64,000 nucleotides of DNA from IMG/VR virus record IMGVR_UViG_3300021399_000009, positions 1 through 64,000 of that record. The stretch is one strand, 5' to 3'. The DNA comes from a virus. Its lineage: Duplodnaviria; Caudoviricetes. This document shows positions 1 to 64,000 of this stretch, one piece after another. The notes beneath the pieces are model-generated. The model was not told the origin of the DNA and searched no databases. It saw nothing but the letters and a program-made list of their open reading frames with translations. How positions within the stretch are numbered: position 1 is the first letter of the stretch; each line of letters opens with the position of its first letter. A program made the position numbers and the translations under genes.

Positions 1-1
1 A

Positions 2-118
2 ACTGAGGGAGCTACTATTTCGGAAGATTATAACGATGCTTGCACCAATGGAACAATGCGTAGTGCAAATGTACTTACAAGGAATGACGAGTTCTACAAG
101 TATGTAATAGGAGAATAA
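2..118 (+). CDS. 3' end of a hypothetical protein (partial)
   Basis: Frame 2 is open from the window edge to TAA at 116-118. Confidence 0.5.
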   Translation, partial: TEGATISEDYNDACTNGTMRSANVLTRNDEFYKYVIGE

Positions 119-121
119 TAT

Positions 122-172
122 AACATTCTGTTTAGCGGACAGACTGTACATCTGTCCGTCTTACAGAGTGTT
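122..172 (+). other. Long interrupted hairpin in intergenic leader (processing site or weak terminator)
   Basis: aacattctgt/acagagtgtt outer stem and cggacaga/tctgtccg inner stem; no U-tract. Confidence 0.55.
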
Positions 173-185
173 GTGTTTAGGAAAA

Positions 186-203
186 TTAAAAAGTGTATTT
201 TAA
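186..203. repeat. 6-6-6 palindromic junction motif TTAAAA-AGTGTA-TTTTAA
   Basis: Perfect 6-bp inverted arms just upstream of the RBS; related copies at 411, 3073, 20621, 20883. Confidence 0.5.
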
Positions 204-216
204 GGGAGGGAAAGTT

Positions 217-414
217 ATGAATAAAAAAGAAGTTATCGCATTTTTTGACTGTGACGAATGGAAATCTACAGACAGTATGCGGCTTATAGCCATAGCAGAA
301 GTTGATAATGCACCTGACATATGGTCAAAAATCAAGAGCGAACATGATTATACAGATGAGGATATGGAAACTTACATCTACACTGAAACATTTACTTTAA
401 ATGAGTATGAATAA
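217..414 (+). CDS. Hypothetical phage protein
   Basis: ORF with GGAGG RBS before ATG 217. Confidence 0.7.
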   Translation: MNKKEVIAFFDCDEWKSTDSMRLIAIAEVDNAPDIWSKIKSEHDYTDEDMETYIYTETFTLNEYE

Positions 415-444
415 AAGAGTGATTCTATCAAGGAGGGAAATGTT

Positions 445-666
445 ATGCTGACATTCACTGCAATTAATGAGGACGGCAAGTATATATCATACGAATATAA
501 AACCATTGAAGAATTAAGAAAGGAATACTGGTCAGATAATATTGATATAAATGTACCATCAAACGATTCTACAATAACAGAATGTGACTTTAGAGGTACG
601 CCGCTTTACTTCAATACATTTGCTGATTTAATATCAGTTTTTGGCATCGATAATAAGGAGGATTAA
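445..666 (+). CDS. Hypothetical phage protein
   Basis: ORF with AGGAGG RBS. Confidence 0.75.
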   Translation: MLTFTAINEDGKYISYEYKTIEELRKEYWSDNIDINVPSNDSTITECDFRGTPLYFNTFADLISVFGIDNKED

Positions 667-668
667 TT

Positions 669-1043
669 ATGACAGTTAGGGAATTTTTCGCAAATCTAAA
701 TCGTATAGTTGCCAATTATAACGTAGCTATGAGGGACGTATCAAGCAGTACAGAACATCGTAATAGTGTTAATACGCTTATGGAAAATGAAGATTTATAC
801 AACGATTGGAAAAACGCAACGATATTGTCATGGTACGTTGTAGACAATGAGTTTGTATTGACTGTGCAGAAAGAAACGAAAATAGATAAATGTTGTGAAG
901 TCTTTAGATATTTATTAAACAAAAAGCGTAAAGCTGAGAGTATGCCACATAGTGATGCAATACAGGAGCGAATAGAAACATTGCGTGAAGTAATACGATA
1001 TATTGAATTTCTCTTAAAGGAGGAAGATGAGGAGGATGAATAA
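669..1043 (+). CDS. Hypothetical phage protein
   Basis: ORF with AGGAGG RBS, coupled to neighbours. Confidence 0.75.
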   Translation: MTVREFFANLNRIVANYNVAMRDVSSSTEHRNSVNTLMENEDLYNDWKNATILSWYVVDNEFVLTVQKETKIDKCCEVFRYLLNKKRKAESMPHSDAIQERIETLREVIRYIEFLLKEEDEEDE

Positions 1044-1330
1044 TGTTAGAGCCTATGAATAAATCAATGATAGTACAGAAGAACTTATTGAATAAGAAAA
1101 CTCCTGCAAGGATTAATTATCCACAAGTTGTCCGTGATGACGGAGCAGTATTTGAAGTATGCGGAAGTGATTATTACGGTTGGGAAATTCTTGTGATTTA
1201 TGAATGGGGTTCGGACAATGTGTTCTTGACTGATGGAGAACGCAAAGGGATGCCACCACCAAAGTTTAAGACCAAAATACAGGCAGTTAAATACATGATA
1301 GAAAACGCAGATAGATTTACATTTATGTAA
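1043..1330 (+). CDS. Hypothetical phage protein
   Basis: TAATG stop/start overlap, RBS. Confidence 0.75.
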   Translation: MLEPMNKSMIVQKNLLNKKTPARINYPQVVRDDGAVFEVCGSDYYGWEILVIYEWGSDNVFLTDGERKGMPPPKFKTKIQAVKYMIENADRFTFM

Positions 1331-1350
1331 TTATGGGAGGGAGGGTATAT

Positions 1351-1536
1351 ATGAAAGAAGATGACCTTTATTTTAAGAACGGAAAAATGAAGAAAAAATA
1401 TATGATGTGTGAGAGCAAGGAATATCTCACGGAAATAAAAAATGTTAACGGATATAAAAGTACAGACGAGATTAATAAATCTTGGGTATGTGCTGGAAAT
1501 CGTTGCCCTTATTATGGTAAGGGCTGTAAGAAGTAA
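1351..1536 (+). CDS. Small hypothetical protein
   Basis: GGGAGG RBS before ATG 1351. Confidence 0.6.
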   Translation: MKEDDLYFKNGKMKKKYMMCESKEYLTEIKNVNGYKSTDEINKSWVCAGNRCPYYGKGCKK

Positions 1537-1550
1537 GGAGGAATTTTAAA

Positions 1551-1946
1551 ATGACACTATATGATTTTATTCGCATGGAAGATACGGATTTTGATACATA
1601 CGATACAGTATTTGATGCCGAGGTTACGGTATGTGTACCTTACGATGATTCGGAAATTACTGAATGGTATGATAAGTTTTATAACTTCATTATCAAACAC
1701 GTTGAGTTTAAGGAAAAGATTTCAGAATGTGAGTGTACTGCTGAATGGACAAGCTTCATTACTGACAATCTGGAAGTATTCAGAGAGGCAGCTAATGATA
1801 TGTGGTATGATGACCGTGTTCCTGATGATAACGATAGCCTTATCTATGAATGGATTAAGGAAATTAATAGCTGGCTTGCTGGATATGTAAGTGAATCAGA
1901 ATATCAGAAGTTTATGGAAAAGTATGCACCGAGAATGGAGGATTAA
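1551..1946 (+). CDS. Hypothetical acidic phage protein
   Basis: ORF with AGGAGG RBS. Confidence 0.75.
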   Translation: MTLYDFIRMEDTDFDTYDTVFDAEVTVCVPYDDSEITEWYDKFYNFIIKHVEFKEKISECECTAEWTSFITDNLEVFREAANDMWYDDRVPDDNDSLIYEWIKEINSWLAGYVSESEYQKFMEKYAPRMED

Positions 1947-1950
1947 TATA

Positions 1951-2172
1951 ATGGCAAGATTACATGACCTTATGGGAGAAAAGTTTGGAAAGTTGAGAGT
2001 GGTAGGTAGAGCAGAGAACGCTTCTGATGGTCACGCTCAATGGATATGCGAGTGCAGATGCGGAAATATGGTAACAGTTACAAGTCAATCACTTGTTTGT
2101 GGAAAGACCAATAGTTGTGGTTGTTTGCGAAAGAAGTTAGTAAGAATGAAATGGAGAGCATCGGTATGTTAA
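1951..2172 (+). CDS. Stand-alone N-terminal Cys-rich domain of phage HNH/AP2-type homing endonucleases (no nuclease domain)
   Basis: DLxGxKFGKLxV...WxCxCxCG...L..G.T.SCGC pattern; ORF ends before any HNH motif. Confidence 0.65.
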   Translation: MARLHDLMGEKFGKLRVVGRAENASDGHAQWICECRCGNMVTVTSQSLVCGKTNSCGCLRKKLVRMKWRASVC

Positions 2173-2690
2173 AAAAGAATATAAAGATTATTAAAGGAAC
2201 ATTAAGACCAGAAAAGGAAAAACTTGCAAAGGTTATTCCTTATGGTGGGTTCTATTATGCCTGTGACGATTTCAGAATGGTGCGTTTTGAAGAACTCCCC
2301 GATGAACTCCCATTGTTTGAGGACAATGAGCCACGTTTCAATGTGGAATTTGGTGTACTTAGAGCTGCGGAACAAACATACAGAGAGTTTGTAGTGCCAT
2401 ATCCAATTGAAGTGCTAAAGAAATGGAGAACTTGGTTAAGAAAAAATAAAAAGAGAGAACCCTATATATTAGGAATGAGTGGAAAAACTTCTCGTGATTC
2501 TGAGCATTGGTTTGGAATTAATATTAGTTATCTTATTGATGCCATTGAAACAACAGGTTCTTATGTGATAAAAGTACCTGAGAGATATACGGCTATGGTA
2601 ATGGAAGGTAACGGATTCACTTGGTTTATTATGCCAGTCGATGTTAAAGACGGAAAAGATAAAGTGGAAACTGTTATTGACATTCAGTAA
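2166..2690 (+). CDS. Hypothetical phage protein
   Basis: Long ORF; start chosen from the GGAG at 2153. Confidence 0.7.
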   Translation: MLKKNIKIIKGTLRPEKEKLAKVIPYGGFYYACDDFRMVRFEELPDELPLFEDNEPRFNVEFGVLRAAEQTYREFVVPYPIEVLKKWRTWLRKNKKREPYILGMSGKTSRDSEHWFGINISYLIDAIETTGSYVIKVPERYTAMVMEGNGFTWFIMPVDVKDGKDKVETVIDIQ

Positions 2691-2705
2691 ATAAAGCTGT
2701 ATAAT
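2677..2705 (+). promoter_or_regulatory. Consensus sigma-A promoter
   Basis: TTGACA-17 bp-TATAAT. Confidence 0.8.
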
Positions 2706-2742
2706 ATCAATAATAAATGTTTACTATCAAGGAGGATTAATT

Positions 2743-3045
2743 ATGAAACTTATTGAAAAGTTAAATGCAGACTATGCAAGTGGTAAATTCAATGATGGTA
2801 TGACTTTGAAAGTCACTTACAGCAACAGTGGCAATACATACAGCTATTTTACAAGTGACGGAAATTTTTATGAATCATTCAGACAAGCAACAAATGCAAT
2901 GAAAATTTTCAGTGACTTCATAAAAGCAAATAACATTGAAGTGACGGAAATTTGCGACAAAGAGCCTATGTGGAATGATAATTGGAGGTCAGAACATCCA
3001 TTAAATCCTACGGAAAAAGCATCATCTTTTAAATCAAAATGGTAA
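2743..3045 (+). CDS. Hypothetical phage protein
   Basis: ORF with AGGAGG RBS. Confidence 0.75.
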   Translation: MKLIEKLNADYASGKFNDGMTLKVTYSNSGNTYSYFTSDGNFYESFRQATNAMKIFSDFIKANNIEVTEICDKEPMWNDNWRSEHPLNPTEKASSFKSKW

Positions 3046-3103
3046 TACGGGAAATCTGCATAGAGTATAAAAATGAAAAGTGTATTTCAATAGGAGGAAA
3101 GTT

Positions 3104-3337
3104 ATGAAAAAATTAATGAGAGTTAGAACAAATGCATACGATATGTTAGTAACCTATGACAATGAAGAAAAGATTGCAAGAATTTTACCAGATTCTTGTA
3201 AGATTGATATAAGATATATTGGTCTTAAATATGTTGAGGACGATAGTAGCTGGGATGTATTTGAAGATGTAGAAAATATTAATGATATAATCGGTAATGA
3301 ATCTGAAATAGTTGAAGAAATAGAAGTTGATTTTTAA
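3104..3337 (+). CDS. Hypothetical phage protein
   Basis: AGGAGG RBS before ATG 3104. Confidence 0.7.
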   Translation: MKKLMRVRTNAYDMLVTYDNEEKIARILPDSCKIDIRYIGLKYVEDDSSWDVFEDVENINDIIGNESEIVEEIEVDF

Positions 3338-3378
3338 GAGAGTCCCGAAAAAGAGAACGATGTGAAGGAGAAAATAAT

Positions 3379-3573
3379 ATGAGCATAACACTTACAACAG
3401 CTTGCGAGAAAAAAGTTATAATCAATATGTCAGACATTATTATTCCGGCTGGAACTGCCGGAGATGTCATTGATATTATTATTGAGGACGGAGAAGTACA
3501 GTTCTTATTAGAATTTGTAGACTTAGATACTATTGAGTGGTACTCGGTAGATGAGGTTGAGGAAAAATTCTAA
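3379..3573 (+). CDS. Small hypothetical protein
   Basis: AAGGAG RBS. Confidence 0.65.
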   Translation: MSITLTTACEKKVIINMSDIIIPAGTAGDVIDIIIEDGEVQFLLEFVDLDTIEWYSVDEVEEKF

Positions 3574-3613
3574 GGCGTAAATATATTAAGATAAAAATGG
3601 AGTTGATAAAGAT

Positions 3614-3781
3614 ATGTATAACATTATAATCACAAAAGGAAATGACGAAAGAATAATTGATTCATGCACAGATTTATCCAAAGCAAAAGAAGCTAAGAAG
3701 CGTTATGAATCAATGTCAAAATATCGAGATGGGCTTATAACTATTGAGGGAAAAACAAGTAAGGGAACTAAAATCTATTAA
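3614..3781 (+). CDS. Small hypothetical protein (55 aa, not in ORF track)
   Basis: MYNIIITKGNDERIIDSC...GTKIY; GGAG upstream; fills the gap before a terminator. Confidence 0.55.
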   Translation: MYNIIITKGNDERIIDSCTDLSKAKEAKKRYESMSKYRDGLITIEGKTSKGTKIY

Positions 3782-3782
3782 A

Positions 3783-3808
3783 AAATGCACCCACTGTCGG
3801 GTGCATTT
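3783..3808. terminator. Likely bidirectional intrinsic terminator
   Basis: aaatgcaccc-6 nt-gggtgcattt between convergent genes. Confidence 0.75.
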
Positions 3809-4064
3809 ATATTTCTATTGGAGTTTTGCTTTCATCCTTGTTACTGAGATTTTCATTTTCTTCTGTGTAATAAGTAAATAAATCGGAAATTTGGCAATCA
3901 AATACCTCACATAACTTACTAATATACTCTACTCGCAACGTTTTTGCAGTACCATTTTCGTATTCAGACAAGGTGGGGAGTCTTATTCCGGTAAGTTTAC
4001 TTAATTGCTTTTGAGTCATATTACCGTGAACTAATCTTTGTAATCTTATATTAGATTTAAGCAT
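3807..4064 (-). CDS. XRE/Cro-family helix-turn-helix regulator
   Basis: MTQKQLSKLTGIRLPTLSEYENG...ISKLCEVFDCQISDLF; AAGGGAGG RBS before ATG 4064. Confidence 0.9.
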   Translation of the reverse strand: MLKSNIRLQRLVHGNMTQKQLSKLTGIRLPTLSEYENGTAKTLRVEYISKLCEVFDCQISDLFTYYTEENENLSNKDESKTPIEI

Positions 4065-4111
4065 AAACCATTCCTCCCTTGTTTTATTGTGAAAATTGCA
4101 CAACATTCAAC

Positions 4112-4174
4112 ACGAATTTTGTACTTAAAAATTACGAATTTCGTGTTGACATATTACGAATTTCGTGTTATAAT
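4112..4174 (+). promoter_or_regulatory. Rightward sigma-A promoter overlapped by three ACGAA-T-TT(C/T)GT palindromic operators
   Basis: Sites at 4112, 4134, 4156 (22-bp period); TTGACA 4146-4151, TATAAT 4169-4174. Confidence 0.85.
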
Positions 4175-4207
4175 AAACACAAACCAGCAGATATATTCTT
4201 TATTAGT

Positions 4208-4236
4208 ATTATATCATAAATGTTGGAAATTGTCAA
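4208..4236 (-). promoter_or_regulatory. Leftward sigma-A promoter for the XRE gene
   Basis: Reverse strand TTGACA (4236-4231)-17 bp-TATAAT (4213-4208), with extended -10 TG. Confidence 0.8.
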
Positions 4237-4261
4237 GAATGAAATCAGTGAGGTGAATAAA

Positions 4262-5236
4262 ATGTTACCTAATCACAAAGAAGATAATAATTGTAATATG
4301 TATGACATTTCAAACAGACAATCAGTGAGTTATGGTGATATTGATTATGATAGTTTAGTTCCAAAATCGGAATCGGTTAGTGAACTTGAACTTGAATATC
4401 AACAGCAGCACAAAGAAACTCAGGGAATGGACGTATTACCGCTTGACTTATATAATGCTATGCTTCATCATTGCTTATTCAGAAAAGATTACAGGTCAGC
4501 ATTTTGGCTTGCTTGTATGGCTAATACAGGGTTAAGATACAGTGATGCTGTAAAATTTAGGAGAGCGGATTTCATTGACGAGAATGGCAAAATCAGAGAT
4601 AAGATTCTTGTGCAAGAAAAGAAAACGGACAAGCAGAGAGTTATCTTTGTAAACAAAGCTATAAAAGAAACCTTGCTTATGCTTTTATGGAACAGCGATA
4701 TAGCTCCTATGGATTTCTTAATCACTTCCAATGCTAATCGCAAGGGATATGAATATGAAACTTATATTGACAAGAACGGTAAAAAGAAAGCGGTTCGCAA
4801 GAATGGCAAATATGTTTACAAACTTGACGAAAATGGAAATAAAATTCCTAAACCTCTTTCTCGTAAACAGTCAGAAAACATTATGAAAAAGATTATCATT
4901 GAAAGCCTTGGAATTAATTTAAAAAATGATTATCGTTGTAAGAATGAACCTGATGCAGTTAATAAAATCTGTACACACTCTATCCGTAAACTTTACGGTA
5001 AAGCTATTACAGATAACTTTATTGCTCAATTTGACAGCAACTCTATGTATGCTCATACGGCTGCTATGAGTTTTTTATGCCAAGACTACGGACATAGTTC
5101 AGAAGCAATGACTACAAGATACTCAAAGGATTTTGATAACATTAAAGAAAATATTGTTATGAATATGAACTTGGGATTTGAGGTCATTCATCCGTTCTTT
5201 GAGGAAGAACTAATTAATTATTTGAGTAAAAAATAA
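4262..5236 (+). CDS. Tyrosine recombinase/integrase with intact catalytic residues
   Basis: TGLRYSD (R), EKKT (K), HSIRK (HxxR), YGHSS (H), TTRY (Y); GAGGTG RBS before ATG 4262. Confidence 0.9.
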   Translation: MLPNHKEDNNCNMYDISNRQSVSYGDIDYDSLVPKSESVSELELEYQQQHKETQGMDVLPLDLYNAMLHHCLFRKDYRSAFWLACMANTGLRYSDAVKFRRADFIDENGKIRDKILVQEKKTDKQRVIFVNKAIKETLLMLLWNSDIAPMDFLITSNANRKGYEYETYIDKNGKKKAVRKNGKYVYKLDENGNKIPKPLSRKQSENIMKKIIIESLGINLKNDYRCKNEPDAVNKICTHSIRKLYGKAITDNFIAQFDSNSMYAHTAAMSFLCQDYGHSSEAMTTRYSKDFDNIKENIVMNMNLGFEVIHPFFEEELINYLSKK

Positions 5237-5289
5237 AAGGTAGGACAAAAGTAAATGATAAACAAAAATAAATCTTCATAGATTACCTA

Positions 5290-5318
5290 TTGACAAACGA
5301 GAACAGATGTTCTATAAT
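5290..5318 (+). promoter_or_regulatory. Sigma-A promoter containing a Gram-positive LexA (SOS) box
   Basis: TTGACA 5290-5295, GAAC-AGAT-GTTC 5301-5312, TATAAT 5313-5318. Confidence 0.85.
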
Positions 5319-5362
5319 ATAGACATCCACTCAGTTAATATAAATCAAAGGAGAGAGTTGAA

Positions 5363-5689
5363 ATGAATATTTTTAGCTTACTTGGGACTATCCTTGATGG
5401 TCTTGTAAATGATACTGTAGTAAAGACAAGAAATGACGGTGATACTGTTAGCATAGAAGCTGAAAACATAAACACTTACATACCCAAAGCAGTTGATAAT
5501 GACAAGGTGATTTTAAATTTTAGATACAATAGTAAATACAATAATAGGGGAGAATTGTTTTCTATCGTGATAATTACCCCTAACAATGTCGTAACAACAT
5601 ACGAAGTAGGAGAAAAGATTCTTTCAGAAATTTCTTCAATCGGTCTTGATGAAATATATTTTCAAATGTGCGAAGAAATAATGTTATAA
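5363..5689 (+). CDS. Hypothetical protein, probably SOS-inducible
   Basis: ORF with AAGGAG RBS downstream of the LexA-box promoter. Confidence 0.75.
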   Translation: MNIFSLLGTILDGLVNDTVVKTRNDGDTVSIEAENINTYIPKAVDNDKVILNFRYNSKYNNRGELFSIVIITPNNVVTTYEVGEKILSEISSIGLDEIYFQMCEEIML

Positions 5690-5693
5690 TATC

Positions 5694-5722
5694 TTGACAT
5701 TATGTAAGTTCTATGCTATAAT
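5694..5722 (+). promoter_or_regulatory. Sigma-A promoter
   Basis: TTGACA-17 bp-TATAAT with extended -10 TG. Confidence 0.8.
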
Positions 5723-5745
5723 ATTTGTACGAAAGGAGTGGTCAT

Positions 5746-6783
5746 ATGGTATATCGCTTAGATGATTATAAGAACGCATATCCAAACAGACCTTTAGCTG
5801 TTTTAAACAAATTTCAAAATTGTAACAAGAACTTACACGAAATGTCCTTAGATGAACTTAACGATTTTGTAAAGGACTGGAAGCCCAACGATAATCAAAG
5901 GACAGTAGATTCTTGGAAAAGAGACATCATTAATTATTTCAAGTGGTTACAGACACAAGGATGTAAAACAGATACGGCAATAATTAGAAAGATTAATTTC
6001 CCTGTACTTGAAAAGAAATATTTAATATATTCTACATTGGATATTAGATATTACTATGAGATGCTATTTCAGAAATTAGAGCAGCAAGCTGCATTGACTG
6101 GTAAAAATTCTTCTCCAAGCACATACTACATGAGCTATGCTTCGAGCATATTGATGTTTTATGGTTTGTCTGAGGAAGAAATTATAGCTCTTGATTTAAG
6201 CGATGTACAGCCAAATGGTATTATAGGATATGAAAACTTAAATATATCAAAAGAAGATATGAAGGTTCTCATGGACTATAAAAATCTGAAAGTGTTATCA
6301 AATAATATGTCATTGGTAGGAACTAAATATATTCGTGCTACCGCAAAAAACAAGGACAACATAGATGCAGCTTACTTGTTCAGACCAGTTTCACGTTTGG
6401 ATTCTTCGTTTGGTGAAATAAAAACCTTGCTTAGACCATTAAATATTCAATTGCTTGGTAAATTTAATCTTGTATTTCAATACGAGTGCAAAAATAATGA
6501 GTTAATTGAAATAAATAAAGTAACTCCACAGTGGTTCATGGATATAATGGGAACAACAGCGGAACAAACGGTCATCTGGCATAAAAAAGAATATGTAAAA
6601 TATCGTCAAGAACGTATTAATAATGAAAAGTCAAAGCCGGAAAGCAAACAGACCGATGCCGATGAAGCTCAAATAAACAGATTAACCGCAGCATTAAACG
6701 AAACACTAACACAGATAAATAGCTTGACAAATACTGTTACAGACATTCAGAGCCAAATCGAATTAATTAAAAATAAAAAATAA
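5746..6783 (+). CDS. Degenerate tyrosine-recombinase-fold protein; candidate MrpR/YopR-like master repressor
   Basis: ILMFYGLSEEEIIALDLSDV matches recombinase box I but the catalytic Arg is Ser; no HxxR; SAM-like N-terminus (IINYFKWL); coiled-coil C-terminus. Confidence 0.6.
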   Translation: MVYRLDDYKNAYPNRPLAVLNKFQNCNKNLHEMSLDELNDFVKDWKPNDNQRTVDSWKRDIINYFKWLQTQGCKTDTAIIRKINFPVLEKKYLIYSTLDIRYYYEMLFQKLEQQAALTGKNSSPSTYYMSYASSILMFYGLSEEEIIALDLSDVQPNGIIGYENLNISKEDMKVLMDYKNLKVLSNNMSLVGTKYIRATAKNKDNIDAAYLFRPVSRLDSSFGEIKTLLRPLNIQLLGKFNLVFQYECKNNELIEINKVTPQWFMDIMGTTAEQTVIWHKKEYVKYRQERINNEKSKPESKQTDADEAQINRLTAALNETLTQINSLTNTVTDIQSQIELIKNKK

Positions 6784-6794
6784 GTGAAATATAC

Positions 6795-6923
6795 TTGACA
6801 AAGTACAAATCGTGTGGTATAATATAAACATAGAGAGAACAGAAAGCTCTGTTTTCTCTATGTTGCTCCGGTTACAAAGTACAAATCGTATTTATTTATA
6901 TTCCTGTAAAGTATAAATAATAT
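6795..6923 (+). promoter_or_regulatory. Strong sigma-A promoter with three AAAGTA(H)AAAT(M)(R)T(R)T operator copies and a 5' hairpin
   Basis: TTGACA 6795, TATAAT 6818; motif at 6800, 6876, 6908; hairpin 6827-6864. Confidence 0.85.
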
Positions 6924-6927
6924 AGAT

Positions 6928-6957
6928 TAGGGTATAGCAAAGAGGTAAGACAACAGA
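6928..6957 (+). pseudogene. Possible decayed 5' half of a tRNA-Gln
   Basis: TAGGGTATAGCAAAGAGGTAAGACAACAGA resembles the Bacillota tRNA-Gln 5' half (..TATAGCCAAGCGGTAAGGCAACGGA); no 3' half. Confidence 0.4.
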
Positions 6958-6964
6958 TGGTTAA

Positions 6965-7038
6965 TGCGAGTGGGTGTGATAGCAGCACAACCGCCTTTGA
7001 CACGGTTAGAAACGGGGCAGAACCGTTACTCGCAACCA
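6965..7038 (+). tRNA. tRNA-Gln (anticodon TTG), atypical D and T loops
   Basis: Acceptor TGCGAGT/ACTCGCA + ACCA; D stem GTGT/GCAC; loop CTTTGAC; T stem AACGG/CCGTT with loop GGCAGAA. Confidence 0.75.
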
Positions 7039-7057
7039 AATAATAATATTAAAGGAG

Positions 7058-7699
7058 ATGGGTGACATTAATCACATTAAAGAAAAATACGGAGTATATA
7101 CGATTATTGAGAAATTAAACGAAAGAGCAAAAGATGGACATTCGCTATACATAGGACAGTGTGAGTGCGGTGCGACAAAATGCAGTACATTATCTAATTT
7201 TAAATTTCAAGCTGCACAAAAGTGTACGCATTTTATACATTGTGGTAAAATTACTATTCCTTCTGATGCTTTTAAAAATAAGAGGATAGCACATATTTTT
7301 TATGGTATGTTGCGTAGATGCTATGACAAAGAGAGTAAAGACTTCAAATATTATGGAGAAAGAGGGATAATGGTTTGCCAAGAGTGGCTTGATAATCCAA
7401 CTCTTTTCGAGGAATGGGCTGATAACAATGGGTATAAAGAAAATTTAACGATTGATAGAATTTGTGAGAATGGCAATTACGAACCTGATAATTGTCGTTG
7501 GACAGTTTTACAAAATAATTCACGATTTAAGTCTAACACTAATTATATTACAGCAACAGTCACTTTAAGTGGTAAGCAATGGGCTTCTTTGATTCCCGAT
7601 GTTGGTATTAATTATATAAATAGACTTATGCGTAACAAAGGAGAAAAAGAAGTAGTAGATTTTATTGAGTACAAATTAAGGGACAAACGAATATCTTAG
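7058..7699 (+). CDS. HNH-family homing endonuclease
   Basis: GMLRRCY..YYGERGIMVCQEW..LTIDRI..NGNYEPDNCRW. Confidence 0.85.
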   Translation: MGDINHIKEKYGVYTIIEKLNERAKDGHSLYIGQCECGATKCSTLSNFKFQAAQKCTHFIHCGKITIPSDAFKNKRIAHIFYGMLRRCYDKESKDFKYYGERGIMVCQEWLDNPTLFEEWADNNGYKENLTIDRICENGNYEPDNCRWTVLQNNSRFKSNTNYITATVTLSGKQWASLIPDVGINYINRLMRNKGEKEVVDFIEYKLRDKRIS

Positions 7700-7727
7700 C
7701 TGACAGCGTGGAAAGACACGCACAAAT

Positions 7728-7803
7728 GGGAGTATAGTTCAGTTGGTAGAATATCTCTTTTTTAATGAGAAAGTCGCAGATTCGAGTTCTGCTGCTCTCA
7801 CCA
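7728..7803 (+). tRNA. tRNA-Lys (anticodon TTT)
   Basis: Cloverleaf GGGAGTA/TGCTCTC, D arm GTTC-AGTTGGTA-GAAT, loop TT-TTT-AA, T arm GCAGA-TTCGAGT-TCTGC, encoded CCA. Confidence 0.9.
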
Positions 7804-7879
7804 GAGCGTACTGAGTACGCAATAAGAACAAATGATTGTTCGAGAGGTTAGTGCGTAGCCTCGCTCAATACGCTCACCA
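7804..7879 (+). ncRNA. Putative 76-nt tRNA-like, CCA-terminated structured RNA
   Basis: 12-bp terminal stem GAGCGTACTGAG/CTCAATACGCTC + ACCA; hairpins GAACAA/TTGTTC and GAGGTTA/TAGCCTC. Confidence 0.6.
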
Positions 7880-7900
7880 TAAACTTCATTTAATTTGTAA

Positions 7901-8040
7901 TACTCCTTTCTGACAAAAGCCGTGTGGCGAGGCTTTGTATCGCCACAAAAATGAAATCTACACTATGCCTTGTGTATAGTTGACCTCCTTCGCCCCGATT
8001 GTCGGGGCATAACGGCAAAACAAGGGAAATACTTGCAATG
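7901..8040 (+). ncRNA. Putative structured small RNA(s) with a pseudoknot and anti-Shine-Dalgarno tracts
   Basis: AAAGCC/GGCTTT interleaved with TGTGGCGA/TCGCCACA; CTCCTTTC and ACCTCCTT; GCCCCGA/TCGGGGC hairpin. Confidence 0.45.
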
Positions 8041-8075
8041 CTGACCAAAACTATTTTATAGGAGGAAATAAAAAA

Positions 8076-8570
8076 ATGAACAACAACGAAAAGATTCAGA
8101 GAGCAGAACGACTTATCGCAGAAGCTAATGCACTTCTCGGTGAAGTTAAAGCCAATAGCAGCAACGAGGAAGATGTGATTGCTAAGTATAAAGAAGATTA
8201 TTGTAAGGATAGGAAATACTATCTTAATAATCAATCTAATGTTGACTTTATAAATATGGGCGACAATTTTGAAAAAGTCAAAAGCCTTACCCAATCTCCA
8301 TATCAGCATTATCTTACAGAAGAACTTGCTGAACAGGCAAAGAAGATAAAAGACTTCAATGATAAATTATTAGCGTTTAAATATTGCTATGATTTAGATT
8401 ATAAGCCTGATTGGAGCGATAAGACAAAAAAATATTATGTTTATTATAATGTTTATGATAGCGAATATATAGCTGACGGTTTGTGTTCTATGTGTGAACC
8501 ATTAGTTTATTTTAGTACAAAGGAAATCGCTCAGAAATGTGCCGATTGGCTTAATTCATTAAGTGAATAA
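8076..8570 (+). CDS. Hypothetical phage protein (paralog of the C-terminal part of 22294-23070)
   Basis: Shared FND.L.AFK.CYD.DY.PDW and YFSTKEIAQKCADWLN. Confidence 0.8.
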   Translation: MNNNEKIQRAERLIAEANALLGEVKANSSNEEDVIAKYKEDYCKDRKYYLNNQSNVDFINMGDNFEKVKSLTQSPYQHYLTEELAEQAKKIKDFNDKLLAFKYCYDLDYKPDWSDKTKKYYVYYNVYDSEYIADGLCSMCEPLVYFSTKEIAQKCADWLNSLSE

Positions 8571-8592
8571 TTTTTAAGGAGGAAATAAAAAA

Positions 8593-10626
8593 ATGACATT
8601 CGTTGAAATGAGAACAAAAATGCTTGAACACTTTGCGGAGATGACAAAGGATTCAACAGAACTTTTTGAGGTAAGTCTTGACAAGGATAAGCTCTGGGAT
8701 TTATACCTTGAAAGTTTCCCACCTGAGAAGAACAAGATATTCAGAGAACGTAGAGAACATGATTGTTCTTGTTGTCGCCACTTTATTAAGACAATGGGTA
8801 ATGTGGTAGCAATCAAGGATGGTAAGATTATTTCTCTTTGGGACTTTGATATTGAGGGTGATGACACATATGAACCTTCAATTAAGGCAATGAGAGAATA
8901 TGTTCATGAGTGTGCTATCAGAGATGCGTTTTGTACAAAAGAAAGACGTATTGGAACAGAGTACAACAGAGAACTCTCCGATGGTCAGCTTCGCACTTGG
9001 GAACATTTCTATGCAGACATTCCTAATAAGTTTGTAATTACAAATGGGGATTCTAAAGAAACAAGACAGGGACTATTTCGTGATACAAGAAACGTATTCA
9101 AGCGTTCACTTGACGAGATAACAGAAGAAGCTGTTAATGTCGTTCTTGAACTTATCGCACAGGGTTCTCTTTACCGTGGCGAGGAACATAAGGGAGTTCT
9201 TGAAAGGTTTGCAAGTTATCAGGTAAAATACAATCAGCTTACCAATGAGCAGAAAGAAATCTTTGCTTGGGAGTATGCGAGTGAAGCTGGTATAGCTATC
9301 GGCAAAATAAGAAATCATTCTATTGGTACACTTCTGACAGACATTTCCGAGGGAGTTGACCTTGATAGAGCGGTAAAAAGTTATGAAGCTATTGTAGCTC
9401 CTGCCAATTACAAGCGACCAAAGGCTATTTTTACAAAGCGTATGCTTGAAGATGCTAAGAAAACTATTTCAGACCTCGGTTATATGGATTCATTAAAGAG
9501 AAGATACGCAACTCTTGATGACATTACTGTAAACAATATTCTGTTCTCTAACAGGGATTCTGCAAAACGTATTTCTGGTGCAGATATATTTGACGAAATG
9601 GCTGCAAGCGTGGCTATTAATCCCAAGAAGTTCAACAAAGTTGAAGAAATCAATATTGAGAACTTTATTGAGAACGTTCTCCCTACTGCACAGGAGATTG
9701 AAGTTCTGTTCGAGAACAAACTCGCCTCTAATATGGTAAGTCTTATTGCTTCTGAGAACAAGGACAGTAAAACAATGTTCAAGTGGGACAACAATTTCTG
9801 TTGGGCTTACGCTGGTAACGCAACAGATTCAATGAAGGAAAGAGTTAAGGCTGCTGGTGGTAGCGTTACTGGTGATTTAAGATTCTCTATTCAGTGGAAT
9901 GAGGACGGAAATGACAACTGTGACCTTGATGCTCATTGCATAACACCAATCAATGGTGATGAAATCTATTACGGTCATAAACGAAGTGTTACTCACGGCG
10001 AACTTGACGTAGACATAATTCATCCCGATGGTAGGGTTGCTGTTGAGAATATAACTTGGGCTAACAGGAATAATATGAAGGACGGTATTTATAAGTTTTA
10101 TGTTCATCAGTTTGGTGGTAGTGCAAGGAATGGTTTCAGAGCAGAGATTGAATTTGATGGTCAGATTTATAGCTTTGATTATTCTCATTCTATGAGATAC
10201 AAAGAAAAGGTGTTTGTTGCAGAAGTGATATTAAAAAATGGTCAGTTCACAATGAAACCTTTGCTTTCAGAAAATAATGTTTCAAGTAGAGAAGTTTGGG
10301 GACTGAATACCAATCAGTTTGTGCCTGTATCAGTGATTATGTATTCACCTAATTATTGGGACGAGCAGAAGGGTATAGGCAATAAGCATTATTTCTTTAT
10401 GTTAAAGGATTGTGTAAATCCTGAGACACCTAATGGCTTCTATAACGAGTTTCTTAATAATGAACTTGACAAACATAAGAGAGTTATGGAGGCTCTTGGT
10501 TCTAAGCTTGCTGTCACCAATGCTGATGACCAGCTTAGTGGTATCGGATTTAGTTCTACTAAGCGTAACTCAATTATCGTTAAGGTCAAGGGTAAGACCG
10601 AGAGAACATTAAAGATTATTTTTTAA
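8593..10626 (+). CDS. Large phage protein of unknown function; C-terminal YfaP/DUF2135-like domain
   Basis: 677 aa; HDCSCCRHF Cys cluster; LRFSIQW..DLDAHC..GELDVD..VENITW. Confidence 0.75.
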   Translation: MTFVEMRTKMLEHFAEMTKDSTELFEVSLDKDKLWDLYLESFPPEKNKIFRERREHDCSCCRHFIKTMGNVVAIKDGKIISLWDFDIEGDDTYEPSIKAMREYVHECAIRDAFCTKERRIGTEYNRELSDGQLRTWEHFYADIPNKFVITNGDSKETRQGLFRDTRNVFKRSLDEITEEAVNVVLELIAQGSLYRGEEHKGVLERFASYQVKYNQLTNEQKEIFAWEYASEAGIAIGKIRNHSIGTLLTDISEGVDLDRAVKSYEAIVAPANYKRPKAIFTKRMLEDAKKTISDLGYMDSLKRRYATLDDITVNNILFSNRDSAKRISGADIFDEMAASVAINPKKFNKVEEINIENFIENVLPTAQEIEVLFENKLASNMVSLIASENKDSKTMFKWDNNFCWAYAGNATDSMKERVKAAGGSVTGDLRFSIQWNEDGNDNCDLDAHCITPINGDEIYYGHKRSVTHGELDVDIIHPDGRVAVENITWANRNNMKDGIYKFYVHQFGGSARNGFRAEIEFDGQIYSFDYSHSMRYKEKVFVAEVILKNGQFTMKPLLSENNVSSREVWGLNTNQFVPVSVIMYSPNYWDEQKGIGNKHYFFMLKDCVNPETPNGFYNEFLNNELDKHKRVMEALGSKLAVTNADDQLSGIGFSSTKRNSIIVKVKGKTERTLKIIF

Positions 10627-10641
10627 GGAGGAAAACTAATT

Positions 10642-11016
10642 ATGAATATTTTTGAAAGAGCAGTAAGAGAAAAGACACGTTTTGCTTTTAAGGGTAGTAT
10701 CGGAGTAGAGGAACTTTGGGACTTGTCCCTTACTAACCTTGACACCATTTATGGTAATCTTGAAACAGAGCTTGAAGGTCTGCCTAAGAAGTCTCTGCTC
10801 TCCACTAACTCTAAGCAGAGAGAGGAAATCGAGTTCAAGCAGGAGATTATTAAGTATATCGTAGAAACAAAGAAAGCAGAAGCAGAGCAGATGTCTGTTG
10901 CCAAGGAGAACTCAGCTAAGAAGCAGATGATTCTTGATATTCTTGCAAAGAAGCAGAATCAGTCTTACGAGAATATGAGTGTGGAGGAACTTACCGCACT
11001 GGCTAATAGTCTGTAA
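10642..11016 (+). CDS. Hypothetical coiled-coil protein, partner of the upstream gene
   Basis: IFERA.R.K.RF..KG...EELWDL motif; strong RBS. Confidence 0.75.
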   Translation: MNIFERAVREKTRFAFKGSIGVEELWDLSLTNLDTIYGNLETELEGLPKKSLLSTNSKQREEIEFKQEIIKYIVETKKAEAEQMSVAKENSAKKQMILDILAKKQNQSYENMSVEELTALANSL

Positions 11017-11027
11017 GACAAATGAAA

Positions 11028-11056
11028 TAGTGACCGTATGAACAATGCGGTCACTA
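11028..11056 (+). terminator. Intergenic hairpin (terminator or stabiliser)
   Basis: tagtgaccgtat-5 nt-atgcggtcacta. Confidence 0.55.
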
Positions 11057-11082
11057 AAGTTTAATATTTAAGGAGCGTAAAT

Positions 11083-11625
11083 ATGAGCAAAACGGCTATT
11101 CGTAAAGGAACATTTGAAACTAATAGTTCAAGTGTACATTCAATATGTATATCAAAGAAACCAGTTGGTGCTGTTAAGGGAAAGAAAATTTCATTTTATC
11201 TTGGAGACTATGGATGGGAAAATGAAAGCGTTGATGTAGCGGATTATCTTTATACTGCTATTATGTGTCAGAGCAATTCCGAGGAACTTCTCGATAAACT
11301 GAAATCAATTCTTGACAAGTATGAAATTAATTACACATTTCAGCCAATAGAAAGGGCTTTTCGTTGGTGGGGAATTGACCACTCAGGAGAAACAATTGAT
11401 TTTGTAAATGCCGTACTTGAAGATGAGGATTTACTTCTCAGGTGTCTATTTAATGATGATAGTGTTGTATATACAGGCAATGATAACGATGATGCACGTT
11501 ATGATACCTGTTATCAAGCAATAGAAAATAAAAGTTGTTTTAACCACGAAAAGAATGAATGGGAATCAAAATCAAATCCGTATCACGATGAAAACAATTT
11601 TGATTATTTTATAAAAGGAAACTAA
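11083..11625 (+). CDS. 'ETNSSS'-motif protein 1
   Basis: N-terminal IRKGTFETNSSSVHSICI. Confidence 0.8.
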   Translation: MSKTAIRKGTFETNSSSVHSICISKKPVGAVKGKKISFYLGDYGWENESVDVADYLYTAIMCQSNSEELLDKLKSILDKYEINYTFQPIERAFRWWGIDHSGETIDFVNAVLEDEDLLLRCLFNDDSVVYTGNDNDDARYDTCYQAIENKSCFNHEKNEWESKSNPYHDENNFDYFIKGN

Positions 11626-11640
11626 TAGGAGGATTTGACA

Positions 11641-12012
11641 ATGAAAGAAACAATTCGCAGAGGTATTTTTGAAACCAATTCTTCAAGCGTACATTCGATA
11701 GTTATGTGCAATAGTGATGAATACAACAAGTGGCGTAACGGAGATGTATACTATGACCGTTGGAATACAAAATTTGTTAAAGCAAATGATTCAATTCTCA
11801 AAGCAAGAGAGTGTGAGTCGTATGACCAAGCATATAGTCTTTATATAAGTGATAAGGAGAATGAGTTTTATAGTGACTGCTATCACAGATTTTTAACTTG
11901 GGACGAGTTTTTTAATGACTATGAATATATAGACCATGAAACTTTTAAAGATGAATACACTACCAAATCAGGTGAAACAGTTGTTGCTTTTGGATATTAC
12001 GGACACGATTAA
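11641..12012 (+). CDS. 'ETNSSS'-motif protein 2
   Basis: N-terminal IRRGIFETNSSSVHSIVM; ends FGYYGHD. Confidence 0.8.
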   Translation: MKETIRRGIFETNSSSVHSIVMCNSDEYNKWRNGDVYYDRWNTKFVKANDSILKARECESYDQAYSLYISDKENEFYSDCYHRFLTWDEFFNDYEYIDHETFKDEYTTKSGETVVAFGYYGHD

Positions 12013-12022
12013 GGAGGATGTA

Positions 12023-12925
12023 ATGCGTATATTAGGCAGATATAAAAATGGCAATATTACTACAACAATATTAGACGATGGCACAAAGATAAGAAGAACA
12101 GAGGATGATGAATTTCGTCCTCTGTATGCCGAAAATTGTGATGTAAAAATTACAGACCATTGCGATGGTGGTTGCCCGATGTGTTATGAAGGTTGTACAG
12201 CAAATGGCAAACACGGTCAGTTGTTTGACTATCCAAATCTTATTGAATCACTTCATCCATACACCGAACTTGCCTTAAACGGCAACGACCTTTCACATCC
12301 CTTACTTGTACCATTTCTTTTAAAGCTAAAGGAAAAGAAAATAATTGCCAATCTTACAGTGAATCAGATGCACTTTGAGAGATATTATAATTTTATTTGT
12401 GATATTGTTGAAAGCAATCTGATTCACGGTCTTGGTATTAGTCTTAATAATCCTACTGACAACTTTATCACTAAGGTTAAACACTTTCCTAATGCGGTAA
12501 TTCATACTATTAATGGTGTTCTTACACAGATACAAGCAGAGAAGCTGGCTGATAATGATTTGAAAATTCTTATTCTTGGATATAAATATATGGAACGTGG
12601 AGTTAGCTATTATCTGGACAATGAGAATGAACTAAAGGCAAATCAGGCTTGGCTGTATAATCATCTTGATGAACTCACACAGAGATTCAAGTGTGTTTCT
12701 TTTGACAACCTCGCCATCAAGCAACTTGATGTCAAGAGATTAATGTCAGAAGAAGAATGGGAAACGTTCTATATGGGTGATGACGGTTCGTTTACATTCT
12801 ATATTGATATGGTTGATGGCACTTTCGGTAAGAATAGTCTGACACCAAAATACAAACGTATTCCCATTGGTGATAAAACCATTGACGAAATGTTCGAGAT
12901 TGTAAGAAATAATAATTGGGACTAA
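12023..12925 (+). CDS. Radical SAM enzyme
   Basis: CDGGCPMC (CxxxCxxC) preceded by DVKITDH; AGGAGG RBS before ATG 12023. Confidence 0.9.
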   Translation: MRILGRYKNGNITTTILDDGTKIRRTEDDEFRPLYAENCDVKITDHCDGGCPMCYEGCTANGKHGQLFDYPNLIESLHPYTELALNGNDLSHPLLVPFLLKLKEKKIIANLTVNQMHFERYYNFICDIVESNLIHGLGISLNNPTDNFITKVKHFPNAVIHTINGVLTQIQAEKLADNDLKILILGYKYMERGVSYYLDNENELKANQAWLYNHLDELTQRFKCVSFDNLAIKQLDVKRLMSEEEWETFYMGDDGSFTFYIDMVDGTFGKNSLTPKYKRIPIGDKTIDEMFEIVRNNNWD

Positions 12926-12936
12926 GAGGATAAAAA

Positions 12937-13254
12937 ATGAATAACTTTATTAAGCTAAATAAACGTAATGATTACATATCTTTTGTAGAAGATACGAGAG
13001 ATTGCTTTGAGTGTCCAGAAGAATGGGAGAATTTCTTTGGGTTCTGTTTGGAGTGCGATGACGATGGCAACGAACTGGAAGATATTTGGAGTTATTCAAA
13101 GAATAATAAATTTGAAACCGAACCTCTTGAAAATGAATATCCTGTTGTTGCTTATTGTAACATTGATAATAGTGCTGATAGATTTGGTAGTTTTAATATA
13201 AGAATATTTGATTATATTCCTATGAGGAAGTTGGCTGTAAATGGACAAAGATAA
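12937..13254 (+). CDS. Hypothetical protein
   Basis: ORF with GAGG RBS. Confidence 0.7.
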   Translation: MNNFIKLNKRNDYISFVEDTRDCFECPEEWENFFGFCLECDDDGNELEDIWSYSKNNKFETEPLENEYPVVAYCNIDNSADRFGSFNIRIFDYIPMRKLAVNGQR

Positions 13255-13271
13255 AAGGAGAGATTAGTATA

Positions 13272-14354
13272 ATGAGCAGAAGTTTGGCACATATCGAAAG
13301 AGTAGAATGGATTAAACCTATTGAGGGTAAAGATAGAATTGTTCTTGCTGGTATTCTTGGCTGGCAAGTTATTGTCAAGAAAGACGAATTTGAAGTTGGT
13401 GACTGCGTTGTTTTCTGTGAGATTGATTCAGTATTTCCCGAAAAGCCTGAGTTTGAATTTCTTAGAAAGAATAAGTTCCGTATTCGCACAATGAAAATGG
13501 GTGGAGTTCTTAGTCAGGGTATTGCTTTTCCACTTTCAATTCTTCCAGTTAAAGAATATACAACAGGAGAAGATGTTACTGAGCTTATAGGAATTACACA
13601 GTATGAACCTACAATGGATAAAGAAATTTCTCATAAAGAGACACAGCCTGTAAAGCATTATCCTGAGTTTTTAATGCGTTGGAAGTGGTTTAGAAAACTT
13701 GTTCTTCCCAAGAAGCAGTATAAGGGGTTTCCCACCTTTGTAAGTAAGACTGATGAAACAAGAATCCAGAACGCACCATTCTATTTGGATATGGATTGCA
13801 ACTGGATTGCTACTGAGAAAGTAGATGGTCAGTCAGGTACTTTCACCTTACAGCGTATAAAGGGAAAGCATTTTTGGAACAAGGATAAATATGATTTTGC
13901 TGTATGTTCACGCAATTTAAGACTCTACACCGAAGATAGTTCATCTTATTGGACAGTGGCAAATAAATATAATATTAAGGACGTTCTTCTTTCTCTTATA
14001 GGAGAGAATGAATGGGTTTGCATACAAGGTGAGTGTATCGCCCCTAATGTACAGAAGAACAAATACCATGTTGACGAACCAGACCTTTATGTATTCAATG
14101 TTATTTTCCCAAATGGAAGAATGAATAGCATTGAAGCCAAAGCTCTTATGTCAGACAAGGGGTTAAAGTTTGTACCAATTATAGATGAATCAGTATCTTT
14201 AAAGGGAATGACAGTTAATGAAGTTCTTACCTATGCTACTGGTAAATCAGAATTATATGATACTTTGCGTGAAGGAATTGTACTTCGTTCACTCGATGGC
14301 AAGCAGAGTTTTAAGGCTGTTAGTCCTGACTTCCTGATTAAAAATGAGGAATGA
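13272..14354 (+). CDS. ATP-dependent RNA ligase (DRB0094/Rnl2-like, N-terminal OB-type module)
   Basis: TEKVDG (KxDG), CSRN, QGE, FNV, EGIV, FKAVS; N-terminal PIEGKDRI..EIDS..SQG. Confidence 0.88.
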   Translation: MSRSLAHIERVEWIKPIEGKDRIVLAGILGWQVIVKKDEFEVGDCVVFCEIDSVFPEKPEFEFLRKNKFRIRTMKMGGVLSQGIAFPLSILPVKEYTTGEDVTELIGITQYEPTMDKEISHKETQPVKHYPEFLMRWKWFRKLVLPKKQYKGFPTFVSKTDETRIQNAPFYLDMDCNWIATEKVDGQSGTFTLQRIKGKHFWNKDKYDFAVCSRNLRLYTEDSSSYWTVANKYNIKDVLLSLIGENEWVCIQGECIAPNVQKNKYHVDEPDLYVFNVIFPNGRMNSIEAKALMSDKGLKFVPIIDESVSLKGMTVNEVLTYATGKSELYDTLREGIVLRSLDGKQSFKAVSPDFLIKNEE

Positions 14355-14908
14355 ATAAACGTCTGTCCAACTTAATGCTCTTAGCTAATTTCCTATCCAC
14401 TTTATTTTATTCCGTATCATATCCGTACATTTATGCTGAGACAATTAAGGTAGTTCCACATTCGTATATAGGAATTGAACAGATACTTGCTTGCCTCGGC
14501 ACAATTATATTTTGTAGGTTATGGAACAAACATAGTGATAGATTATTTGAGCATTATAGATTGTTTTTGTGTGCTGAAATTATAGCAGACATAATTCTTT
14601 TTACTGATGTGCTGATAAGAAATGATTTGAGCTTTTATTTTCTTTTAAACATCATTATCTTCTCGGTGATTACAAGAAACCTATGTTGTGCAAGTACAAA
14701 AATGAGAGCAAAAGTAAATCCTACTGAAAAAGAACGAGAACAGTATGATAACAATTCAAATATGGTTTGCTCTATTGCAACATTAGTTGGTGCTGGTGTT
14801 GCGATAGTATTTGATTTCGATTTACGATTATTGTTTGTGCTTGCCTTTGTGGGAAATGTAATTGATAATGTGTTCTATTTATATATTTACAAAAAGATAA
14901 AGGAGTAA
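14351..14908 (+). CDS. Integral membrane protein (about 5-6 TM, half-MFS-like)
   Basis: Alternating hydrophobic segments across 185 aa. Confidence 0.7.
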   Translation: MNKRLSNLMLLANFLSTLFYSVSYPYIYAETIKVVPHSYIGIEQILACLGTIIFCRLWNKHSDRLFEHYRLFLCAEIIADIILFTDVLIRNDLSFYFLLNIIIFSVITRNLCCASTKMRAKVNPTEKEREQYDNNSNMVCSIATLVGAGVAIVFDFDLRLLFVLAFVGNVIDNVFYLYIYKKIKE

Positions 14909-14912
14909 CAGT

Positions 14913-15341
14913 ATGATACCTCAGATTGGCAATGTATATTATTTTCAAAGTGCGAATGGGTGGGATTTCGGATTCTTCCGAGGCGAACCTACAGGAGAAG
15001 TTCGTTTTGTAAAAGAAGTGAACAAGTATGTATATGTATTTAGGGGCGTAGATAGAATCATAGGAGCAATTGAAAACGAAGATGAAATTGAGTCTGAGTA
15101 CGGAGAGTTTAGGGCATTTGAAGATATGATATTTCCTACTTACGAACAGCTCATATCTGAAATTAACAAACGCCACGAAGAACAGGTTAAAGAATATTAT
15201 GATTCTATTAAAAACTTGCATGACCTGATGGAATTTCCCCTTCATAATTGTATTAGCTGTGCAGAAGAATACACAAATTGGGTAGCAAGAGAAGCATATA
15301 TTAAAAGAGCAAGAGACTTTGGTCTTGAATATGACGAATAA
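14913..15341 (+). CDS. Hypothetical protein
   Basis: ORF with AAGGAG RBS. Confidence 0.75.
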   Translation: MIPQIGNVYYFQSANGWDFGFFRGEPTGEVRFVKEVNKYVYVFRGVDRIIGAIENEDEIESEYGEFRAFEDMIFPTYEQLISEINKRHEEQVKEYYDSIKNLHDLMEFPLHNCISCAEEYTNWVAREAYIKRARDFGLEYDE

Positions 15342-15355
15342 AGGAGCGAGAAAAA

Positions 15356-15664
15356 ATGAGTATAACAAGCTGTCCAATTTGCGGTACTCACGACATAGAT
15401 TACATTCACTATTCTGATTACGGAATTGGTGTAGTCGAGGAATACGTTGATTGCAAACATTGCAACTACTCATTTGAATACGCCTATGGTGCTTATCGAG
15501 AATCATTTGGTAGGTATGAGTTTCATTGGGGTTATTCAATATTCAACAAAGACAATGGTGAGATACGCAAGTTCTTTATGCCGATATACAAAGCTAAATT
15601 TATGGAGCGTAGAAAGTGGCATAAGGGTTTGAGAAAATGGCTCAAAAGGAGTGAGGTGACTTAA
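15356..15664 (+). CDS. Zinc-ribbon-type hypothetical protein
   Basis: CPICG...CKHC. Confidence 0.7.
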   Translation: MSITSCPICGTHDIDYIHYSDYGIGVVEEYVDCKHCNYSFEYAYGAYRESFGRYEFHWGYSIFNKDNGEIRKFFMPIYKAKFMERRKWHKGLRKWLKRSEVT

Positions 15665-16035
15665 TGTTTATTACAGCGACTAATGATAAAGCCAGCATAT
15701 TGTCAGGGATTATAAACTGCATAGGAAGTTCAGATGCAAAGGTAACTATGGTTATAGCTTCTAAAAGACCTATTGAAGATATTCTTTATATTACAAAAGA
15801 GATTCTTTATATCCTTGAAGATACTCAGGATTGCGACTATAAAATCTTAACCAACCGCACTTATTTTTGTGTTGAGTTTGAAAATGGTAGCGTGTTTGAA
15901 GTTAAATATTATCAGCCTAATGCTCGTGGCAAAAGGGCAGATATGGTTATTCTTGATGATGGTATTCCAGAAGAAGATAAAAGGGTTCTACTTGATTATT
16001 GTAATGCAATAGATAGGAGTTCTTATTGTGGATAG
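15664..16035 (+). CDS. Small protein resembling part of the terminase large-subunit ATPase domain
   Basis: VEFENGSVF..NARGKRADMVILDD. Confidence 0.55.
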   Translation: MFITATNDKASILSGIINCIGSSDAKVTMVIASKRPIEDILYITKEILYILEDTQDCDYKILTNRTYFCVEFENGSVFEVKYYQPNARGKRADMVILDDGIPEEDKRVLLDYCNAIDRSSYCG

Positions 16036-16225
16036 TAAATTTAAAGCTTATATGACAAGAGTATTATGTAAAGAGCTTTGTATAAAGTATGGTTATAACG
16101 AAAAGGAATGTCAGGCTTATATTAAAGGCTATCGTGATTGCCAAGAGTTTATGGATAAAAGACTTTCGTTTGATGGCACTGGCAAAGAATTATTTAAAAT
16201 TAAAATTGACGAGGAGGAATCTTAA
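16028..16225 (+). CDS. Small hypothetical protein
   Basis: AGGAG RBS, GTG start. Confidence 0.6.
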   Translation: MDSKFKAYMTRVLCKELCIKYGYNEKECQAYIKGYRDCQEFMDKRLSFDGTGKELFKIKIDEEES

Positions 16226-16581
16226 TGAGCGAGTGTTGTCATAGAAAAGCCGTCAGATTTAAGATTGGCGAAGAATTAGCTTGCAGACTTTTAAAGGTCG
16301 ATAACAGATGGGACATAGAGGATTTACTCAAAGCTCCATTTGAAATTGCTCCAACCAAAGAATTTTTCATTGACTATAATTTGCCTTGTAGTAACGATGC
16401 AGAAGGTGATTGGGGCAAGGTAAGAACTTTGTCCGCATCTGAATATAGCAAATACGAAAAGTTATTTAATGAATTATTCGATTATCAATTAAGATGTTAT
16501 CCTGATGATTTTAGACTTGTTGAATACAGTTGGTATGACGGCGTAGAAGCACCAGATTATTTTGTATACTGGCTTGACTGA
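16225..16581 (+). CDS. Hypothetical protein
   Basis: GAGGAGG RBS. Confidence 0.7.
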   Translation: MSECCHRKAVRFKIGEELACRLLKVDNRWDIEDLLKAPFEIAPTKEFFIDYNLPCSNDAEGDWGKVRTLSASEYSKYEKLFNELFDYQLRCYPDDFRLVEYSWYDGVEAPDYFVYWLD

Positions 16582-16846
16582 TTGGAACGGGAATAAGATA
16601 TTCGAGGGAGATATAATTAAATCTTATCATAGTGGAAAGCCTATGGGCGTGGCTGCCATTTATGGGCAAGACTCGTCATTTTGGTGTGACTTATTAAATG
16701 GCTTAAAATATGATTGCTGTGACACTCTTGACGAATGGGATTGCGAATGTGGTCTTGAAATCATAGGCAACATTTTTGATAATAAGGATATAGTTGATGC
16801 AAGAGAATGGTCAAGAGATGGTGAATGGTTGGGAGGTGAACTATGA
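16562..16846 (+). CDS. YopX-family protein, C-terminal half only
   Basis: YTGLTD.NG.KIFEGDII...EIIGNIFDN; lacks the N-terminal FR motif. Confidence 0.65.
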   Translation: MYTGLTDWNGNKIFEGDIIKSYHSGKPMGVAAIYGQDSSFWCDLLNGLKYDCCDTLDEWDCECGLEIIGNIFDNKDIVDAREWSRDGEWLGGEL

Positions 16847-17238
16847 GCAGAGAGATATTATTTAGAGGTAAAGTTAAATTACCAGACAACTATAGAGGAC
16901 ATAATCTATCGTATCGAAATGGAGATTGGGTATACGGATTAATGAACTCTAATGAAAGCATAAGGGGAATCTTTGTAGACACAAACACTATAGGACAGTA
17001 TACAGGATTGACTGATAAAAATGGCACTAAGATTTTTGAAAATGACATTTTACAAGTAAATTACCACGGTGATGAAATAGGTCGAGTGTGTATCTATTAT
17101 AAATTTGCAATGTATCTTTGCAGTACAATTTGTGGGGATATAGATTTTGATACACTTGGGATGCTTAACGCTAATTATCAATTAGAGGTCATAGGTAATG
17201 TTTATGACAATCCAGAATTATTACAGGAGAACAGCTAA
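16843..17238 (+). CDS. YopX-family protein
   Basis: REILFRGK..WVYG..GQYTGLTDKNGTKIFENDI..EVIGNVYDNPELL. Confidence 0.85.
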   Translation: MSREILFRGKVKLPDNYRGHNLSYRNGDWVYGLMNSNESIRGIFVDTNTIGQYTGLTDKNGTKIFENDILQVNYHGDEIGRVCIYYKFAMYLCSTICGDIDFDTLGMLNANYQLEVIGNVYDNPELLQENS

Positions 17239-17720
17239 TGAGAGGTAATCTTTATAGAGCAATGGACGAAATATTATTCAGAGCGAAAGCTATAAACCGT
17301 GACTTTGATAGAGAATATAGAGCCAATTATAAGAACGGTGATTGGGTATATGGTCTTATAACAAAGTCATACGATGAACGCTTTCCGAAACTTTCTGCTG
17401 AAATGAGAAATACCGATGGAATTAGTGGGATTGAAGTTGACTATAAGACAATAGGAATGTGGACAGGCAAACTTGATTGTGAAGAAAATTATATATTCGA
17501 GAACGACATTCTTCAAGATGTTGATACAGGGGAATACGTAGTTGTTCAATGGTTTTCAGAACATTCCTCTTTTATGGTTTGGCGAATAACTATTAATAAG
17601 GTAGAGTTCCTATATTCTTTTCTTGATTCCAAATACAAAAAATTAAAAGTTATAGGTAACGTATATGATGGTCAGAATTTAATAGATAAAGTAATGGGGG
17701 AGTTTGATTATGAATCGTGA
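17238..17720 (+). CDS. YopX-family protein
   Basis: EILFRAK..WVYG..TG..D....IFENDI..KVIGNVYD. Confidence 0.85.
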   Translation: MRGNLYRAMDEILFRAKAINRDFDREYRANYKNGDWVYGLITKSYDERFPKLSAEMRNTDGISGIEVDYKTIGMWTGKLDCEENYIFENDILQDVDTGEYVVVQWFSEHSSFMVWRITINKVEFLYSFLDSKYKKLKVIGNVYDGQNLIDKVMGEFDYES

Positions 17721-18045
17721 ACCAGTTCCTATTGACGAGATTGATGGCTATGTTACCAAGGATTCTATGTATAGACTAATATCTCAATACAAACGTGAAG
17801 GTCGCATTTCACAAGCAACGGCACAGGATATGTGTAATGCAATCGCTTATTCAATTGGAGTAGAAAGAACCAAAGACAGATGGATATGGGATGCTATGTG
17901 TCTGTTCAAAACCATACAAAGCTGGTTTACAGAAAACAAAGTGTCATTCACTATGCTTTTAAGGGAAATTGATAATAAGAATATAGAGTATCTTTATAAT
18001 GAGATAGATAATCTTTATGAAAAATATAAGGAGATAACACAATGA
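17710..18045 (+). CDS. Hypothetical protein
   Basis: GGGGAG RBS, overlapping operon. Confidence 0.7.
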   Translation: MNREPVPIDEIDGYVTKDSMYRLISQYKREGRISQATAQDMCNAIAYSIGVERTKDRWIWDAMCLFKTIQSWFTENKVSFTMLLREIDNKNIEYLYNEIDNLYEKYKEITQ

Positions 18046-18401
18046 GTATAAAATTTCCAAACGGAATAAATATTTTCTTTGGAGATGCAGATGTTTTAGA
18101 CGCAGAGTCATTTAAAAAAATAATATATTACCCTTGCAGCCATGCATTGCCAAACGAAAAACTTGAATGGGTGCGTGACCAATTTGAAAATAAATCTACA
18201 TTTATGCAGGATGTATCAATAGTAACTAATGATATAATAATTCTTAACGCATTAGATGTATTCTTACATAAATATGGTATGTGGGATGACGTTGGTTTAT
18301 ACATTATTCAAGATGAAGTAAAAAAAGTGAACGAGACAGAGGAAATTTATTCACTCATATACCGAACCTTACAGGACTTAGAAAATATTGAATGGGAATA
18401 A
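18042..18401 (+). CDS. Hypothetical protein resembling a degenerate ABC-type ATPase C-terminal half
   Basis: IIYYPCSHALP and SIVTNDIIILNAL echo hhhEEPExHLHP and hhTTHSxxhLNxL. Confidence 0.5.
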   Translation: MSIKFPNGINIFFGDADVLDAESFKKIIYYPCSHALPNEKLEWVRDQFENKSTFMQDVSIVTNDIIILNALDVFLHKYGMWDDVGLYIIQDEVKKVNETEEIYSLIYRTLQDLENIEWE

Positions 18402-18447
18402 GGTGCAAATCATCATTCACATAATGTTTAATTAAGGAGGATAGAGG

Positions 18448-18777
18448 ATGGCAAAATGCGATGAAGAAACAATGTGCGTGGTATGTCCCCATAGATATTG
18501 TATTGATGAAGAAGAAATGTATCAGAGATTAATTGAAGATACAAAACATCAGGTAGAAAAATGGGGATTAAAATGGATTAATATTTGGTTTGAAAAGGAT
18601 GATACTATTGCGTTAAAGGCATTTGAACGGTATCGTGAATGGTTAAGAGGGTGCGGATATGAAGGCAATCAACCATCATATAAAGAATGGTTAGTATATA
18701 CTGTCGATTCACATAGACCTGACAGAGGATGCGGATGTCACAATGGTACTTTTTATTTTCATAAGATAAAAGAATAA
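18448..18777 (+). CDS. Hypothetical protein
   Basis: AGGAGG RBS. Confidence 0.7.
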   Translation: MAKCDEETMCVVCPHRYCIDEEEMYQRLIEDTKHQVEKWGLKWINIWFEKDDTIALKAFERYREWLRGCGYEGNQPSYKEWLVYTVDSHRPDRGCGCHNGTFYFHKIKE

Positions 18778-18797
18778 TTCTATAGGAGATGGTATAG

Positions 18798-19040
18798 ATG
18801 GCTAAAATAATATGCACCAAAGATGAATATGACAAGTTATCAACTGTATTAACTGACAATCCTGAGTTTCTTGCAAATATAAGTATTCTTTATGATATTG
18901 TTGAAAAATCACCTACTATACCAAAAGATTATTTATACGATACTGAAACAAATGAATTTTATGTTTATCGTCATAAATATACAGGTAATGAAATTCATAT
19001 TGTAAAAGAACCATCAATATATCTCATATGTGATTTTTAA
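18798..19040 (+). CDS. Hypothetical protein
   Basis: AGGAG RBS. Confidence 0.65.
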   Translation: MAKIICTKDEYDKLSTVLTDNPEFLANISILYDIVEKSPTIPKDYLYDTETNEFYVYRHKYTGNEIHIVKEPSIYLICDF

Positions 19041-19091
19041 AGCGAGAATTTGCCTATATGTCGTTATTTAGAAAGAGGTATTTTTTAAGGA

Positions 19092-19421
19092 GTGATGATA
19101 ATGTTTGATTGCATTTATAGAGATGAAGTCAAGCAGAAAATAAAAGAAAAAATAGAGTGCCTTGATTATGTAAGAATATTGAGCAAGGGAAATGTTGAGA
19201 CACTTAAACAGATTGAAATATTTAAAAAAGTGCTTAATCAAATTTGTTGTGATATTGATAATATAAGAGCCGCAGATGTACAGCCCGTGAAATGTGGATA
19301 TTGGATATGGGACGGCAACAAAGAAGAATGTATATGCTCAGAGTGCGGAAAAGGTAATTTGAAATACTCTACAGTATTTTGCCCTGACTGCGGAGCAAGA
19401 ATGGACGGTGATATAGAATGA
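19092..19421 (+). CDS. Phage zinc-ribbon protein
   Basis: ADVQPV..G.W..CSECG..FCPDCGARMDG. Confidence 0.75.
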   Translation: MMIMFDCIYRDEVKQKIKEKIECLDYVRILSKGNVETLKQIEIFKKVLNQICCDIDNIRAADVQPVKCGYWIWDGNKEECICSECGKGNLKYSTVFCPDCGARMDGDIE

Positions 19422-19726
19422 AAGAATGGATAGACTTATCTTTGCGACTGATAGGTTTTGCAGTAGTTGTCTCAGCAATGATAATCAGTATTCGTCTTAT
19501 TTTCGACAAGTATATCAGAGGTACGTTCTGTAAACACAAGTATACAGTTCAAGGCAGACTAAAAATGAGGAAAGAAAACATTCTTTTCTTAAAATGCAAC
19601 AAGTGCGGAAAAGAAAAAGATATTGAGATATATGATGACAAACTCACAATAGAGTTAAAAAGAGAGGTTGAAAAGGATGGCGATACAAATGGGCTGTTAT
19701 ATACAGGACAAAACGGCAGAATTTAA
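19418..19726 (+). CDS. Membrane-anchored hypothetical protein with C/H motif
   Basis: N-terminal TM; CKHKY...CNKC. Confidence 0.7.
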   Translation: MKEWIDLSLRLIGFAVVVSAMIISIRLIFDKYIRGTFCKHKYTVQGRLKMRKENILFLKCNKCGKEKDIEIYDDKLTIELKREVEKDGDTNGLLYTGQNGRI

Positions 19727-19871
19727 TAAGCGTATTGATGATGCGTTTACAGAGCTTGATACTCAAAGAAACAGTAAGATACATTACTTAAAAGGATATG
19801 CAATGTATCACAAAAAGGAAAGGGTTGCCAATAACAAAGCAATCAAAGAGCAGGAGGCTGAAAATGTTTGA
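19677..19871 (+). CDS. Small hypothetical protein
   Basis: GAGG RBS before ATG 19677. Confidence 0.55.
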   Translation: MAIQMGCYIQDKTAEFNKRIDDAFTELDTQRNSKIHYLKGYAMYHKKERVANNKAIKEQEAENV

Positions 19872-20001
19872 TACAATAGGTGGGTTAAGTGATATGATGT
19901 TTCATATAGCTATATATTTGTTTTTATGGCGTATTCTTTCCGAATTGATTGATATAAAAGAATGTTTAAAAAGAAAGGAGAGTGATGCTAATGACGATTG
20001 A
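19864..20001 (+). CDS. Small membrane protein
   Basis: GGAGG RBS before ATG 19864; one hydrophobic helix. Confidence 0.55.
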   Translation: MFDTIGGLSDMMFHIAIYLFLWRILSELIDIKECLKRKESDANDD

Positions 20002-20314
20002 AGAAGCTATAAAGGTACTCAGACAGCATAACGTAAAAGGTGCGTCAGTATTGAGAATCACAAAAGGACAGGCATTAGAAAAAGACCTGCTTGCACAGGT
20101 ATTAGATAGCTGTATTCAGCTTATTTCCGAAAAAGCTGAATACAAACGACTGTTGAAAGCGGCGGTTGAGGATATGAACAAAGAAGCAGACTGTGGTATA
20201 TGCCTACACGACAATGACGGTGAGTGTCCGATAGAAGTAGCAGCTTGTAAATTTAAGTGGAGATACGCTGACGAAGCCCTCGCTCTGATTGGAGATAATG
20301 TAAATGGGATATAA
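19982..20314 (+). CDS. Hypothetical protein (paralog of next gene)
   Basis: KRLLK.AVED.N..C..C..C.FKW.Y.DE. Confidence 0.7.
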   Translation: MMLMTIEEAIKVLRQHNVKGASVLRITKGQALEKDLLAQVLDSCIQLISEKAEYKRLLKAAVEDMNKEADCGICLHDNDGECPIEVAACKFKWRYADEALALIGDNVNGI

Positions 20315-20624
20315 AGCATATAGTGATAGCTACCTTATGTCATTGACAAAGGCTGAGATTATAGAATTGCTGCGAGTTACAGAACATAACTTCTTTGCAA
20401 CGGAAGAAGCCTTGAATAATTCTGCAAAGGCAGGAATGGAGATAGCAGAGAAGTATGAAAAGGCAAAGCGACTTTTGAAAATGGCAGTAGAGGATTTAAA
20501 CTTTAATACTGTTTGTTTTAATTGTGATACTTGTAAAGTGTGTGCTAAAAAATACGATATATCCTGCGAAGAAAAGTTTAAGTGGTATTATACTGACGAA
20601 GTCGAAAAACTAATTAAAAGTTAA
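20304..20624 (+). CDS. Hypothetical protein (paralog of previous gene)
   Basis: KRLLK.AVED.N..C..C..C..FKW.Y.DE. Confidence 0.7.
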   Translation: MGYKAYSDSYLMSLTKAEIIELLRVTEHNFFATEEALNNSAKAGMEIAEKYEKAKRLLKMAVEDLNFNTVCFNCDTCKVCAKKYDISCEEKFKWYYTDEVEKLIKS

Positions 20625-20658
20625 AGGTTACATTTTAAAAGGAAGAAGATGAAGGACT

Positions 20659-20883
20659 ATGTTTGAACCAGACCTCTATTGGATTGACCCAAAGAGAGAA
20701 CTACCGAAATGTAACCATTCAGATGTAATTGTACTTTATAATGACGAGTGCTATATGGCGGTATTCGTTGGAAATAACAACGCTAATATATTTATCATCA
20801 AGCACAATGACTGTCCATACATAAAGCAGAGTACAGATATACAAGGATGGTTGCCAATTCCCAATAAGGAGAACATCAGATGA
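20659..20883 (+). CDS. DUF551-like small phage protein
   Basis: WI....LP...VIV......W.P.P pattern; flanked by two 6-6-6 palindromes. Confidence 0.6.
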   Translation: MFEPDLYWIDPKRELPKCNHSDVIVLYNDECYMAVFVGNNNANIFIIKHNDCPYIKQSTDIQGWLPIPNKENIR

Positions 20884-20908
20884 TAAATGCTACATTTTAT
20901 GAAAGGAG

Positions 20909-21220
20909 TTGAGTAGTATGAATAAATCTTTTCATTTGTATCTCGATAATGACAGTGCAGATATTCTTCATTCTTATGCCAAAACAAAAAAGGCAATCGA
21001 TGAGAACTATCCAATAATAATGACAACTCAAATATTATTATGTAAAACATCCTTAATTGAGAAAGGGTATCGTATATTCGTATATCCGAAGATTGGAGAA
21101 CGATTTGAAATAACACTTGGAGCTTGTGAATGTACAAACAAAGAAATACGGATGGGTCACAATATAGCTAACTTAATAGTTAATGGTGAGTTCTATCGTG
21201 ACGGAATGGTATTGCTATGA
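20909..21220 (+). CDS. Hypothetical protein
   Basis: AAGGAG RBS. Confidence 0.7.
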   Translation: MSSMNKSFHLYLDNDSADILHSYAKTKKAIDENYPIIMTTQILLCKTSLIEKGYRIFVYPKIGERFEITLGACECTNKEIRMGHNIANLIVNGEFYRDGMVLL

Positions 21221-21248
21221 ATCGTGAACATAAAAGGAGTTGTAAAAC

Positions 21249-21443
21249 ATGAGTGAATATACCGATGTGGATATGCTAAAAAGCCTTGTGAGAACAGTTG
21301 AGTTGCTTACCGAAGAAAACAAGGAGTTGCGACAAGAACTAAAAGAGTTGAGAAGCAATTATGGTTATTGTACACAACTCACCAACGAACAGAAAGAAGA
21401 AATTGAAATGGTTTGGAAGAATTTTAAGGAGGGCAGACAATAA
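21249..21443 (+). CDS. Small coiled-coil protein
   Basis: AAGGAG RBS. Confidence 0.65.
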   Translation: MSEYTDVDMLKSLVRTVELLTEENKELRQELKELRSNYGYCTQLTNEQKEEIEMVWKNFKEGRQ

Positions 21444-21910
21444 TGAGATACGTTGCAGACGATGGTATGGAGTTTGATACAGAACAGGAATGTCTTGAAT
21501 ATGAAAATAAGCAAATGAAGATTAAAGATAATTTTGTTTTGTACGATAAAGACTTTAATAAAATAGATGATATTAACGATACTGACAATTATGAGTATAT
21601 TTATATTATTTCTGATGTTCAAGGAGTTGCAGAATATCTTCACTATTGGGTTGGCTTTAGCGATGGATTAAACGATATAGGTCTTTTCTGGTTGAACAAT
21701 GAAGGGGAATGGGAATCTGTAAATGACTTAATAGACTATCATAAAAAGGAGCTTGATAGACTTATAAAAGCGGTTGATAAAATACAGCCATTTAAAAAGT
21801 CTTGTGAAACTTGTAAGTATTTTCATGAATCGACTCAGTGGTGCAGTCGGTATAATGATACAACATACTCCACTAATTGCACTCGGTATGAAAACAAGGA
21901 GGGTGATTAA
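21443..21910 (+). CDS. Hypothetical protein
   Basis: YVADDG.EF....CLEYE N-terminus typical of phage ORFans. Confidence 0.7.
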   Translation: MRYVADDGMEFDTEQECLEYENKQMKIKDNFVLYDKDFNKIDDINDTDNYEYIYIISDVQGVAEYLHYWVGFSDGLNDIGLFWLNNEGEWESVNDLIDYHKKELDRLIKAVDKIQPFKKSCETCKYFHESTQWCSRYNDTTYSTNCTRYENKEGD

Positions 21911-22294
21911 ATGTCAATTAGCTTAGCTAATAAACAATCTATAAGGTGTCCTTATTGCGGTTCGCCTATGATATGGACATTTGAACGTGATGATATAATA
22001 GGTGATTATCCAGTATGTTTTTGTGATAGTTGCAAGATAACTATAAAAGCAGAGAATGATAGTCCATATATGAACGATGACAAAACAGCAGAGTATCTTG
22101 TAGATAAACTCATATCAGCTTGCAAGCGAAAGGTTAAAGTCCATAAACGACCAAAGTGTAGTTGCTGGCAAAAGGGACATTGGTACATAAAAAATATGGA
22201 CACCTGTCTGGGAACGAGAGAGCAAGACCCTTGTGACTGCAAGGGAGATATAAGAAAATGCAATTATTATCCTGAGAAAAGAGGTAAAAAATAA
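21911..22294 (+). CDS. Lar-like zinc-ribbon hypothetical protein
   Basis: CPYCG...CDSC and further Cys clusters. Confidence 0.65.
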   Translation: MSISLANKQSIRCPYCGSPMIWTFERDDIIGDYPVCFCDSCKITIKAENDSPYMNDDKTAEYLVDKLISACKRKVKVHKRPKCSCWQKGHWYIKNMDTCLGTREQDPCDCKGDIRKCNYYPEKRGKK

Positions 22295-23070
22295 TGAAAA
22301 ATAAGTTTAAAGTCGGGGATAGAGTAAGAATTAAACAGTGGGACGAGATGGTTAAGGAATTTGGACTAACTGTCGATGGCTACATCCCATTTACTAAAAC
22401 TTGTGACATAACGTTTACAAATTATATGGAACACTTATGCGGAAGAACAGCAACAATAACAAGTATCAATTATAAGACAGAGGAAGTTGACCTTGACTTT
22501 GATGATAAATCGGGAGATACTAATTGGTGCTTCTTTTTGGGTGCTATTGAAGCTATTGAAGAAGAAAAAGCAATGGATAAGCAAGAAAGAATCAAAGAGC
22601 TTAAAAAGCAGATTGAAGAAATTAACGCTGAGATTAATGAACTTGAACGAGATGATACTCTTGAACAGTACGAGAATGATTTGAGTTGGGCGGTTAAAAG
22701 ATATACTTTAGATGAATTTGGTCGTATTAAAATATTAGAACCTATTGTTGGTTTTGATGCAAATGAATACAATCCATATTGTCATTATATGACAGAGGAA
22801 TATGTCAATAAAGCAGCTCGGATGAAGAAGTTCAACGATATGCTTATGGCATTTAAGTGGTGTTATGACAGAGATTACGAGCCTGATTGGACAACAGATT
22901 GTGCTAAGTATTGTGTTGTTTATAATTTTGATGCCAACCCCAAGCGTTATTATGTTAATTGGAGTTATGCGTATAGACATAATGCAATTTATTTCAGCAC
23001 AAAGGAAATCGCACAGAAATGTGCAGACTGGCTTAACAACATTGACCCGAACGTTGAGCTTATGGTATAA
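22294..23070 (+). CDS. Two-domain hypothetical protein (SH3-like N-terminus plus paralog of 8076-8570)
   Basis: KFKVGDRVRI; C-terminal YFSTKEIAQKCADWLN. Confidence 0.75.
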   Translation: MKNKFKVGDRVRIKQWDEMVKEFGLTVDGYIPFTKTCDITFTNYMEHLCGRTATITSINYKTEEVDLDFDDKSGDTNWCFFLGAIEAIEEEKAMDKQERIKELKKQIEEINAEINELERDDTLEQYENDLSWAVKRYTLDEFGRIKILEPIVGFDANEYNPYCHYMTEEYVNKAARMKKFNDMLMAFKWCYDRDYEPDWTTDCAKYCVVYNFDANPKRYYVNWSYAYRHNAIYFSTKEIAQKCADWLNNIDPNVELMV

Positions 23071-23099
23071 AATTTTTTCAGAAAAATTTCAAAAAACGC

Positions 23100-23182
23100 T
23101 TGACAAAGTATAAATAATATAGTATAATAATATATGTACTTTAAAGATTATTTTTTATATATCTACAAAGTAAAAATCATAT
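23100..23182 (+). promoter_or_regulatory. Replication-operon sigma-A promoter with two operator copies
   Basis: TTGACA 23100, TATAAT 23123; motif at 23105 and 23167. Confidence 0.85.
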
Positions 23183-23203
23183 AATTGAAAGGAAAGAATT
23201 AAA

Positions 23204-24262
23204 ATGGCAGAAAAGAAGAACAACGCACCTCACGACCTCCAGCAGACAAAAGGAAAGTTCCAGTTTAGAGGTATTGTAACAGGAACAGGCAAAGACAACT
23301 TCTATGTTGACAAGAACACACGGACTGGTAAGCCGTTCAGAGCAATCTCTTTTGGTGTCGAATACGACAAGGACAAGAAGGATTATATCTCTCTTAATGG
23401 CATGGAGAAAGACAAAGTTTCCTTCTCTAAGAGAGAAACTGTCGATGGCAAGACAAAGGTAACTACCGAGAAAGTTGCTTGGAAGGACAGATTTAATTTT
23501 AAGAAGGAAGGATTCGGTCTTATAGGTGTAACTCTTGGACTCGAAAAAACAATAGACTCAAAGGGCAAGGAAGTAAACAAGAATGTAACTCTTGTTGAAT
23601 TTGATGCTTGTGACCATATCAAGAATTATCTTGAAGATGGACAGAGCGTATTTGTAAAGGGCAATATTGATTATAGTACATATGATAATAAGCACTATAC
23701 CAAGTTTGTTCCCACTCAGATTTCTCTTTGTTCTAAGGATGTTGATTTTGAGGACGAGAAGTTTGAGCCTAATCACCAGTTTACACAGCAGATAGTGTAT
23801 ATGGGTATTAGCAAGGATAAGGAGTGTAAGGATAAGGACAGATTCATTATCTCAGCTAAGATTATTGGTTATAGCTCAATCGAAGATGTAGAGTTTGTAA
23901 CTTATAAGCCTAAGCTGGCTAATACATTAAAGAAAGTTCTTAAACCTTATAATGCTATCACGGTATTTGGTGATATTGATGTAAATGCTTCTGTTGAGAC
24001 AGTCAAGGAGGAGGACGATGAATGGGGCGATTCCAATAAAATGGACAAGATTAGCAGTCCTTTTGTAAGAGAAATGGTTGTTACTGGTGCTGATAAGGAA
24101 AGCATTGATACAGAACTCTATTCCGAGGAGTCTGTTGAGAGTGCTATCGCAAAACTGGCTAACAAAGACAAGGCTAACAAGGAATTTGGTAGCAGCTCTG
24201 ATGACGATTGGGAGAGCGTTGATAGTAGTTCTGGCGATGACGATGATGACGAATGGGATTAA
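23204..24262 (+). CDS. Putative single-stranded DNA-binding protein
   Basis: Beta-rich, very acidic aromatic C-tail (DDDDDEWD); first gene of the replication operon. Confidence 0.65.
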   Translation: MAEKKNNAPHDLQQTKGKFQFRGIVTGTGKDNFYVDKNTRTGKPFRAISFGVEYDKDKKDYISLNGMEKDKVSFSKRETVDGKTKVTTEKVAWKDRFNFKKEGFGLIGVTLGLEKTIDSKGKEVNKNVTLVEFDACDHIKNYLEDGQSVFVKGNIDYSTYDNKHYTKFVPTQISLCSKDVDFEDEKFEPNHQFTQQIVYMGISKDKECKDKDRFIISAKIIGYSSIEDVEFVTYKPKLANTLKKVLKPYNAITVFGDIDVNASVETVKEEDDEWGDSNKMDKISSPFVREMVVTGADKESIDTELYSEESVESAIAKLANKDKANKEFGSSSDDDWESVDSSSGDDDDDEWD

Positions 24263-24317
24263 TTTCCCATTCGTTCATACGAAAAAATATTAATGTAATA
24301 CAAAGGAGATTATAATT

Positions 24318-25493
24318 ATGGCAACAGCTCGTAAGGCAAGCAAAACACAGAGTAAGATAGCAATGGTTCTTTATGGAGAACAGTTTACAGGAAAGTCAAC
24401 TATGGCTATGCAGTTAGCATATTTTAAGCGACCTGACGGAAAGCCATTTAGAATACTTTACCTTGACCCTGAGAGTGGAAGTATTGACGATTATCTTCCT
24501 GACCTTGAAGCAAATGGCGTAGACCTTGGTAACATTTATATTGTTTATACTCAGTCTCTTGGCGAAGTACAGTCGTATATCAAGAAAGCAAGAAATGGCG
24601 AAGATTATTATGAACTTGATGATGACGGTAACGAAACTGACGAAGTAGTTGTTGATGCAGATGGCGAACCGTTCAGACCTGACGCTATTGTGATTGACGG
24701 TACAACTATACTCAACCTTTCTACCAAGCAGTCTCTTGTGGAGTTCTCTAAGAAACGTAACAGTGTAAAGGCAAAGGCACAGGGACTTGTAGGAGAGGAA
24801 AGACTTGTAAAGATTGAAGGTGCTGGTCTTGAACTTAAAGATTATAATACTATTAACTTTAAAGGACAGGATTTGATTCTCGACCTTATGGCTTGTGGTA
24901 AGCATTTTATTGTTACAGCGAGAGAAACAGATGAAAAGGTTTCCGTAAAACAGGCTGACGGTTCTGTAACCAGCGTTGCTACTGGTAGAAAGAAGCCCGA
25001 TGGATTCAAAGACCTCGGATATAATGCAAAGACAGTAATCCGTATGTTCCGTGATGAAGATGGTCAGGTATGTGCTCACGTTGAAAAGGACAGAACGCAC
25101 GTTCACGAAGATAACGCAATTCTTGTTGACCCTACACTTGTTGATTGGCAGAGTGTAATTGACAAGACAGCAAAAAACAAGGAGTTTGTAGTAAAGAATA
25201 GTCTTGTGCAGTCAGTTGAGAAAGAACAAGATATTTACGCAAGAGAAATTCTGGGTAGTGCAGGAAAGCCCGTAGACAATACAGAAGATACTCCTAATGA
25301 GTCCAATAATTCAACAGACGAACTCACTTCAATCAAGGAACAGATTTCTGCAATTCAGAAGTCCCTTAATCCTGTACAGAAGTCAAAGGCAAAGGCAGCT
25401 CTTACAGAAGCAGGACTTCCTACGGCTATTAAGTCAGTAACAGACATTGAGGTTCTGAGAAAGTGCTTTGAAATAATCTCAAATATTAAGTAA
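24318..25493 (+). CDS. AAA_24/Sak4-like P-loop ATPase
   Basis: LYGEQFTGKST, YLDPESG, IVIDGTT. Confidence 0.8.
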   Translation: MATARKASKTQSKIAMVLYGEQFTGKSTMAMQLAYFKRPDGKPFRILYLDPESGSIDDYLPDLEANGVDLGNIYIVYTQSLGEVQSYIKKARNGEDYYELDDDGNETDEVVVDADGEPFRPDAIVIDGTTILNLSTKQSLVEFSKKRNSVKAKAQGLVGEERLVKIEGAGLELKDYNTINFKGQDLILDLMACGKHFIVTARETDEKVSVKQADGSVTSVATGRKKPDGFKDLGYNAKTVIRMFRDEDGQVCAHVEKDRTHVHEDNAILVDPTLVDWQSVIDKTAKNKEFVVKNSLVQSVEKEQDIYAREILGSAGKPVDNTEDTPNESNNSTDELTSIKEQISAIQKSLNPVQKSKAKAALTEAGLPTAIKSVTDIEVLRKCFEIISNIK

Positions 25494-25509
25494 TAAGGTG
25501 TGAATAAAT

Positions 25510-25956
25510 ATGGCAAGGATTAGCAAAGAAGAAAAGGCAATGCGTGATAAACTTATTGAGTTTATATATTCCGAGTATGGAGTAACCACTTTACCCAAAT
25601 ACTTCTTTGTGAACCTTGCCAAAATTTATAATGGGACATACTCTAAGAATCTTAAAGAACCTATTCCTGTTGAAGATTTAAGTGATATGTGGCATAAAAA
25701 AATGGACTTCCTAAACAAAACGTATGAATACAATATGCAACACGGCAAGGAAATGTACGGAACTCAGCGAATCGCATACGACCTTGCAATTCTTATCAAT
25801 AAATATGATTCATACAAGCGATGGAAAGCCAAACAAAATGCTATACACGAACAAGAAAAGTCGTATGTTCAACAACAGGCTAAGATTAGAGTTGTTAAAC
25901 CTAAAATTCAAGTCCCAGAAGATGATGATATAAGTGATATTATAGACGAGATATAA
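25510..25956 (+). CDS. Replication-operon protein (possible helicase loader)
   Basis: Position between ATPase and helicase; acidic C-terminus DDDISDIIDEI. Confidence 0.6.
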   Translation: MARISKEEKAMRDKLIEFIYSEYGVTTLPKYFFVNLAKIYNGTYSKNLKEPIPVEDLSDMWHKKMDFLNKTYEYNMQHGKEMYGTQRIAYDLAILINKYDSYKRWKAKQNAIHEQEKSYVQQQAKIRVVKPKIQVPEDDDISDIIDEI

Positions 25957-25962
25957 AGGACG

Positions 25963-27495
25963 GTGATAAATATAGAAGCCGTAAACAATGTAACAAATGA
26001 AATACTTTTCGTAGGAGCTGTTTACAAGAATCCAGAATTGCTGGTAGATTATATACAGCTCGTCAAAAGTAAGTATGATTTCTACGATGAAGCTACAAGG
26101 TTCTTTTATGATAGTGCTGAGATAATATACCAGACACGTTCACAAGAGTTTAAGAATACTACCATTACTACTTATATGTCAGAGGACAAGGAACGACTTG
26201 CTTTGTTTAAGAAGTATGGTGGTAATAAAACCCTTGAAGAATGGAAGAAATTAGCACAGTTAGAGAATCAGAAAAACTATTATGACATTCTTAAAAAGTA
26301 TTCTCTGCTTAGAGAGTATCAGCGTAAGGGCTTTGATGTGTCAGGTATTATAGCTCACAAGAAATTTGAAACATTCAATGCGAATGATATATATAGATTA
26401 GTCAGAGGCAAGGCTGACAAAATACACACTGTTATTCTTGGTAGTTCTGAGACTGAGGTTTTAAATAAAGGCACTAAGCAAACATTACTTGACCATATGG
26501 CAAAACCGAGTATGGGATTACAAATGCCATTTGCTATCCTCAATGATGTGTTTAGAGGAATGAAAACTAAAACTCTTATGGTCGGTGGAATGGTATCAAA
26601 TGCAGGAAAGACACGTTTTATGGTAAAGCTCATAGCATATATCGCTTTAGTAATGAGACAAAAGGTATATGTTATGATTAACGAAATGACGGTAGAGGAG
26701 ATGCGAGACTGCCTAATCACAAGTTGCGTAAATAATCCTGAATTTCAAGAATTACACGGATTCAAAATAAGTAAGAAAGAAACTGAGCTTGATATGGGTC
26801 TTTACAAAGATAAAAATGGCGATTTTATTTACAGGGCAGTAAACGAAGAAGGAGAACCATTAGAATCCGATGATGCTTATATCAGGAGAGTTGAGCGAGA
26901 CAGTGAAGAATTTAATCAGATAATGCAGATAGCAGAATGGATTGATTCAGAGTTGCAGACTTCCATATTTATAGATGATGTATCTGATGCCTATGACGAT
27001 AAGACACTTGAATTTAAAATTCGTAAAGCTAAGATGACATTGGGTTGTAATTACTGGTTTTACGATACATTCAAATCAGATATGGATGATACTGGCGATT
27101 GGGCTGCAATGCTTGTCTCTGCTACAAAGCTGGCAACAGTAGCCAAAGAAACAGAAACCTTTGGTTATTTGTCGATACAGTTATTAGACGAAATTTCGAG
27201 TGTTGACCCAGACAGAGTTTCTTCAACCCATATTGCAAATTGTAAGGCTATTAAGCGTGTAGTGTATACAATGATGCTTTTTAAAGAAATCCTTCCAAGT
27301 GAATTTAAAAAGTATGGTTATCTGCAAGTTGATGAAAATTGGGGAGAGGCACAGATAAAACCTTTGGTTGAAGGGCATAGGTACTATGCTTGTAATGTAG
27401 ATAAGAACAGATTTGGCAGAAAACCAAAAGTGATATTTGAGCTTGACCTCGATAAGAACACTTGGTTCGAGTTGGGTGAGTTAGTACGAAAATAA
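25963..27495 (+). CDS. DnaB-like replicative helicase
   Basis: SNAGKTR Walker A, NEM, YDTFK, SIQL, DKNRFG. Confidence 0.85.
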   Translation: MINIEAVNNVTNEILFVGAVYKNPELLVDYIQLVKSKYDFYDEATRFFYDSAEIIYQTRSQEFKNTTITTYMSEDKERLALFKKYGGNKTLEEWKKLAQLENQKNYYDILKKYSLLREYQRKGFDVSGIIAHKKFETFNANDIYRLVRGKADKIHTVILGSSETEVLNKGTKQTLLDHMAKPSMGLQMPFAILNDVFRGMKTKTLMVGGMVSNAGKTRFMVKLIAYIALVMRQKVYVMINEMTVEEMRDCLITSCVNNPEFQELHGFKISKKETELDMGLYKDKNGDFIYRAVNEEGEPLESDDAYIRRVERDSEEFNQIMQIAEWIDSELQTSIFIDDVSDAYDDKTLEFKIRKAKMTLGCNYWFYDTFKSDMDDTGDWAAMLVSATKLATVAKETETFGYLSIQLLDEISSVDPDRVSSTHIANCKAIKRVVYTMMLFKEILPSEFKKYGYLQVDENWGEAQIKPLVEGHRYYACNVDKNRFGRKPKVIFELDLDKNTWFELGELVRK

Positions 27496-27517
27496 AATGA
27501 AACGAGGTAAAGAGTAA

Positions 27518-28543
27518 ATGGATATACCAGCAATGAAGGAATACATATTAGAAAATAATTATGCTCCTGTTATTCTTGAAAAGTTGGGCTGTCATCATAT
27601 TAAAGATAAAGGGGACTATATAAGCTGTGCCAACAAAGATGGGGACAACCCCAACGCAATCACTCTTTACCTTAATACCAACCTTACGGTTGTTAATTAT
27701 ACACGCACTTTAAATATAAATAAAAAATCGCACGATATATTTGACCTTGCAGAATTTTATTTGAATATAAATTTCTTTGAAGCTGTCAAACAGATATGCG
27801 ATTGGATAGACCTATCTTACTATAAGGACTGGAATGAGGACTTACCTGAGAGCTTGCGTATAACTAAGTTGCTTATGGAACTTGATAATACGACAAGCAT
27901 AGATACTGATGATAATACTCCATTGAAGCCTATTCCAGACCACGTTCTTTCTTATTATTATCCGTATGTAAATGATATGTTTAAGAATGATGGCATATCA
28001 TACGAGATACAAAGACTATTTGAAATAGGGTATGATGACCAAACAAACAGAATAACAATACCGATTAGAGATGAACTTAATAATCTCGTAGGCGTTAAAG
28101 GGCGATTATTCAAAAAAGAATTGAATGATGATGACCTAAAGTATCTTTACATAGAGCCTTGCAATAGAAGTAAAATTCTATATGGCTTAAATGTCGCATT
28201 GCCATATATACAGCAATGCGGATTTGTGTATGTGTTGGAGAGTGAAAAGGGAGTAATGCAGTTGTGGTCTATGGGCATATACAATTGTGTTGCTACTGGT
28301 GGTAAAAAGGTATCACAGTATCAAATAGATATGCTTAGTAGATTGTGTGTTGATATTATATTCTGTTTTGATAAGGATGTAGAGCAAACAGAACTTGAAG
28401 AACTGACTGACCGCTTTATTGAAAGCGTTAATATATATGCGATTATCGATAAGAATAATATACTTGAAGAAAAAGAAAGTCCGTCAGATAATCCAGATAA
28501 ATTTGTAGAATTAGAAAGAAATAATAAATATAAGATTAAGTGA
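27518..28543 (+). CDS. DNA primase (TOPRIM)
   Basis: RITIPIRD..VGVKGR, KY, LYGLN, ESEK, FDKD. Confidence 0.88.
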   Translation: MDIPAMKEYILENNYAPVILEKLGCHHIKDKGDYISCANKDGDNPNAITLYLNTNLTVVNYTRTLNINKKSHDIFDLAEFYLNINFFEAVKQICDWIDLSYYKDWNEDLPESLRITKLLMELDNTTSIDTDDNTPLKPIPDHVLSYYYPYVNDMFKNDGISYEIQRLFEIGYDDQTNRITIPIRDELNNLVGVKGRLFKKELNDDDLKYLYIEPCNRSKILYGLNVALPYIQQCGFVYVLESEKGVMQLWSMGIYNCVATGGKKVSQYQIDMLSRLCVDIIFCFDKDVEQTELEELTDRFIESVNIYAIIDKNNILEEKESPSDNPDKFVELERNNKYKIK

Positions 28544-28552
28544 GGTTTTGAT

Positions 28553-30247
28553 ATGGAATATAAACTTATAGGCACGAACGATTATGATAACCCTTTACAG
28601 ACTTTTCTCGGTAATAGGGGAGTTGAAGATATAAATGGATATATTAATGTAAGTGAAGATGTGGTTATTCCTTATCAGAATCTCACTGACATAGATAAAG
28701 CAGTTGACCTTTATCACAAACATATTGAAAACAATTCAAATATAACAATAGTCGTGGATGCCGATGTTGATGGATATACAAGTGCAGCTATGGTATACTC
28801 ATATACTAAAAATCTGAATCCAGAATGTAAGCTAACATATCTTATACACACAGGTAAACAACACGGATTGACCGAAGATATTGTTGTACCAGAAGATACA
28901 CAGCTTCTTATTATCCCAGATGCAGGAACTAATGATACAGAACAGTGCAAGGCTCTTAAAGAAAAAGGCGTTGATATAATTATATTAGACCATCACGACA
29001 GGGAAATTGACAATCCTTATGCTATTATAGTAAACAATCAGTGTAGTGACAACTATGAAAACAAGGAATTGTGCGGTGCAGGAATCGTTTACAAGTTCCT
29101 TCAAGCTGTGGACGAGGAGTTATGGAATGAAGATGCTGACAACTATCTTGACCTTGTGGCTCTTGCAAATATCTCAGACAATATGGATGTTCGTTCTTGT
29201 GAAACTAAATACTTAATTTCTAAAGGACTGGACTTTATCAATAATGCTTTCTTTGAAAAGTTGATAGAAGTTCAATCGTATTCATTACCAGAAGTTGATA
29301 TAATAGGTATTCAGTTTTATGTAACACCGTTGATAAACGCACTTGTTCGTATGGGTTCACAGGAAGAAAAGGACATTATGTTTAGAGCGTTTATTGGTGA
29401 TGAGTCAGAAACATTTGAATACAAGAAGCGTGGAGAAAAAGAATTTACACAAGAGAATATTTATGAACACGCTGCACGTTTATGTAACAACGCAAAAAGA
29501 AGGCAAAAGACCTTAGTTGATAAACAGCTCCCTAAGATTATTGAACATATAGAAAATAAAGAACAGGACAAGCACGAAGTAATTATTACTAATGTTACTG
29601 ATTATGTTGAGAATACTATGACTGGTGTGCTGGCTATTAAGGTGGCTGAGTATTTTCATAAACCTACTATCTTATTGAGAGACAGAGGAAATGACGTATA
29701 CGGTGGCTCAGTAAGAGTTCCAGATACAAGTCCGATAGAAAATTTTAAAGATATGTTAAATACTATGACATTCTTCTCTGCACAGGGACATCCATCAGCT
29801 TGTGGCACTACAATCTTTAAACATAATATAAAAGAAAGTATTGAGACACTTGATGATTATATCAGGGAAATGAACCTTACAGGAATAGCTGACAAGCCAG
29901 TTGACTTTGAAATAGAATATGATGATTTAGATATGTCACTGTTTGCAAATATAGCTTCATTAAAGTCGTATTATGCTACTGGTTTGAAAGAGTGCAATAT
30001 TGTCGTGAATAATATTCCTATTAACGCTGACGATATAGTAATTAAAGGTAAGGATTCAAATACTTGGAGTGTTATGATTTGTGACGAAACTATTGAGCTA
30101 ATTAAGTTTAGATGCCCTGAGAACGATGAACTTTTAAATGGTCTTGGGATGTATAAGATAAACATTATCGGTAAGTTTGGATATAGCTTCTTTAAGGGTA
30201 TCAAAACAGCACAGATTATAGTTGAAGATTATGAGGTGATTAATTAA
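28553..30247 (+). CDS. recJ: RecJ-like ssDNA exonuclease (DHH/DHHA1)
   Basis: DADVDG, PDAG, LDHH, LCGAG, GSVR, GHPSACG. Confidence 0.9.
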   Translation: MEYKLIGTNDYDNPLQTFLGNRGVEDINGYINVSEDVVIPYQNLTDIDKAVDLYHKHIENNSNITIVVDADVDGYTSAAMVYSYTKNLNPECKLTYLIHTGKQHGLTEDIVVPEDTQLLIIPDAGTNDTEQCKALKEKGVDIIILDHHDREIDNPYAIIVNNQCSDNYENKELCGAGIVYKFLQAVDEELWNEDADNYLDLVALANISDNMDVRSCETKYLISKGLDFINNAFFEKLIEVQSYSLPEVDIIGIQFYVTPLINALVRMGSQEEKDIMFRAFIGDESETFEYKKRGEKEFTQENIYEHAARLCNNAKRRQKTLVDKQLPKIIEHIENKEQDKHEVIITNVTDYVENTMTGVLAIKVAEYFHKPTILLRDRGNDVYGGSVRVPDTSPIENFKDMLNTMTFFSAQGHPSACGTTIFKHNIKESIETLDDYIREMNLTGIADKPVDFEIEYDDLDMSLFANIASLKSYYATGLKECNIVVNNIPINADDIVIKGKDSNTWSVMICDETIELIKFRCPENDELLNGLGMYKINIIGKFGYSFFKGIKTAQIIVEDYEVIN

Positions 30248-33200
30248 TGTTTTGCAATTTACACGTTCACGATGCAAAAGGCTCTCTGCTTGATTCTATT
30301 CTTACAGTAAAGCAGATAGCCGAGTTTGCAAGAGACAACAATCAAGAAGCTATTGCAATAACTAATCACGGCTACATGACTTCTTATGTTGACTTTGTTA
30401 AAGAGTGCAATAGATGTGGCGTAAAGCCCATAATTGGCAATGAGGTTTATGAAGTCGATGATATGGAAGAGAAGTGCGATACGAAAGAGTATCGTCAGCC
30501 TCGCTACCATCTCGTTCTACTTGCGAGAAGTCAACAAGGATTCCAAAACCTTATAAAAATTACTTCTGTTGCTTGTACAGAGGGGCTATATAAAAAGCCT
30601 CGTATTGATATAGATTATATTCAAACTCACAATTTGGGGAAAGGTATTATTTGCCTAACTGCTTGTATGGCTGGTAGGCTAAGTAGACTTCTTGTTGACA
30701 ATAAAACAGAAGAAGCTCTTGCATACTACACCAAACTATCAGACACATTCGATTCTGTGTATTGTGAACTTCAATCTCACAATACAGAGAGCCAAACATT
30801 TGCAAATAAATGTATATATGAATTTTGTAAGAACAATGAGCTGTCTTATGTAATTACCACAGATGCACATATGCTTTCAAAAGATATGCTTGAAGCACAC
30901 TCTTACTTTATAGAAATAGCAGAAGATAGAGAAGTGGGCGAAAGCTATACAGACTGTTACTTGCAGACTGAAACAGATGTGTACAATACATTAAAAGACC
31001 AATTCTCAGAACAGATTATTCAAACTGGTATTGAGAACACCTATGCTATTGCAAACTCAATTGAGAATATCAATATCGGATTGGGACAGGGAAATCAAAT
31101 GCCAGTAGTGAAGGTTGATGGGGATTTTAAATCCCATGAAGAATATTTAAGACATCTTGTTTTTTCTACTTTTGATGAAAAGTTTGGTCATATGAGTGAA
31201 GATGAACAGAAGGTTCGTAGAGGTCGTTTAAATTTTGAGCTTGATGTCCTTTATAAAGTTGAATATACAGATTACTTTATAATGCTCTATATGCTTGCCA
31301 AAGAAGCTCGAAAGAGACATATACCTCTTGGCTACTCTCGTGGTTCTGGTGCTAACTGCTTGTGCTTATTTATGCTCAATGTAACGCAAGTCGATAGTGT
31401 AAGATGGGGGCTTGACTTTTCTCGTTTCGCAAATCTTGGTAGAACCAGTCTGGCAGATTATGATTGGGATATATCTAAGCGTAGACGTAAAGAAATGGTA
31501 AAAATATCTGAGGAGCTTTTTGGTAAAGACAATGTTGCACCTATTGCAACATTCAACACCCTTAGTACAAAGGTTGCAATTAGAGATATTGGTAAGGTTC
31601 TTAATGAAAAAGAAACGTCGCCTTATTTTGGTCAGATACCTTATTCTTTGAGAAATGAAGTTGCCTCTGCCCTTCCCACAATAAAAACACTTGATGACTT
31701 AGGAGAAGAAGTAGAGAAAGAAATTTTACTCAAAGACTATGTTAGTAAAGATGAACGCCTACAGAGAGTCTATGAGCAATTTCCTTTGTGGTTTAAGTAT
31801 GTTATGGCAGTAGAGGGATTACCAAAATCTCTTGGCAGACACGCTGCTGGCACTCTTATCACTCCAAAGCCTATTACAGATTATTGTCCAATATGTTTTG
31901 ACTCCGAAAAGAATGTAATGATACAGCTTGAAATGCACAACGCTATGGATGATTTAGGCTTGGTAAAAATGGATTATCTTGGGCTTGAAAATTTAGACAT
32001 AATTGATGATACTCTCAAATTATGCAATCTGACTTGGCAAGATGTAGACATTAACCATCTCGATTTAGCTGACAAAGAAGTGTTTGACAATGTATATAAA
32101 CAGGGACACACAATAGGTATATTTCAAATGGAGAGTGCAGAAGCTCGTAAAATGTGCATTGAAGCACAGGCAGATAATATAGACGATATTATTGCTATCA
32201 ATGCTGCTAATCGTCCAGCTACCAAAGATAGTTTTCCAACTTACTGTGAAAATAAATTACATCCAGAGAATGTAAAACTGATACACGAGGATTTGAGACA
32301 GTTCTTTAGTAATACACAATATATACTTCTTTATCAAGAACAGGCATTGCAGTTGTTTAGATATGCTGGTTTCCCTGAGAGCGAAGTAGATAATGCGAGA
32401 AGATGTGTGGACGAAAATACTCTTGTTACTATGAGCAATGGAGACATTAAAAAAATCAAAGACATAAACGTAGGCGACAATGTTATGTGCTATGATGAAG
32501 TAAATAACAAAATGACTTATAAATCTGTTGCAAATGTTTTTGATAATGGCGAAAAAGAGTGTTTTAAAATTTCTACGAAACAGGACGAAGAAATAATTGC
32601 TACTGCTAACCATAAAGTGTTGACACAAGATGGATGGAAGGAAGTTAAAGACCTTACACTAAATGACTATATTATGAAACCCAAGACTTACCACGCTTAT
32701 AAAGACAACATTCCATCTAATAAAAAACCAAGTAATGACTTAATGTATTTAATCGGTCTGCTTATTGGAGATGGTACGTTAGGAGATAAAAATTCTATTA
32801 AATTTACCAATTCAGAACACGAACTAATTAACAAATTTAAGAGCATAGTTGAAGCAATGCTTCCTCATAGTCGTAATTGCGAGTTTTACGAAAGAAAAGT
32901 TGATGGAGTTGAAGTTGATTATGTTTACACTGTAAGCATTAAGACTCCTAATTTTAAGCATAAGTTAGAAAATGTCTGCGAAAAATACGATTTGCTTCAC
33001 AAAGCGAATAGCAAAAATATATCTTGCTTTATGGATTATCCTGCGAGTGGACTGATACAACATCTTTTAGCTGGATTATTTAATACTGATGGTGGCTACT
33101 GTATGTCAAGAAACGCTATTGAATATCATACAATAAGCGAGACTTTGGCATATCAAATTAGTGCGTTGCTGTTAAAGTTTAGAATAAATAATTATGTTTT

Positions 33201-34836
33201 GTCAAAAACGGTTTCAGAATATGATTATAAAGTCTATTCCATAGAAATACAAAACACGACAGCTCTCGAAAGGTTTGATAGATATATAAATAAATACGTT
33301 ATTGGTCGTAAGCATCAAGAGTTTTCTGCTATGATTACCGCTTCTAAATTAAAAAAAGAAAGTCTTGATTATTTATATGTTCTTCCAAATAAATATTCTT
33401 CTGAAATAAGAAACAATATTGCTTTAAATGGCATAAGCTATTGTGAATTATCTAAAGACATATATAATGGAGAGCAAGAACTAAAAGTTGTAAATGGTTG
33501 CGGAATTACAGACAAAAAAGCATCTGCAATTATAAGTCAAATATATTGTCCAGAAACATATAAAATGCTGACTGCTGAATATTACCCTGTTAAAATAAAG
33601 TCGATAAAAACAGCAGGAGTAAAACACGTTTATGACATTGAAGTTTCTGAATGTCATAACTATATTGCAAATAATTTGATTGTTCATAACTGTATTGGTA
33701 AAAAATTAGCAGATAAAATGGCTCAACTTCAAACAGATTTTACAAAGGGTTTGGCAAATAAGAATTGGACAGAAGAACAAATAAACTCTATATGGGATTT
33801 ACTTTTAAAGCAATCTACATATTCTTTTAACAAAGGTCATTCAACAGCATATGGACTACTATCTTATCTTACTGCTTATTTAAAGACACATTATCCAGTA
33901 GAGTTTATGACTGCACTTCTCACCTCCAGAAGCGATAAGATAGAGAAGATAAGTGCAACGATTGATGATTGTCGTAGAATGAACATTCAAGTTTGTCCTC
34001 CTAACGTAAACAAATCAGACGGTCAATTTACAGTAGTTCCAAATGAAAATAAAATATTATTTGGGTTGCTTGGCATTAAAGGGCTTGGCGAATCGGTGGT
34101 TGATGAAATAATAAAAAATAGACCATACAAAAACTTTGATGACTTTACTTCTAAAATTACAAATACGTCTGCTATCGTTACACTTATTAAGTCAGGAGCT
34201 ATTCCTACTAAAAATAAAATGTCTTTGCTGAGAAAGTACGCAGAAAAGATTAACCCCATATCAGAATATTCACCAGTTTCTACACTTCCTACATACAAGA
34301 AACTTGAAGAAATGGGAATTGACGTTGATTCCTTTAGAGAGGGTAAAAAGGTAGATAAAGAAAGACTTCTTGTAAAATATAATTTGATAAGAAAGAAAGC
34401 ACATTATGAGCAGCAAAACATTAAACACCACAAAGCTATAAATGAATTTAGAGAGAAGTACGCACAGGACGAATTTTTATGGGAGTTCCAAACTTTATCA
34501 ATGTTTTTGTCTAATGACCCACTACTTGAAAGTAAGCAATATATTAGTAGTCAATGGCAGACTGCTGAAACTGGAAGTCTTGTATTAATATGTTGCGTTA
34601 TTACTGATATAAAAAAGAAGAAGGATAAGAACGGAAATCAGTTCGCCTACCTTGATTTATATACTTCTGATGGTATGGTTGAAGCTACGATTTGGTCAAG
34701 TCAACTTAAAAAATATGCTGATATAGTCAAGAAATCCTCTTGTGTAATAATCAAAGCAAGAAAAAATGACGGTTACTTTGTAGATGAAATGAAACTATAC
34801 TCTCAGTGGCTAAGTGAAAGGAAACTAAAGAAATGA
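30247..34836 (+). CDS. dnaE: DNA polymerase III alpha subunit with intein
   Basis: PHP HVH..SLLD, SRGSG, DYDWD, HAAG, KMDYLGL, FQMES, YQEQ, SFNKGHS. Confidence 0.95.
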   Translation: MFCNLHVHDAKGSLLDSILTVKQIAEFARDNNQEAIAITNHGYMTSYVDFVKECNRCGVKPIIGNEVYEVDDMEEKCDTKEYRQPRYHLVLLARSQQGFQNLIKITSVACTEGLYKKPRIDIDYIQTHNLGKGIICLTACMAGRLSRLLVDNKTEEALAYYTKLSDTFDSVYCELQSHNTESQTFANKCIYEFCKNNELSYVITTDAHMLSKDMLEAHSYFIEIAEDREVGESYTDCYLQTETDVYNTLKDQFSEQIIQTGIENTYAIANSIENINIGLGQGNQMPVVKVDGDFKSHEEYLRHLVFSTFDEKFGHMSEDEQKVRRGRLNFELDVLYKVEYTDYFIMLYMLAKEARKRHIPLGYSRGSGANCLCLFMLNVTQVDSVRWGLDFSRFANLGRTSLADYDWDISKRRRKEMVKISEELFGKDNVAPIATFNTLSTKVAIRDIGKVLNEKETSPYFGQIPYSLRNEVASALPTIKTLDDLGEEVEKEILLKDYVSKDERLQRVYEQFPLWFKYVMAVEGLPKSLGRHAAGTLITPKPITDYCPICFDSEKNVMIQLEMHNAMDDLGLVKMDYLGLENLDIIDDTLKLCNLTWQDVDINHLDLADKEVFDNVYKQGHTIGIFQMESAEARKMCIEAQADNIDDIIAINAANRPATKDSFPTYCENKLHPENVKLIHEDLRQFFSNTQYILLYQEQALQLFRYAGFPESEVDNARRCVDENTLVTMSNGDIKKIKDINVGDNVMCYDEVNNKMTYKSVANVFDNGEKECFKISTKQDEEIIATANHKVLTQDGWKEVKDLTLNDYIMKPKTYHAYKDNIPSNKKPSNDLMYLIGLLIGDGTLGDKNSIKFTNSEHELINKFKSIVEAMLPHSRNCEFYERKVDGVEVDYVYTVSIKTPNFKHKLENVCEKYDLLHKANSKNISCFMDYPASGLIQHLLAGLFNTDGGYCMSRNAIEYHTISETLAYQISALLLKFRINNYVLSKTVSEYDYKVYSIEIQNTTALERFDRYINKYVIGRKHQEFSAMITASKLKKESLDYLYVLPNKYSSEIRNNIALNGISYCELSKDIYNGEQELKVVNGCGITDKKASAIISQIYCPETYKMLTAEYYPVKIKSIKTAGVKHVYDIEVSECHNYIANNLIVHNCIGKKLADKMAQLQTDFTKGLANKNWTEEQINSIWDLLLKQSTYSFNKGHSTAYGLLSYLTAYLKTHYPVEFMTALLTSRSDKIEKISATIDDCRRMNIQVCPPNVNKSDGQFTVVPNENKILFGLLGIKGLGESVVDEIIKNRPYKNFDDFTSKITNTSAIVTLIKSGAIPTKNKMSLLRKYAEKINPISEYSPVSTLPTYKKLEEMGIDVDSFREGKKVDKERLLVKYNLIRKKAHYEQQNIKHHKAINEFREKYAQDEFLWEFQTLSMFLSNDPLLESKQYISSQWQTAETGSLVLICCVITDIKKKKDKNGNQFAYLDLYTSDGMVEATIWSSQLKKYADIVKKSSCVIIKARKNDGYFVDEMKLYSQWLSERKLKK
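32404..33690 (+). mobile_element. Intein (429 aa) with LAGLIDADG homing endonuclease in DnaE
   Basis: ARR|CVDENTLV...ATANH...LIGDG...FNTDG...YDIEV..HNYIANNLIVHN|CIGKK. Confidence 0.93.
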
Positions 34837-37800
34837 GTGAAGAATATACATTTGAATTAACTCCTGATTATGAAATGTTTTATAGTGACAGTTCATCTTT
34901 TGGAGTTTACAAGTTCAATACAAAATCAGAGTTGCCCCATTTAACGGGCAATCCTGATTTGTTTGACCATACCGTAACATACTCTGGTGTTTTGTCTGGA
35001 CGTATGCAGAAACTTTATCTCGGAGATACATATAACGTGGTAGCGAAACCAGTGTATAATAAAAAGTATAGTAATTGGCAGTATGAGCCTATTAGTATAC
35101 AGGCTGCTATTCCAAAATCAGAAGAACAGCAGAGAGCGTTTTTAAGGTCTATCCTTACAGAAAAGCAAACAGATACACTTATGGATGTATATCCCAATAT
35201 CGTTGAAGATATTATGGACGGTAAAGATGATGTAGACTTGTCTAAGCTTAATGGCATAGGCGAGACTACCTATGGTATTATCAAAAAGAAAATAATTGAT
35301 AACTATGTAATCTCAGATATACTTGCTATGCTTCAACCTTTGGGGGTAACAATCAGAACAATTAAATCGCTTGAAAAATGGGAGGCGAATCCCGTACTGC
35401 TAAAGAAACAGCTTATGCAAAACCCATATATTCTTACAAAGATTAGGGGGTTTGGTTTTAAAAAAGTTGATACGCTTGCACTTAAAATAAATCCTGAGAG
35501 CAAATGTTCAAGAGAAAGATTGGAGGCATATATTGTATATTATCTCCAAGAAGTAGGCGAGAGCTATGGTCACACTTGGGTAACAATAGACACACTTAAA
35601 AGCAATGTAAGAGATAATGTAATTGAGTGTATTGATTTATTTGATAAGTATATTGACGATGACCAAGTAAAAGAAAATCCTTTGCTTGAAGTAGGCGAAG
35701 GCAACAAGATAGGTCTTAAAAGATACTACAATGTGGAAGAATATATTTTTAATAAGGTAACAGAGATGAAAAATATTGAGCCTATTGCCGTAACAGAAGA
35801 TAATATTAACGATGGACTCAAAGAAGCAGAAGATAAACAGGGGTTTGAGCTTACAGAAGAACAGAGAGATGTTGTGATAAATAGTTTTAAAAACAATATT
35901 ACTATTATTTCGGGCAAAGCAGGATGTGTTGATTGCGATACTGAGTTCTTTAACGGTACTGAGTGGAAGAAAATTTCAGAATATAAAGATGGAGAAAAAG
36001 TCCTGCAATACAACGAAGATGGTACGGCAGAGCTGGTTTATCCGATAAATTATATAAAACAGAAATCTGATTATTTATGGCATTTTTCAACTAAATATGG
36101 GCTTGACCAGTGTTTGTCTGATAAACATAATTGTTATTGGGTATCACAAAAGGGAAAAACATATCTTACACCCTTTAGAGAAATAAGAGAAAAACAACAG
36201 GATAATAACACTGGGTTTTACGGCAGATTTCCAACAACCTTTAAATATAATGGAGTCGGAATCTCATTGACTGATAATCAGATTAGACTTATGGTTGCTG
36301 TTTTTGCAGATGGTTCATTTAATTATCACACTTGGTCTGACAATACATACACTAAAGCAAGGTTTCATATAAAAAAAGATAGAAAAAAGGAACGGTTAAT
36401 TGAGCTTGCCAAAAAGTGTGGATATGAGTATTCAACTTCTCCAAGTGCAGCAGATGGATATTTGGATATATATATTAGAGATCCGTTTAGGTGCAAGCAT
36501 TTCCCAAGTGAATGGTATAACTGCACACAAGAACAATTAAAGATAATTGCAGATGAAATTGTATATTGGGATTGCGACTACAACAGAAAAAATCGGTTTT
36601 CAACAACGTGTAAAAAGGATGCTGATTTTATTCAATTTGTATTTAGTTCTATTGGTATACGAGCAACTATTGCTAAACAAGACCGCAGAGGCAAAAAGCA
36701 TTTTACAGACGGAAAGGAATACGAAAGAAAAACTATTGATTATGAAGTCTCTTGGACTAATCGAACACTCGTGGGAATGTGTGCAGATTTTCGTTCTAAC
36801 CATTCAAAAACTCAGATTCAACAATATAAAACAAAAGATGGATATGAGTATTGTTTTACTGTTCCTTCTCATTTACTTGTTTTAAGAAGAAATGACAAGA
36901 TTTTTATTACAGGCAATTGTGGTAAAACGGCATCGGTTCGTTCAATCCTTACTATCTACTCCAAAGCTGGTTATCAGATAGGTTGTTGTGCCTTGTCTGC
37001 CAAAGCTGCTATGGTCATCAGAGAATCAACAGGATTCCCAGCAACAACAATTCACCGTATGCTTGGTTGTCAGGGAGCAAATAAGTTTAAATACAGTAAA
37101 GATAATCCATTACCATTTAATGTATTATTTATAGATGAAGGTTCTATGATTAGTGCAGATATATTCTATCTTATATTCCAAGCTATTAAGCCACAGACCA
37201 AACTAATAATATGTGGTGATAATGGTCAGCTCCCTCCAATTGGATATGGCAATATATTTAATGATTTGCTTGATATGCGAGAATATCTTAATAGCTATGA
37301 GTTGACTAAGGTCATGAGGCAAGCTGCCGATTCTGGTATTACAAGTGATGCTAATGTGATTCGTGCTGGGAGCAATCCAATTGATAAACCTGAGTTAAAG
37401 ATAGTAACAGGCAAACTTAAAGATATGACATATATGTTCCGTGACGATAGAGAAGTTCTTAATAAGCTGGCTATTAAAGCTTATATGGGAGCTATAAAGA
37501 CCTACGGAGTTGATGACGTTCTGATAGGTGTACCTCGTAAGAAAGACTGTGTAAATAGCACAGGACGTATCAATGAAGCTATACAAGAGTTATTGTTACC
37601 CGATGAAACTCGTATGATTACATATGGCACTCGCAGATATAAGCTTGGAGCTAAAGTTATTCAGAAGGTAAACAACTATGAAAAGAATGTATTTAATGGT
37701 GATGTAGGTTATATTACAGATATATCAACTACAATGAGAGATGGTCAGAAAATGAATACGTTTGCTGTTGAATACAGGTCTGGCGAAGATACAAAGACCA

Positions 37801-38069
37801 TTGAATATGAACAGGGAGAGATTGACCAGATTGACCTTGCATATGCTATGACAATACACTCATTGCAAGGTTCTGGCTATAAGGCTGTCATTATTGTAAT
37901 TGATAATACGCACTTTGCGTTACTTGATAATTGCTTGCTTTATACTGCTATAACAAGAGCGAAGAAGAAATGTTTACTTCTTGCAGAGCCTTATGCTTTT
38001 AAGAAATGTATATCCGAAAACAAGACTGCAAAACGTCAAACGTGGTTTGAAAATTTTATTCCGTTTTAA
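34833..38069 (+). CDS. recD2: RecD2-like SF1B helicase with intein
   Basis: NPYIL..I.GFGFKKVD, Walker A GKAG/CGKT, TIHR, DEGSM, GDNGQLPPIG, RQA, YAMTIHSLQGS, YTAITRAK. Confidence 0.92.
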   Translation: MSEEYTFELTPDYEMFYSDSSSFGVYKFNTKSELPHLTGNPDLFDHTVTYSGVLSGRMQKLYLGDTYNVVAKPVYNKKYSNWQYEPISIQAAIPKSEEQQRAFLRSILTEKQTDTLMDVYPNIVEDIMDGKDDVDLSKLNGIGETTYGIIKKKIIDNYVISDILAMLQPLGVTIRTIKSLEKWEANPVLLKKQLMQNPYILTKIRGFGFKKVDTLALKINPESKCSRERLEAYIVYYLQEVGESYGHTWVTIDTLKSNVRDNVIECIDLFDKYIDDDQVKENPLLEVGEGNKIGLKRYYNVEEYIFNKVTEMKNIEPIAVTEDNINDGLKEAEDKQGFELTEEQRDVVINSFKNNITIISGKAGCVDCDTEFFNGTEWKKISEYKDGEKVLQYNEDGTAELVYPINYIKQKSDYLWHFSTKYGLDQCLSDKHNCYWVSQKGKTYLTPFREIREKQQDNNTGFYGRFPTTFKYNGVGISLTDNQIRLMVAVFADGSFNYHTWSDNTYTKARFHIKKDRKKERLIELAKKCGYEYSTSPSAADGYLDIYIRDPFRCKHFPSEWYNCTQEQLKIIADEIVYWDCDYNRKNRFSTTCKKDADFIQFVFSSIGIRATIAKQDRRGKKHFTDGKEYERKTIDYEVSWTNRTLVGMCADFRSNHSKTQIQQYKTKDGYEYCFTVPSHLLVLRRNDKIFITGNCGKTASVRSILTIYSKAGYQIGCCALSAKAAMVIRESTGFPATTIHRMLGCQGANKFKYSKDNPLPFNVLFIDEGSMISADIFYLIFQAIKPQTKLIICGDNGQLPPIGYGNIFNDLLDMREYLNSYELTKVMRQAADSGITSDANVIRAGSNPIDKPELKIVTGKLKDMTYMFRDDREVLNKLAIKAYMGAIKTYGVDDVLIGVPRKKDCVNSTGRINEAIQELLLPDETRMITYGTRRYKLGAKVIQKVNNYEKNVFNGDVGYITDISTTMRDGQKMNTFAVEYRSGEDTKTIEYEQGEIDQIDLAYAMTIHSLQGSGYKAVIIVIDNTHFALLDNCLLYTAITRAKKKCLLLAEPYAFKKCISENKTAKRQTWFENFIPF
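35925..36917 (+). mobile_element. Intein (331 aa) in the Walker A loop of RecD2
   Basis: GKAG|CVDCDTEF...SDKH...FADGS...YCFTVPS..ITGN|CGKT. Confidence 0.9.
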
Positions 38070-38081
38070 TCAAAAAAGGTA

Positions 38082-38165
38082 TTGACAAAGTATAAATCAT
38101 ATAGTATAATATAGTTGTGGCACTGATAGTGCTACAACTATATCTTTATAAAGTAAAAATCGTAT
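38082..38165 (+). promoter_or_regulatory. Sigma-A promoter with two operator copies and a 5' hairpin
   Basis: TTGACA 38082, TATAAT 38105; motif at 38087 and 38150; hairpin 38110-38142. Confidence 0.85.
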
Positions 38166-38174
38166 AGGAGGAAG

Positions 38175-38402
38175 ATGATAACATTGATAGTTGCATTGTC
38201 TATTATGGCTACCATTGCCAGTCTTGCTGGTAATATTTTGATTGCTTGTTCTAAAAGGTCAGGTTGGATTACTTGGATTGTAGGGAATATCCTTTGGATA
38301 GAAGTAAACTTCCTTGATACTATGAATGTTCCTATGGTTTGTATGTATGTAGTCTATATGGTTATTAACATCGTAGGATTTGTAAAATGGAGAAAGAGGT
38401 GA
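38175..38402 (+). CDS. Small PnuC-like (about 3 TM) membrane protein
   Basis: GW..WI..N..W....Y..IN..G...W pattern. Confidence 0.55.
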   Translation: MITLIVALSIMATIASLAGNILIACSKRSGWITWIVGNILWIEVNFLDTMNVPMVCMYVVYMVINIVGFVKWRKR

Positions 38403-38407
38403 TTTGA

Positions 38408-39571
38408 TTGTTTAAAATTAACGACAAAGTGAGAGTTATTAATCAAAGAAAAATAAGAAACTACGAAGATACTTATGGTAAAGAAGGACTTGTCGCCTAC
38501 ATTAACTCAACCAGATATGGAGTTGATTTTCCCGATATTAAAAACCCATCAAGTGGTTACGGACGATATTATTTTGAGGAAGGTGAACTTGAATTGGTCG
38601 AAAGTAAAATCCCTACGCTTGAAGAAATCACGCAGAGAGGACTGACTTGCGTAATTCATACATCAAACAGAGAAGATGCTATGTGCGTTGTGAGTAAAAT
38701 ACCTTCGTCAAGCTCATATGTAACAGGCGATGAGTGGTTGGAGTATTGGGGCAGATATAAAGAAAATACTTGTTATTATATCGTAGACGGTGCAATAGAG
38801 GCTTATAACAAGAAGAGTTATTTTGAGAATAACGAAGATTATATAAGAGAGATTCCATATATAATCTATGAGTTTTCAGACCTGTTTGCCACTGACGGTA
38901 CGGTAAACATTCACGATTTGCCGTTAACTGAGTTATTTGAAAGAGAATATAATGCAACATGGATTGATAAAAAGGAGGAAAAGAAAATGCCAACATTTAC
39001 AATTACAGAAGGAACAAGAACAAGAAAACCCTACGAAAAGGACAAGCCTAAGACAATCGAGACAATATCTACAACAGTAAGAACAGAGTGTGGTCAAGCA
39101 ACAACTACTTGTGATAAGTCTGACTATTACGACATTTATACAGGCACACTCGTAGCTGCTGCAAAGATTACTGCACAGCAGAGCGAAGAAGCAATGCTTC
39201 TATATAAGACTGCCATAGATATGTGGGGTAACGAGATGTGCTTCTCAATTCTCAAAGCTCTTGCTAATCGTGCTTTTGCTAATGAAAAGTTCGATTGGGC
39301 TTATAAGAAGTGGCGTAAGGCTGTTGCTTACGAAGAAAGACAGAAAGATACTAAAGCTCGTACTTGCTCTGTGTGCGGTAAGGTATTTAAAACCGTTGAA
39401 GAAGCAAGAGCACACGAGAAGTGGCATGAGGATTGCAGAACTCGTAAGATTGAGCGTAGAGTAGCAAAGCGTAGAATTGCAAGAGCAGAGCGTGAAGGAA
39501 GAATTACAGAATATATAACTGAGATTTTGGAGGAAAGAAAGAAGAACGATGAAAAGAAAAATGAAGAATAA
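38408..39571 (+). CDS. Multidomain hypothetical protein
   Basis: FKINDKVRV SH3-like start; C-terminal C2H2-like CSVCG..F......HE..H; possible internal start at 38987. Confidence 0.7.
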   Translation: MFKINDKVRVINQRKIRNYEDTYGKEGLVAYINSTRYGVDFPDIKNPSSGYGRYYFEEGELELVESKIPTLEEITQRGLTCVIHTSNREDAMCVVSKIPSSSSYVTGDEWLEYWGRYKENTCYYIVDGAIEAYNKKSYFENNEDYIREIPYIIYEFSDLFATDGTVNIHDLPLTELFEREYNATWIDKKEEKKMPTFTITEGTRTRKPYEKDKPKTIETISTTVRTECGQATTTCDKSDYYDIYTGTLVAAAKITAQQSEEAMLLYKTAIDMWGNEMCFSILKALANRAFANEKFDWAYKKWRKAVAYEERQKDTKARTCSVCGKVFKTVEEARAHEKWHEDCRTRKIERRVAKRRIARAEREGRITEYITEILEERKKNDEKKNEE

Positions 39572-39893
39572 AATCCGTACTTGGTTAATTCGTAAGTTGG
39601 GTGGGTTTACAGAACAGGAATATAATGTAACTGAGGTTAAGACTGTTCGCCCTGAGATTCTTCCTTTGGAAGTGAATCAATTTGTAGATAAAAGACGTTT
39701 TGAATATATGCAAGAAGTAGGATTTGATTCACTTCATAATATGCTTGCTAACGAAATAGGACATTACATTGTAAACAATTTGTTGTATTATGAACTATTT
39801 GAAGAAACACATCAGATATGTGATGGTATAAACTTCAAATGGCGTGTATGGCTATTAAATCCAAAAGACATGAAGGAGACTGTTAATGCTTAA
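39549..39893 (+). CDS. Hypothetical protein
   Basis: ORF in operon. Confidence 0.7.
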   Translation: MKRKMKNKIRTWLIRKLGGFTEQEYNVTEVKTVRPEILPLEVNQFVDKRRFEYMQEVGFDSLHNMLANEIGHYIVNNLLYYELFEETHQICDGINFKWRVWLLNPKDMKETVNA

Positions 39894-40140
39894 AGAGTTT
39901 AAAGATAAACCAGTAAACGGCAATTACATACTTCTTGATATAGTAGGAGATATAAACAATCCTACGCTATTAACTCCAAAAGAAAACTGGACTGCCAAAG
40001 ATGTAACCAATGTTAATTGCACTGTTTATAACACAAAGACTGATAGAATGTCTACTAAGTCTGCTTATCTCAATTTAAAGACCAAAAGACTCTATCTCAA
40101 ATCTAAAGATGGTAGGCTGTATCTTGACGAGTTTAAGTGA
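39886..40140 (+). CDS. Hypothetical protein
   Basis: AAGGAG RBS. Confidence 0.65.
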   Translation: MLKEFKDKPVNGNYILLDIVGDINNPTLLTPKENWTAKDVTNVNCTVYNTKTDRMSTKSAYLNLKTKRLYLKSKDGRLYLDEFK

Positions 40141-40150
40141 GGTGAAAAAT

Positions 40151-40381
40151 ATGAAAATAGAACTATCTGACGAACTTTTTACCATGCTGTACTTTGGCAC
40201 ACGAAATGTTCGAGTAATAAGAAAAGCATTAAATGAAGCCGAAGATGCTATCAATGCATATCTTGAACCAGAGGACGGTACAACGAAATCCTTATATATT
40301 ATAAGCCCAGATGGGACTCGTTTTAAAGTTGAATATGGTGCGAAGATTGAAAACTTTGCAATCACTCCGTTTGTAGAGTGA
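40151..40381 (+). CDS. Hypothetical protein
   Basis: GAGGTG RBS before ATG 40151. Confidence 0.65.
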   Translation: MKIELSDELFTMLYFGTRNVRVIRKALNEAEDAINAYLEPEDGTTKSLYIISPDGTRFKVEYGAKIENFAITPFVE

Positions 40382-40390
40382 GGTGATGTT

Positions 40391-40684
40391 GTGGGCTTTG
40401 AATTAAATGGCTTTATTAAAGGCGTTCTCTACAATAAAGATGGAACAGTTGACTATGTGTTTGATGATGCCAAACTCGATGAAGTCATTGCTCCGTTTGA
40501 GAATGAAGCTGACGCAGAAAGAAATCAGGATAAGACGTTGTTTCTGCCAAGCTCAAAAGACCTTGAAGTCTCTTTTGAATCTGCCGATATTAGTGAAGAT
40601 ATTCTATATCTGTTAGGAGTTCTTCGCTGGTATGATTGGTGGAACAGGGATAGCGTTGAATATAATTTTGAGGTGAGTAAATGA
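40391..40684 (+). CDS. Hypothetical protein
   Basis: GAGGTG RBS. Confidence 0.65.
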   Translation: MGFELNGFIKGVLYNKDGTVDYVFDDAKLDEVIAPFENEADAERNQDKTLFLPSSKDLEVSFESADISEDILYLLGVLRWYDWWNRDSVEYNFEVSK

Positions 40685-40962
40685 CAACTGTTAAAGATTA
40701 CTTTAATCACGAAATCCATAAGGGAGATATACTTCTTTATAATCAAAAAGCATCAAAAGGTTATTATTCCTCGTTCACCGAGGGTGTTGTAGTGAACGTA
40801 ATAGGCAATGGCAAAATAGAAGTTTGTGGGATTGATGACTTGGACAAATACAAAAATGAAAATCGTGGTCAATGGGCTTCATATTACACAGACCGTAAGT
40901 ATGGTCGTAATACAGTAAATCTTACAGCTTTAGGGATAAGAGAAAGGGCTGAGTTAAATTAA
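40681..40962 (+). CDS. Hypothetical protein
   Basis: KD....I..GD N-terminus; GAGGTG RBS. Confidence 0.7.
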   Translation: MTTVKDYFNHEIHKGDILLYNQKASKGYYSSFTEGVVVNVIGNGKIEVCGIDDLDKYKNENRGQWASYYTDRKYGRNTVNLTALGIRERAELN

Positions 40963-40976
40963 AGGAGGAGAACGAA

Positions 40977-41309
40977 ATGATTTGTATTTTAAACCCTACG
41001 CTTGATTCTGTAATAATTAATCTTAAATCATTAAAACAAAAGGCAGCATATGATTGTTTTGGTTGGAAGCTCATTGAGATTCCAGTCCCACCTTATGAAC
41101 TTAAAATTGCTGTTTCAAATAATATTGAATTATCTTATATACTTGACACATACAAAGTAGAGCAAATTGGAATTGCCGCATATCCTGATGAAATTGAGTT
41201 CATTAAAGAGGATAAAGGACAGATTATAATTAAATTTGTTTCGGAAGGTAAGTTGCTTCAATTTATAGGTGAGATTAAAAAAGATAATGACAATTATCCT
41301 GCGAGGTGA
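40977..41309 (+). CDS. Hypothetical protein
   Basis: AGGAGG RBS. Confidence 0.65.
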   Translation: MICILNPTLDSVIINLKSLKQKAAYDCFGWKLIEIPVPPYELKIAVSNNIELSYILDTYKVEQIGIAAYPDEIEFIKEDKGQIIIKFVSEGKLLQFIGEIKKDNDNYPAR

Positions 41310-41313
41310 TGAT

Positions 41314-41721
41314 ATGACAGACTTCTTTGGTAAAGAAATCCAGATAGGAGATAGGTGCATAAGATACAATGGCAGTATTGGAGGTTTAGAAGAAGTCATT
41401 GTACTTGGAGAAGATAATAAGGGTTTAAAAATACTAAACTATCTTGATAAAGAAGTGTACACAACAGGAACAGAACACAAGTTGTTTAACCTATCCGCTT
41501 TTGAAAGACAAATGCACTCAGAGACTTTTATCAATTCCGTAAAGGCTCTTGATGTGAAACCTGATAGTATAGTAATCGCATCGCTAATTCCTAATCAATT
41601 ACCTATGGATAATGCCGAAAGTATGTACAAGCTAATGAAGAAAATGTTTCCAGATAACAAGGTTGGACTTGTTATGGGGCTTGATATTACAATTGAAAAT
41701 AGCAGGAGTGATAATAAATGA
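41314..41721 (+). CDS. Hypothetical protein
   Basis: GAGGTG RBS before ATG 41314; DFFGKEIQIGD. Confidence 0.7.
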   Translation: MTDFFGKEIQIGDRCIRYNGSIGGLEEVIVLGEDNKGLKILNYLDKEVYTTGTEHKLFNLSAFERQMHSETFINSVKALDVKPDSIVIASLIPNQLPMDNAESMYKLMKKMFPDNKVGLVMGLDITIENSRSDNK

Positions 41722-41966
41722 TTAACAAGAAATCTTGGAGTGAGTTTAGAACAAGCGGAATGTTGTGGTTTGTGAATATGATACTACATACATTTGGGTG
41801 GGCTTTAGTTGTAGACGTTGATGACGATGATAATGTAACAAGTTGTTATCCTGCAAGAGTAAAGTTTAGAGGATTCAATGTCAATTCTAATACTAAGGGA
41901 TATATTGCTGTCAGCGAATATCTTAAAAATAATATTAATGACATATTAGAAGAAGCTAAGAATTGA
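41718..41966 (+). CDS. Hypothetical phage protein
   Basis: W.EFR.SG.LW..N..LH.FGW..PARVKFRGF. Confidence 0.75.
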   Translation: MINKKSWSEFRTSGMLWFVNMILHTFGWALVVDVDDDDNVTSCYPARVKFRGFNVNSNTKGYIAVSEYLKNNINDILEEAKN

Positions 41967-42346
41967 AATTCTATTTTATTCAAAAACGGAGGCAAGGAGA
42001 TGATATTACGGAACAGGAAGAAAGCATCAAAAGGGTTGTTGAATGGGCAGAAGAAGAAAGCAAAAGGGCTAAAGCGTTAGACGAGTTCAAAAATAGCCAA
42101 GTTCATTTCAATATTAAAAATCGTGTAGGTGAGAAAGACTACACAATGAGTGAAGAACAATGGAAACGATTTAGACAAGTTTGGGAATCATATGGAGTAA
42201 AATTCACAAACGATGATGGGACGTATAAATCTCTATACGAAGTGCTTTGTGAAATGAGTTCTGTTTGGCAAAGATTAAATGAGGAGAACCAAAGAGAATT
42301 GACAGATTGTATAAAGCTATTCATGAAGCCGAGGATAATTTTATAA
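41963..42346 (+). CDS. Hypothetical protein with a tape-measure-like segment
   Basis: GVKFTNDDGTYKSLYEVLCEMSSVWQRL. Confidence 0.55.
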   Translation: MKFYFIQKRRQGDDITEQEESIKRVVEWAEEESKRAKALDEFKNSQVHFNIKNRVGEKDYTMSEEQWKRFRQVWESYGVKFTNDDGTYKSLYEVLCEMSSVWQRLNEENQRELTDCIKLFMKPRIIL

Positions 42347-42359
42347 ACAGGAGCGAAGT

Positions 42360-42665
42360 ATGAAATATATTGAAAATGTTGTAATAGGCAATATTAATGG
42401 GAAAGAGGCAAATTTATTTTCCCTTGAATCACACTTATTTGCAATTAATAACGAGGACTGGTATGAAAACGAATCAGATAAAACATATTATACAAACGAG
42501 AGATTTCTTCCAAAGATACTTGTTGACTTGGGTATATACCCTTCTATCTCAGAGATACGCAGGAACAGACCTGACCTATTTATAACATTGGACAAGCAAG
42601 ACTTTATAAGCAAATTAAAAGTAGCAAAGAAAAGATTTTTATGGATTGCAGTAGGAGGTATATGA
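42360..42665 (+). CDS. Hypothetical protein with an S4-like segment
   Basis: LVDLGIYPSISEIRR...KVAKKRF. Confidence 0.6.
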   Translation: MKYIENVVIGNINGKEANLFSLESHLFAINNEDWYENESDKTYYTNERFLPKILVDLGIYPSISEIRRNRPDLFITLDKQDFISKLKVAKKRFLWIAVGGI

Positions 42666-42666
42666 T

Positions 42667-43026
42667 TTGATAATCAAAGATTTTAAAGTTGGAGATGAAG
42701 TAGTCTATCTTGATTTTAATGGATATTCGACACCTAAAAGGACAACATTACGCAAAGGATATATTATTAATGTTGGCAGAAAGATAATTACAATAGGTAA
42801 ACAACCAGATTCTTCTTATGGCTTTAAGTTTACTATTGATGATAATAATATGTGCCTTCGTTCAACTAATATTGGTATTTACGATTTAGCTTTCAAAGAT
42901 TTAGAACAGTATGGACGTTATGTTGAATACAAGGAACTAAAATATTGGGCTTATAGATTTGACTTTGATAGACTACCTTACGATAAGCTAATCAAGATTA
43001 AGGAGATTGTTGAAAATGATTCGTGA
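42667..43026 (+). CDS. Hypothetical protein
   Basis: FKVGDEV...VGRK.IT. Confidence 0.7.
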   Translation: MIIKDFKVGDEVVYLDFNGYSTPKRTTLRKGYIINVGRKIITIGKQPDSSYGFKFTIDDNNMCLRSTNIGIYDLAFKDLEQYGRYVEYKELKYWAYRFDFDRLPYDKLIKIKEIVENDS

Positions 43027-43258
43027 TATATTTGCGATGATAGGGCTTGGCACATCTATAACGATATTTACAGTGCTTTTTATAGAACTGTTAGAATATT
43101 TTAATCGAAAGAGATGTAAACACAAGTGGGAGTTCTATGATTGTGGTTACACCCCAGAATCTTTTTATATTGAACTTAGGTGCAAGAAATGCAGAGAGAT
43201 AAAACATATCGAATGTGATATAGATACAACAAAATGGGACATTGAATATACAGAGTAA
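43016..43258 (+). CDS. Membrane-anchored hypothetical protein
   Basis: TM helix + CKHKW...CKKC (similar to 19418-19726). Confidence 0.65.
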   Translation: MIRDIFAMIGLGTSITIFTVLFIELLEYFNRKRCKHKWEFYDCGYTPESFYIELRCKKCREIKHIECDIDTTKWDIEYTE

Positions 43259-43272
43259 AGGAGAGATTTTAA

Positions 43273-43830
43273 ATGAAAAAATTTATAGCATTATTTATGG
43301 CAGGAGTTGCATTTGCAACACTTACATCTTGTAAAGAGGATGAATCGAAGCGTAGAGCTGACACAGAAAAAACATTGGCGATAGCAAGCAAATTACAAAG
43401 TAATCAACCTACGCCTACTGATATTGATTATAGCCTTGAAAGATACAATCTCATTAAGAGAGCATATTGGGTAAATGGCAACAGAGAAAAAGCAAATGCA
43501 CTTCCTTGTGAAATAGAAAAGCCCTTGGGCTATATAGTTCTTTTTGATAAGGGAGTCGTATTTGGTAAGTTTGTTGTTGATGGTAAGGTATCATCACTTA
43601 ATAGTTATCTTACACCTGATACTGAATATTACGATGTGGATTATGTAGGTGACAGTAGTTACTACAATGAATGGCTTGCTGATGTTGATGGTTCATACGG
43701 CGAGAATGACAATGGTATATTTTTCTTTACTACAGATGGTAAGTACATTGAATGGACAGGTGAATATCTATACTCAGATATTCCCTTTGAGATTGACGAA
43801 CCTGTATTAAAATTCAAGGAGGATAAGTAA
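43273..43830 (+). CDS. Putative lipoprotein
   Basis: MKK-hydrophobic-LTSC lipobox. Confidence 0.8.
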   Translation: MKKFIALFMAGVAFATLTSCKEDESKRRADTEKTLAIASKLQSNQPTPTDIDYSLERYNLIKRAYWVNGNREKANALPCEIEKPLGYIVLFDKGVVFGKFVVDGKVSSLNSYLTPDTEYYDVDYVGDSSYYNEWLADVDGSYGENDNGIFFFTTDGKYIEWTGEYLYSDIPFEIDEPVLKFKEDK

Positions 43831-44210
43831 TGAATAAAACAATAGCAATAGTTGCAAGCTGTGTACTGTTGATACCAATAATTTATTTTAGTGCTACGCC
43901 ATCGGGTCGTAGAACTTGGAATAACTGGTGGCACAATGTACAAACTGCCGATGATGATACAAGATATGAGACACGAAAAAAGGTTGAAGATACTTGCCGT
44001 TCAATGATAGCAAGTTATAATTCAGATAAACTTACATACGAGCAATATAAGGATTCTGATAATTCTGAAAAACAGTCTTGGGCTGAACAGGCTAAAATGA
44101 GAGCTAACAAAACAGCTTCTACTTATAACAACTACATATTAAAGAATAACTATGTATGGAAGAATGATGTCCCATTTGATATATATAGTACGCTTAATTA
44201 TTTGGAGTAA
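43830..44210 (+). CDS. Membrane-anchored/secreted hypothetical protein
   Basis: N-terminal hydrophobic helix; coupled to the lipoprotein gene. Confidence 0.75.
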   Translation: MNKTIAIVASCVLLIPIIYFSATPSGRRTWNNWWHNVQTADDDTRYETRKKVEDTCRSMIASYNSDKLTYEQYKDSDNSEKQSWAEQAKMRANKTASTYNNYILKNNYVWKNDVPFDIYSTLNYLE

Positions 44211-44221
44211 AAATAATATAA

Positions 44222-44380
44222 ATGAGAATTGTAATAATAAGTCCGTATAGATTTAAGGCACATACCAAATTCAAGCAATTATTAAATGAGTTTACCAAAA
44301 AGTATAGTATTATAGATACCGAAGCCACTGGCGAGACTACATACATAATCAGTTATACAACATCAACTAATTGCGATTGA
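44222..44380 (+). CDS. Small hypothetical protein (52 aa, not in ORF track)
   Basis: MRIVIISPYRF...STNCD fills the operon gap. Confidence 0.45.
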   Translation: MRIVIISPYRFKAHTKFKQLLNEFTKKYSIIDTEATGETTYIISYTTSTNCD

Positions 44381-44389
44381 GGTGATAAA

Positions 44390-45496
44390 ATGCAAATATA
44401 TGCAGACAACGCAGCGTTTAAACCGTTGTTGCCGGAGGTCAAGAAGTTTATACATAACTTCATCGAAACTGATTTCTGCAATCCGTCAGCAATTTACAGC
44501 AATGGACGGTCTACACGGAGGCTGATAGAACAAGCAAGAGAACAAGTTGCAAAGGCGATAGGTGCGGACACAGACGAGATATATTTTACGGGTTCTGCAA
44601 CCGAATCAATCAATTGGTTTGCTCGTAATGCTGACCGCATATACACCACAACCATTGAGCACAAAGCGGTGTTGAGAAACGCCAACAACTTCATACCTGT
44701 AGATAATACAGGCAGAGTTGATTTAGATATATTCCGAGAGCAATGTCCGAGATACGGCAACGTGATAGTAGGTTGGGTTAATAATGAGATAGGTGTTATT
44801 CAGCCTGTAAAAGAAATAGTTGACATATGTCACAAGAAGCATAGCAGTATCTTGATTGACGCAACACAAGCCATAGGGCATATCCCAATAGATGTACATG
44901 AACTTGGTGTTGACTTTCTCGTAGGCTCTTTTGGCAAGCTTGGTGGTCTTACAGGTAGTGGTTTCCTCTATATGAGAAGGGGTATGCATATTGAGCCGAT
45001 GATAAAAGGTGGCGGTCAGGAACACGGCATGAGAGCTTCAACCGAAAACATAATTGGCATTTTGGCAGGAGCGAAAGCTATTGAAATTGCAACAAAGCAC
45101 ATCGTCCCAAACACCATACGTCGAGATTATATTATTGAAAGTTTGCTCAATATCCCTAAAAGTTATTTGAATGGTTCTTGGTCTAAGAGAGTTGACAACA
45201 ATATAAATGTGGCTTTTGAGGGCATAGAAGCCGAGAGTTTAGTTTTACAACTGGATTTAAAAGGCATTGCCGTGAGTGCCGGTTCGGCTTGCAACTCCAC
45301 AAACATTGAACCATCACACGTATTAAAGGCAATAGGATTAAGTGATGAGATAGCAAAGGCTTCAATCCGCATAACAATAGACGAAAATATTACAGACGAG
45401 CAGATTGAATACCTTGTAAATACCATTAAAGACTGTGTGGCAAAGATGAGACAGTCATCGTCATTATGGAAGAAGATTGAGAACGAGGATAATTGA
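44390..45496 (+). CDS. iscS: Cysteine desulfurase (IscS/NifS group I)
   Basis: YADNAA, NPS, FTGSATESIN, IEHKAV, NNEIG, DATQ, SFGK (PLP Lys), GGGQE, SAGSAC. Confidence 0.92.
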   Translation: MQIYADNAAFKPLLPEVKKFIHNFIETDFCNPSAIYSNGRSTRRLIEQAREQVAKAIGADTDEIYFTGSATESINWFARNADRIYTTTIEHKAVLRNANNFIPVDNTGRVDLDIFREQCPRYGNVIVGWVNNEIGVIQPVKEIVDICHKKHSSILIDATQAIGHIPIDVHELGVDFLVGSFGKLGGLTGSGFLYMRRGMHIEPMIKGGGQEHGMRASTENIIGILAGAKAIEIATKHIVPNTIRRDYIIESLLNIPKSYLNGSWSKRVDNNINVAFEGIEAESLVLQLDLKGIAVSAGSACNSTNIEPSHVLKAIGLSDEIAKASIRITIDENITDEQIEYLVNTIKDCVAKMRQSSSLWKKIENEDN

Positions 45497-45550
45497 AGAT
45501 TATTTTCAGGATGCAGAAAATAAAAATCTCTCGAATTTTTTAAAAAATAC

Positions 45551-45665
45551 TTGACAAAGTACAAATCGTGTGGTATAATATGAATATAAGGTTTTTAAAA
45601 AATGTATACAAAGTACAAATCGTATACAGCCTTATATTCATATTTTTATAATGTACAAATCATAT
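45551..45665 (+). promoter_or_regulatory. Sigma-A promoter with three operator copies and a long 5' inverted repeat
   Basis: TTGACA 45551, TATAAT 45574; motif at 45556, 45610, 45650; IR 45578-45591/45630-45643. Confidence 0.85.
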
Positions 45666-45676
45666 AGGAAGGTAAG

Positions 45677-46390
45677 GTGATAGCGATGAAATTTACTTCA
45701 TCATTCATCCGAGGCTTTATAGCCTCAACAGCATTTATTATTTTACTTGGTGTTTGCTTAGTAGGAATTGGCAAACGTGCAAGCACAGACACGACAAACA
45801 CGCAGAGTATAATTCCTACAATGGCAGAATCAACTTGTTTGACTACAGTTTTCACAACCACCACAACTACCACAACTGAGTCCACAACAACTACTACAAC
45901 AAGCACATCCACAAGTACTTCAACATCAACAAGTACTTCAACAAGCACAACAACTACTACCACCACAACAGCAATTGAACTGACAACAGAAGTTCAGATT
46001 CAGACAACAGAGTGTATACAAACAGAGCGTGTAGAAACCTATGATGTTACTGATACTTGTTCATTTTTATCAGAGCAAGATTGGATTTTAATTAGCAATG
46101 TTATATCACACGAAGCAGGTAGTTTACATATATCAACCTACGAACGTTCCTGTATTGTAGCAGCTATTATGAATAGGGTATATGATAGTAGATTCCCAAA
46201 TACAGTTGACGAAGTTGTACATCAGGCAGGACAGATGTTCGATGTACCATATTATAGAGTTGACTACTCAGGCATAGGATATGAACCTATTGACGAAGCA
46301 ATAAGAATGTATCTCGCTAATCCAGATGGCTATGGTAATATCAATAGTTGGAGTGGTGACGGTTATCATAATTATTTTAGTCGTAAGTAA
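45677..46390 (+). CDS. Membrane-anchored SleB/Hydrolase_2-like cell wall hydrolase with Thr/Ser-rich stalk
   Basis: TM helix, poly-T/S linker, ISHEAG..IMNRV....FPNTV.EVV.Q.GQ. Confidence 0.82.
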   Translation: MIAMKFTSSFIRGFIASTAFIILLGVCLVGIGKRASTDTTNTQSIIPTMAESTCLTTVFTTTTTTTTESTTTTTTSTSTSTSTSTSTSTSTTTTTTTTAIELTTEVQIQTTECIQTERVETYDVTDTCSFLSEQDWILISNVISHEAGSLHISTYERSCIVAAIMNRVYDSRFPNTVDEVVHQAGQMFDVPYYRVDYSGIGYEPIDEAIRMYLANPDGYGNINSWSGDGYHNYFSRK

Positions 46391-46397
46391 AGGAGAC

Positions 46398-46625
46398 ATG
46401 ATGCGAGACAAGTATAGGTTATTTAAGTTCTACGAAGAACTTAGAGAAATACATATGAAGTATTTCCCCGATTGGCGTTTTGGACAGATGATAAGCAACG
46501 TATTAGTTGATTGGCGTTTTAAAACAGGGAGAGATATTTTCTTTCCAGAGGAAGATGAAATGATACAAATTTTTAAAGATTATATAAAGGAGAACGGATA
46601 TGATAAAAAAGACAATCCTTCTTGA
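46398..46625 (+). CDS. Hypothetical protein
   Basis: PDWRFGQ motif; AAGGAG RBS. Confidence 0.7.
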   Translation: MMRDKYRLFKFYEELREIHMKYFPDWRFGQMISNVLVDWRFKTGRDIFFPEEDEMIQIFKDYIKENGYDKKDNPS

Positions 46626-46830
46626 TGATGTAAAGAAGGTATCAAACTTTGTAAATGAAACTTTTAAGTTCAAGGGAGACATCACTGTTAAACATGGTAA
46701 GTATATAGTCAATGGTCGTTCACTTCTTGGGCTTATGTCATTAGATTTATCTAAGCCTCTTACTTGTGAAATTGAAGAAAGAGAAGAACAAATTTGGAAT
46801 GTAAACTGCAAGAGATTCGAGGTACAGTAA
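46600..46830 (+). CDS. HPr-family (PTS phosphocarrier-like) protein lacking His15
   Basis: F..DI.V....VNGRSLLGLMSL matches the Ser46 region. Confidence 0.75.
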   Translation: MIKKTILLDDVKKVSNFVNETFKFKGDITVKHGKYIVNGRSLLGLMSLDLSKPLTCEIEEREEQIWNVNCKRFEVQ

Positions 46831-47534
46831 TGAACGTTGAGCTTATTTCTTGGACGAAAGACCCACTTATGACTTGTGCAAAAGCAGCAAGTGTTTGCTA
46901 TGATTCTGAGCCAAGTTTAAAAATAATTAAGGGTTGTATTAAATCAAGGCATCTTTCTGTACTTGAACCCGCAAGTTTTATATTTAAGATAAGCGGTATA
47001 TCTCGTAGCTGTTCACATCAGCTTGTTCGTCACAGAATAGCTTCATACTCTCAGCAGAGTCAGAGGTATGTAAAATTAGATAATCCAACTTGGGTATTAC
47101 CTACTAACTATATGCCCTATGATGACGAAACAGAACGACTTGAAAAGGTTATGCTTGCAAGCTGTGAAAAATCCCTTGAAGCATATGAAGAAATTTTAGA
47201 GCTTGATAACGAAAATAATAATGATACTGCTCGTTGTGTTCTTCCAAATGCAACACCTACTACAATTGTTGTTACAATGAATATCAGAACACTTATGAAT
47301 TTCTTTAATGAAAGATTGTGTAGTAGAGCTTCGAGAGAAATCAGACAAGTTGCTATTAAAATGAAGAAGGCTATTTTAAACTGTCCTGATATAACAGCAG
47401 AAGAAGCTGATATTCTTGATAACATATTTGTTCCTAAATGCGAAAGATATGACATTCCATTCTGCCCTGAGATACAGTGTTGCGGTAGACATAAGAGACT
47501 TAAAGAAATAGTAAAGGAGGAGTACATCAAATGA
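46830..47534 (+). CDS. thyX: FAD-dependent thymidylate synthase
   Basis: HLSVLE, ISRSCSHQLVRHR, SQQSQRY, ARCVLP, ERLC..A..EIR. Confidence 0.95.
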   Translation: MNVELISWTKDPLMTCAKAASVCYDSEPSLKIIKGCIKSRHLSVLEPASFIFKISGISRSCSHQLVRHRIASYSQQSQRYVKLDNPTWVLPTNYMPYDDETERLEKVMLASCEKSLEAYEEILELDNENNNDTARCVLPNATPTTIVVTMNIRTLMNFFNERLCSRASREIRQVAIKMKKAILNCPDITAEEADILDNIFVPKCERYDIPFCPEIQCCGRHKRLKEIVKEEYIK

Positions 47535-48079
47535 AGCCATTAATAGCATTAATAGGAACAAGTGGTTCTGGGAAAACAACGCTTGCAAACAAGCTTCAAA
47601 GAAAATATGGATATACTTCTGTAAAATCCTATACCACGAGAGCAATAAGGAATGACCCAGAAGATGCTTTAAGTCATACATTTATTTCACCTGACCGAGT
47701 AGCAGATTACAAAAAAGATATTGTTGCTGATAATTGGTACAACGGTAATTATTATTTTTGCACAAAGCAGCAACTTGATACGTCAGACATATACGTTACG
47801 GACAGAGAGGGTTTAATAAAAATATACAATAATTATATTGGTAAAGACATTATTGCAATCTATCTTGATGTTCCTCCTGAGATTGTTGCCAAACGTATGG
47901 AGCAACGTGGAGATAGTAACGAATCTATTTTATCAAGGTTGCAGTATGATTCAAAAGCATTTGAAGGAGCAAAGGAACTGTGTGATTTCGTTTGTTTAAA
48001 TTGCACTCAGGAACAGCAAGGAGATATTTGTGAATTTATAAATATGCTTTTTAAATACAGAGGTGGTACTAATGATTAA
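47531..48079 (+). CDS. Guanylate kinase-like NMP kinase
   Basis: GTSGSGKT, SYTTR, RM..RGD. Confidence 0.8.
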   Translation: MKPLIALIGTSGSGKTTLANKLQRKYGYTSVKSYTTRAIRNDPEDALSHTFISPDRVADYKKDIVADNWYNGNYYFCTKQQLDTSDIYVTDREGLIKIYNNYIGKDIIAIYLDVPPEIVAKRMEQRGDSNESILSRLQYDSKAFEGAKELCDFVCLNCTQEQQGDICEFINMLFKYRGGTND

Positions 48080-48278
48080 AGTTCACGTAAGTACAATTTT
48101 CAATAGTGCAACAATAGAACTCTTAAATTTCTTGGACGAAAGAGATATTTCATACGAGGTCGAAAGGGTTAGTACCGAGTGGGTAGGGAGTCACAAAGTG
48201 AAGTCCTTGCCTGTAGTCGAGGTAGATGGAGAAATACTTTCAATGAAGAAGATAATGAAACGATTGAAAAAGAGGTGA
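48072..48278 (+). CDS. Glutaredoxin-fold-like protein without CxxC
   Basis: LD...ISYE...SLPVVEVDG; no Cys. Confidence 0.55.
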   Translation: MIKVHVSTIFNSATIELLNFLDERDISYEVERVSTEWVGSHKVKSLPVVEVDGEILSMKKIMKRLKKR

Positions 48279-48282
48279 CAAT

Positions 48283-48498
48283 ATGACCATAACTTTATTT
48301 ACAATAGATTGTCCTAATTGTAAGAGGCTTGAAGAAAAGCTTATTTCATTTGGCTTTCAGTTTTCGATTTGTAAAGATAAGAATATAATGGCAGAACGAG
48401 GAATGACCCATTTGCCTGTACTTGAAGTAGATGGAACAAGCATGAGTTTTAAAGAAGCAATAAAATGGATTAACGACCAAAGAAAGGGGACGATGTAA
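48283..48498 (+). CDS. NrdH/glutaredoxin-like protein
   Basis: CPNC, LPVLEVDG. Confidence 0.85.
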   Translation: MTITLFTIDCPNCKRLEEKLISFGFQFSICKDKNIMAERGMTHLPVLEVDGTSMSFKEAIKWINDQRKGTM

Positions 48499-50352
48499 AT
48501 GTACGCAGAAAAATACGAAAAGTATCGTAATAAGATTGATTTTATAAACAGTTATAGAAAAGCAAAGAACGCAGCAACAGGTTCTAAGTATGATAGCAAC
48601 GCAAACGTAGAACATAAAAATATTTGTACTTGTGCAGGAGAGCTTGTAAAAGGAGATAAGATAGGTGTTAACCGTCTGCTTATGATAAATAAGATAACAG
48701 AAATGTGGGGCAAAGAACTTGCAGATGAATATATCAGACAGCTTGAATCTCACGAAATTTACAAACACGATGAAACAAATATATCACCGTACTGCGTTGC
48801 TATAACAATGTACCCTTTTCTTCTTAATGGTTTAAGAGAGCTTGGTGGTGTTTCAAAAGCTCCTAAACATATTGAATCCTTTTGCGGTGAGTTTATTAAT
48901 CTTGTTTATGCCATAGCCGCTCAATTTGCTGGTGCGGTGGCTACTCCCGAAGTTCTTCTTTACATGGACTATTTTATAAGAAAAGATTACGGAGATGATT
49001 ACATAAATCATCTTGACGAATATGTTACCCCACCTTTTGCGAAAAATCCTAAGACACTTAAACAGTTAATTGAAGGATATTTCCAGCAGATAGTTCATAG
49101 TATTAATCAGCCAGCAGCAGCAAGAGATTACCAGTCTTGTTTCTGGAATGTTTCTTATTTTGATAAGCCTTATTTTGAAGGTATGTTTGGAGAGTTCCTT
49201 TTTCCTGATGAAACAGAACCTATATGGGAAACATTTAACTGGTTACAGAAACACTTTATGATTTGGGTTAATACCGAAAGATTACACTATGACCTTTCTT
49301 TCCCTGTCGAAACAGTTAATCTTCTTAATGATGGTAAAGAAGATTTTGTTGACGAAGATTGGGGCGATTTTCAAGCAGAAATGTACTCGAAGGGTGCTTG
49401 GTTCTTCACATATTCAAGCAATACAGTTGATAGTCTCAGCTCGTGTTGTCGCCTGAGAAATGAGGTAAGTGAAAACACATTTAGTTTTACCCTTGGTGCA
49501 GGAGGTGTGTCAACAGGTTCTAAGGGAGTAATGACTATTAACATAAATAGGCTCGTGCAAAACGCTGTACGTGATGGCAAGGACATCTCCGAAGCTGTCA
49601 GAGAACAGGTTAAAAAAGTTCATAAATACCTTGCAGCTTATAATGAAATAGTGTGGGACAACTTCAAGGCAAATATGCTTACTGTTTACAAGGCTGGATT
49701 TATTGACCTCGACAAGCAGTACCTCACTATTGGAATCAATGGATTTGTTGAAGGTGCGGAGTTTCTTGGTATTGAAATTTCACCCAATGATGCTTATTTT
49801 GAATACGGTGAAAAGGTATTAAAGCCTATTTACGAAGAAAATAAAAAAGCAAAAACGGAACACTTAATGTTTAACACAGAGTTCGTTCCTGCTGAGAATC
49901 TGGGAGTAAAGAACGCCAAATGGGACAAGGAAGATGGATATGTAGTTCCAAGAGATTGTTACAATTCTTACTTCTATATTGTTGAAGATGAAACAACAGA
50001 TATACTTTCTAAGTTTGAACTTCACGGTAAGAAGCTCACTAAGTATCTCGATGGTGGTAGTGCGTTACATAATAACCTTGCAGAACATCTCACAAAGGAA
50101 CAGTACGCAATACTTAATAAAAAGGCTATCAAGGAAGGCTGCTCATACTATACACACAATGTAAAAAATACAGTATGTAATAAGTGCGATTATCGTTCTA
50201 AGCATACACTTGATATTTGTCCTCGTTGCGGAAGTCGTGACCTTGATTACATAACAAGAATTATAGGTTATACAAAAAGGACATCTTCTTTTGCAGAACC
50301 AAGACAAAAAGAAGAAGGCAGAAGATTTTATGGGAAGTATGCAAAGGCTTAA
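48499..50352 (+). CDS. nrdD: Anaerobic (class III) ribonucleotide reductase, no ATP cone
   Basis: IYKHD, SSCCRL, EFVPAE, GGS, CNKC/CPRC, RIIGY glycyl-radical loop. Confidence 0.93.
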   Translation: MYAEKYEKYRNKIDFINSYRKAKNAATGSKYDSNANVEHKNICTCAGELVKGDKIGVNRLLMINKITEMWGKELADEYIRQLESHEIYKHDETNISPYCVAITMYPFLLNGLRELGGVSKAPKHIESFCGEFINLVYAIAAQFAGAVATPEVLLYMDYFIRKDYGDDYINHLDEYVTPPFAKNPKTLKQLIEGYFQQIVHSINQPAAARDYQSCFWNVSYFDKPYFEGMFGEFLFPDETEPIWETFNWLQKHFMIWVNTERLHYDLSFPVETVNLLNDGKEDFVDEDWGDFQAEMYSKGAWFFTYSSNTVDSLSSCCRLRNEVSENTFSFTLGAGGVSTGSKGVMTININRLVQNAVRDGKDISEAVREQVKKVHKYLAAYNEIVWDNFKANMLTVYKAGFIDLDKQYLTIGINGFVEGAEFLGIEISPNDAYFEYGEKVLKPIYEENKKAKTEHLMFNTEFVPAENLGVKNAKWDKEDGYVVPRDCYNSYFYIVEDETTDILSKFELHGKKLTKYLDGGSALHNNLAEHLTKEQYAILNKKAIKEGCSYYTHNVKNTVCNKCDYRSKHTLDICPRCGSRDLDYITRIIGYTKRTSSFAEPRQKEEGRRFYGKYAKA

Positions 50353-50827
50353 ATATCTTGGTCGCTCCATAGTTTTTCAAGAAGTACCAAATGAAATAAG
50401 TCTTGCTATAAACGTTAGTGGTTGCCCTTACAAATGTAAGGGTTGCCACAGCTCTTATTTGTGGGATTACAAGGGTAGATACGTCAGTGATGATATTAAA
50501 GCATTAATAGATATGCACGATGGCATTACTTGTGTTTGTTTTATGGGTGGCGACCAAAACCCACAAGAGCTTAATAAGCTAATAGATTATATCCATTCAA
50601 GGGGACTAAAAGTTTGTTTATATACTGGAACAGACAACATTCCAAAAGATATATTTCATTTGGATTATCTTAAAATAGGTCATTACTCAGAAGAGCTTGG
50701 AGGGCTTGACAAACCAACAACAAATCAAAAATTTTATGTTGTACATGATGACAAAGAATACTTTGATATGACTATTATGTTTAGAAAGGAAATGCAAAAT
50801 GTCATTAAAGATAATAAAGAATCCTGA
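50339..50827 (+). CDS. nrdG: Anaerobic RNR activating radical SAM protein
   Basis: FQEVP, GCPYKCKGCH, MGGD, LYTG, TTNQ. Confidence 0.9.
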   Translation: MQRLKYLGRSIVFQEVPNEISLAINVSGCPYKCKGCHSSYLWDYKGRYVSDDIKALIDMHDGITCVCFMGGDQNPQELNKLIDYIHSRGLKVCLYTGTDNIPKDIFHLDYLKIGHYSEELGGLDKPTTNQKFYVVHDDKEYFDMTIMFRKEMQNVIKDNKES

Positions 50828-50996
50828 CGAGAATATTTACAATGAAGTTACAGAAGCAGTAATGTCAAATGGGCGTTACTGTCCGTGTCGCCTCGAAAAA
50901 ACTCCTGATACTCTTTGTCCTTGTAAAGAATTTAGAGAGCAAACTGAAATAGGAGAGTGCCATTGTGGTCGCTTCTGTAAAATAGAGGAGAACTAA
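50799..50996 (+). CDS. Ferredoxin:thioredoxin reductase catalytic-chain-like protein
   Basis: YCPC...CPC...CHC signature. Confidence 0.8.
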   Translation: MSLKIIKNPDENIYNEVTEAVMSNGRYCPCRLEKTPDTLCPCKEFREQTEIGECHCGRFCKIEEN

Positions 50997-50997
50997 T

Positions 50998-51246
50998 ATG
51001 TGCGAAGAGTGTAGACACAACCCTTGTGTTCCAGCTTGTCCAAATTACGAACCACCTATAGCATATGAATGTGATAATTGCGGTGGTGCTATTTACGCAG
51101 GAGACACAGTTTACGTACTCAATAATAATCATTATTGTGAATACTGCTGTTACAAGACCGAAGCAGAAATACCAGAGCCAGATGATGATGATTTGATGTA
51201 CGAACGTTGGCGTGATAGAAAGTGGGAGCAAGAACACGATGTTTGA
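50998..51246 (+). CDS. Cys-rich small protein
   Basis: CEEC..C...CPN, CDNC, CEYC. Confidence 0.7.
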   Translation: MCEECRHNPCVPACPNYEPPIAYECDNCGGAIYAGDTVYVLNNNHYCEYCCYKTEAEIPEPDDDDLMYERWRDRKWEQEHDV

Positions 51247-51439
51247 TGAAACAGTTTGTAGTGAATTTACAATTGATAAGAATTATTTCTTATGGTTAAC
51301 ATACACTACCGAAAGCGGCAAAGTATGGTATATCACATCTAATAAGCAACGGACTGAATATCAGCTCTGGAAGGAAAACAAGAAAACAAAATACAAAAGT
51401 GACAATCCAACTGACCTTTATAAGTATATTAAAGAATAA
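51239..51439 (+). CDS. Small hypothetical protein
   Basis: GGGAG RBS before ATG 51239. Confidence 0.6.
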   Translation: MFDETVCSEFTIDKNYFLWLTYTTESGKVWYITSNKQRTEYQLWKENKKTKYKSDNPTDLYKYIKE

Positions 51440-51453
51440 TGGAGGAATAAAAA

Positions 51454-51723
51454 ATGAATAACGAAAAGATTATGGGATTTGACCACGCACTTGCTGATAT
51501 TGACAAACAGATTGAAGGACTGTATGCAAAGAGAGCAGAAATCGAAAACAGAATGGAACAGGTAAGAAAGGAGGCAGAAGAAAAGCACAAGGCAGAACGA
51601 ACGGAGGCGTATCAGACAATCGAGGAATTGATTGATAACTACAATGAAAAGTATCACGGTAGTCTTGTGTTAATGGAGCGTTTTGATGTCAATAAATTGC
51701 TTTCTCGATACGGACTTATATGA
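51454..51723 (+). CDS. Coiled-coil hypothetical protein
   Basis: GGAGG RBS. Confidence 0.7.
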   Translation: MNNEKIMGFDHALADIDKQIEGLYAKRAEIENRMEQVRKEAEEKHKAERTEAYQTIEELIDNYNEKYHGSLVLMERFDVNKLLSRYGLI

Positions 51724-51726
51724 GGT

Positions 51727-52314
51727 ATGAAAATGAAGATTGGTATAGATATAGATTGTGTTTGTGTTAATACAACAGAGTGTCTTGTTAATTATATTAA
51801 TGAACGTTTACCAGTTAATCTTAACCTCAATGATATAACTACATATTCCATCGAAGCTGCTCTCCCAGAGCAGTATCGATGGATTGTAGATGCTGGATTC
51901 AGAGATTCAAAAATGTGGAAGAAGATTGAAATGATACCATACTGTGCCGAAACAATCGAACAGTTATACAAAGATGGTTTTGAAATCTATTTTGTAACAA
52001 GTTCACTTCCTGAGAATCTAAGAAAGAAAATTAATCATCTGACAAGAAATATGCCGTTCTTTCCAAAGGACTTTGTATGGCGACATACAATCAATATACA
52101 AGACAAGAGCTTACTTGACTTAGACATCCTAATTGATGATTGCTTGGGACACCTTTTAAATGAACGTAGACATTACAAGTCTATCGCTCTTGACTATCCT
52201 TGGAATCAGCTTGATGAATCTAATGAACCAAATGATTTTTATAGATGCAAGAACTGGCGAGAGATATACTATTTAATCAAAGACATCGAAGACATCGAAA
52301 GGAACTGCTTCTAA
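51727..52314 (+). CDS. HAD-family 5'(3')-deoxyribonucleotidase (NT5C-like)
   Basis: IGIDIDCV, FVTS, K, LIDD, PWN. Confidence 0.85.
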   Translation: MKMKIGIDIDCVCVNTTECLVNYINERLPVNLNLNDITTYSIEAALPEQYRWIVDAGFRDSKMWKKIEMIPYCAETIEQLYKDGFEIYFVTSSLPENLRKKINHLTRNMPFFPKDFVWRHTINIQDKSLLDLDILIDDCLGHLLNERRHYKSIALDYPWNQLDESNEPNDFYRCKNWREIYYLIKDIEDIERNCF

Positions 52315-52370
52315 AAGAGCATAACGGATATAGTTGGTGACATAATATACATATATAAGGAGAGATAATA

Positions 52371-52805
52371 ATGGAAGTTAATATTACTAAATTAAACACA
52401 AATGCAACAATTCCCACAAGAGGTAGCTCTCAGGCTGCTGGATATGACCTTTATGCTTGCATTGATGAGCCTGTTGTGATTTATCCACACTCTACCGTTA
52501 AGATTGGCACGGGTCTTGCTATTGAAATTCCCGAAGGATATTTCGGTGCTATATTTGCAAGAAGCGGACTTGCAACAAAGAAAGGTCTTAGACCATCAAA
52601 TTGCGTGGGTGTGGTGGACAGTGACTACAGAGGCGAATGTATAGTTGCACTTCACAATGATACAGATGTGTATATGTCAATTGAACCGCATGAACGAATG
52701 GCACAGCTTGTGATACAGCCTTATCTTTCGGTTGAATTTACTGAGGTTGATGAATTATCAAATACAGAACGTGGCTCTGGTGGTTTTGGTTCTTCGGGCA
52801 AGTAA
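52371..52805 (+). CDS. dut: Trimeric dUTPase
   Basis: AAGYDL, ARSGLA, GVVDSDYRGE, AQL, RGSGGFGSSG. Confidence 0.96.
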   Translation: MEVNITKLNTNATIPTRGSSQAAGYDLYACIDEPVVIYPHSTVKIGTGLAIEIPEGYFGAIFARSGLATKKGLRPSNCVGVVDSDYRGECIVALHNDTDVYMSIEPHERMAQLVIQPYLSVEFTEVDELSNTERGSGGFGSSGK

Positions 52806-52831
52806 ACTAAATTCACGTTGGGAGGAAGTAT

Positions 52832-52930
52832 ATGAACGAACAAGACTGGTTGCAAGCTATAGTTTCAATACTTATACTTCGCAACGTAATCACAAAAGAA
52901 GAAGGAGAAAAAATTAAGGGGAGCAAATAA
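52832..52930 (+). CDS. 32-aa SHOCT-like peptide, candidate recombination directionality factor
   Basis: GGAGG RBS; MNEQDWLQAIVSILILRNVITKEEGEKIKGSK; converges on the integrase. Confidence 0.5.
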   Translation: MNEQDWLQAIVSILILRNVITKEEGEKIKGSK

Positions 52931-52944
52931 GCTCCCCTTAATTT
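52911..52944. terminator. Bidirectional terminator
   Basis: 14-bp perfect stem aaattaaggggagc/gctccccttaattt at the junction of convergent genes. Confidence 0.8.
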
Positions 52945-54668
52945 ATTATTATAGATATATTAACGTGATATGTAAATATAACATTGTTCTTTCCGAATAT
53001 TCTAATAACATTTAATTGTTGTTCTGGTATCATTTTACAGAAGATGACCCCAGAACTACGATTAAACGAGCAATGAGATTCGCCAAAATTCATTATAATA
53101 TTAAGCTCCATGTTTTTCTTATCAACTGATGTTACCTCTATACGTTCTAAAAACATACCTACAAGAATGTCAACTTCTTTTTGTGTCAACTTTCCATTGA
53201 GTATATCATTAATAGTTTTTCTTACTTGAACTAATCTTTTTTCAATGTCTTTATATGAGGATTGATTATCTACTAACGATTTACGTTTATGTTCAAGTTC
53301 ATCAAGTTCGGTACTTAAACTATCATTTCGTTTTTTAAAATCTACTTTGTTTATATCTCCGCTCATATATAAATCTAATAGCATTTCTTTCTTGTGTTCT
53401 ATATTATTCTGTTGTGCAACAATCTTGTCGATTGATTCCTTTGAGTTATTGTCGCTTAAAGCAGCTTTACATAATGACATAAATTTGTCAGTGTAATCAC
53501 TTAGATTCTTTAAGTTTGTAACAAAACATTTTGAAAGAATATCATATATTTCTGTTTCATAAATAGCAAATGTAGGACAAGTAGCCGAACCCTTGCTTCT
53601 CTTTTCTCTACATATATATTGATAGATATTTTGACCTTTGTGTAGCCTGTGACTATAACTTGTTCGCCAGAATGGGGCTTGACAATGTGTACAAAACAGT
53701 TTGCCCGAAAGAACGGAAGTCGTTTTCTGTCCTCGACCTCTACTCTTTACTTCTTCACTTCTTGCTTTAAATAAACAATTTGCCTTATTCCAAAGTTCTT
53801 CGCTTACAATGGCAGGAACAATTTCACCTGTTTCGTCTTTGTAGACTATCCAATCACTCTCAGGCAAAAACACTTGTTCCTTGGTTCGATAATCAGCTAT
53901 CTTTACCTTGTTACCACAGTAGTACCCCTTGTACTTAGGATTGTTTAAAATACCAGATATGGTATTGTGACTAATTGGAGTACCGTTTCTTGAAGTAATC
54001 CCTTTTGCGGTAAGCTGACGTTGAATTTCTCGTAAAGCATATATTCCTGTCGCATACTGTTCAAATATAAACCTTACTATTTCAGCTTCTTTTTCATTGA
54101 TAATCAATCTACCATTGAACTTATCATATCCATAGATACGACTATTACCCATAACAACGCCCTTCTGAATAGATTGCTTGTGTCCAAACTTAACTCTTTC
54201 AGATAACTTACGCACTTCATCTTGTGCAATAGAAGCCATTATGGTTAAACGAAACTCAGCATCACTATCTACTGTATTTATATTGTCGTTTTGAAAGAAT
54301 ACACCCACACCATTTCGCAACAGCTCTCTTGTATAAGTCAAGCTATCAATTGTATTTCTTGCAAAACGAGATACCTCTTTTGTAAGAATTAAATCAAATT
54401 TGCCATTCTTACCATCCTCAATCATACGCATAAAGTTCTCACGATTGGCTGCTGATTCACCACGAACTCTATCAACATATCCTTCAATATATGTCCAGTT
54501 AGGATGCTCTTTTATCATTTTATCAAAGTGCTCTATCTGATGTTCAACAGAACTATCCTGTTCTTCTTTGAGTGTTGACACTCTAACATAATAAGTAACT
54601 TTTATATCAAGGTCAAAGATTGTTTTATGGTTCTGCCTCATATAATTAACAGTACTATAAATGTCCAT
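52938..54668 (-). CDS. Large serine recombinase (phage integrase)
   Basis: YVRVST (catalytic Ser), SRFARN, YGY, NPKYKG, PAIVSEELW, CTHC..C..C zinc ribbon, coiled coil. Confidence 0.95.
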   Translation of the reverse strand: MDIYSTVNYMRQNHKTIFDLDIKVTYYVRVSTLKEEQDSSVEHQIEHFDKMIKEHPNWTYIEGYVDRVRGESAANRENFMRMIEDGKNGKFDLILTKEVSRFARNTIDSLTYTRELLRNGVGVFFQNDNINTVDSDAEFRLTIMASIAQDEVRKLSERVKFGHKQSIQKGVVMGNSRIYGYDKFNGRLIINEKEAEIVRFIFEQYATGIYALREIQRQLTAKGITSRNGTPISHNTISGILNNPKYKGYYCGNKVKIADYRTKEQVFLPESDWIVYKDETGEIVPAIVSEELWNKANCLFKARSEEVKSRGRGQKTTSVLSGKLFCTHCQAPFWRTSYSHRLHKGQNIYQYICREKRSKGSATCPTFAIYETEIYDILSKCFVTNLKNLSDYTDKFMSLCKAALSDNNSKESIDKIVAQQNNIEHKKEMLLDLYMSGDINKVDFKKRNDSLSTELDELEHKRKSLVDNQSSYKDIEKRLVQVRKTINDILNGKLTQKEVDILVGMFLERIEVTSVDKKNMELNIIMNFGESHCSFNRSSGVIFCKMIPEQQLNVIRIFGKNNVIFTYHVNISIIIN

Positions 54669-54690
54669 AACATCGCCCCCCCTTAATATA

Positions 54691-54720
54691 ATTATACCAT
54701 AGAAAATATAGATAAATCAA
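54691..54720 (-). promoter_or_regulatory. Probable integrase promoter
   Basis: Reverse strand TTGATT-18 bp-TATAAT with extended -10 TG. Confidence 0.55.
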
Positions 54721-54721
54721 G

Positions 54722-54768
54722 AAAAAAATAGGGGATAACAAGTTTTATTTTTACTTGTTATCCCCTAT
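54722..54768 (-). terminator. Terminator of the late/lysis operon
   Basis: 16-bp stem ataggggataacaagt/acttgttatcccctat followed by a T-run on the minus strand. Confidence 0.8.
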
Positions 54769-54771
54769 AAA

Positions 54772-54894
54772 TTATCCAAAAAGAAGCTCCTTAATTTTCT
54801 GCCAAATAGACTTCTGTTCTGTTTTTGGTAACGTTTTTGTACCAGATTTTTTTCTCCAATATTTTTTCTTTTTAACTGTAATCTTCTGTCCCAT
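54772..54894 (-). CDS. 40-aa basic peptide (not in ORF track)
   Basis: MGQKITVKKKKYWRKK...WQKIKELLFG; GAGGTG RBS. Confidence 0.5.
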   Translation of the reverse strand: MGQKITVKKKKYWRKKSGTKTLPKTEQKSIWQKIKELLFG

Positions 54895-55171
54895 ATACAC
54901 CCACCTCGTTTCCATATCCGACAACTGCCGTATTTATTCCATCCGAGTCTTGACTAATCTCAACCTCAGTTTCTTCTACATATTCAAATTCATTAATAAA
55001 CCTTTGAGTTTTAATAAGTAGACAAGCTGTTATCAATAAGCAGATAACTAATATAGTAAATGCAATAACAAGTCCAATTGTCATCTTGGTCATATATTTA
55101 TCAAATCTTTGTTGTGCCAAAATATAATTATCTTTCCATTTTTTATTCTCACACGCTTTGCAATCAGACAT
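54872..55171 (-). CDS. Single-TM hypothetical protein
   Basis: GAGGTG RBS; central hydrophobic helix. Confidence 0.7.
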   Translation of the reverse strand: MSDCKACENKKWKDNYILAQQRFDKYMTKMTIGLVIAFTILVICLLITACLLIKTQRFINEFEYVEETEVEISQDSDGINTAVVGYGNEVGVYGTEDYS

Positions 55172-55184
55172 AATTATCACCTCT

Positions 55185-55439
55185 TTACTGCTTCAAAATC
55201 AAATTCATAATAGCCATAACAATAGCTCCTCCAGCAGTACCTAAAGTTGCATATACACCCTTTATGAGCATTGACATCTGAGAAGTTAATTTAGTCAATG
55301 TTATTTTTAACTCAGCCAGTTCTGTGGCTGAATCGGCATGACGTTCATTACAATCATCTTTACGAACAAATATTTCATTAGCTATTTCTGAACGCATATA
55401 TATATCGTCAAGTTTAGCTAAATCTTCTGGACTAAGCAT
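55185..55439 (-). CDS. Coiled-coil + C-terminal TM lysis-cassette protein (XhlA/holin-like)
   Basis: Architecture and position next to the endolysin. Confidence 0.55.
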   Translation of the reverse strand: MLSPEDLAKLDDIYMRSEIANEIFVRKDDCNERHADSATELAELKITLTKLTSQMSMLIKGVYATLGTAGGAIVMAIMNLILKQ

Positions 55440-55447
55440 AATACCCC

Positions 55448-56245
55448 TCACTTTCTTATTAATACATTCCAATCGCCACCGCCTAAATAACCAACTCCTA
55501 AACCATTATCTTCCTGCCACTTGTATATGGCACTCATAGTTTTATTGCCAGCTATTCCGTCAGCTTCGCCAGAATTATATCCAAGCTGATTAAGTCTGTC
55601 CTGTACCCATTTAATAAGATTTCCTTTATCACCATTTTCAACCGTATACTTTCTTACGGCAGTAAGTGTCTTGTTTCCAGCGATACCATCCACGACAAGA
55701 TTCGCTCCACCATTATTTAACGTCTGTTGCAAGGACGCTATATCTGCACCAGTCTCAATGTTTGAAGGCGATACCGTATTCTCTCCTGCAAATACAGTAC
55801 CTCTCTGAAATGTTTTAATCCAATCATTCTTAGGCGTATTGCCATAAGTATATTCATTGCCAAACCAATGATTAACTACAATGCCATTAATAGTGTATTT
55901 TTCACAATCACGGGTATCAACGTGACAACTATTTGGTAACATTAAACCTATACCACCGAAGCCAAGTCTTTCAGCTACTTCTGCAATGTCCCAAGAGGTA
56001 TACCAAGAACCATCTTTCTTCTGCACTTTTATATCAGCAGCTATACCTCTACGGTGAGCATCAGTTTTACTTCCCCACGGATTGTTCTCACAACGATAAC
56101 CTGAGTTGACGAATATAGCTTTCGCATCCATAATAGTAAACATCTTTTCAAGCCTGTTTATAAGAAGTTTAGACATAGCGTGTGAATGTCCGCAACACTC
56201 ACAGTTAAATTCGCTCTGCGAAAAATGAGTTGATAAATCTCCCAT
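55448..56245 (-). CDS. Endolysin: peptidase M15 domain + peptidoglycan-binding domains
   Basis: HFS.SEF.C.CC, NSGYRC, H..G.AADI, HVDTR; repeated DGIAG.KT. Confidence 0.9.
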   Translation of the reverse strand: MGDLSTHFSQSEFNCECCGHSHAMSKLLINRLEKMFTIMDAKAIFVNSGYRCENNPWGSKTDAHRRGIAADIKVQKKDGSWYTSWDIAEVAERLGFGGIGLMLPNSCHVDTRDCEKYTINGIVVNHWFGNEYTYGNTPKNDWIKTFQRGTVFAGENTVSPSNIETGADIASLQQTLNNGGANLVVDGIAGNKTLTAVRKYTVENGDKGNLIKWVQDRLNQLGYNSGEADGIAGNKTMSAIYKWQEDNGLGVGYLGGGDWNVLIRK

Positions 56246-56247
56246 AC

Positions 56248-56445
56248 TTATTCTCCTTTCTCATTATTCTTTTTGTTGTTCTGATAATTAAAGAAAAAAT
56301 TGTAACACATAGTTACTAAAATCAAAAATTCTTTTGACTCTATCTTACCCTCTGCGAATCCCCAACAGAGGAATATTGTAAGAAGTAGTGTAAGAATTGA
56401 TTTAAGGTCTATGAGTTTACAGATTTTTGCAAATAAATTTTTCAT
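56248..56445 (-). CDS. Putative holin
   Basis: 65 aa, two TM helices, basic C-terminus, upstream of the endolysin. Confidence 0.75.
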   Translation of the reverse strand: MKNLFAKICKLIDLKSILTLLLTIFLCWGFAEGKIESKEFLILVTMCYNFFFNYQNNKKNNEKGE

Positions 56446-56464
56446 AACACCACCTCGTTATAAT

Positions 56465-56492
56465 AAAAGAGGGTAGAATAAACTACCCTCTT
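56465..56492 (-). terminator. Intrinsic terminator between tail genes and lysis cassette
   Basis: aagagggtag/ctaccctctt followed by Ts on the minus strand. Confidence 0.65.
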
Positions 56493-56553
56493 GTTGTTTA
56501 ATATTGTTGTGATTGATTTTATCTTCCTGTGTAGTCACGGAGTTTGTAGAATA

Positions 56554-57456
56554 TTAGACCTTACTTGAATATGATGCATTTATTCTTATCTCGTTATATT
56601 CTTCCTTTGTATAATATGGAAATAAATTTCCGCTTGGAGTTATCAAAGCAAAGGAAGGTTCTTCTACACCATTTAATATATTTCTATATATACAAGGCAG
56701 TATATAACCTATTGAAGATGTTCCGCCGTTTGGAATATTTGCTACTGCATTTTCTTTTACAAGATGGTTTCCAGATGGAACACAAAAACTTGCACAAATT
56801 GTTACTATACCTCCAACAATTCTTGACTTATTATAATATATTGTCGAATTATTTAGAGATTTAAGTGATATTGGCTTAGCAAATTCACTTAACACATCAT
56901 CAATAGCGTTTATAAAATCAGTAGGCATAGCAACTTGCTTAGCTTTGATAATATAGTTGACACCTACGGCTTTGACTTCGGTAGTTTCACCATGACGACC
57001 AATGACAATTTCTCCAATAGTACCTACTCCTGATTGTCCATCGTCTGTCACAGGTACTATATGTATATCTCCACTTTGGTGATACGTGTTAGTCAAATGT
57101 GTTCTATGCATATGGTTTTGCACTCTATCCTCAACAAACTCGCCAAGAGAAACACCATCTGCATCATAGTGAACACTACTTTTTCCGCTTAAACCTACAC
57201 CCTTTGTTGTAGCTTCTCGTAAATCTGGAATATTAAATGTTGTGCTTCCATCACCTGTACCAAATGCTGTTCCAATGGCTTTAAATAAGTCTGCATACTC
57301 AGTTCTACTTACTGCTTGTCCTTGACACAAAAGCCAACCTGACGGAGCAGTAGTGCCACCATATGCTTGAATTGAACCTATCGGAGCATCTGCATATAAT
57401 GTTCCACCAGCAATTCTTTGTAAAGAACCGTCTTCTTTAACTACGTTTACACTCAT
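56554..57456 (-). CDS. Tail fibre protein with tail collar domain
   Basis: PIGSI..YGG..APSGWLLCQGQAVSRTEYADLF.AIG..FG.GDGSTTFN.PDLR; NYIIK. Confidence 0.9.
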   Translation of the reverse strand: MSVNVVKEDGSLQRIAGGTLYADAPIGSIQAYGGTTAPSGWLLCQGQAVSRTEYADLFKAIGTAFGTGDGSTTFNIPDLREATTKGVGLSGKSSVHYDADGVSLGEFVEDRVQNHMHRTHLTNTYHQSGDIHIVPVTDDGQSGVGTIGEIVIGRHGETTEVKAVGVNYIIKAKQVAMPTDFINAIDDVLSEFAKPISLKSLNNSTIYYNKSRIVGGIVTICASFCVPSGNHLVKENAVANIPNGGTSSIGYILPCIYRNILNGVEEPSFALITPSGNLFPYYTKEEYNEIRINASYSSKV

Positions 57457-57474
57457 ATTGTTTTACCTCCTTAA

Positions 57475-59298
57475 TTATACAGTATACGCTCCATATACTG
57501 TACCTGTAATATAAGAATTAACGGGGAATTGGTCACTACCCCAAGTACCTGTACTTCCATCTGTTTGATACATTCTTGCAGGTGTCCAAAATTGATTTGT
57601 AGCCGAAGCCATAGCACCAAAGCCCATATTATCAATAAAAACAGCACCAGTTGGTGTAAAAAATATCAAATTAGAATTGTTGCTTATTGGAGTTATATAT
57701 GGTATATCTGGTAGTAAAGTCTTTAATAAATCTCTATTTAAACCCCAATTAAAAGTAGATGTCATAGTATTCGTATTTATTCTGGCTGAAAATTTTATTT
57801 CAGCTATTCCATTTTTTAAAGTGATTGACACACGACCGTACCCTGTAATTTCACCTGCACTACTATTGATTATAAAGCCAGAACCCTCATAAGTTCGAGA
57901 TTGTACCTTTTGAAATTCATCATATACCGCATTACTTGTAACAGGGTGCATATCGCCATTAGTAACAGCATCCACTACAACATTTGGGTCACTCTCATCA
58001 TCAGTAATGTTTACTTGTTTATAAGTAAGTTTTTCTTCGGTGGTGAGTGCATCCCATTCTGCCTGAGTTCCAGTAAATTCCTTCGGTATATCTGAATATG
58101 TAGCCATACGTTCGGTAGTCTGATTTGCCTCATCTCCGGCATAATATACCGTACTGGGAAAATAAGAAGAAGAAAACAGTAAAGGAGGAGTGGCTGATAT
58201 ACTGGTATTTGTACTTGAAGTACCCGATTCACTTGAATCCCAATTAAGTTCATTTCTTACTGTATCTACATACATTAAAGCTAAAGTTTTTTCAGGAACA
58301 GAATAATGATTTGTCCAAGTCTCTCTATCCATATATAAATCAGGATATGTTTCTATATCTATACGGTTATTAGCTTGGTCTGGATGTACTGTAAAATATT
58401 GTGAAAGATATGCAACTTTTTCATCAAAAGACATTCCAGATGAAAAGTTTACTTCTATTGTACCAGCTTTGCCAGTAACAACCTCTTTAGTTCTATAAAA
58501 TGTGTTTTTTACATCTGCGGTTGGAAGTTCATTAACATCTATAATGGCTTCTGAATCGCCGCCTGTTTTAAGTTGAATTAATGTCTGTGTTTTAGAATTT
58601 CCAACATAATACAGCTGATTAATTACTCCTTTTCTACAAGGCTTTTCAATATTATTAAACACAGAAACGCTACCGCCTACATAGATTATACCAACATTAC
58701 CAGCTCTGGGAGCTATAGCTTTTATTTCTATCCATTGATTATCCTCATACAAGTAAAGCATAGAGGTTGGAATAGCAAATAAGTATTCTAAATAACCCGA
58801 CTCAGCAGGAGATAACCATTCGTGAGGTATAGAAGGTTCGGCATTGAGAAAATCCTCAATTGATTGTTTGGTTTCATTTACAGTAGTTCCCCTAATACAA
58901 AATGTTGTATCAACATAAGTTATTTCATCTTTAATTACATATATTAAATCCTTAATGTTTCCAGCGGTGGGTAATTCTTCCACGTATTCCACAGCAGTAT
59001 TAGGACTTACTTCTAATTGATTCCAGTTATACGTACCATTACTTTGTACACACTCATAGAAATAGCCTTTAGTATAAGTTCCACTCTCACCAGTATACTG
59101 ATAAATATTTCCTAATTCGTCAGCACTTGCAAGAGGAAGTTCTTCTTTCTGAATACTCTGTCCGTCAAATGTTTTTTCACTCAGTCTTGTTCCGTCTGCA
59201 AACCATACATCTTCTGCATAAGCAACAGGGAATGTTCCTAAATGTTCACTATCTACATAGTTATTAGGTCTTGCTGTATCTGCTAATTTAACTGCCAT
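57475..59298 (-). CDS. Putative tail fibre/receptor-binding protein
   Basis: Repeated xELP modules, FTGTQAEWDAL, PVTSNAVY; in the tail operon. Confidence 0.7.
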   Translation of the reverse strand: MAVKLADTARPNNYVDSEHLGTFPVAYAEDVWFADGTRLSEKTFDGQSIQKEELPLASADELGNIYQYTGESGTYTKGYFYECVQSNGTYNWNQLEVSPNTAVEYVEELPTAGNIKDLIYVIKDEITYVDTTFCIRGTTVNETKQSIEDFLNAEPSIPHEWLSPAESGYLEYLFAIPTSMLYLYEDNQWIEIKAIAPRAGNVGIIYVGGSVSVFNNIEKPCRKGVINQLYYVGNSKTQTLIQLKTGGDSEAIIDVNELPTADVKNTFYRTKEVVTGKAGTIEVNFSSGMSFDEKVAYLSQYFTVHPDQANNRIDIETYPDLYMDRETWTNHYSVPEKTLALMYVDTVRNELNWDSSESGTSSTNTSISATPPLLFSSSYFPSTVYYAGDEANQTTERMATYSDIPKEFTGTQAEWDALTTEEKLTYKQVNITDDESDPNVVVDAVTNGDMHPVTSNAVYDEFQKVQSRTYEGSGFIINSSAGEITGYGRVSITLKNGIAEIKFSARINTNTMTSTFNWGLNRDLLKTLLPDIPYITPISNNSNLIFFTPTGAVFIDNMGFGAMASATNQFWTPARMYQTDGSTGTWGSDQFPVNSYITGTVYGAYTV

Positions 59299-59317
59299 TT
59301 ATTTCTCACCTCTCTTA

Positions 59318-60886
59318 TTAACTTACAACAGCAGTCAGTGTTCCCAAACTTGGCTGATGAAGTCTTACTATCTTATAGGTTGTTGTATATCCACTTGCAT
59401 TTGTAAATGAACGTGAAGCAACAACGGTATCAAGGTCTGTATCAAATCCATTTACCTTTACGCTTATAGACATTCCAGTAGGAATAGCCCAATAACAATA
59501 CTGTCCTGTTCCTGCGGTAAAGTTATATGAACCCTTTGCGTTTGTAGCTAACTTGTTTCCACTAAGTCCAAGAATCCACGCATCTGTATAATTGTCTTGG
59601 TCTGCACTTACACCCCAATAAACCTTGTTCATAAACTGGAATGAAATAGATTTTGTTGCTGTCTTTTCACCATCACCACAAGTAAGAGTAAATGTCTTAT
59701 TAGCAGAAATGTCATTAGCATAAGTAGCTGTTCTTACTGTCTCGTCAGCAAGTGTACAATCTGTAAGTGTCTGACTTGTCATATCCTTATTGTAAGTCCA
59801 GTTGAATACAACACCACCTGTGATAACCGCACCATTTTCATACTGTAATGTAGAAGGTGTAGATGTGAAAGAAGAAATCTGAGGGTCAATGTAATACAGC
59901 TTTACAAAGATAGCATCAAGTGCAAGGTCTACGTTGGTATAAGTAGGGAAGTCCGCATTTGTATAGCTTACATTCTCTGCACTACCACCAAGAGTAGATA
60001 AGGGAGCGAGTGTTATATCTCCGTTTTCATCTGTGATAACTGCTTTATTCGCATTGGTTGAACCCTGTGACGTACTTACCTTACCATTTATTTCTGTTTC
60101 AATAAGTGTCTGTAATGCTTTCATAGCGGCAATATCAGGTACTTTGTTTGTAACAACTTCTTCACCAGTATATGTGCTTACTACATCAGTAGTCTTTGAA
60201 ACATATTCATCAAATGAAATTGAGCCTGCACTAACGATAGTTGTCCATTCTCCATCAATAAGAATAGACTGCATAAGTTTGTCGCTATCCTCATAATAGA
60301 ACCATATAGAACCAGCATCAATTGTGTGGCTTACTCCACCCTTGACATAAGTAATCTTATCTGTTGTGCTGTCATAAGTAGGCATAGCATCACACTTAAT
60401 TGCTTCATCTACATTAAGCAAAGCTATCTGTTCGTCAGTATAAGTATTTGCATCAGAAACTCCCTGTGCTACTTTACTATCAACAGAGCCAGTAACAGTT
60501 GAATCGCTATTAAGAGTTGCTATATCTTCTTTATTCTGTTGTACCTGTGCTTTTTCTGTATCATCATAATCATTAGTCGAAAGACCTTTACCAGTTTCCT
60601 TTTCAACATACTGCTCTAAGAAAGCATTAATTTCTGACTTAGTATAATAATTCAAAAGGTCAGCAGAACCGCCACTTAATACTCTCCACTTACCTGTTTC
60701 GTCATCAATTGTGTTTGCCTTGTTAAAAAGATAAGGCAATCCAGTTTCAACACACGTTGCTATAAAAAGACTTGGTAAATAATTCTCATTATATTCTCGC
60801 ATATCAGCGAGAGTTTCAAACATATCTCTCTTGACATTAGGAGAAGATTTTCTAATGTCAAAGTTATCTAACATACTAACAGCCAT
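59318..60886 (-). CDS. Putative virion structural (fibre) protein
   Basis: YYTKSEI, GKGLSTNDY; Ig-like C-terminal region. Confidence 0.7.
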   Translation of the reverse strand: MAVSMLDNFDIRKSSPNVKRDMFETLADMREYNENYLPSLFIATCVETGLPYLFNKANTIDDETGKWRVLSGGSADLLNYYTKSEINAFLEQYVEKETGKGLSTNDYDDTEKAQVQQNKEDIATLNSDSTVTGSVDSKVAQGVSDANTYTDEQIALLNVDEAIKCDAMPTYDSTTDKITYVKGGVSHTIDAGSIWFYYEDSDKLMQSILIDGEWTTIVSAGSISFDEYVSKTTDVVSTYTGEEVVTNKVPDIAAMKALQTLIETEINGKVSTSQGSTNANKAVITDENGDITLAPLSTLGGSAENVSYTNADFPTYTNVDLALDAIFVKLYYIDPQISSFTSTPSTLQYENGAVITGGVVFNWTYNKDMTSQTLTDCTLADETVRTATYANDISANKTFTLTCGDGEKTATKSISFQFMNKVYWGVSADQDNYTDAWILGLSGNKLATNAKGSYNFTAGTGQYCYWAIPTGMSISVKVNGFDTDLDTVVASRSFTNASGYTTTYKIVRLHQPSLGTLTAVVS

Positions 60887-60900
60887 TTATAAATCCCTCC

Positions 60901-61923
60901 TTACTTAAATGTTATCTGATTATCTTCCGCTGCTGTTGGTTCGATTAATGTATAACAATAATAATCTATACCATCAACTGATACTTCGCTTCTCTGGAAT
61001 GAATCCCAGTAGTTGATATTGTTGATTTCATCCTTGATACTTGTTAAAGCACCAAATGACTTAGGATAAGCATAGAATACTTTACCCCAATTGGTAGTAA
61101 TTCCACTATAAGTATAAGCCTTTGTATCTTTCAGCACACTTGAACCACTCTTAATAACAGTCTCGTCAGGGTCACTTACACTTGCATCACAAATACCGTA
61201 ATAAGATTTGCCAACAAATTTGATTGTCACAGTAGAACTTGTTGACTGCTGTCCGTCAGTTGTCATTGCCTTAAATGTAACATCTGATTTAATAGGTGTA
61301 GTAGGTGTATACTGATACTGAAAATTACCACCATCAGCAACACCAGTTGTGACCTCATTAAGTAAAGTATCGCCTACATAGAACGATACCTTTGTGACAG
61401 GCTTGCTCTTTTTAGTTACAGCACCTTTAAGAAGAATAGTAGATATACTATCGTTCACAATATCATACAACTTTGTAGCAGGCGTTGTTGAAAGCACAAC
61501 CGTAGGTGGCTGATACTTTACAAGCATATCTTTTACCACTTTCCAAACAGGAGTGTTTACAGAAATAGTCTGACCAGAATTAATACTTCCTTGACTCTCT
61601 GTAGTAACAAAAGATTCAGGGAACTTGTCTGTAACAGTTATTGCACCAGCATCAATAGTTGAACCGTCAGAGAATGTAAATATTAAATGATTGTTCGCAT
61701 TTATAGAAGCGTTTGTAATAGAAATACCCTGTTCACCATCTTTGACAAGCATTTGAGTTGTCTGTACAGTACCAGAATCGCCAGTCCAACGAAAGGTTAC
61801 AAGATGTCCATTATCTACATCTGTGATAGACTGAATTGTACAAGGCTTTCCTCTAACTGCACCAAGTCCCTCTGCTGTTTTACGAACATAAGCTTGACAT
61901 AATGCGTATGTTACAATATCCAT
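60901..61923 (-). CDS. Putative virion structural protein
   Basis: DG.QGISIT..I..NNHLIFT.SDG..IDAG; C-terminus similar to the downstream gene. Confidence 0.7.
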   Translation of the reverse strand: MDIVTYALCQAYVRKTAEGLGAVRGKPCTIQSITDVDNGHLVTFRWTGDSGTVQTTQMLVKDGEQGISITNASINANNHLIFTFSDGSTIDAGAITVTDKFPESFVTTESQGSINSGQTISVNTPVWKVVKDMLVKYQPPTVVLSTTPATKLYDIVNDSISTILLKGAVTKKSKPVTKVSFYVGDTLLNEVTTGVADGGNFQYQYTPTTPIKSDVTFKAMTTDGQQSTSSTVTIKFVGKSYYGICDASVSDPDETVIKSGSSVLKDTKAYTYSGITTNWGKVFYAYPKSFGALTSIKDEINNINYWDSFQRSEVSVDGIDYYCYTLIEPTAAEDNQITFK

Positions 61924-61939
61924 TCAATCACTTCCTTTC

Positions 61940-62134
61940 TTACTGCTCAATCCAAGTCTGAGCTTCTGCATTATAAAAAAACACAGTGCCAGTATCTATC
62001 TCTAAAAAAGCACTACCAGTTAGTATGGGATAGCCTTCATAAAAATCAATTGGTTTAATATCGCTTGATAATCCACGAAATTCAAGTACGGGAGCATTGG
62101 TATGCTCTCCTATTTTTGTCATTGTAATTGCCAT
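61940..62134 (-). CDS. Small structural-module protein
   Basis: AAGGAG RBS before ATG 62134; GLSSD.KP..GS.F.E.DTG...Y......W. Confidence 0.7.
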   Translation of the reverse strand: MAITMTKIGEHTNAPVLEFRGLSSDIKPIDFYEGYPILTGSAFLEIDTGTVFFYNAEAQTWIEQ

Positions 62135-62150
62135 AATAACTCTCCTTTCT

Positions 62151-63377
62151 TTAATCTGGATAAAATTTAATCCTGCACCCTTCTGGAAACGATGTAGGAT
62201 AATACTCGCAATCGCTTGCAATAACTACTAATTTTAATTTAGTTTTTGAAAATGCATAACGTCCTATTTTCTTACAACTTCTGGGAATAACAACTTCCGA
62301 AAGATTAATGGCATTAGCAAAAGCTCCAACTAAAACTTTTTCTGGCATGAAGTTATTAGTTAAACCTTTATATTCGCTGATATACCATTGTGCTAAAGGT
62401 CTACCTTCTTTGTGTTGTAATTCTGGTATTAATTCCGATGTTATATTTCCGTCATGCTCTACCCTAAAGTATGATTTCGGATAAGGTTTAGTCATCTCAG
62501 AATTAGCAGTAGTATAGAAATTATTACAAGTTAATTCATTATCTTTTATGTGCCATATATAATCTGTTTCATAACTTATATCGGAATATAATAGTTCTAT
62601 CTGTACGTTATCTGTTATGTAACCCATGTCAATAACCAGATAGGCTAATCCAGAATAGTCCGCAGTAATAGTTATGCTATAATCTCTTAACACGCTACTG
62701 GCTTCTGATGATACAGCAGTTCTGCTTAAAATCTGATAGTCAGTTATCTGTCCACTACCAGAGGGTTCATTTTTTGTTATAGCGATATAATCTTTATTAT
62801 CACCATACTGGCAAGTAAAACCAGTAGGACTACAGAATTTCAATGAAAAACTTAGGGATAAGCCTTGTGTAACAGTTACAGGAAAGTATATTCTCTCACA
62901 ACCACCCCCACCTGTAAATGTTAAGGTGTTTAAACCATCAGAATAAACGTTATCAAACTGTGTAAAACCAGCAGAGTTTTTTATCCAGTTATCAATATCT
63001 TTTATTCCAGTATCAGATTCTACGATTTCCGCATTACAACTTACAATATCTGACGGAGTTATATTAGTCCCATCGGATTTGCTCAAAACTACACGAAAGT
63101 ATTTTGCAGTTGGGTAATTAGTAATGTCAATACTCTCCCCATTGTCAACCCAACCAGAATCCCACAAAGCTCGATTAGTCGTAGAATCTGCGTATAACAT
63201 AACATTTGTTTTTATGTTACTATTACTTTCTGCGGTAATTTTTATTTGTTGACCAAAATTTACCGTATATCTTCCAGCAGACCTCACTCTGTTGGAAGAA
63301 CTTTGATTGCCATAATCATCAATTGTTCCTTGCTCTATGTCTGTTATATCTATTAACCTTGTCGACATATTAATCAC
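62151..63377 (-). CDS. Putative tail protein with C-terminal BspA/LRR_5-type repeat
   Basis: GAFANAINLSEVVIP.S...IG.YAF..T.L..V.I. Confidence 0.7.
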   Translation of the reverse strand: MINMSTRLIDITDIEQGTIDDYGNQSSSNRVRSAGRYTVNFGQQIKITAESNSNIKTNVMLYADSTTNRALWDSGWVDNGESIDITNYPTAKYFRVVLSKSDGTNITPSDIVSCNAEIVESDTGIKDIDNWIKNSAGFTQFDNVYSDGLNTLTFTGGGGCERIYFPVTVTQGLSLSFSLKFCSPTGFTCQYGDNKDYIAITKNEPSGSGQITDYQILSRTAVSSEASSVLRDYSITITADYSGLAYLVIDMGYITDNVQIELLYSDISYETDYIWHIKDNELTCNNFYTTANSEMTKPYPKSYFRVEHDGNITSELIPELQHKEGRPLAQWYISEYKGLTNNFMPEKVLVGAFANAINLSEVVIPRSCKKIGRYAFSKTKLKLVVIASDCEYYPTSFPEGCRIKFYPD

Positions 63378-63999
63378 CTACTGGAAATCCGACACTTCTC
63401 AAATAAGAAGCGTCTTGCAATTGTAATGTGGTAACACCTGTCATTCCAACATAAGTTGTTCCAGTCGGAAGTTTATCTGTATTAATTATATACGGATTAT
63501 GACTATGACCATTATCATAATTAAACCTTGCATTTTGATACTCGGTGACATCCATATCAATGACATTGGTAGTGGAACTACCATCCGAGGGAAACAGAGG
63601 ATAGTCCGAATTGGCTACACCTTTCAACGTTCCAGTTATTTTACAATTAAGTATCTTATTACCATAAGTACTTCCAAATAACTGGCTCGGTAAACCATAA
63701 AAATCAAATAGACAAAATTGATAATACTTATTACTATCATTTAATGCATTTTCTATGAAAGATGCGGAAGTACCAAAAGTGATGCTAAACGTTGTAGATT
63801 TAAAAGCTGGGCTACCATTTACTCCGCAAAAAGTCCCACGAGTAATAAAACCACTGAATTGTACATTGTCTGTTAATAAGCGGTCACTACCACTATTAGG
63901 AGTAATAACCCCGTAGTAATCAGTGCTTTCTGAATAAAAGTTTAAAAAATTTATATTTTTTATGGTAGAATTTCCCGCAAATCTTAACCCACACGTATC
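63370..63999 (-). CDS. 3' part of a putative tail protein (runs off the window)
   Basis: Frame is open from 63999 to TAA at 63370; the ORF track shows only its last 85 aa. Confidence 0.7.
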   Translation of the reverse strand, partial: DTCGLRFAGNSTIKNINFLNFYSESTDYYGVITPNSGSDRLLTDNVQFSGFITRGTFCGVNGSPAFKSTTFSITFGTSASFIENALNDSNKYYQFCLFDFYGLPSQLFGSTYGNKILNCKITGTLKGVANSDYPLFPSDGSSTTNVIDMDVTEYQNARFNYDNGHSHNPYIINTDKLPTGTTYVGMTGVTTLQLQDASYLRSVGFPVGD

Positions 64000-64000
64000 A

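Follow-up and report, generated by a model that had tools for sequence, protein, structure and literature searches.

The window, i.e. the whole 64-kb stretch of DNA analysed here, is the first part of a 108.6-kb viral metagenome record that carries direct terminal repeats. It has a GC content of ~35%, and the DNA sequencing runs holding this stretch are gut metagenomes, several from cattle and one from a goat. The element under study, E76, lies between a tRNA gene and a conserved protein gene. The relevant features are listed below (positions are those of the window):

4220-5236, + strand: integrase gene
6795-6823, + strand: consensus sigma-70-type promoter (TTGACA-17-TATAAT with TG, 12/12 match)
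7058-7699, + strand: HNH homing-endonuclease gene, just upstream of tRNA-Lys (PHROG 374, E 4.8e-38)
7728-7803, + strand: tRNA-Lys(UUU) gene with encoded CCA, its last base adjoining E76 (ARAGORN; Rfam RF00005, 63.7 bits)
7804-7879, + strand: E76, a 76-nt CCA-terminated, acceptor-stem-closed, non-cloverleaf RNA element
8593-10626, + strand: gene of a conserved 677-aa protein
13272-14354, + strand: RNA ligase gene (PF21189 and PF09414 domains; PHA02142 OB-fold and RNA_ligase domains)

The genes near E76 are oriented on the + strand throughout. Judged by its sequence, the promoter at 6795-6823 could drive a transcript comprising the tRNA, the HNH gene, and E76, and no terminator-like site was detected between 6700 and 8200. 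The occurrence of an RNA ligase gene and a tRNA-Lys(UUU) gene in one early region is reminiscent of phage counter-defence by tRNA repair. For the 185-aa ORF adjoining the RNA ligase gene (14351-14908), no family match was obtained.

Upstream of the HNH gene, a weak tRNA-Gln(UUG)-like gene is found (6965-7035, followed by CCA), which shows a C31·A39 mismatch and a GGCAGAA T loop. It was missed by ARAGORN and detected in the sensitive Rfam scan only, with 29.6 bits against a gathering score of 29. The segment preceding it (6930-6957) resembles the 5' half of the normal tRNA-Gln of relatives. Directly 5' of tRNA-Lys, at 7700-7727, lies a repeated motif that consists of CTGA, a short GC hairpin, and CACAAA(A)TG; it is also located directly 5' of tRNA-Lys in two related contigs, L003 (about 4175-4202) and L039. 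A third copy (7910-7953), well conserved in the contig L161 described below, is placed ~30 nt 3' of E76 with no tRNA behind it. This motif may represent a processing signal or a phage promoter, or else what is left of a lost tRNA cassette.

The original prediction had described a 76-nt element that starts right after the tRNA-Lys CCA and ends in ACCA. This was confirmed: the tRNA ends at 7803 and E76 begins at 7804, i.e. the spacer is zero. The element is built from the following parts:

7804-7816, + strand: 5' strand of the closing stem P1, with an acceptor-like 7 nt, C8 of the C·A mismatch, and 5 nt (from the fold and the in-register comparison with the larger element E142)
7817-7825, + strand: junction J1/2, ACGCAAUAA, 9 nt
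7826-7841, + strand: hairpin P2, 6 bp with an AUGA loop (GAACAA-AUGA-UUGUUC)
7844-7862, + strand: hairpin P3 (GAGGUUA-GUGCG-UAGCCUC), with lower 5 bp GAGGU/GCCUC and apical 9 nt
7863-7875, + strand: 3' strand of P1
7876-7879, + strand: discriminator-like A and encoded CCA, also found in L161 and E142

In the MFE structure, P1 consists of pairs 1-7/66-72, the C8·A65 mismatch, and pairs 9-13/60-64, the last of which is U·G. P2 and P3 are separated by GA, and P3 directly abuts the 3' strand of the closing stem. The 25 pairs are interrupted by a single mismatch, and the fold energy amounts to -30 kcal/mol compared with -16.05 +/- 2.63 kcal/mol for 200 dinucleotide shuffles, none of which (0/200) folded as well (z -5.3). 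The predicted architecture, a 12-bp end pairing with one C-A mismatch that encloses two hairpins, is thereby reproduced, and the fold does not change when E76 is folded within a context of 261 nt. The minus strand of E76 also folds well.

The hexamer UACGCA, made up of U13 and part of J1/2, is complementary to the apical UGCGUA of P3 over six contiguous Watson-Crick pairs (p about 0.009 by shuffling). This complementarity, which is also present in E142, suggests a junction-to-loop pseudoknot that would loosely resemble the D-loop/T-loop elbow of tRNAs. As modelled, the candidate pseudoknot would be sterically tight, with one connecting loop of only 1 nt. The 12-bp stem followed by NCCA had been proposed to act as a module of the type read by RNase P. 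The corresponding sequence features are present, namely a ~12-bp acceptor-type helix, a 3' RCCA, and a 5' junction. P3 abuts the stem and, stacked on P1, may yield a coaxial helix longer than the acceptor/T arm of a tRNA (12 bp).

The ends of E76 can be numbered like a tRNA, with the acceptor 3' strand at 66-72, A73, CCA at 74-76, and a total length of 76; the interior is not tRNA-like. At the acceptor end, the 7-bp stem GAGCGUA/UACGCUC is followed by A and CCA. Neither a D arm nor a T arm (T loop UUCRANY) is present, the loops of E76 being AUGA and GUGCG, and a 7-nt anticodon loop is absent too: P2 of the window has a loop of 4 nt, that of L161 one of 3-5 nt, and in E142 an 86-nt domain takes the place of P2. 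The lack of these three hallmarks had been foreseen, as had the lack of a canonical match. ARAGORN did not detect a tRNA in default, relaxed (-ps80/-ps90), intron or mitochondrial modes, and Rfam gave no match for E76 even at E<=10 and none for the L161 copy at E<=1. An assignment to tmRNA finds no basis either, with G3-C70 in place of G3·U70, no tmRNA call by ARAGORN, and no match in Rfam.

Several other readings were tried and rejected. A descent from tRNA-Lys or another tRNA was dismissed: the likeness is confined to the termini, and with the ends held fixed it loses its significance. The 8-codon ATG frame in P2, which might have pointed to a peptide, loses its ATG in L161. Interpretations as attP, terminator, or tmRNA were ruled out on anatomy, and no U tract follows E76.

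A pattern scan of a metagenome collection revealed one further copy of E76 on the ENA contig L161. The order of genes on this contig is tRNA-Gln, tRNA-Lys, an odd tRNA with a long anticodon loop, and then the E76 copy at zero spacer. The tRNA that precedes E76 hence differs between the two contigs: in the window the element adjoins the CCA of tRNA-Lys, in L161 that of the tRNA with the long anticodon loop. Both copies are identical in 75/77 alignment columns. The sole difference resides in the P2 loop, where a substitution together with an inserted U converts 6 bp/AUGA to 7 bp/UCA, and the strong fold is retained in the variant. When 76-nt windows were slid along the 2.7 kb of alignable DNA downstream of E76, 0/262 exceeded the identity of E76 to L161, the mean being 80%. 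Because E76 is the best-conserved 76-nt stretch in this comparison (flanks about 80%), it looks, at the sequence level, like a unit under purifying selection. A search for homologues in related phage tRNA clusters had been suggested, and those recovered are the L161 copy and the architectural relative E142; covariation within E76 itself is not seen, since only two distinct sequences are at hand, which differ at one loop.

The odd tRNA is conserved behind tRNA-Lys in L003 (4283-4368), L039 (3140-3225), and L161 (3454-3534, minus strand). It combines normal acceptor, D, and T arms with an anticodon loop of 12-17 nt (17 nt in L039, 12 nt in L161). Its score as a tRNA is 54 bits in L161, and the label given by ARAGORN is Cys(aca) or '???'. 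It may represent either a tRNA carrying a mini-insert or one that does not decode.

tRNA-Lys and E76 are also covered together by contigs of two additional cattle-gut studies. In a cattle-gut contig that is ~3.5% diverged (X5), differences occur at 7798, 7880, and 7892, and none of the 25 differences listed (out of 31) falls inside E76. A goat-gut contig of the same HNH/tRNA-Lys lineage lacks exactly 76 nt (7793-7868; the joint leaves ~9 bases ambiguous). Since tRNA-Lys and E76 have the 3' heptamer CTCACCA in common, this variant is best read as the clean loss of one unit by microhomology recombination. L003 and L039, two of the three closest relatives (93-94% identity in the 677-aa protein), harbor a full tRNA array at the homologous place without E76. 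The array of L039 encodes Gln, Lys, the odd tRNA with the 17-nt anticodon loop, Leu, Pro, and Leu; L003 shows the same array plus Tyr. The third close relative, L002, comprises too little upstream sequence to judge the presence of E76. With its absence from L003 and L039 and the 76-nt loss in the goat-gut contig, the element is dispensable in nature. Judged by this distribution, E76 is an accessory cassette that was kept in some lineages and cleanly lost in others.

Among 79 related loci gathered via the 677-aa neighbour gene, no E76 was detected by blastn, nhmmer, or a single-sequence covariance model. The same three methods, applied to 80 loci with HNH relatives and the L161 contig, returned the L161 copy as the sole match. 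In IMG/VR, HNH relatives reach 57% identity at most and could not serve as anchors; closer ones exist in Logan and ENA. Searching GenBank phages with E76 in the distant mode of blastn produced tRNA-Lys matches only. Exact and degenerate pattern scans of IMG/VR yielded no other copy and one chance match, located in a GC-rich coding region of the record L162, and two scans of GTDB genome contigs found neither E76 nor the 3' motif it has in common with E142. The latter motif matched only the L003 and L039 contigs in IMG/VR. Literature searches brought up no description of an equivalent of E76, but statements on T4 RNAC/RNAD and general analogues only.

A wider class of such elements was searched for behind the ARAGORN tRNAs of the fetched loci, as segments that start 0-8 nt downstream and are closed by a 7-bp stem followed by N and CCA. 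Five segments not called by ARAGORN were recovered among 56 tRNAs, compared with 0.3 expected from 20,000 random positions. Two of them are aberrant tRNAs, and three are not tRNA-like, i.e. the E76 copy of L161, a 139-nt element of L062, and the following element of L003, which also occurs in L039:

L003 4801-4942 and L039 3829-3970: E142, a 142-nt CCA-terminated element directly after the tRNA-Pro CCA

The two copies of E142 are 98.6% identical, and the fold reaches z -3.1. E142 follows the plan of E76: an 11-bp closing stem with ACCA, a 9-nt junction, a long P2 domain (86 nt), and P3 beside the 3' strand. In the 3' domains of both elements, 21/28 positions are identical (compared with dinucleotide shuffles, p 0.001-0.004 for the corresponding halves and 0.018 over the whole lengths). 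With the register taken from this 3' alignment, 6/11 comparable pairs of the closing stem are identical and four are changed on both sides and still paired, and the position of the C·A mismatch of E76 is occupied by a U-A pair in E142. The lower five P3 pairs (GAGGU/GCCUC) are identical. The junction sequence AUGCAA of E142 is complementary to its apical P3 sequence UUGCAU (p about 0.009 by shuffling), and the junction/P3-loop core shows one difference from E76 to E142, which is compensated (C-G to U-A). P2 is the only variable part, with 6 bp/AUGA in the window, 7 bp/UCA in L161, and the 86-nt domain in E142. A full-length match of the E76 model to E142 was not obtained; a local match to P3 was the only one (E 0.064), and in the MAFFT alignment the 5' part of E76 is instead placed on a segment inside E142. 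On these sequence comparisons, homology of E76 and E142 is moderately supported (p 0.001-0.02).

E142 also has an internal segment with UACGCAA, resembling the E76 junction, which may mark a nested duplication. Two lineages each of E76 and E142 are in hand. The features of the proposed family were found in the window, L161, L003, and L039 alike: a start 0 nt after a tRNA CCA, a closing stem of 11-13 layers, a 9-nt junction, a variable P2, a GAGGU/GCCUC P3 with a junction-complementary 9-nt loop, and an ACCA end. L062, a distant phage with 14 tRNAs, was noted to carry two elements. Its 139-nt element (13285-13423) begins 2 nt after tRNA-Ile and has a 10-bp closing stem followed by U and CCA. 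The other (12493-12572), an 80-nt aberrant tRNA with a T arm, follows tRNA-Ala and was missed by ARAGORN.

The reading preferred here, to which we give about an even chance, is that E76 is a modular gene of the phage tRNA operon, encoding a tRNA-sized, non-decoding mimic of tRNA ends. The element keeps only the terminal module of a tRNA, i.e. a 7-bp acceptor-type stem extended to ~12 bp, A73, and the encoded CCA. Its interior differs from that of tRNAs, with the variable P2 and a 5-bp P3 whose loop may, in the model, pair with the 5' junction in a somewhat elbow-like manner. E76 cannot decode because it has no anticodon loop. The suggestion of a tRNA mimic is partly upheld: E76 has a tRNA-like terminal module, behaves like a selected tRNA-array cassette, and has a larger relative.

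According to the proposed mechanism, E76 would be co-transcribed with the upstream tRNA. RNase P would read the acceptor-type helix together with RCCA and cut 5' of G1; given the zero spacer, the upstream tRNA would receive its mature CCA-3'OH end by the same cut. The dimeric tRNA precursors of T4 follow this logic, as do the t-elements of plant mitochondria (PMC1920247). Trimming of the A/U-rich trailer back to the CCA of E76 itself would then leave a 76-nt stable RNA that acts through its tRNA-like end. It might help to process its neighbour, or bind to or compete for factors that read acceptor ends. By analogy, release by RNase P and 3' trimming is probable. Bacterial RNase P recognizes the coaxial acceptor/T helix as well as its length and pairs with the 3' RCCA (PMC4919913, PMC12710915). 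A more far-reaching variant, which we consider distinctly unlikely, is that E76 and E142 constitute an undescribed phage RNA family that mimics tRNA ends, is made by tRNA processing, and acts in trans on a factor reading acceptor ends, e.g. by titrating an immune nuclease or toxin of the host that is directed at tRNAs, or by undergoing charging or CCA repair.

It is conceivable that E76 serves solely as a cis-acting processing handle resembling a t-element, recruiting RNase P and 3' trimming enzymes for a precise upstream CCA end and a protected transcript 3' end, with the freed RNA being functionless. Such a role agrees with the direct attachment of E76 to the upstream CCA, seen in two different contexts, with the RCCA tail and ~12-bp helix, which correspond to the requirements of RNase P (PMC12710915, PMC4919913), with the precedent of t-elements (PMC1920247), and with the simple hairpin that relatives without E76 carry after the same CCA. 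However, a handle does not need a conserved interior, and P3 and the junction are identical in L161 and similar in E142. Moreover, the other tRNAs of these arrays manage without one, and a variant on the contig X20 possesses tRNA-Lys without E76. Overall, the handle in its pure form appears unlikely. Alternatively, E76 could be a counter-defence decoy that titrates a host immune or toxin enzyme acting on the acceptor ends or the shape of tRNAs. A phage tRNA-Lys(UUU) adjoins it and a phage RNA ligase gene lies ~5.4 kb downstream, a pairing known from tRNA-Lys repair in T4 (PMC2610378); relatives carry the tRNA with the 12-17-nt anticodon loop at the same spot, and an accessory, patchy distribution is typical of anti-defence genes. 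Against this stands the anatomy of E76, which, lacking an anticodon-like 7-nt loop, cannot mimic the target of an anticodon nuclease. Of the more specific proposals of the original prediction, a decoy for anticodon nucleases and a T-box ligand are unlikely for this reason, as E76 is not a plausible partner of a T-box specifier either, and a substrate of RNA ligase gained no support. Overall, we regard the decoy as quite improbable.

The view of E76 as a functionless tRNA pseudogene, decayed or rearranged, whose stems are leftovers or arose by chance, draws on the agreement of its length with that of tRNA-Lys, on the identical 3' heptamer, and on 5/7 acceptor pairs that equal those of tRNA-Lys. 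Other tRNA wreckage is present in the region, including the 5' half of a tRNA-Gln at 6930-6957, and E76 was lost in several lineages. Yet its interior resembles no tRNA once the ends are discounted, and 25 pairs with a single mismatch and z -5.3, the highest conservation of all stretches relative to L161, and an architectural relative with a different stem sequence (E142) speak against decay, leaving this view only a small chance. Very improbable, finally, is that E76 acts as an aminoacylated non-cloverleaf tRNA, or at the level of the DNA or the minus strand, e.g. as an attachment site or terminator. The minus strand does fold well, but all neighbouring genes as well as the CCA logic are on the + strand, and no U tract follows E76. 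A working tRNA is contradicted by the absence of a 7-nt loop with U33 or a purine-37 pattern in either variant, by the 86-nt P2 domain of E142, and by the missing T loop; ARAGORN is silent on tmRNA.

The current view of phage tRNA clusters is that they counteract tRNA-cleaving defences of the host, and the non-tRNA RNAs embedded in them are unexplained, with RNAC and RNAD of T4 as the classic case. E76 provides a compact 76-nt case with testable features, i.e. the exact fusion to a tRNA CCA, its own CCA, and the possible elbow-like pseudoknot, and a natural deletion variant can serve as a control. Should E76 prove to be processed and stable, it would represent a new family of tRNA mimics, and RNase P would be seen to finish the 3' end of the preceding tRNA via a non-tRNA neighbour; if not, it is a minor curiosity of tRNA-array turnover. 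The trans-acting reading, if true, would offer the first functional handle on the class of T4 RNAC and RNAD.

Several known RNAs share individual traits with E76. Canonical tRNAs (RF00005) and acceptor-T minihelices agree with it in the length of 76 nt, the 7-bp end stem 1-7/66-72, A73, CCA at 74-76, and the ~12-bp helix, whereas the D arm, the 7-nt anticodon loop, and the T loop have no counterpart in E76. Plant mitochondrial t-elements carry tRNA-like signals by which tRNA-processing enzymes create the ends of neighbouring RNAs (PMC1920247). They flank organelle mRNAs, whereas the neighbour of E76 is a phage tRNA and E76 encodes its own CCA. The rewired non-cloverleaf, 8/4, and 9/3 tRNAs (Mukai et al., PMC5389517) are likewise tRNA-sized, missed by gene finders, and equipped with a 12-bp acceptor branch. 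They keep an anticodon loop and a T arm, neither of which E76 has, and are thought to decode. The tRNA-like domain of tmRNA and the bacterial Y RNA (YrlA) are, like E76, non-decoding partial tRNA mimics (PMC4201824); E76 differs from them in the absence of G3·U70, a T loop, and a tag template, and both the tmRNA mode of ARAGORN and Rfam were silent.

The closest resemblance is to RNAC (species 1) and RNAD (species 2), small RNAs from the tRNA region of T4 whose function is still unknown (PMC3014915, PMC9697503). Like E76, they are non-tRNA small RNAs of a phage tRNA cluster, encoded directly 3' of a tRNA. The T4 genome (NC_000866, 70908-71918) shows the order segB (a homing endonuclease gene), tRNA-Arg, rnaD, and rnaC, which parallels that of HNH, tRNA-Lys, and E76 in the window (7058-7879). 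Furthermore, rnaD begins 1 nt behind tRNA-Arg and has CACCA at its end, and a T-arm-like hairpin occurs in rnaC. The similarity does not extend to homology, as the E76 covariance model, run with filters off on this T4 region, gave no match over rnaC or rnaD. The T4 RNAs measure 119 and 139 nt, and their MFE folds lack a long closing acceptor-type stem, in contrast to the 76-nt E76, which has one. The accumulation of RNAC and RNAD was shown experimentally, whereas E76 is known here from sequence alone. E76 is most likely an addition to the poorly understood small RNAs of phage tRNA clusters, with RNAC and RNAD of T4 as its nearest precedent.

Follow-up and report, generated by a model that had tools for sequence, protein, structure and literature searches.

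A predicted phage radical-SAM enzyme encoded beside partner proteins that share an N-terminal tag

Gene organization and sequence features of the locus

The 64,000-nucleotide stretch analysed here (the window) covers positions 1 to 64,000 of the IMG/VR virus record IMGVR_UViG_3300021399_000009, which belongs to a Caudoviricetes phage with a genome of 108.6 kb. It contains three tightly packed genes, which encode two acidic proteins, P1 and P2, and a protein with a CxxxCxxC motif (Table 1). An earlier note, made from the sequence alone, had drawn attention to two adjacent and otherwise dissimilar ORFs with nearly identical N-termini, a closely linked CxxxCxxC radical-SAM gene that is distinct from NrdG and lacks an obvious SPASM cysteine cluster, and a hairpin upstream of the trio. 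All of these sequence observations were confirmed.

Table 1. Coordinates of the features discussed in the text
Feature	Position	Strand	Description
Strong promoter	6795-6823		Only strong promoter found upstream of the trio
RNA hairpin	11028-11056	+	12-bp stem
P1 gene	11083-11625	+	180 aa; large client class, PHROG 28997; AAGGAG site at 11070-11075
Tag of P1	11098-11145	+	Residues 6-21, IRKGTFETNSSSVHSI
P2 gene	11641-12012	+	123 aa from the ATG (a TTG at 11635 would give 125 aa); small client class; AGGAGG site at 11628-11633
Tag of P2	11653-11700	+	Residues 5-20, IRRGIFETNSSSVHSI
Predicted radical-SAM enzyme gene	12023-12925	+	300 aa from the ATG behind an AAGGAGG site (the mechanical ORF starts at 11936); PHROG 16999, 'Fe-S oxidoreductase'
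CxxxCxxC motif	12161-12184	+	CDGGCPMC, residues 47-54 (C47, C51, C54); putative site of the SAM-cleaving [4Fe-4S] cluster
NrdD gene and NrdG-like gene	48499-50827		Unrelated to the enzyme

The similarity between P1 and P2 is confined to their N-termini. BLASTP aligned only residues 3-23 (15 of 21 identical, E 1e-7), and a profile-profile comparison of the two families aligned only the first 23 columns (E 1.1e-16). Synonymous codons differ between the two copies of the motif (AGT/TCT, AGT/AGC, TCA/TCG, CGT/CGC), so selection acts on the protein. In the whole 108.6-kb genome the motif occurs exactly twice, both times at this locus.

The hairpin is stable (-18.7 kcal/mol, z -5.7, 0 of 200 shuffled sequences folding as well), but it is not followed by a T-run and was not classified as terminator-like. 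Thus, it is more likely a processing or stability element or a weak attenuator than a canonical terminator. The earlier note had proposed that the hairpin sets the trio off; considering also the position of the only strong upstream promoter, the three genes are probably part of a longer operon rather than a transcriptionally isolated unit.

P1 belongs to a family of 1376 clusters at 90% identity and is not merely a carrier of the motif. Its invariant positions include R7, E12-S17, H19, S20, T131-D134 and N180, while D99 and H100 are conserved in at least 90% of the aligned rows, and the protein displays further conserved motifs outside the tag (IDH, YTGNDN and a C-terminal KGN). The predicted structure is confident (pLDDT 88) except for residues 1-13, which have values below 50. 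The first part of the tag forms a low-confidence N-terminal arm, whereas its last part starts strand beta1 of the model. Foldseek found no match to the P1 model below E 0.5, and a VIA comparison with 48,161 chains gave a best Z of 2.3, i.e., the predicted fold has no match in the PDB. PIN, Toprim, Ntn-hydrolase, AdoMetDC/pyruvoyl, HAD and metallophosphoesterase folds had been considered because of motif resemblances (F-E-T-N, D-x-D-like, G-N-D-N), but none of them appeared in the lists of structural matches and they were dismissed as unsupported. P2 belongs to a family of 629 clusters and consists of the tag, a variable linker and a conserved C-terminal segment ending in AFGYYGHD. In related phages, members of this small class are usually encoded directly upstream of the enzyme.

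Sequence searches provided little information on the three proteins. Pfam and NCBIfam gave no hit for P1, P2 or the enzyme, and PHROGs returned only unnamed families or 'Fe-S oxidoreductase'. Searches of PDB sequences, with single sequences and with profiles, yielded only marginal hits to the radical-SAM cluster region for the enzyme and nothing for P1 or P2, and the ESM Atlas returned only viral hypothetical clusters, without a structure, for P1 and P2. Literature searches on the tag motif and on phage or viral radical-SAM enzymes returned no paper, a search on Ma-LMM01 and Fe-S oxidoreductase returned nothing relevant, and no publication on the module was found.

Predicted fold of the enzyme and its linkage to the tag

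The AlphaFold2 model of the enzyme (pLDDT 96.9) shows an N-terminal three-stranded beta-sheet, followed by a radical-SAM barrel and a cysteine-free C-terminal subdomain. The top 21 VIA matches (Z 9.7-17.5) are all radical-SAM enzymes, and most structural neighbours are peptide or protein maturases. The best matches are SkfB (Z 17.5), SuiB (16.7) and EpeE (15.6), with PqqE, ChlB, anSME and CteB also among the top ten, while PflA (10.2) and QueE (8.3) score well below. Foldseek probabilities are 1.00 for SkfB, DesII, CteB and SuiB. Across 69 family representatives, the three cysteines of the CxxxCxxC motif are the only invariant or nearly invariant ones, i.e., there is no SPASM or twitch cluster. 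The window protein has no Pfam hit at E <= 0.1, and two homologues match PF04055 only at about 22 bits, against a cut-off of 29.5. This indicates that the family is too divergent for the Pfam model and does not argue against the fold. No NCBIfam radical-SAM family matched at E <= 1, and the enzyme does not fall in QueE or any other characterized small-molecule family. The earlier note had named membership in such a family, or motif proteins usually occurring without the enzyme, as outcomes that would refute its proposal; neither was observed, as motif proteins almost never occur without the enzyme. In some homologues, inteins sit in the CxxxCxxC and GGN motifs, which fits a catalytically constrained enzyme.

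The linkage between tag and enzyme is very strong in both directions. All 80 viral loci found through the enzyme carry one to five tagged ORFs on the same strand within about 2 kb. Conversely, of 80 loci found through a DNA pattern for the tag, 64 contain the enzyme, always on the same strand and at a median distance of about 380 nt, and eleven more have it elsewhere in the same record. One further locus (L160) lies on the same contig as another (L002) that has it. Thus, 76 of 80 tag-bearing records hold the enzyme, and three of the four exceptions are trivially explained; one intact tagged gene, however, lies in a 74%-complete contig in which no enzyme was found. No other neighbour family occurs in more than 21 of 81 loci, and the tagged proteins are therefore the only constant partners of the enzyme. 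The linkage is kept in the cultured cyanophage Ma-LMM01 (gp130 tagged, gp128 enzyme) and in the Lak megaphages.

At least nine bodies that are unrelated by BLAST carry the same tag, with the consensus M-K-R-Q-I-R-R-G-V-F-E-T-N-S-S-S-x-H-S. R(-4), E, N, S, S, S and H are invariant in 140 of 140 unique sequences, although the search pattern allowed alternatives, and the F lies 9-10 residues from Met1. The tagged proteins are acidic and comprise 97-243 amino acids. Nine further client classes showed no domain in Pfam and PHROG searches and matched PHROG 28997 only through the tag. Natural single-ORF fusions of tag, P1-like domain and enzyme also exist (the sequences labelled P0400, P0440, P0462 and P0463), and they retain the invariant tag. 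In contrast, a suspected fusion, a 513-aa frame in the sequence labelled G007, turned out to be an upstream ORF that is read through in frame; by eye it is possibly a homing endonuclease, but it has no Pfam hit. The R-R-G-V-F stretch of the tag resembles a twin-arginine motif, but a Tat signal was rejected because no hydrophobic region follows.

A putative protein-modification module and alternative readings

The most likely reading, which we consider only somewhat more probable than not, is a self-contained phage module in which a single radical-SAM enzyme recognizes the N-terminal tag of co-encoded client proteins and modifies it after translation. In this view, the basic, flexible arm (about residues 1-16) would project from the folded client and be captured by the enzyme, perhaps against its conserved N-terminal beta-sheet, in the way RiPP maturases hold their leader peptides. 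The invariant E-T-N-S-S-S-x-H stretch would then lie over the [4Fe-4S]/SAM site, the 5'-deoxyadenosyl radical would abstract a hydrogen from one tag residue, most plausibly a serine, and the modified client would be active. The window carries the commonest layout, with a large client (P1), a small client (P2) and the enzyme. The occurrence of one tag on many bodies is the pattern of a system with one enzyme and many tagged substrates, the low confidence of the arm next to a confident P1 body fits an arm that is free to enter another protein, and the retention of the invariant tag in the fusions argues against a role as a mere tether.

The interpretation of the earlier note, that the Ser-rich motif is a substrate or recognition tag or becomes a post-translationally made catalytic centre, is supported only in part. 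The three genes form one conserved module, and the gene linkage, the invariance and fixed position of the tag, the radical-SAM fold, the absence of auxiliary-cluster cysteines and the natural fusions are established by the analysis. That the tag is the substrate rather than a docking or active-site arm, which residue is modified and by which chemistry, that a catalytic centre is created and what the clients do are in contrast inferences, which rest on genomics and predicted folds and not on an observed modification. In addition, the second half of the tag (x-H-S-I-C-I) is a core beta-strand in the P1 model and not a free leader. The enzyme also lacks the auxiliary clusters that anSME, the sactisynthases and SuiB use for oxidative chemistry, and those chemistries cannot simply be transferred.

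Fusing an enzyme to its own substrate is unusual and fits a permanent-subunit model at least as well. A possible but less likely alternative is that the tagged proteins are interchangeable subunits of a radical-SAM holoenzyme. The unmodified tag would serve as a docking arm that completes the active site, its E, N, S and H residues would bind SAM, a metal or the true substrate (a nucleotide, nucleic acid or metabolite), and the variable bodies would supply substrate specificity. This is in line with the strict one-operon linkage, often with almost no intergenic gap (nearest tag motif 1-54 nt from the enzyme ORF in ten loci), with the enzyme-like appearance of P1-like bodies with their conserved D, H and N motifs, and with the presence of viperin and BlsE, small-molecule enzymes that likewise have no auxiliary cluster, among the structural neighbours. 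Moreover, the module sits among RNA and DNA metabolism genes, i.e., an RNA ligase gene in the window, and a His-tRNA-synthetase-like gene and a primase in Ma-LMM01. On the other hand, up to five tagged ORFs per locus, from at least nine unrelated body clusters across the sample, serve a single enzyme, the small P2-like class has no conserved polar motif outside the tag that could build a binding site, and no other pathway gene is conserved nearby. The invariance of seven tag residues across all body classes is also more typical of a substrate motif read by one active site.

P1-like, 230-aa-class and fused bodies share further acidic motifs (G-I-D-H, and a hydrophobic strand followed by D/N-x-D/N), and the tag could therefore be part of the clients' own active site. 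According to this unlikely reading, it would be a catalytic or metal-binding motif comparable to the N-terminal DxDxT of HAD phosphatases, and the enzyme would only supply a cofactor or metabolite without contacting the tag. The additional invariant polar positions of P1, the location of H19 and S20 in core strand beta1 and the acidity of all clients, as in many metal-dependent enzymes, are consistent with this possibility. However, bodies without detectable similarity share the tag, the P2-like class lacks the IDH and GNDN motifs, and the fusions and the conserved adjacency imply physical interaction. The fixed distance from Met1 and the conserved basic K-R-Q-I-R-R stretch are also hard to explain as an active-site feature.

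A sorting signal, for example a capsid-targeting sequence, with only an incidental radical-SAM link, appears very improbable. Capsid-targeting sequences of T4 internal proteins are cleaved by the prohead protease after a Glu, and the V/T/I-F-E stretch of this basic, fixed-position N-terminal tag on otherwise unrelated small acidic proteins resembles the I/L-x-E cleavage sites of T4-type proteases; a degradation tag would be a further variant. Yet, sorting explains neither the near-obligate same-strand adjacency in both search directions nor the fusions, the genes lie in a non-structural operon among an RNA ligase gene and genes without a known domain, and the invariant residues are those that follow the Glu (T-N-S-S-S-x-H).

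A more far-reaching version of the modification model, which is not excluded but remains speculative and unlikely, is that one of the three invariant serines is converted into a carbonyl or electrophilic residue. This could be formylglycine, or alternatively dehydroalanine formed by a viperin-like dehydration, which could hydrolyse to an N-terminal pyruvoyl group and release the basic arm. Either route would install a protein-derived cofactor that switches on several new-fold, phage-only enzyme families, and would constitute a phage-specific maturation system with new radical-SAM chemistry that needs no auxiliary clusters.

Distribution and relation to known radical-SAM systems

Radical-SAM enzymes that act on proteins are few (glycyl-radical activases, anSME, RimO, Dph2 and RiPP maturases), and each of them opened a new area of chemistry. 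The enzyme family described here is very large, with more than 7400 clusters at 90% identity and 2235 at 50%, and its pairing with tagged proteins recurs in thousands of phages. The family is kept in phages from 100-kb gut phages to the 540-kb Lak megaphages and a cultured cyanophage. It appears to be restricted to phages, as it was not found in 398 sampled cellular genomes. Understanding the putative modification would probably define new enzymology and assign a role to several thousand phage 'hypothetical proteins', whose acidity, small size and shuffling between related phages fit functions in host takeover or counter-defence. Ma-LMM01 offers a cultured phage system in this respect.

The closest structural relatives are RiPP radical-SAM maturases with an N-terminal recognition domain, i.e., SkfB (PDB 6EFN, 267 residues aligned) and SuiB (5V1Q/5V1T, 282 aligned), and also EpeE/YydG, CteB, ChlB and PqqE. 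The alignments span residues 1/3 to 300 of the model, including its N-terminal part, although sequence similarity is marginal (profile E 0.02-0.04). As proposed here, one enzyme reads a conserved N-terminal segment of co-encoded gene products, and several substrates can serve one enzyme. The phage enzyme differs by the absence of SPASM or twitch cysteines. At the position of an RiPP recognition element (PqqD-like winged helix), the model has three short strands (residues 3-25) in front of the barrel, and the SkfB and SuiB alignments, for which no residue-level correspondence could be derived, begin at residues 3 and 1. The putative substrates are conserved proteins, with a confidently predicted fold in the case of P1, and not short precursor peptides with leader and core, and there is no conserved neighbouring family that could encode a protease or exporter.

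The anaerobic sulfatase-maturating enzyme anSME/AtsB (PDB 4K36, Z 13.5) modifies a Ser or Cys in a short invariant motif near the N-terminus of many different folded clients and thereby creates their catalytic residue, which resembles the proposed role of the phage enzyme. However, anSME has two auxiliary clusters in a SPASM domain, the sulfatase motif C/S-x-P/A-x-R is absent from the tag, and the clients have no Pfam sulfatase hit. Glycyl-radical-enzyme activases (PflA, PDB 3C8F; NrdG) are small radical-SAM enzymes without auxiliary clusters that act on a folded partner encoded next to them, as may apply here. Yet, the structural similarity to PflA is lower, the tag has no invariant glycine (the G at position -2 varies), P1 and P2 have no glycyl-radical-enzyme domain, and the phage has its own NrdD/NrdG pair elsewhere. 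Viperin (Z 14.8, rmsd 3.3 A, the best value) and BlsE/DesII-type enzymes (BlsE Z 15.1) act on nucleotides or sugar nucleotides and have no tagged protein partners, and the phage enzyme has no NCBIfam viperin hit. Nonetheless, they share a similar core with a cysteine-free C-terminal extension, and they show that dehydration, deamination or decarboxylation chemistry is possible without auxiliary clusters.

Gene organization and the shared N-terminal tag

The three co-oriented genes for P1, P2 and the putative enzyme are separated by very short gaps, and each is preceded by a strong ribosome-binding site. The stable hairpin upstream of the trio has a 12-bp stem (-18.7 kcal/mol, z -5.7), but it lacks a T-run and was not called terminator-like. 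As the only consensus promoter nearby is located further upstream, the trio is probably transcribed as part of a longer operon. The window covers the first 64 kb of a 108.6-kb phage genome with 35% G+C. The separate NrdG-like activase represents a second, unrelated radical-SAM enzyme and, together with NrdD, points to an anaerobic host.

Coordinates of the module, of its surroundings and of features observed in related loci
Location	Feature	Details
6795-6823	Consensus promoter	The only one nearby
8593-11016	Two genes directly upstream	677-aa PHROG 1735 protein and 124-aa PHROG 2018 protein, both of unknown function
11028-11056	Hairpin	Just upstream of the trio
11083-11625	P1, large tagged client	180 aa
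11641-12012	P2, small tagged client	123 aa from the ATG that matches the start of the homologues
12023-12925	Predicted radical-SAM enzyme	300 aa, from the ATG behind an AAGGAGG site
13272-14354	RNA ligase	PHA02142 OB-fold plus RNA_ligase domains; two genes downstream of the module
48499-50827	NrdD/NrdG pair	NrdD (617 aa), overlapping an NrdG-like activase (178 aa)
L140:3195-4799; L137:2142-4583	Enzyme homologues interrupted by inteins	Also seen in proteins P0402, P0417 and P0469
L210:3476-5017 (record G007)	513-aa open frame	Upstream ORF in frame with the radical-SAM gene
L198:6415-6492 (record G002)	Remnant of a tagged gene	25 codons, tag followed by a stop
L197:5345-6034 (record G011)	Intact tagged gene	229 aa

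The observation of the earlier note, that P1 and P2 share a nearly identical motif at their start, holds, and the similarity is confined to the N-terminus. BLASTP aligned the two proteins only over residues 3-23, with 15 of 21 residues identical, and profiles of the two families, comprising 1376 and 629 clusters at 90% identity, aligned only over the first 23 columns (E 1.1e-16). The codons for the shared residues differ at synonymous sites, including a six-fold serine codon switch, indicating that it is the protein that is conserved. A six-frame scan of the whole phage genome revealed the motif exactly twice, in P1 and in P2.

The predicted radical-SAM enzyme and its tagged clients

The enzyme has no hit in Pfam or NCBIfam and matches only PHROG 16999, annotated as 'Fe-S oxidoreductase'. 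The family is nevertheless large, with more than 7400 clusters at 90% identity and 2235 clusters at 50% identity. An AlphaFold model built on 69 diverse representatives is very confident (pLDDT 96.9, pTM 0.92) and shows three short N-terminal strands, followed by a radical-SAM barrel and a C-terminal subdomain consisting of helices, a β-hairpin and a final helix. Comparison of the model by VIA-align with 48,161 PDB representatives gave the highest score for SkfB, and Foldseek was in agreement. C47, C51 and C54 are the only invariant cysteines, and thus a SPASM or twitch cluster is absent. The N-terminal sheet is among the best conserved parts of the protein; N9, G10 and G20 are invariant, and Y7 and T21 are nearly so.

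VIA-align scores of the predicted enzyme structure against selected PDB representatives
Match	Z
SkfB	17.5
SuiB	16.7
EpeE	15.6
BlsE	15.1
viperin	14.8
PqqE	14.1
ChlB	13.8
anSME	13.5
PflA	10.2
QueE	8.3

The nearest cellular relatives found by the profile are generic SPASM/MoaA/viperin-type enzymes, which match only the core at E values of about 1e-10. None of 398 other sampled genomes of one bacterial phylum contains a full-length family member. The only three close matches among 185,579 species genomes are located on 100-150 kb contigs, each with 3-4 tagged ORFs beside the enzyme, and these look like phage contigs that were binned into MAGs.

P1 is conserved along its whole length and contains, in addition to the tag, the motifs G-W, D-Y-L-Y-T-A-I, I-D-H and Y-T-G-N-D-N, and a C-terminal Y-F-x-K-G-N. 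Its model is confident (pLDDT 88, pTM 0.84) except for residues 1-13, which fall below 50, while the x-H-S-I-C-I part of the tag is predicted to form strand β1. Neither Foldseek (best E 0.5) nor VIA against 48,161 chains (best Z 2.3) identified a similar solved structure, and P1 may represent a new fold. P2, in contrast, consists of the tag, a variable linker and a conserved C-terminal segment, G-E-x-V-x-A-F-G-Y-Y-G-H-D.

In 80 related loci, 180 tagged ORFs were found, which fall into at least nine BLAST-unrelated clusters when the tag is removed. None of them has a known domain. All are acidic (pI about 4.2-4.8), but their first 12 residues are strongly basic. R(-4), E, N, S, S, S and H are invariant in 140 of 140 unique sequences, although the search pattern allowed substitutions, and the F is located 9-10 residues from Met1. 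The commonest gene order is large client, P2-like client and enzyme, which is exactly the order in this window. In some large phages, including Lak-like ones (loci L017, L026, L103 and L131), the tagged genes instead lie downstream of the enzyme, 4-6 in tandem and with almost no gap after the enzyme gene. The P1-like, 230-aa-class and fused bodies share weak common motifs, namely G-I/Y-(V)-D-H/E and a hydrophobic strand followed by D/N-x-D/N. The larger classes may therefore constitute one very divergent superfamily, whereas the P2-like class lacks these motifs.

Linkage between tag and enzyme

The linkage was tested in both directions. Starting from the enzyme, all 80 viral loci carry 1-5 tagged ORFs on the same strand, directly upstream or downstream. 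Starting from a DNA pattern for the tag, 64 of 80 loci contain the enzyme, always on the same strand and at a median distance of about 380 nt. In each of the 16 loci without it, the tag is located within 1.4 kb of one end of the retrieved stretch, so the enzyme could lie just outside. Searching the full records revealed the enzyme in 11 more cases, and one further locus (L160) lies on the same contig as another locus (L002) that has it. Of the four remaining cases, one is a 6.8-kb fragment and one has its tags 310 bp from a contig end. The third is the remnant in L198, which lies next to a DNA methyltransferase-like gene in a record without the enzyme, and where the module appears to have decayed or been deleted. 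The fourth is the intact tagged gene in L197, the only candidate orphan client found, with no radical-SAM gene within 5 kb and none found in its 114-kb, 74%-complete contig. All seven tag-bearing records in this re-examination that are at least 90% complete have the enzyme.

No other neighbour family is present in more than 21 of 81 loci; thus, the module comprises the enzyme and the tagged proteins and nothing else. The pairing is also maintained in distant phages, namely the cyanophage Ma-LMM01, in which an untagged gp129 separates the tagged gp130 from the enzyme gp128, and the Lak megaphages.

Four representatives (P0400, P0440, P0462 and P0463) are single ORFs consisting of tag, P1-like domain and enzyme, with the invariant tag retained at the extreme N-terminus. 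These fusions and the enzyme-like motifs of P1 fit the main alternative explanation, in which the tagged proteins are exchangeable subunits whose arm completes the active site for some other substrate. The multiplicity of clients and the motif-poor P2-like class fit this view less well, and we consider it possible, but the less likely reading. Other homologues carry Hint/LAGLIDADG inteins inserted exactly at the third cysteine of CxxxCxxC or at the G-G-N SAM-binding motif, in line with catalytically constrained sites. In L210, an ORF that by eye resembles an HNH/AP2-type homing endonuclease, but which has no Pfam hit, sits directly upstream of the radical-SAM gene and in frame with it, and is preceded by three tagged genes.

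A possible tag-processing system

An invariant terminal tag at a fixed position, present on many unrelated bodies and, in nearly all loci examined, linked to one dedicated enzyme, is the signature of a tag-processing system. In addition, the arm carrying the invariant residues is predicted to be flexible. We therefore favour, with moderate confidence, a reading in which the enzyme binds and modifies the arm. While the linkage, the invariance of the tag and the fusions are directly evident from the sequences, binding and modification of the arm are inferred from genomic data and predicted structures, and the proposal of the earlier note, that the motif serves as substrate or recognition tag of the enzyme, or becomes a post-translationally made catalytic centre, is only partly supported. 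We found no publication on this system.

The nearest structural relatives of the modelled enzyme are peptide maturases, but it lacks auxiliary clusters and has no conserved spare cysteine. The oxidative, cluster-assisted chemistries of anSME or the sactisynthases, as well as Cys-dependent epimerisation, can therefore not simply be assumed. Although this remains conjecture, hydrogen abstraction from a serine, followed by dehydration or by oxidation that returns the electron to the radical-SAM cluster, would be possible in principle, as in viperin and DesII.
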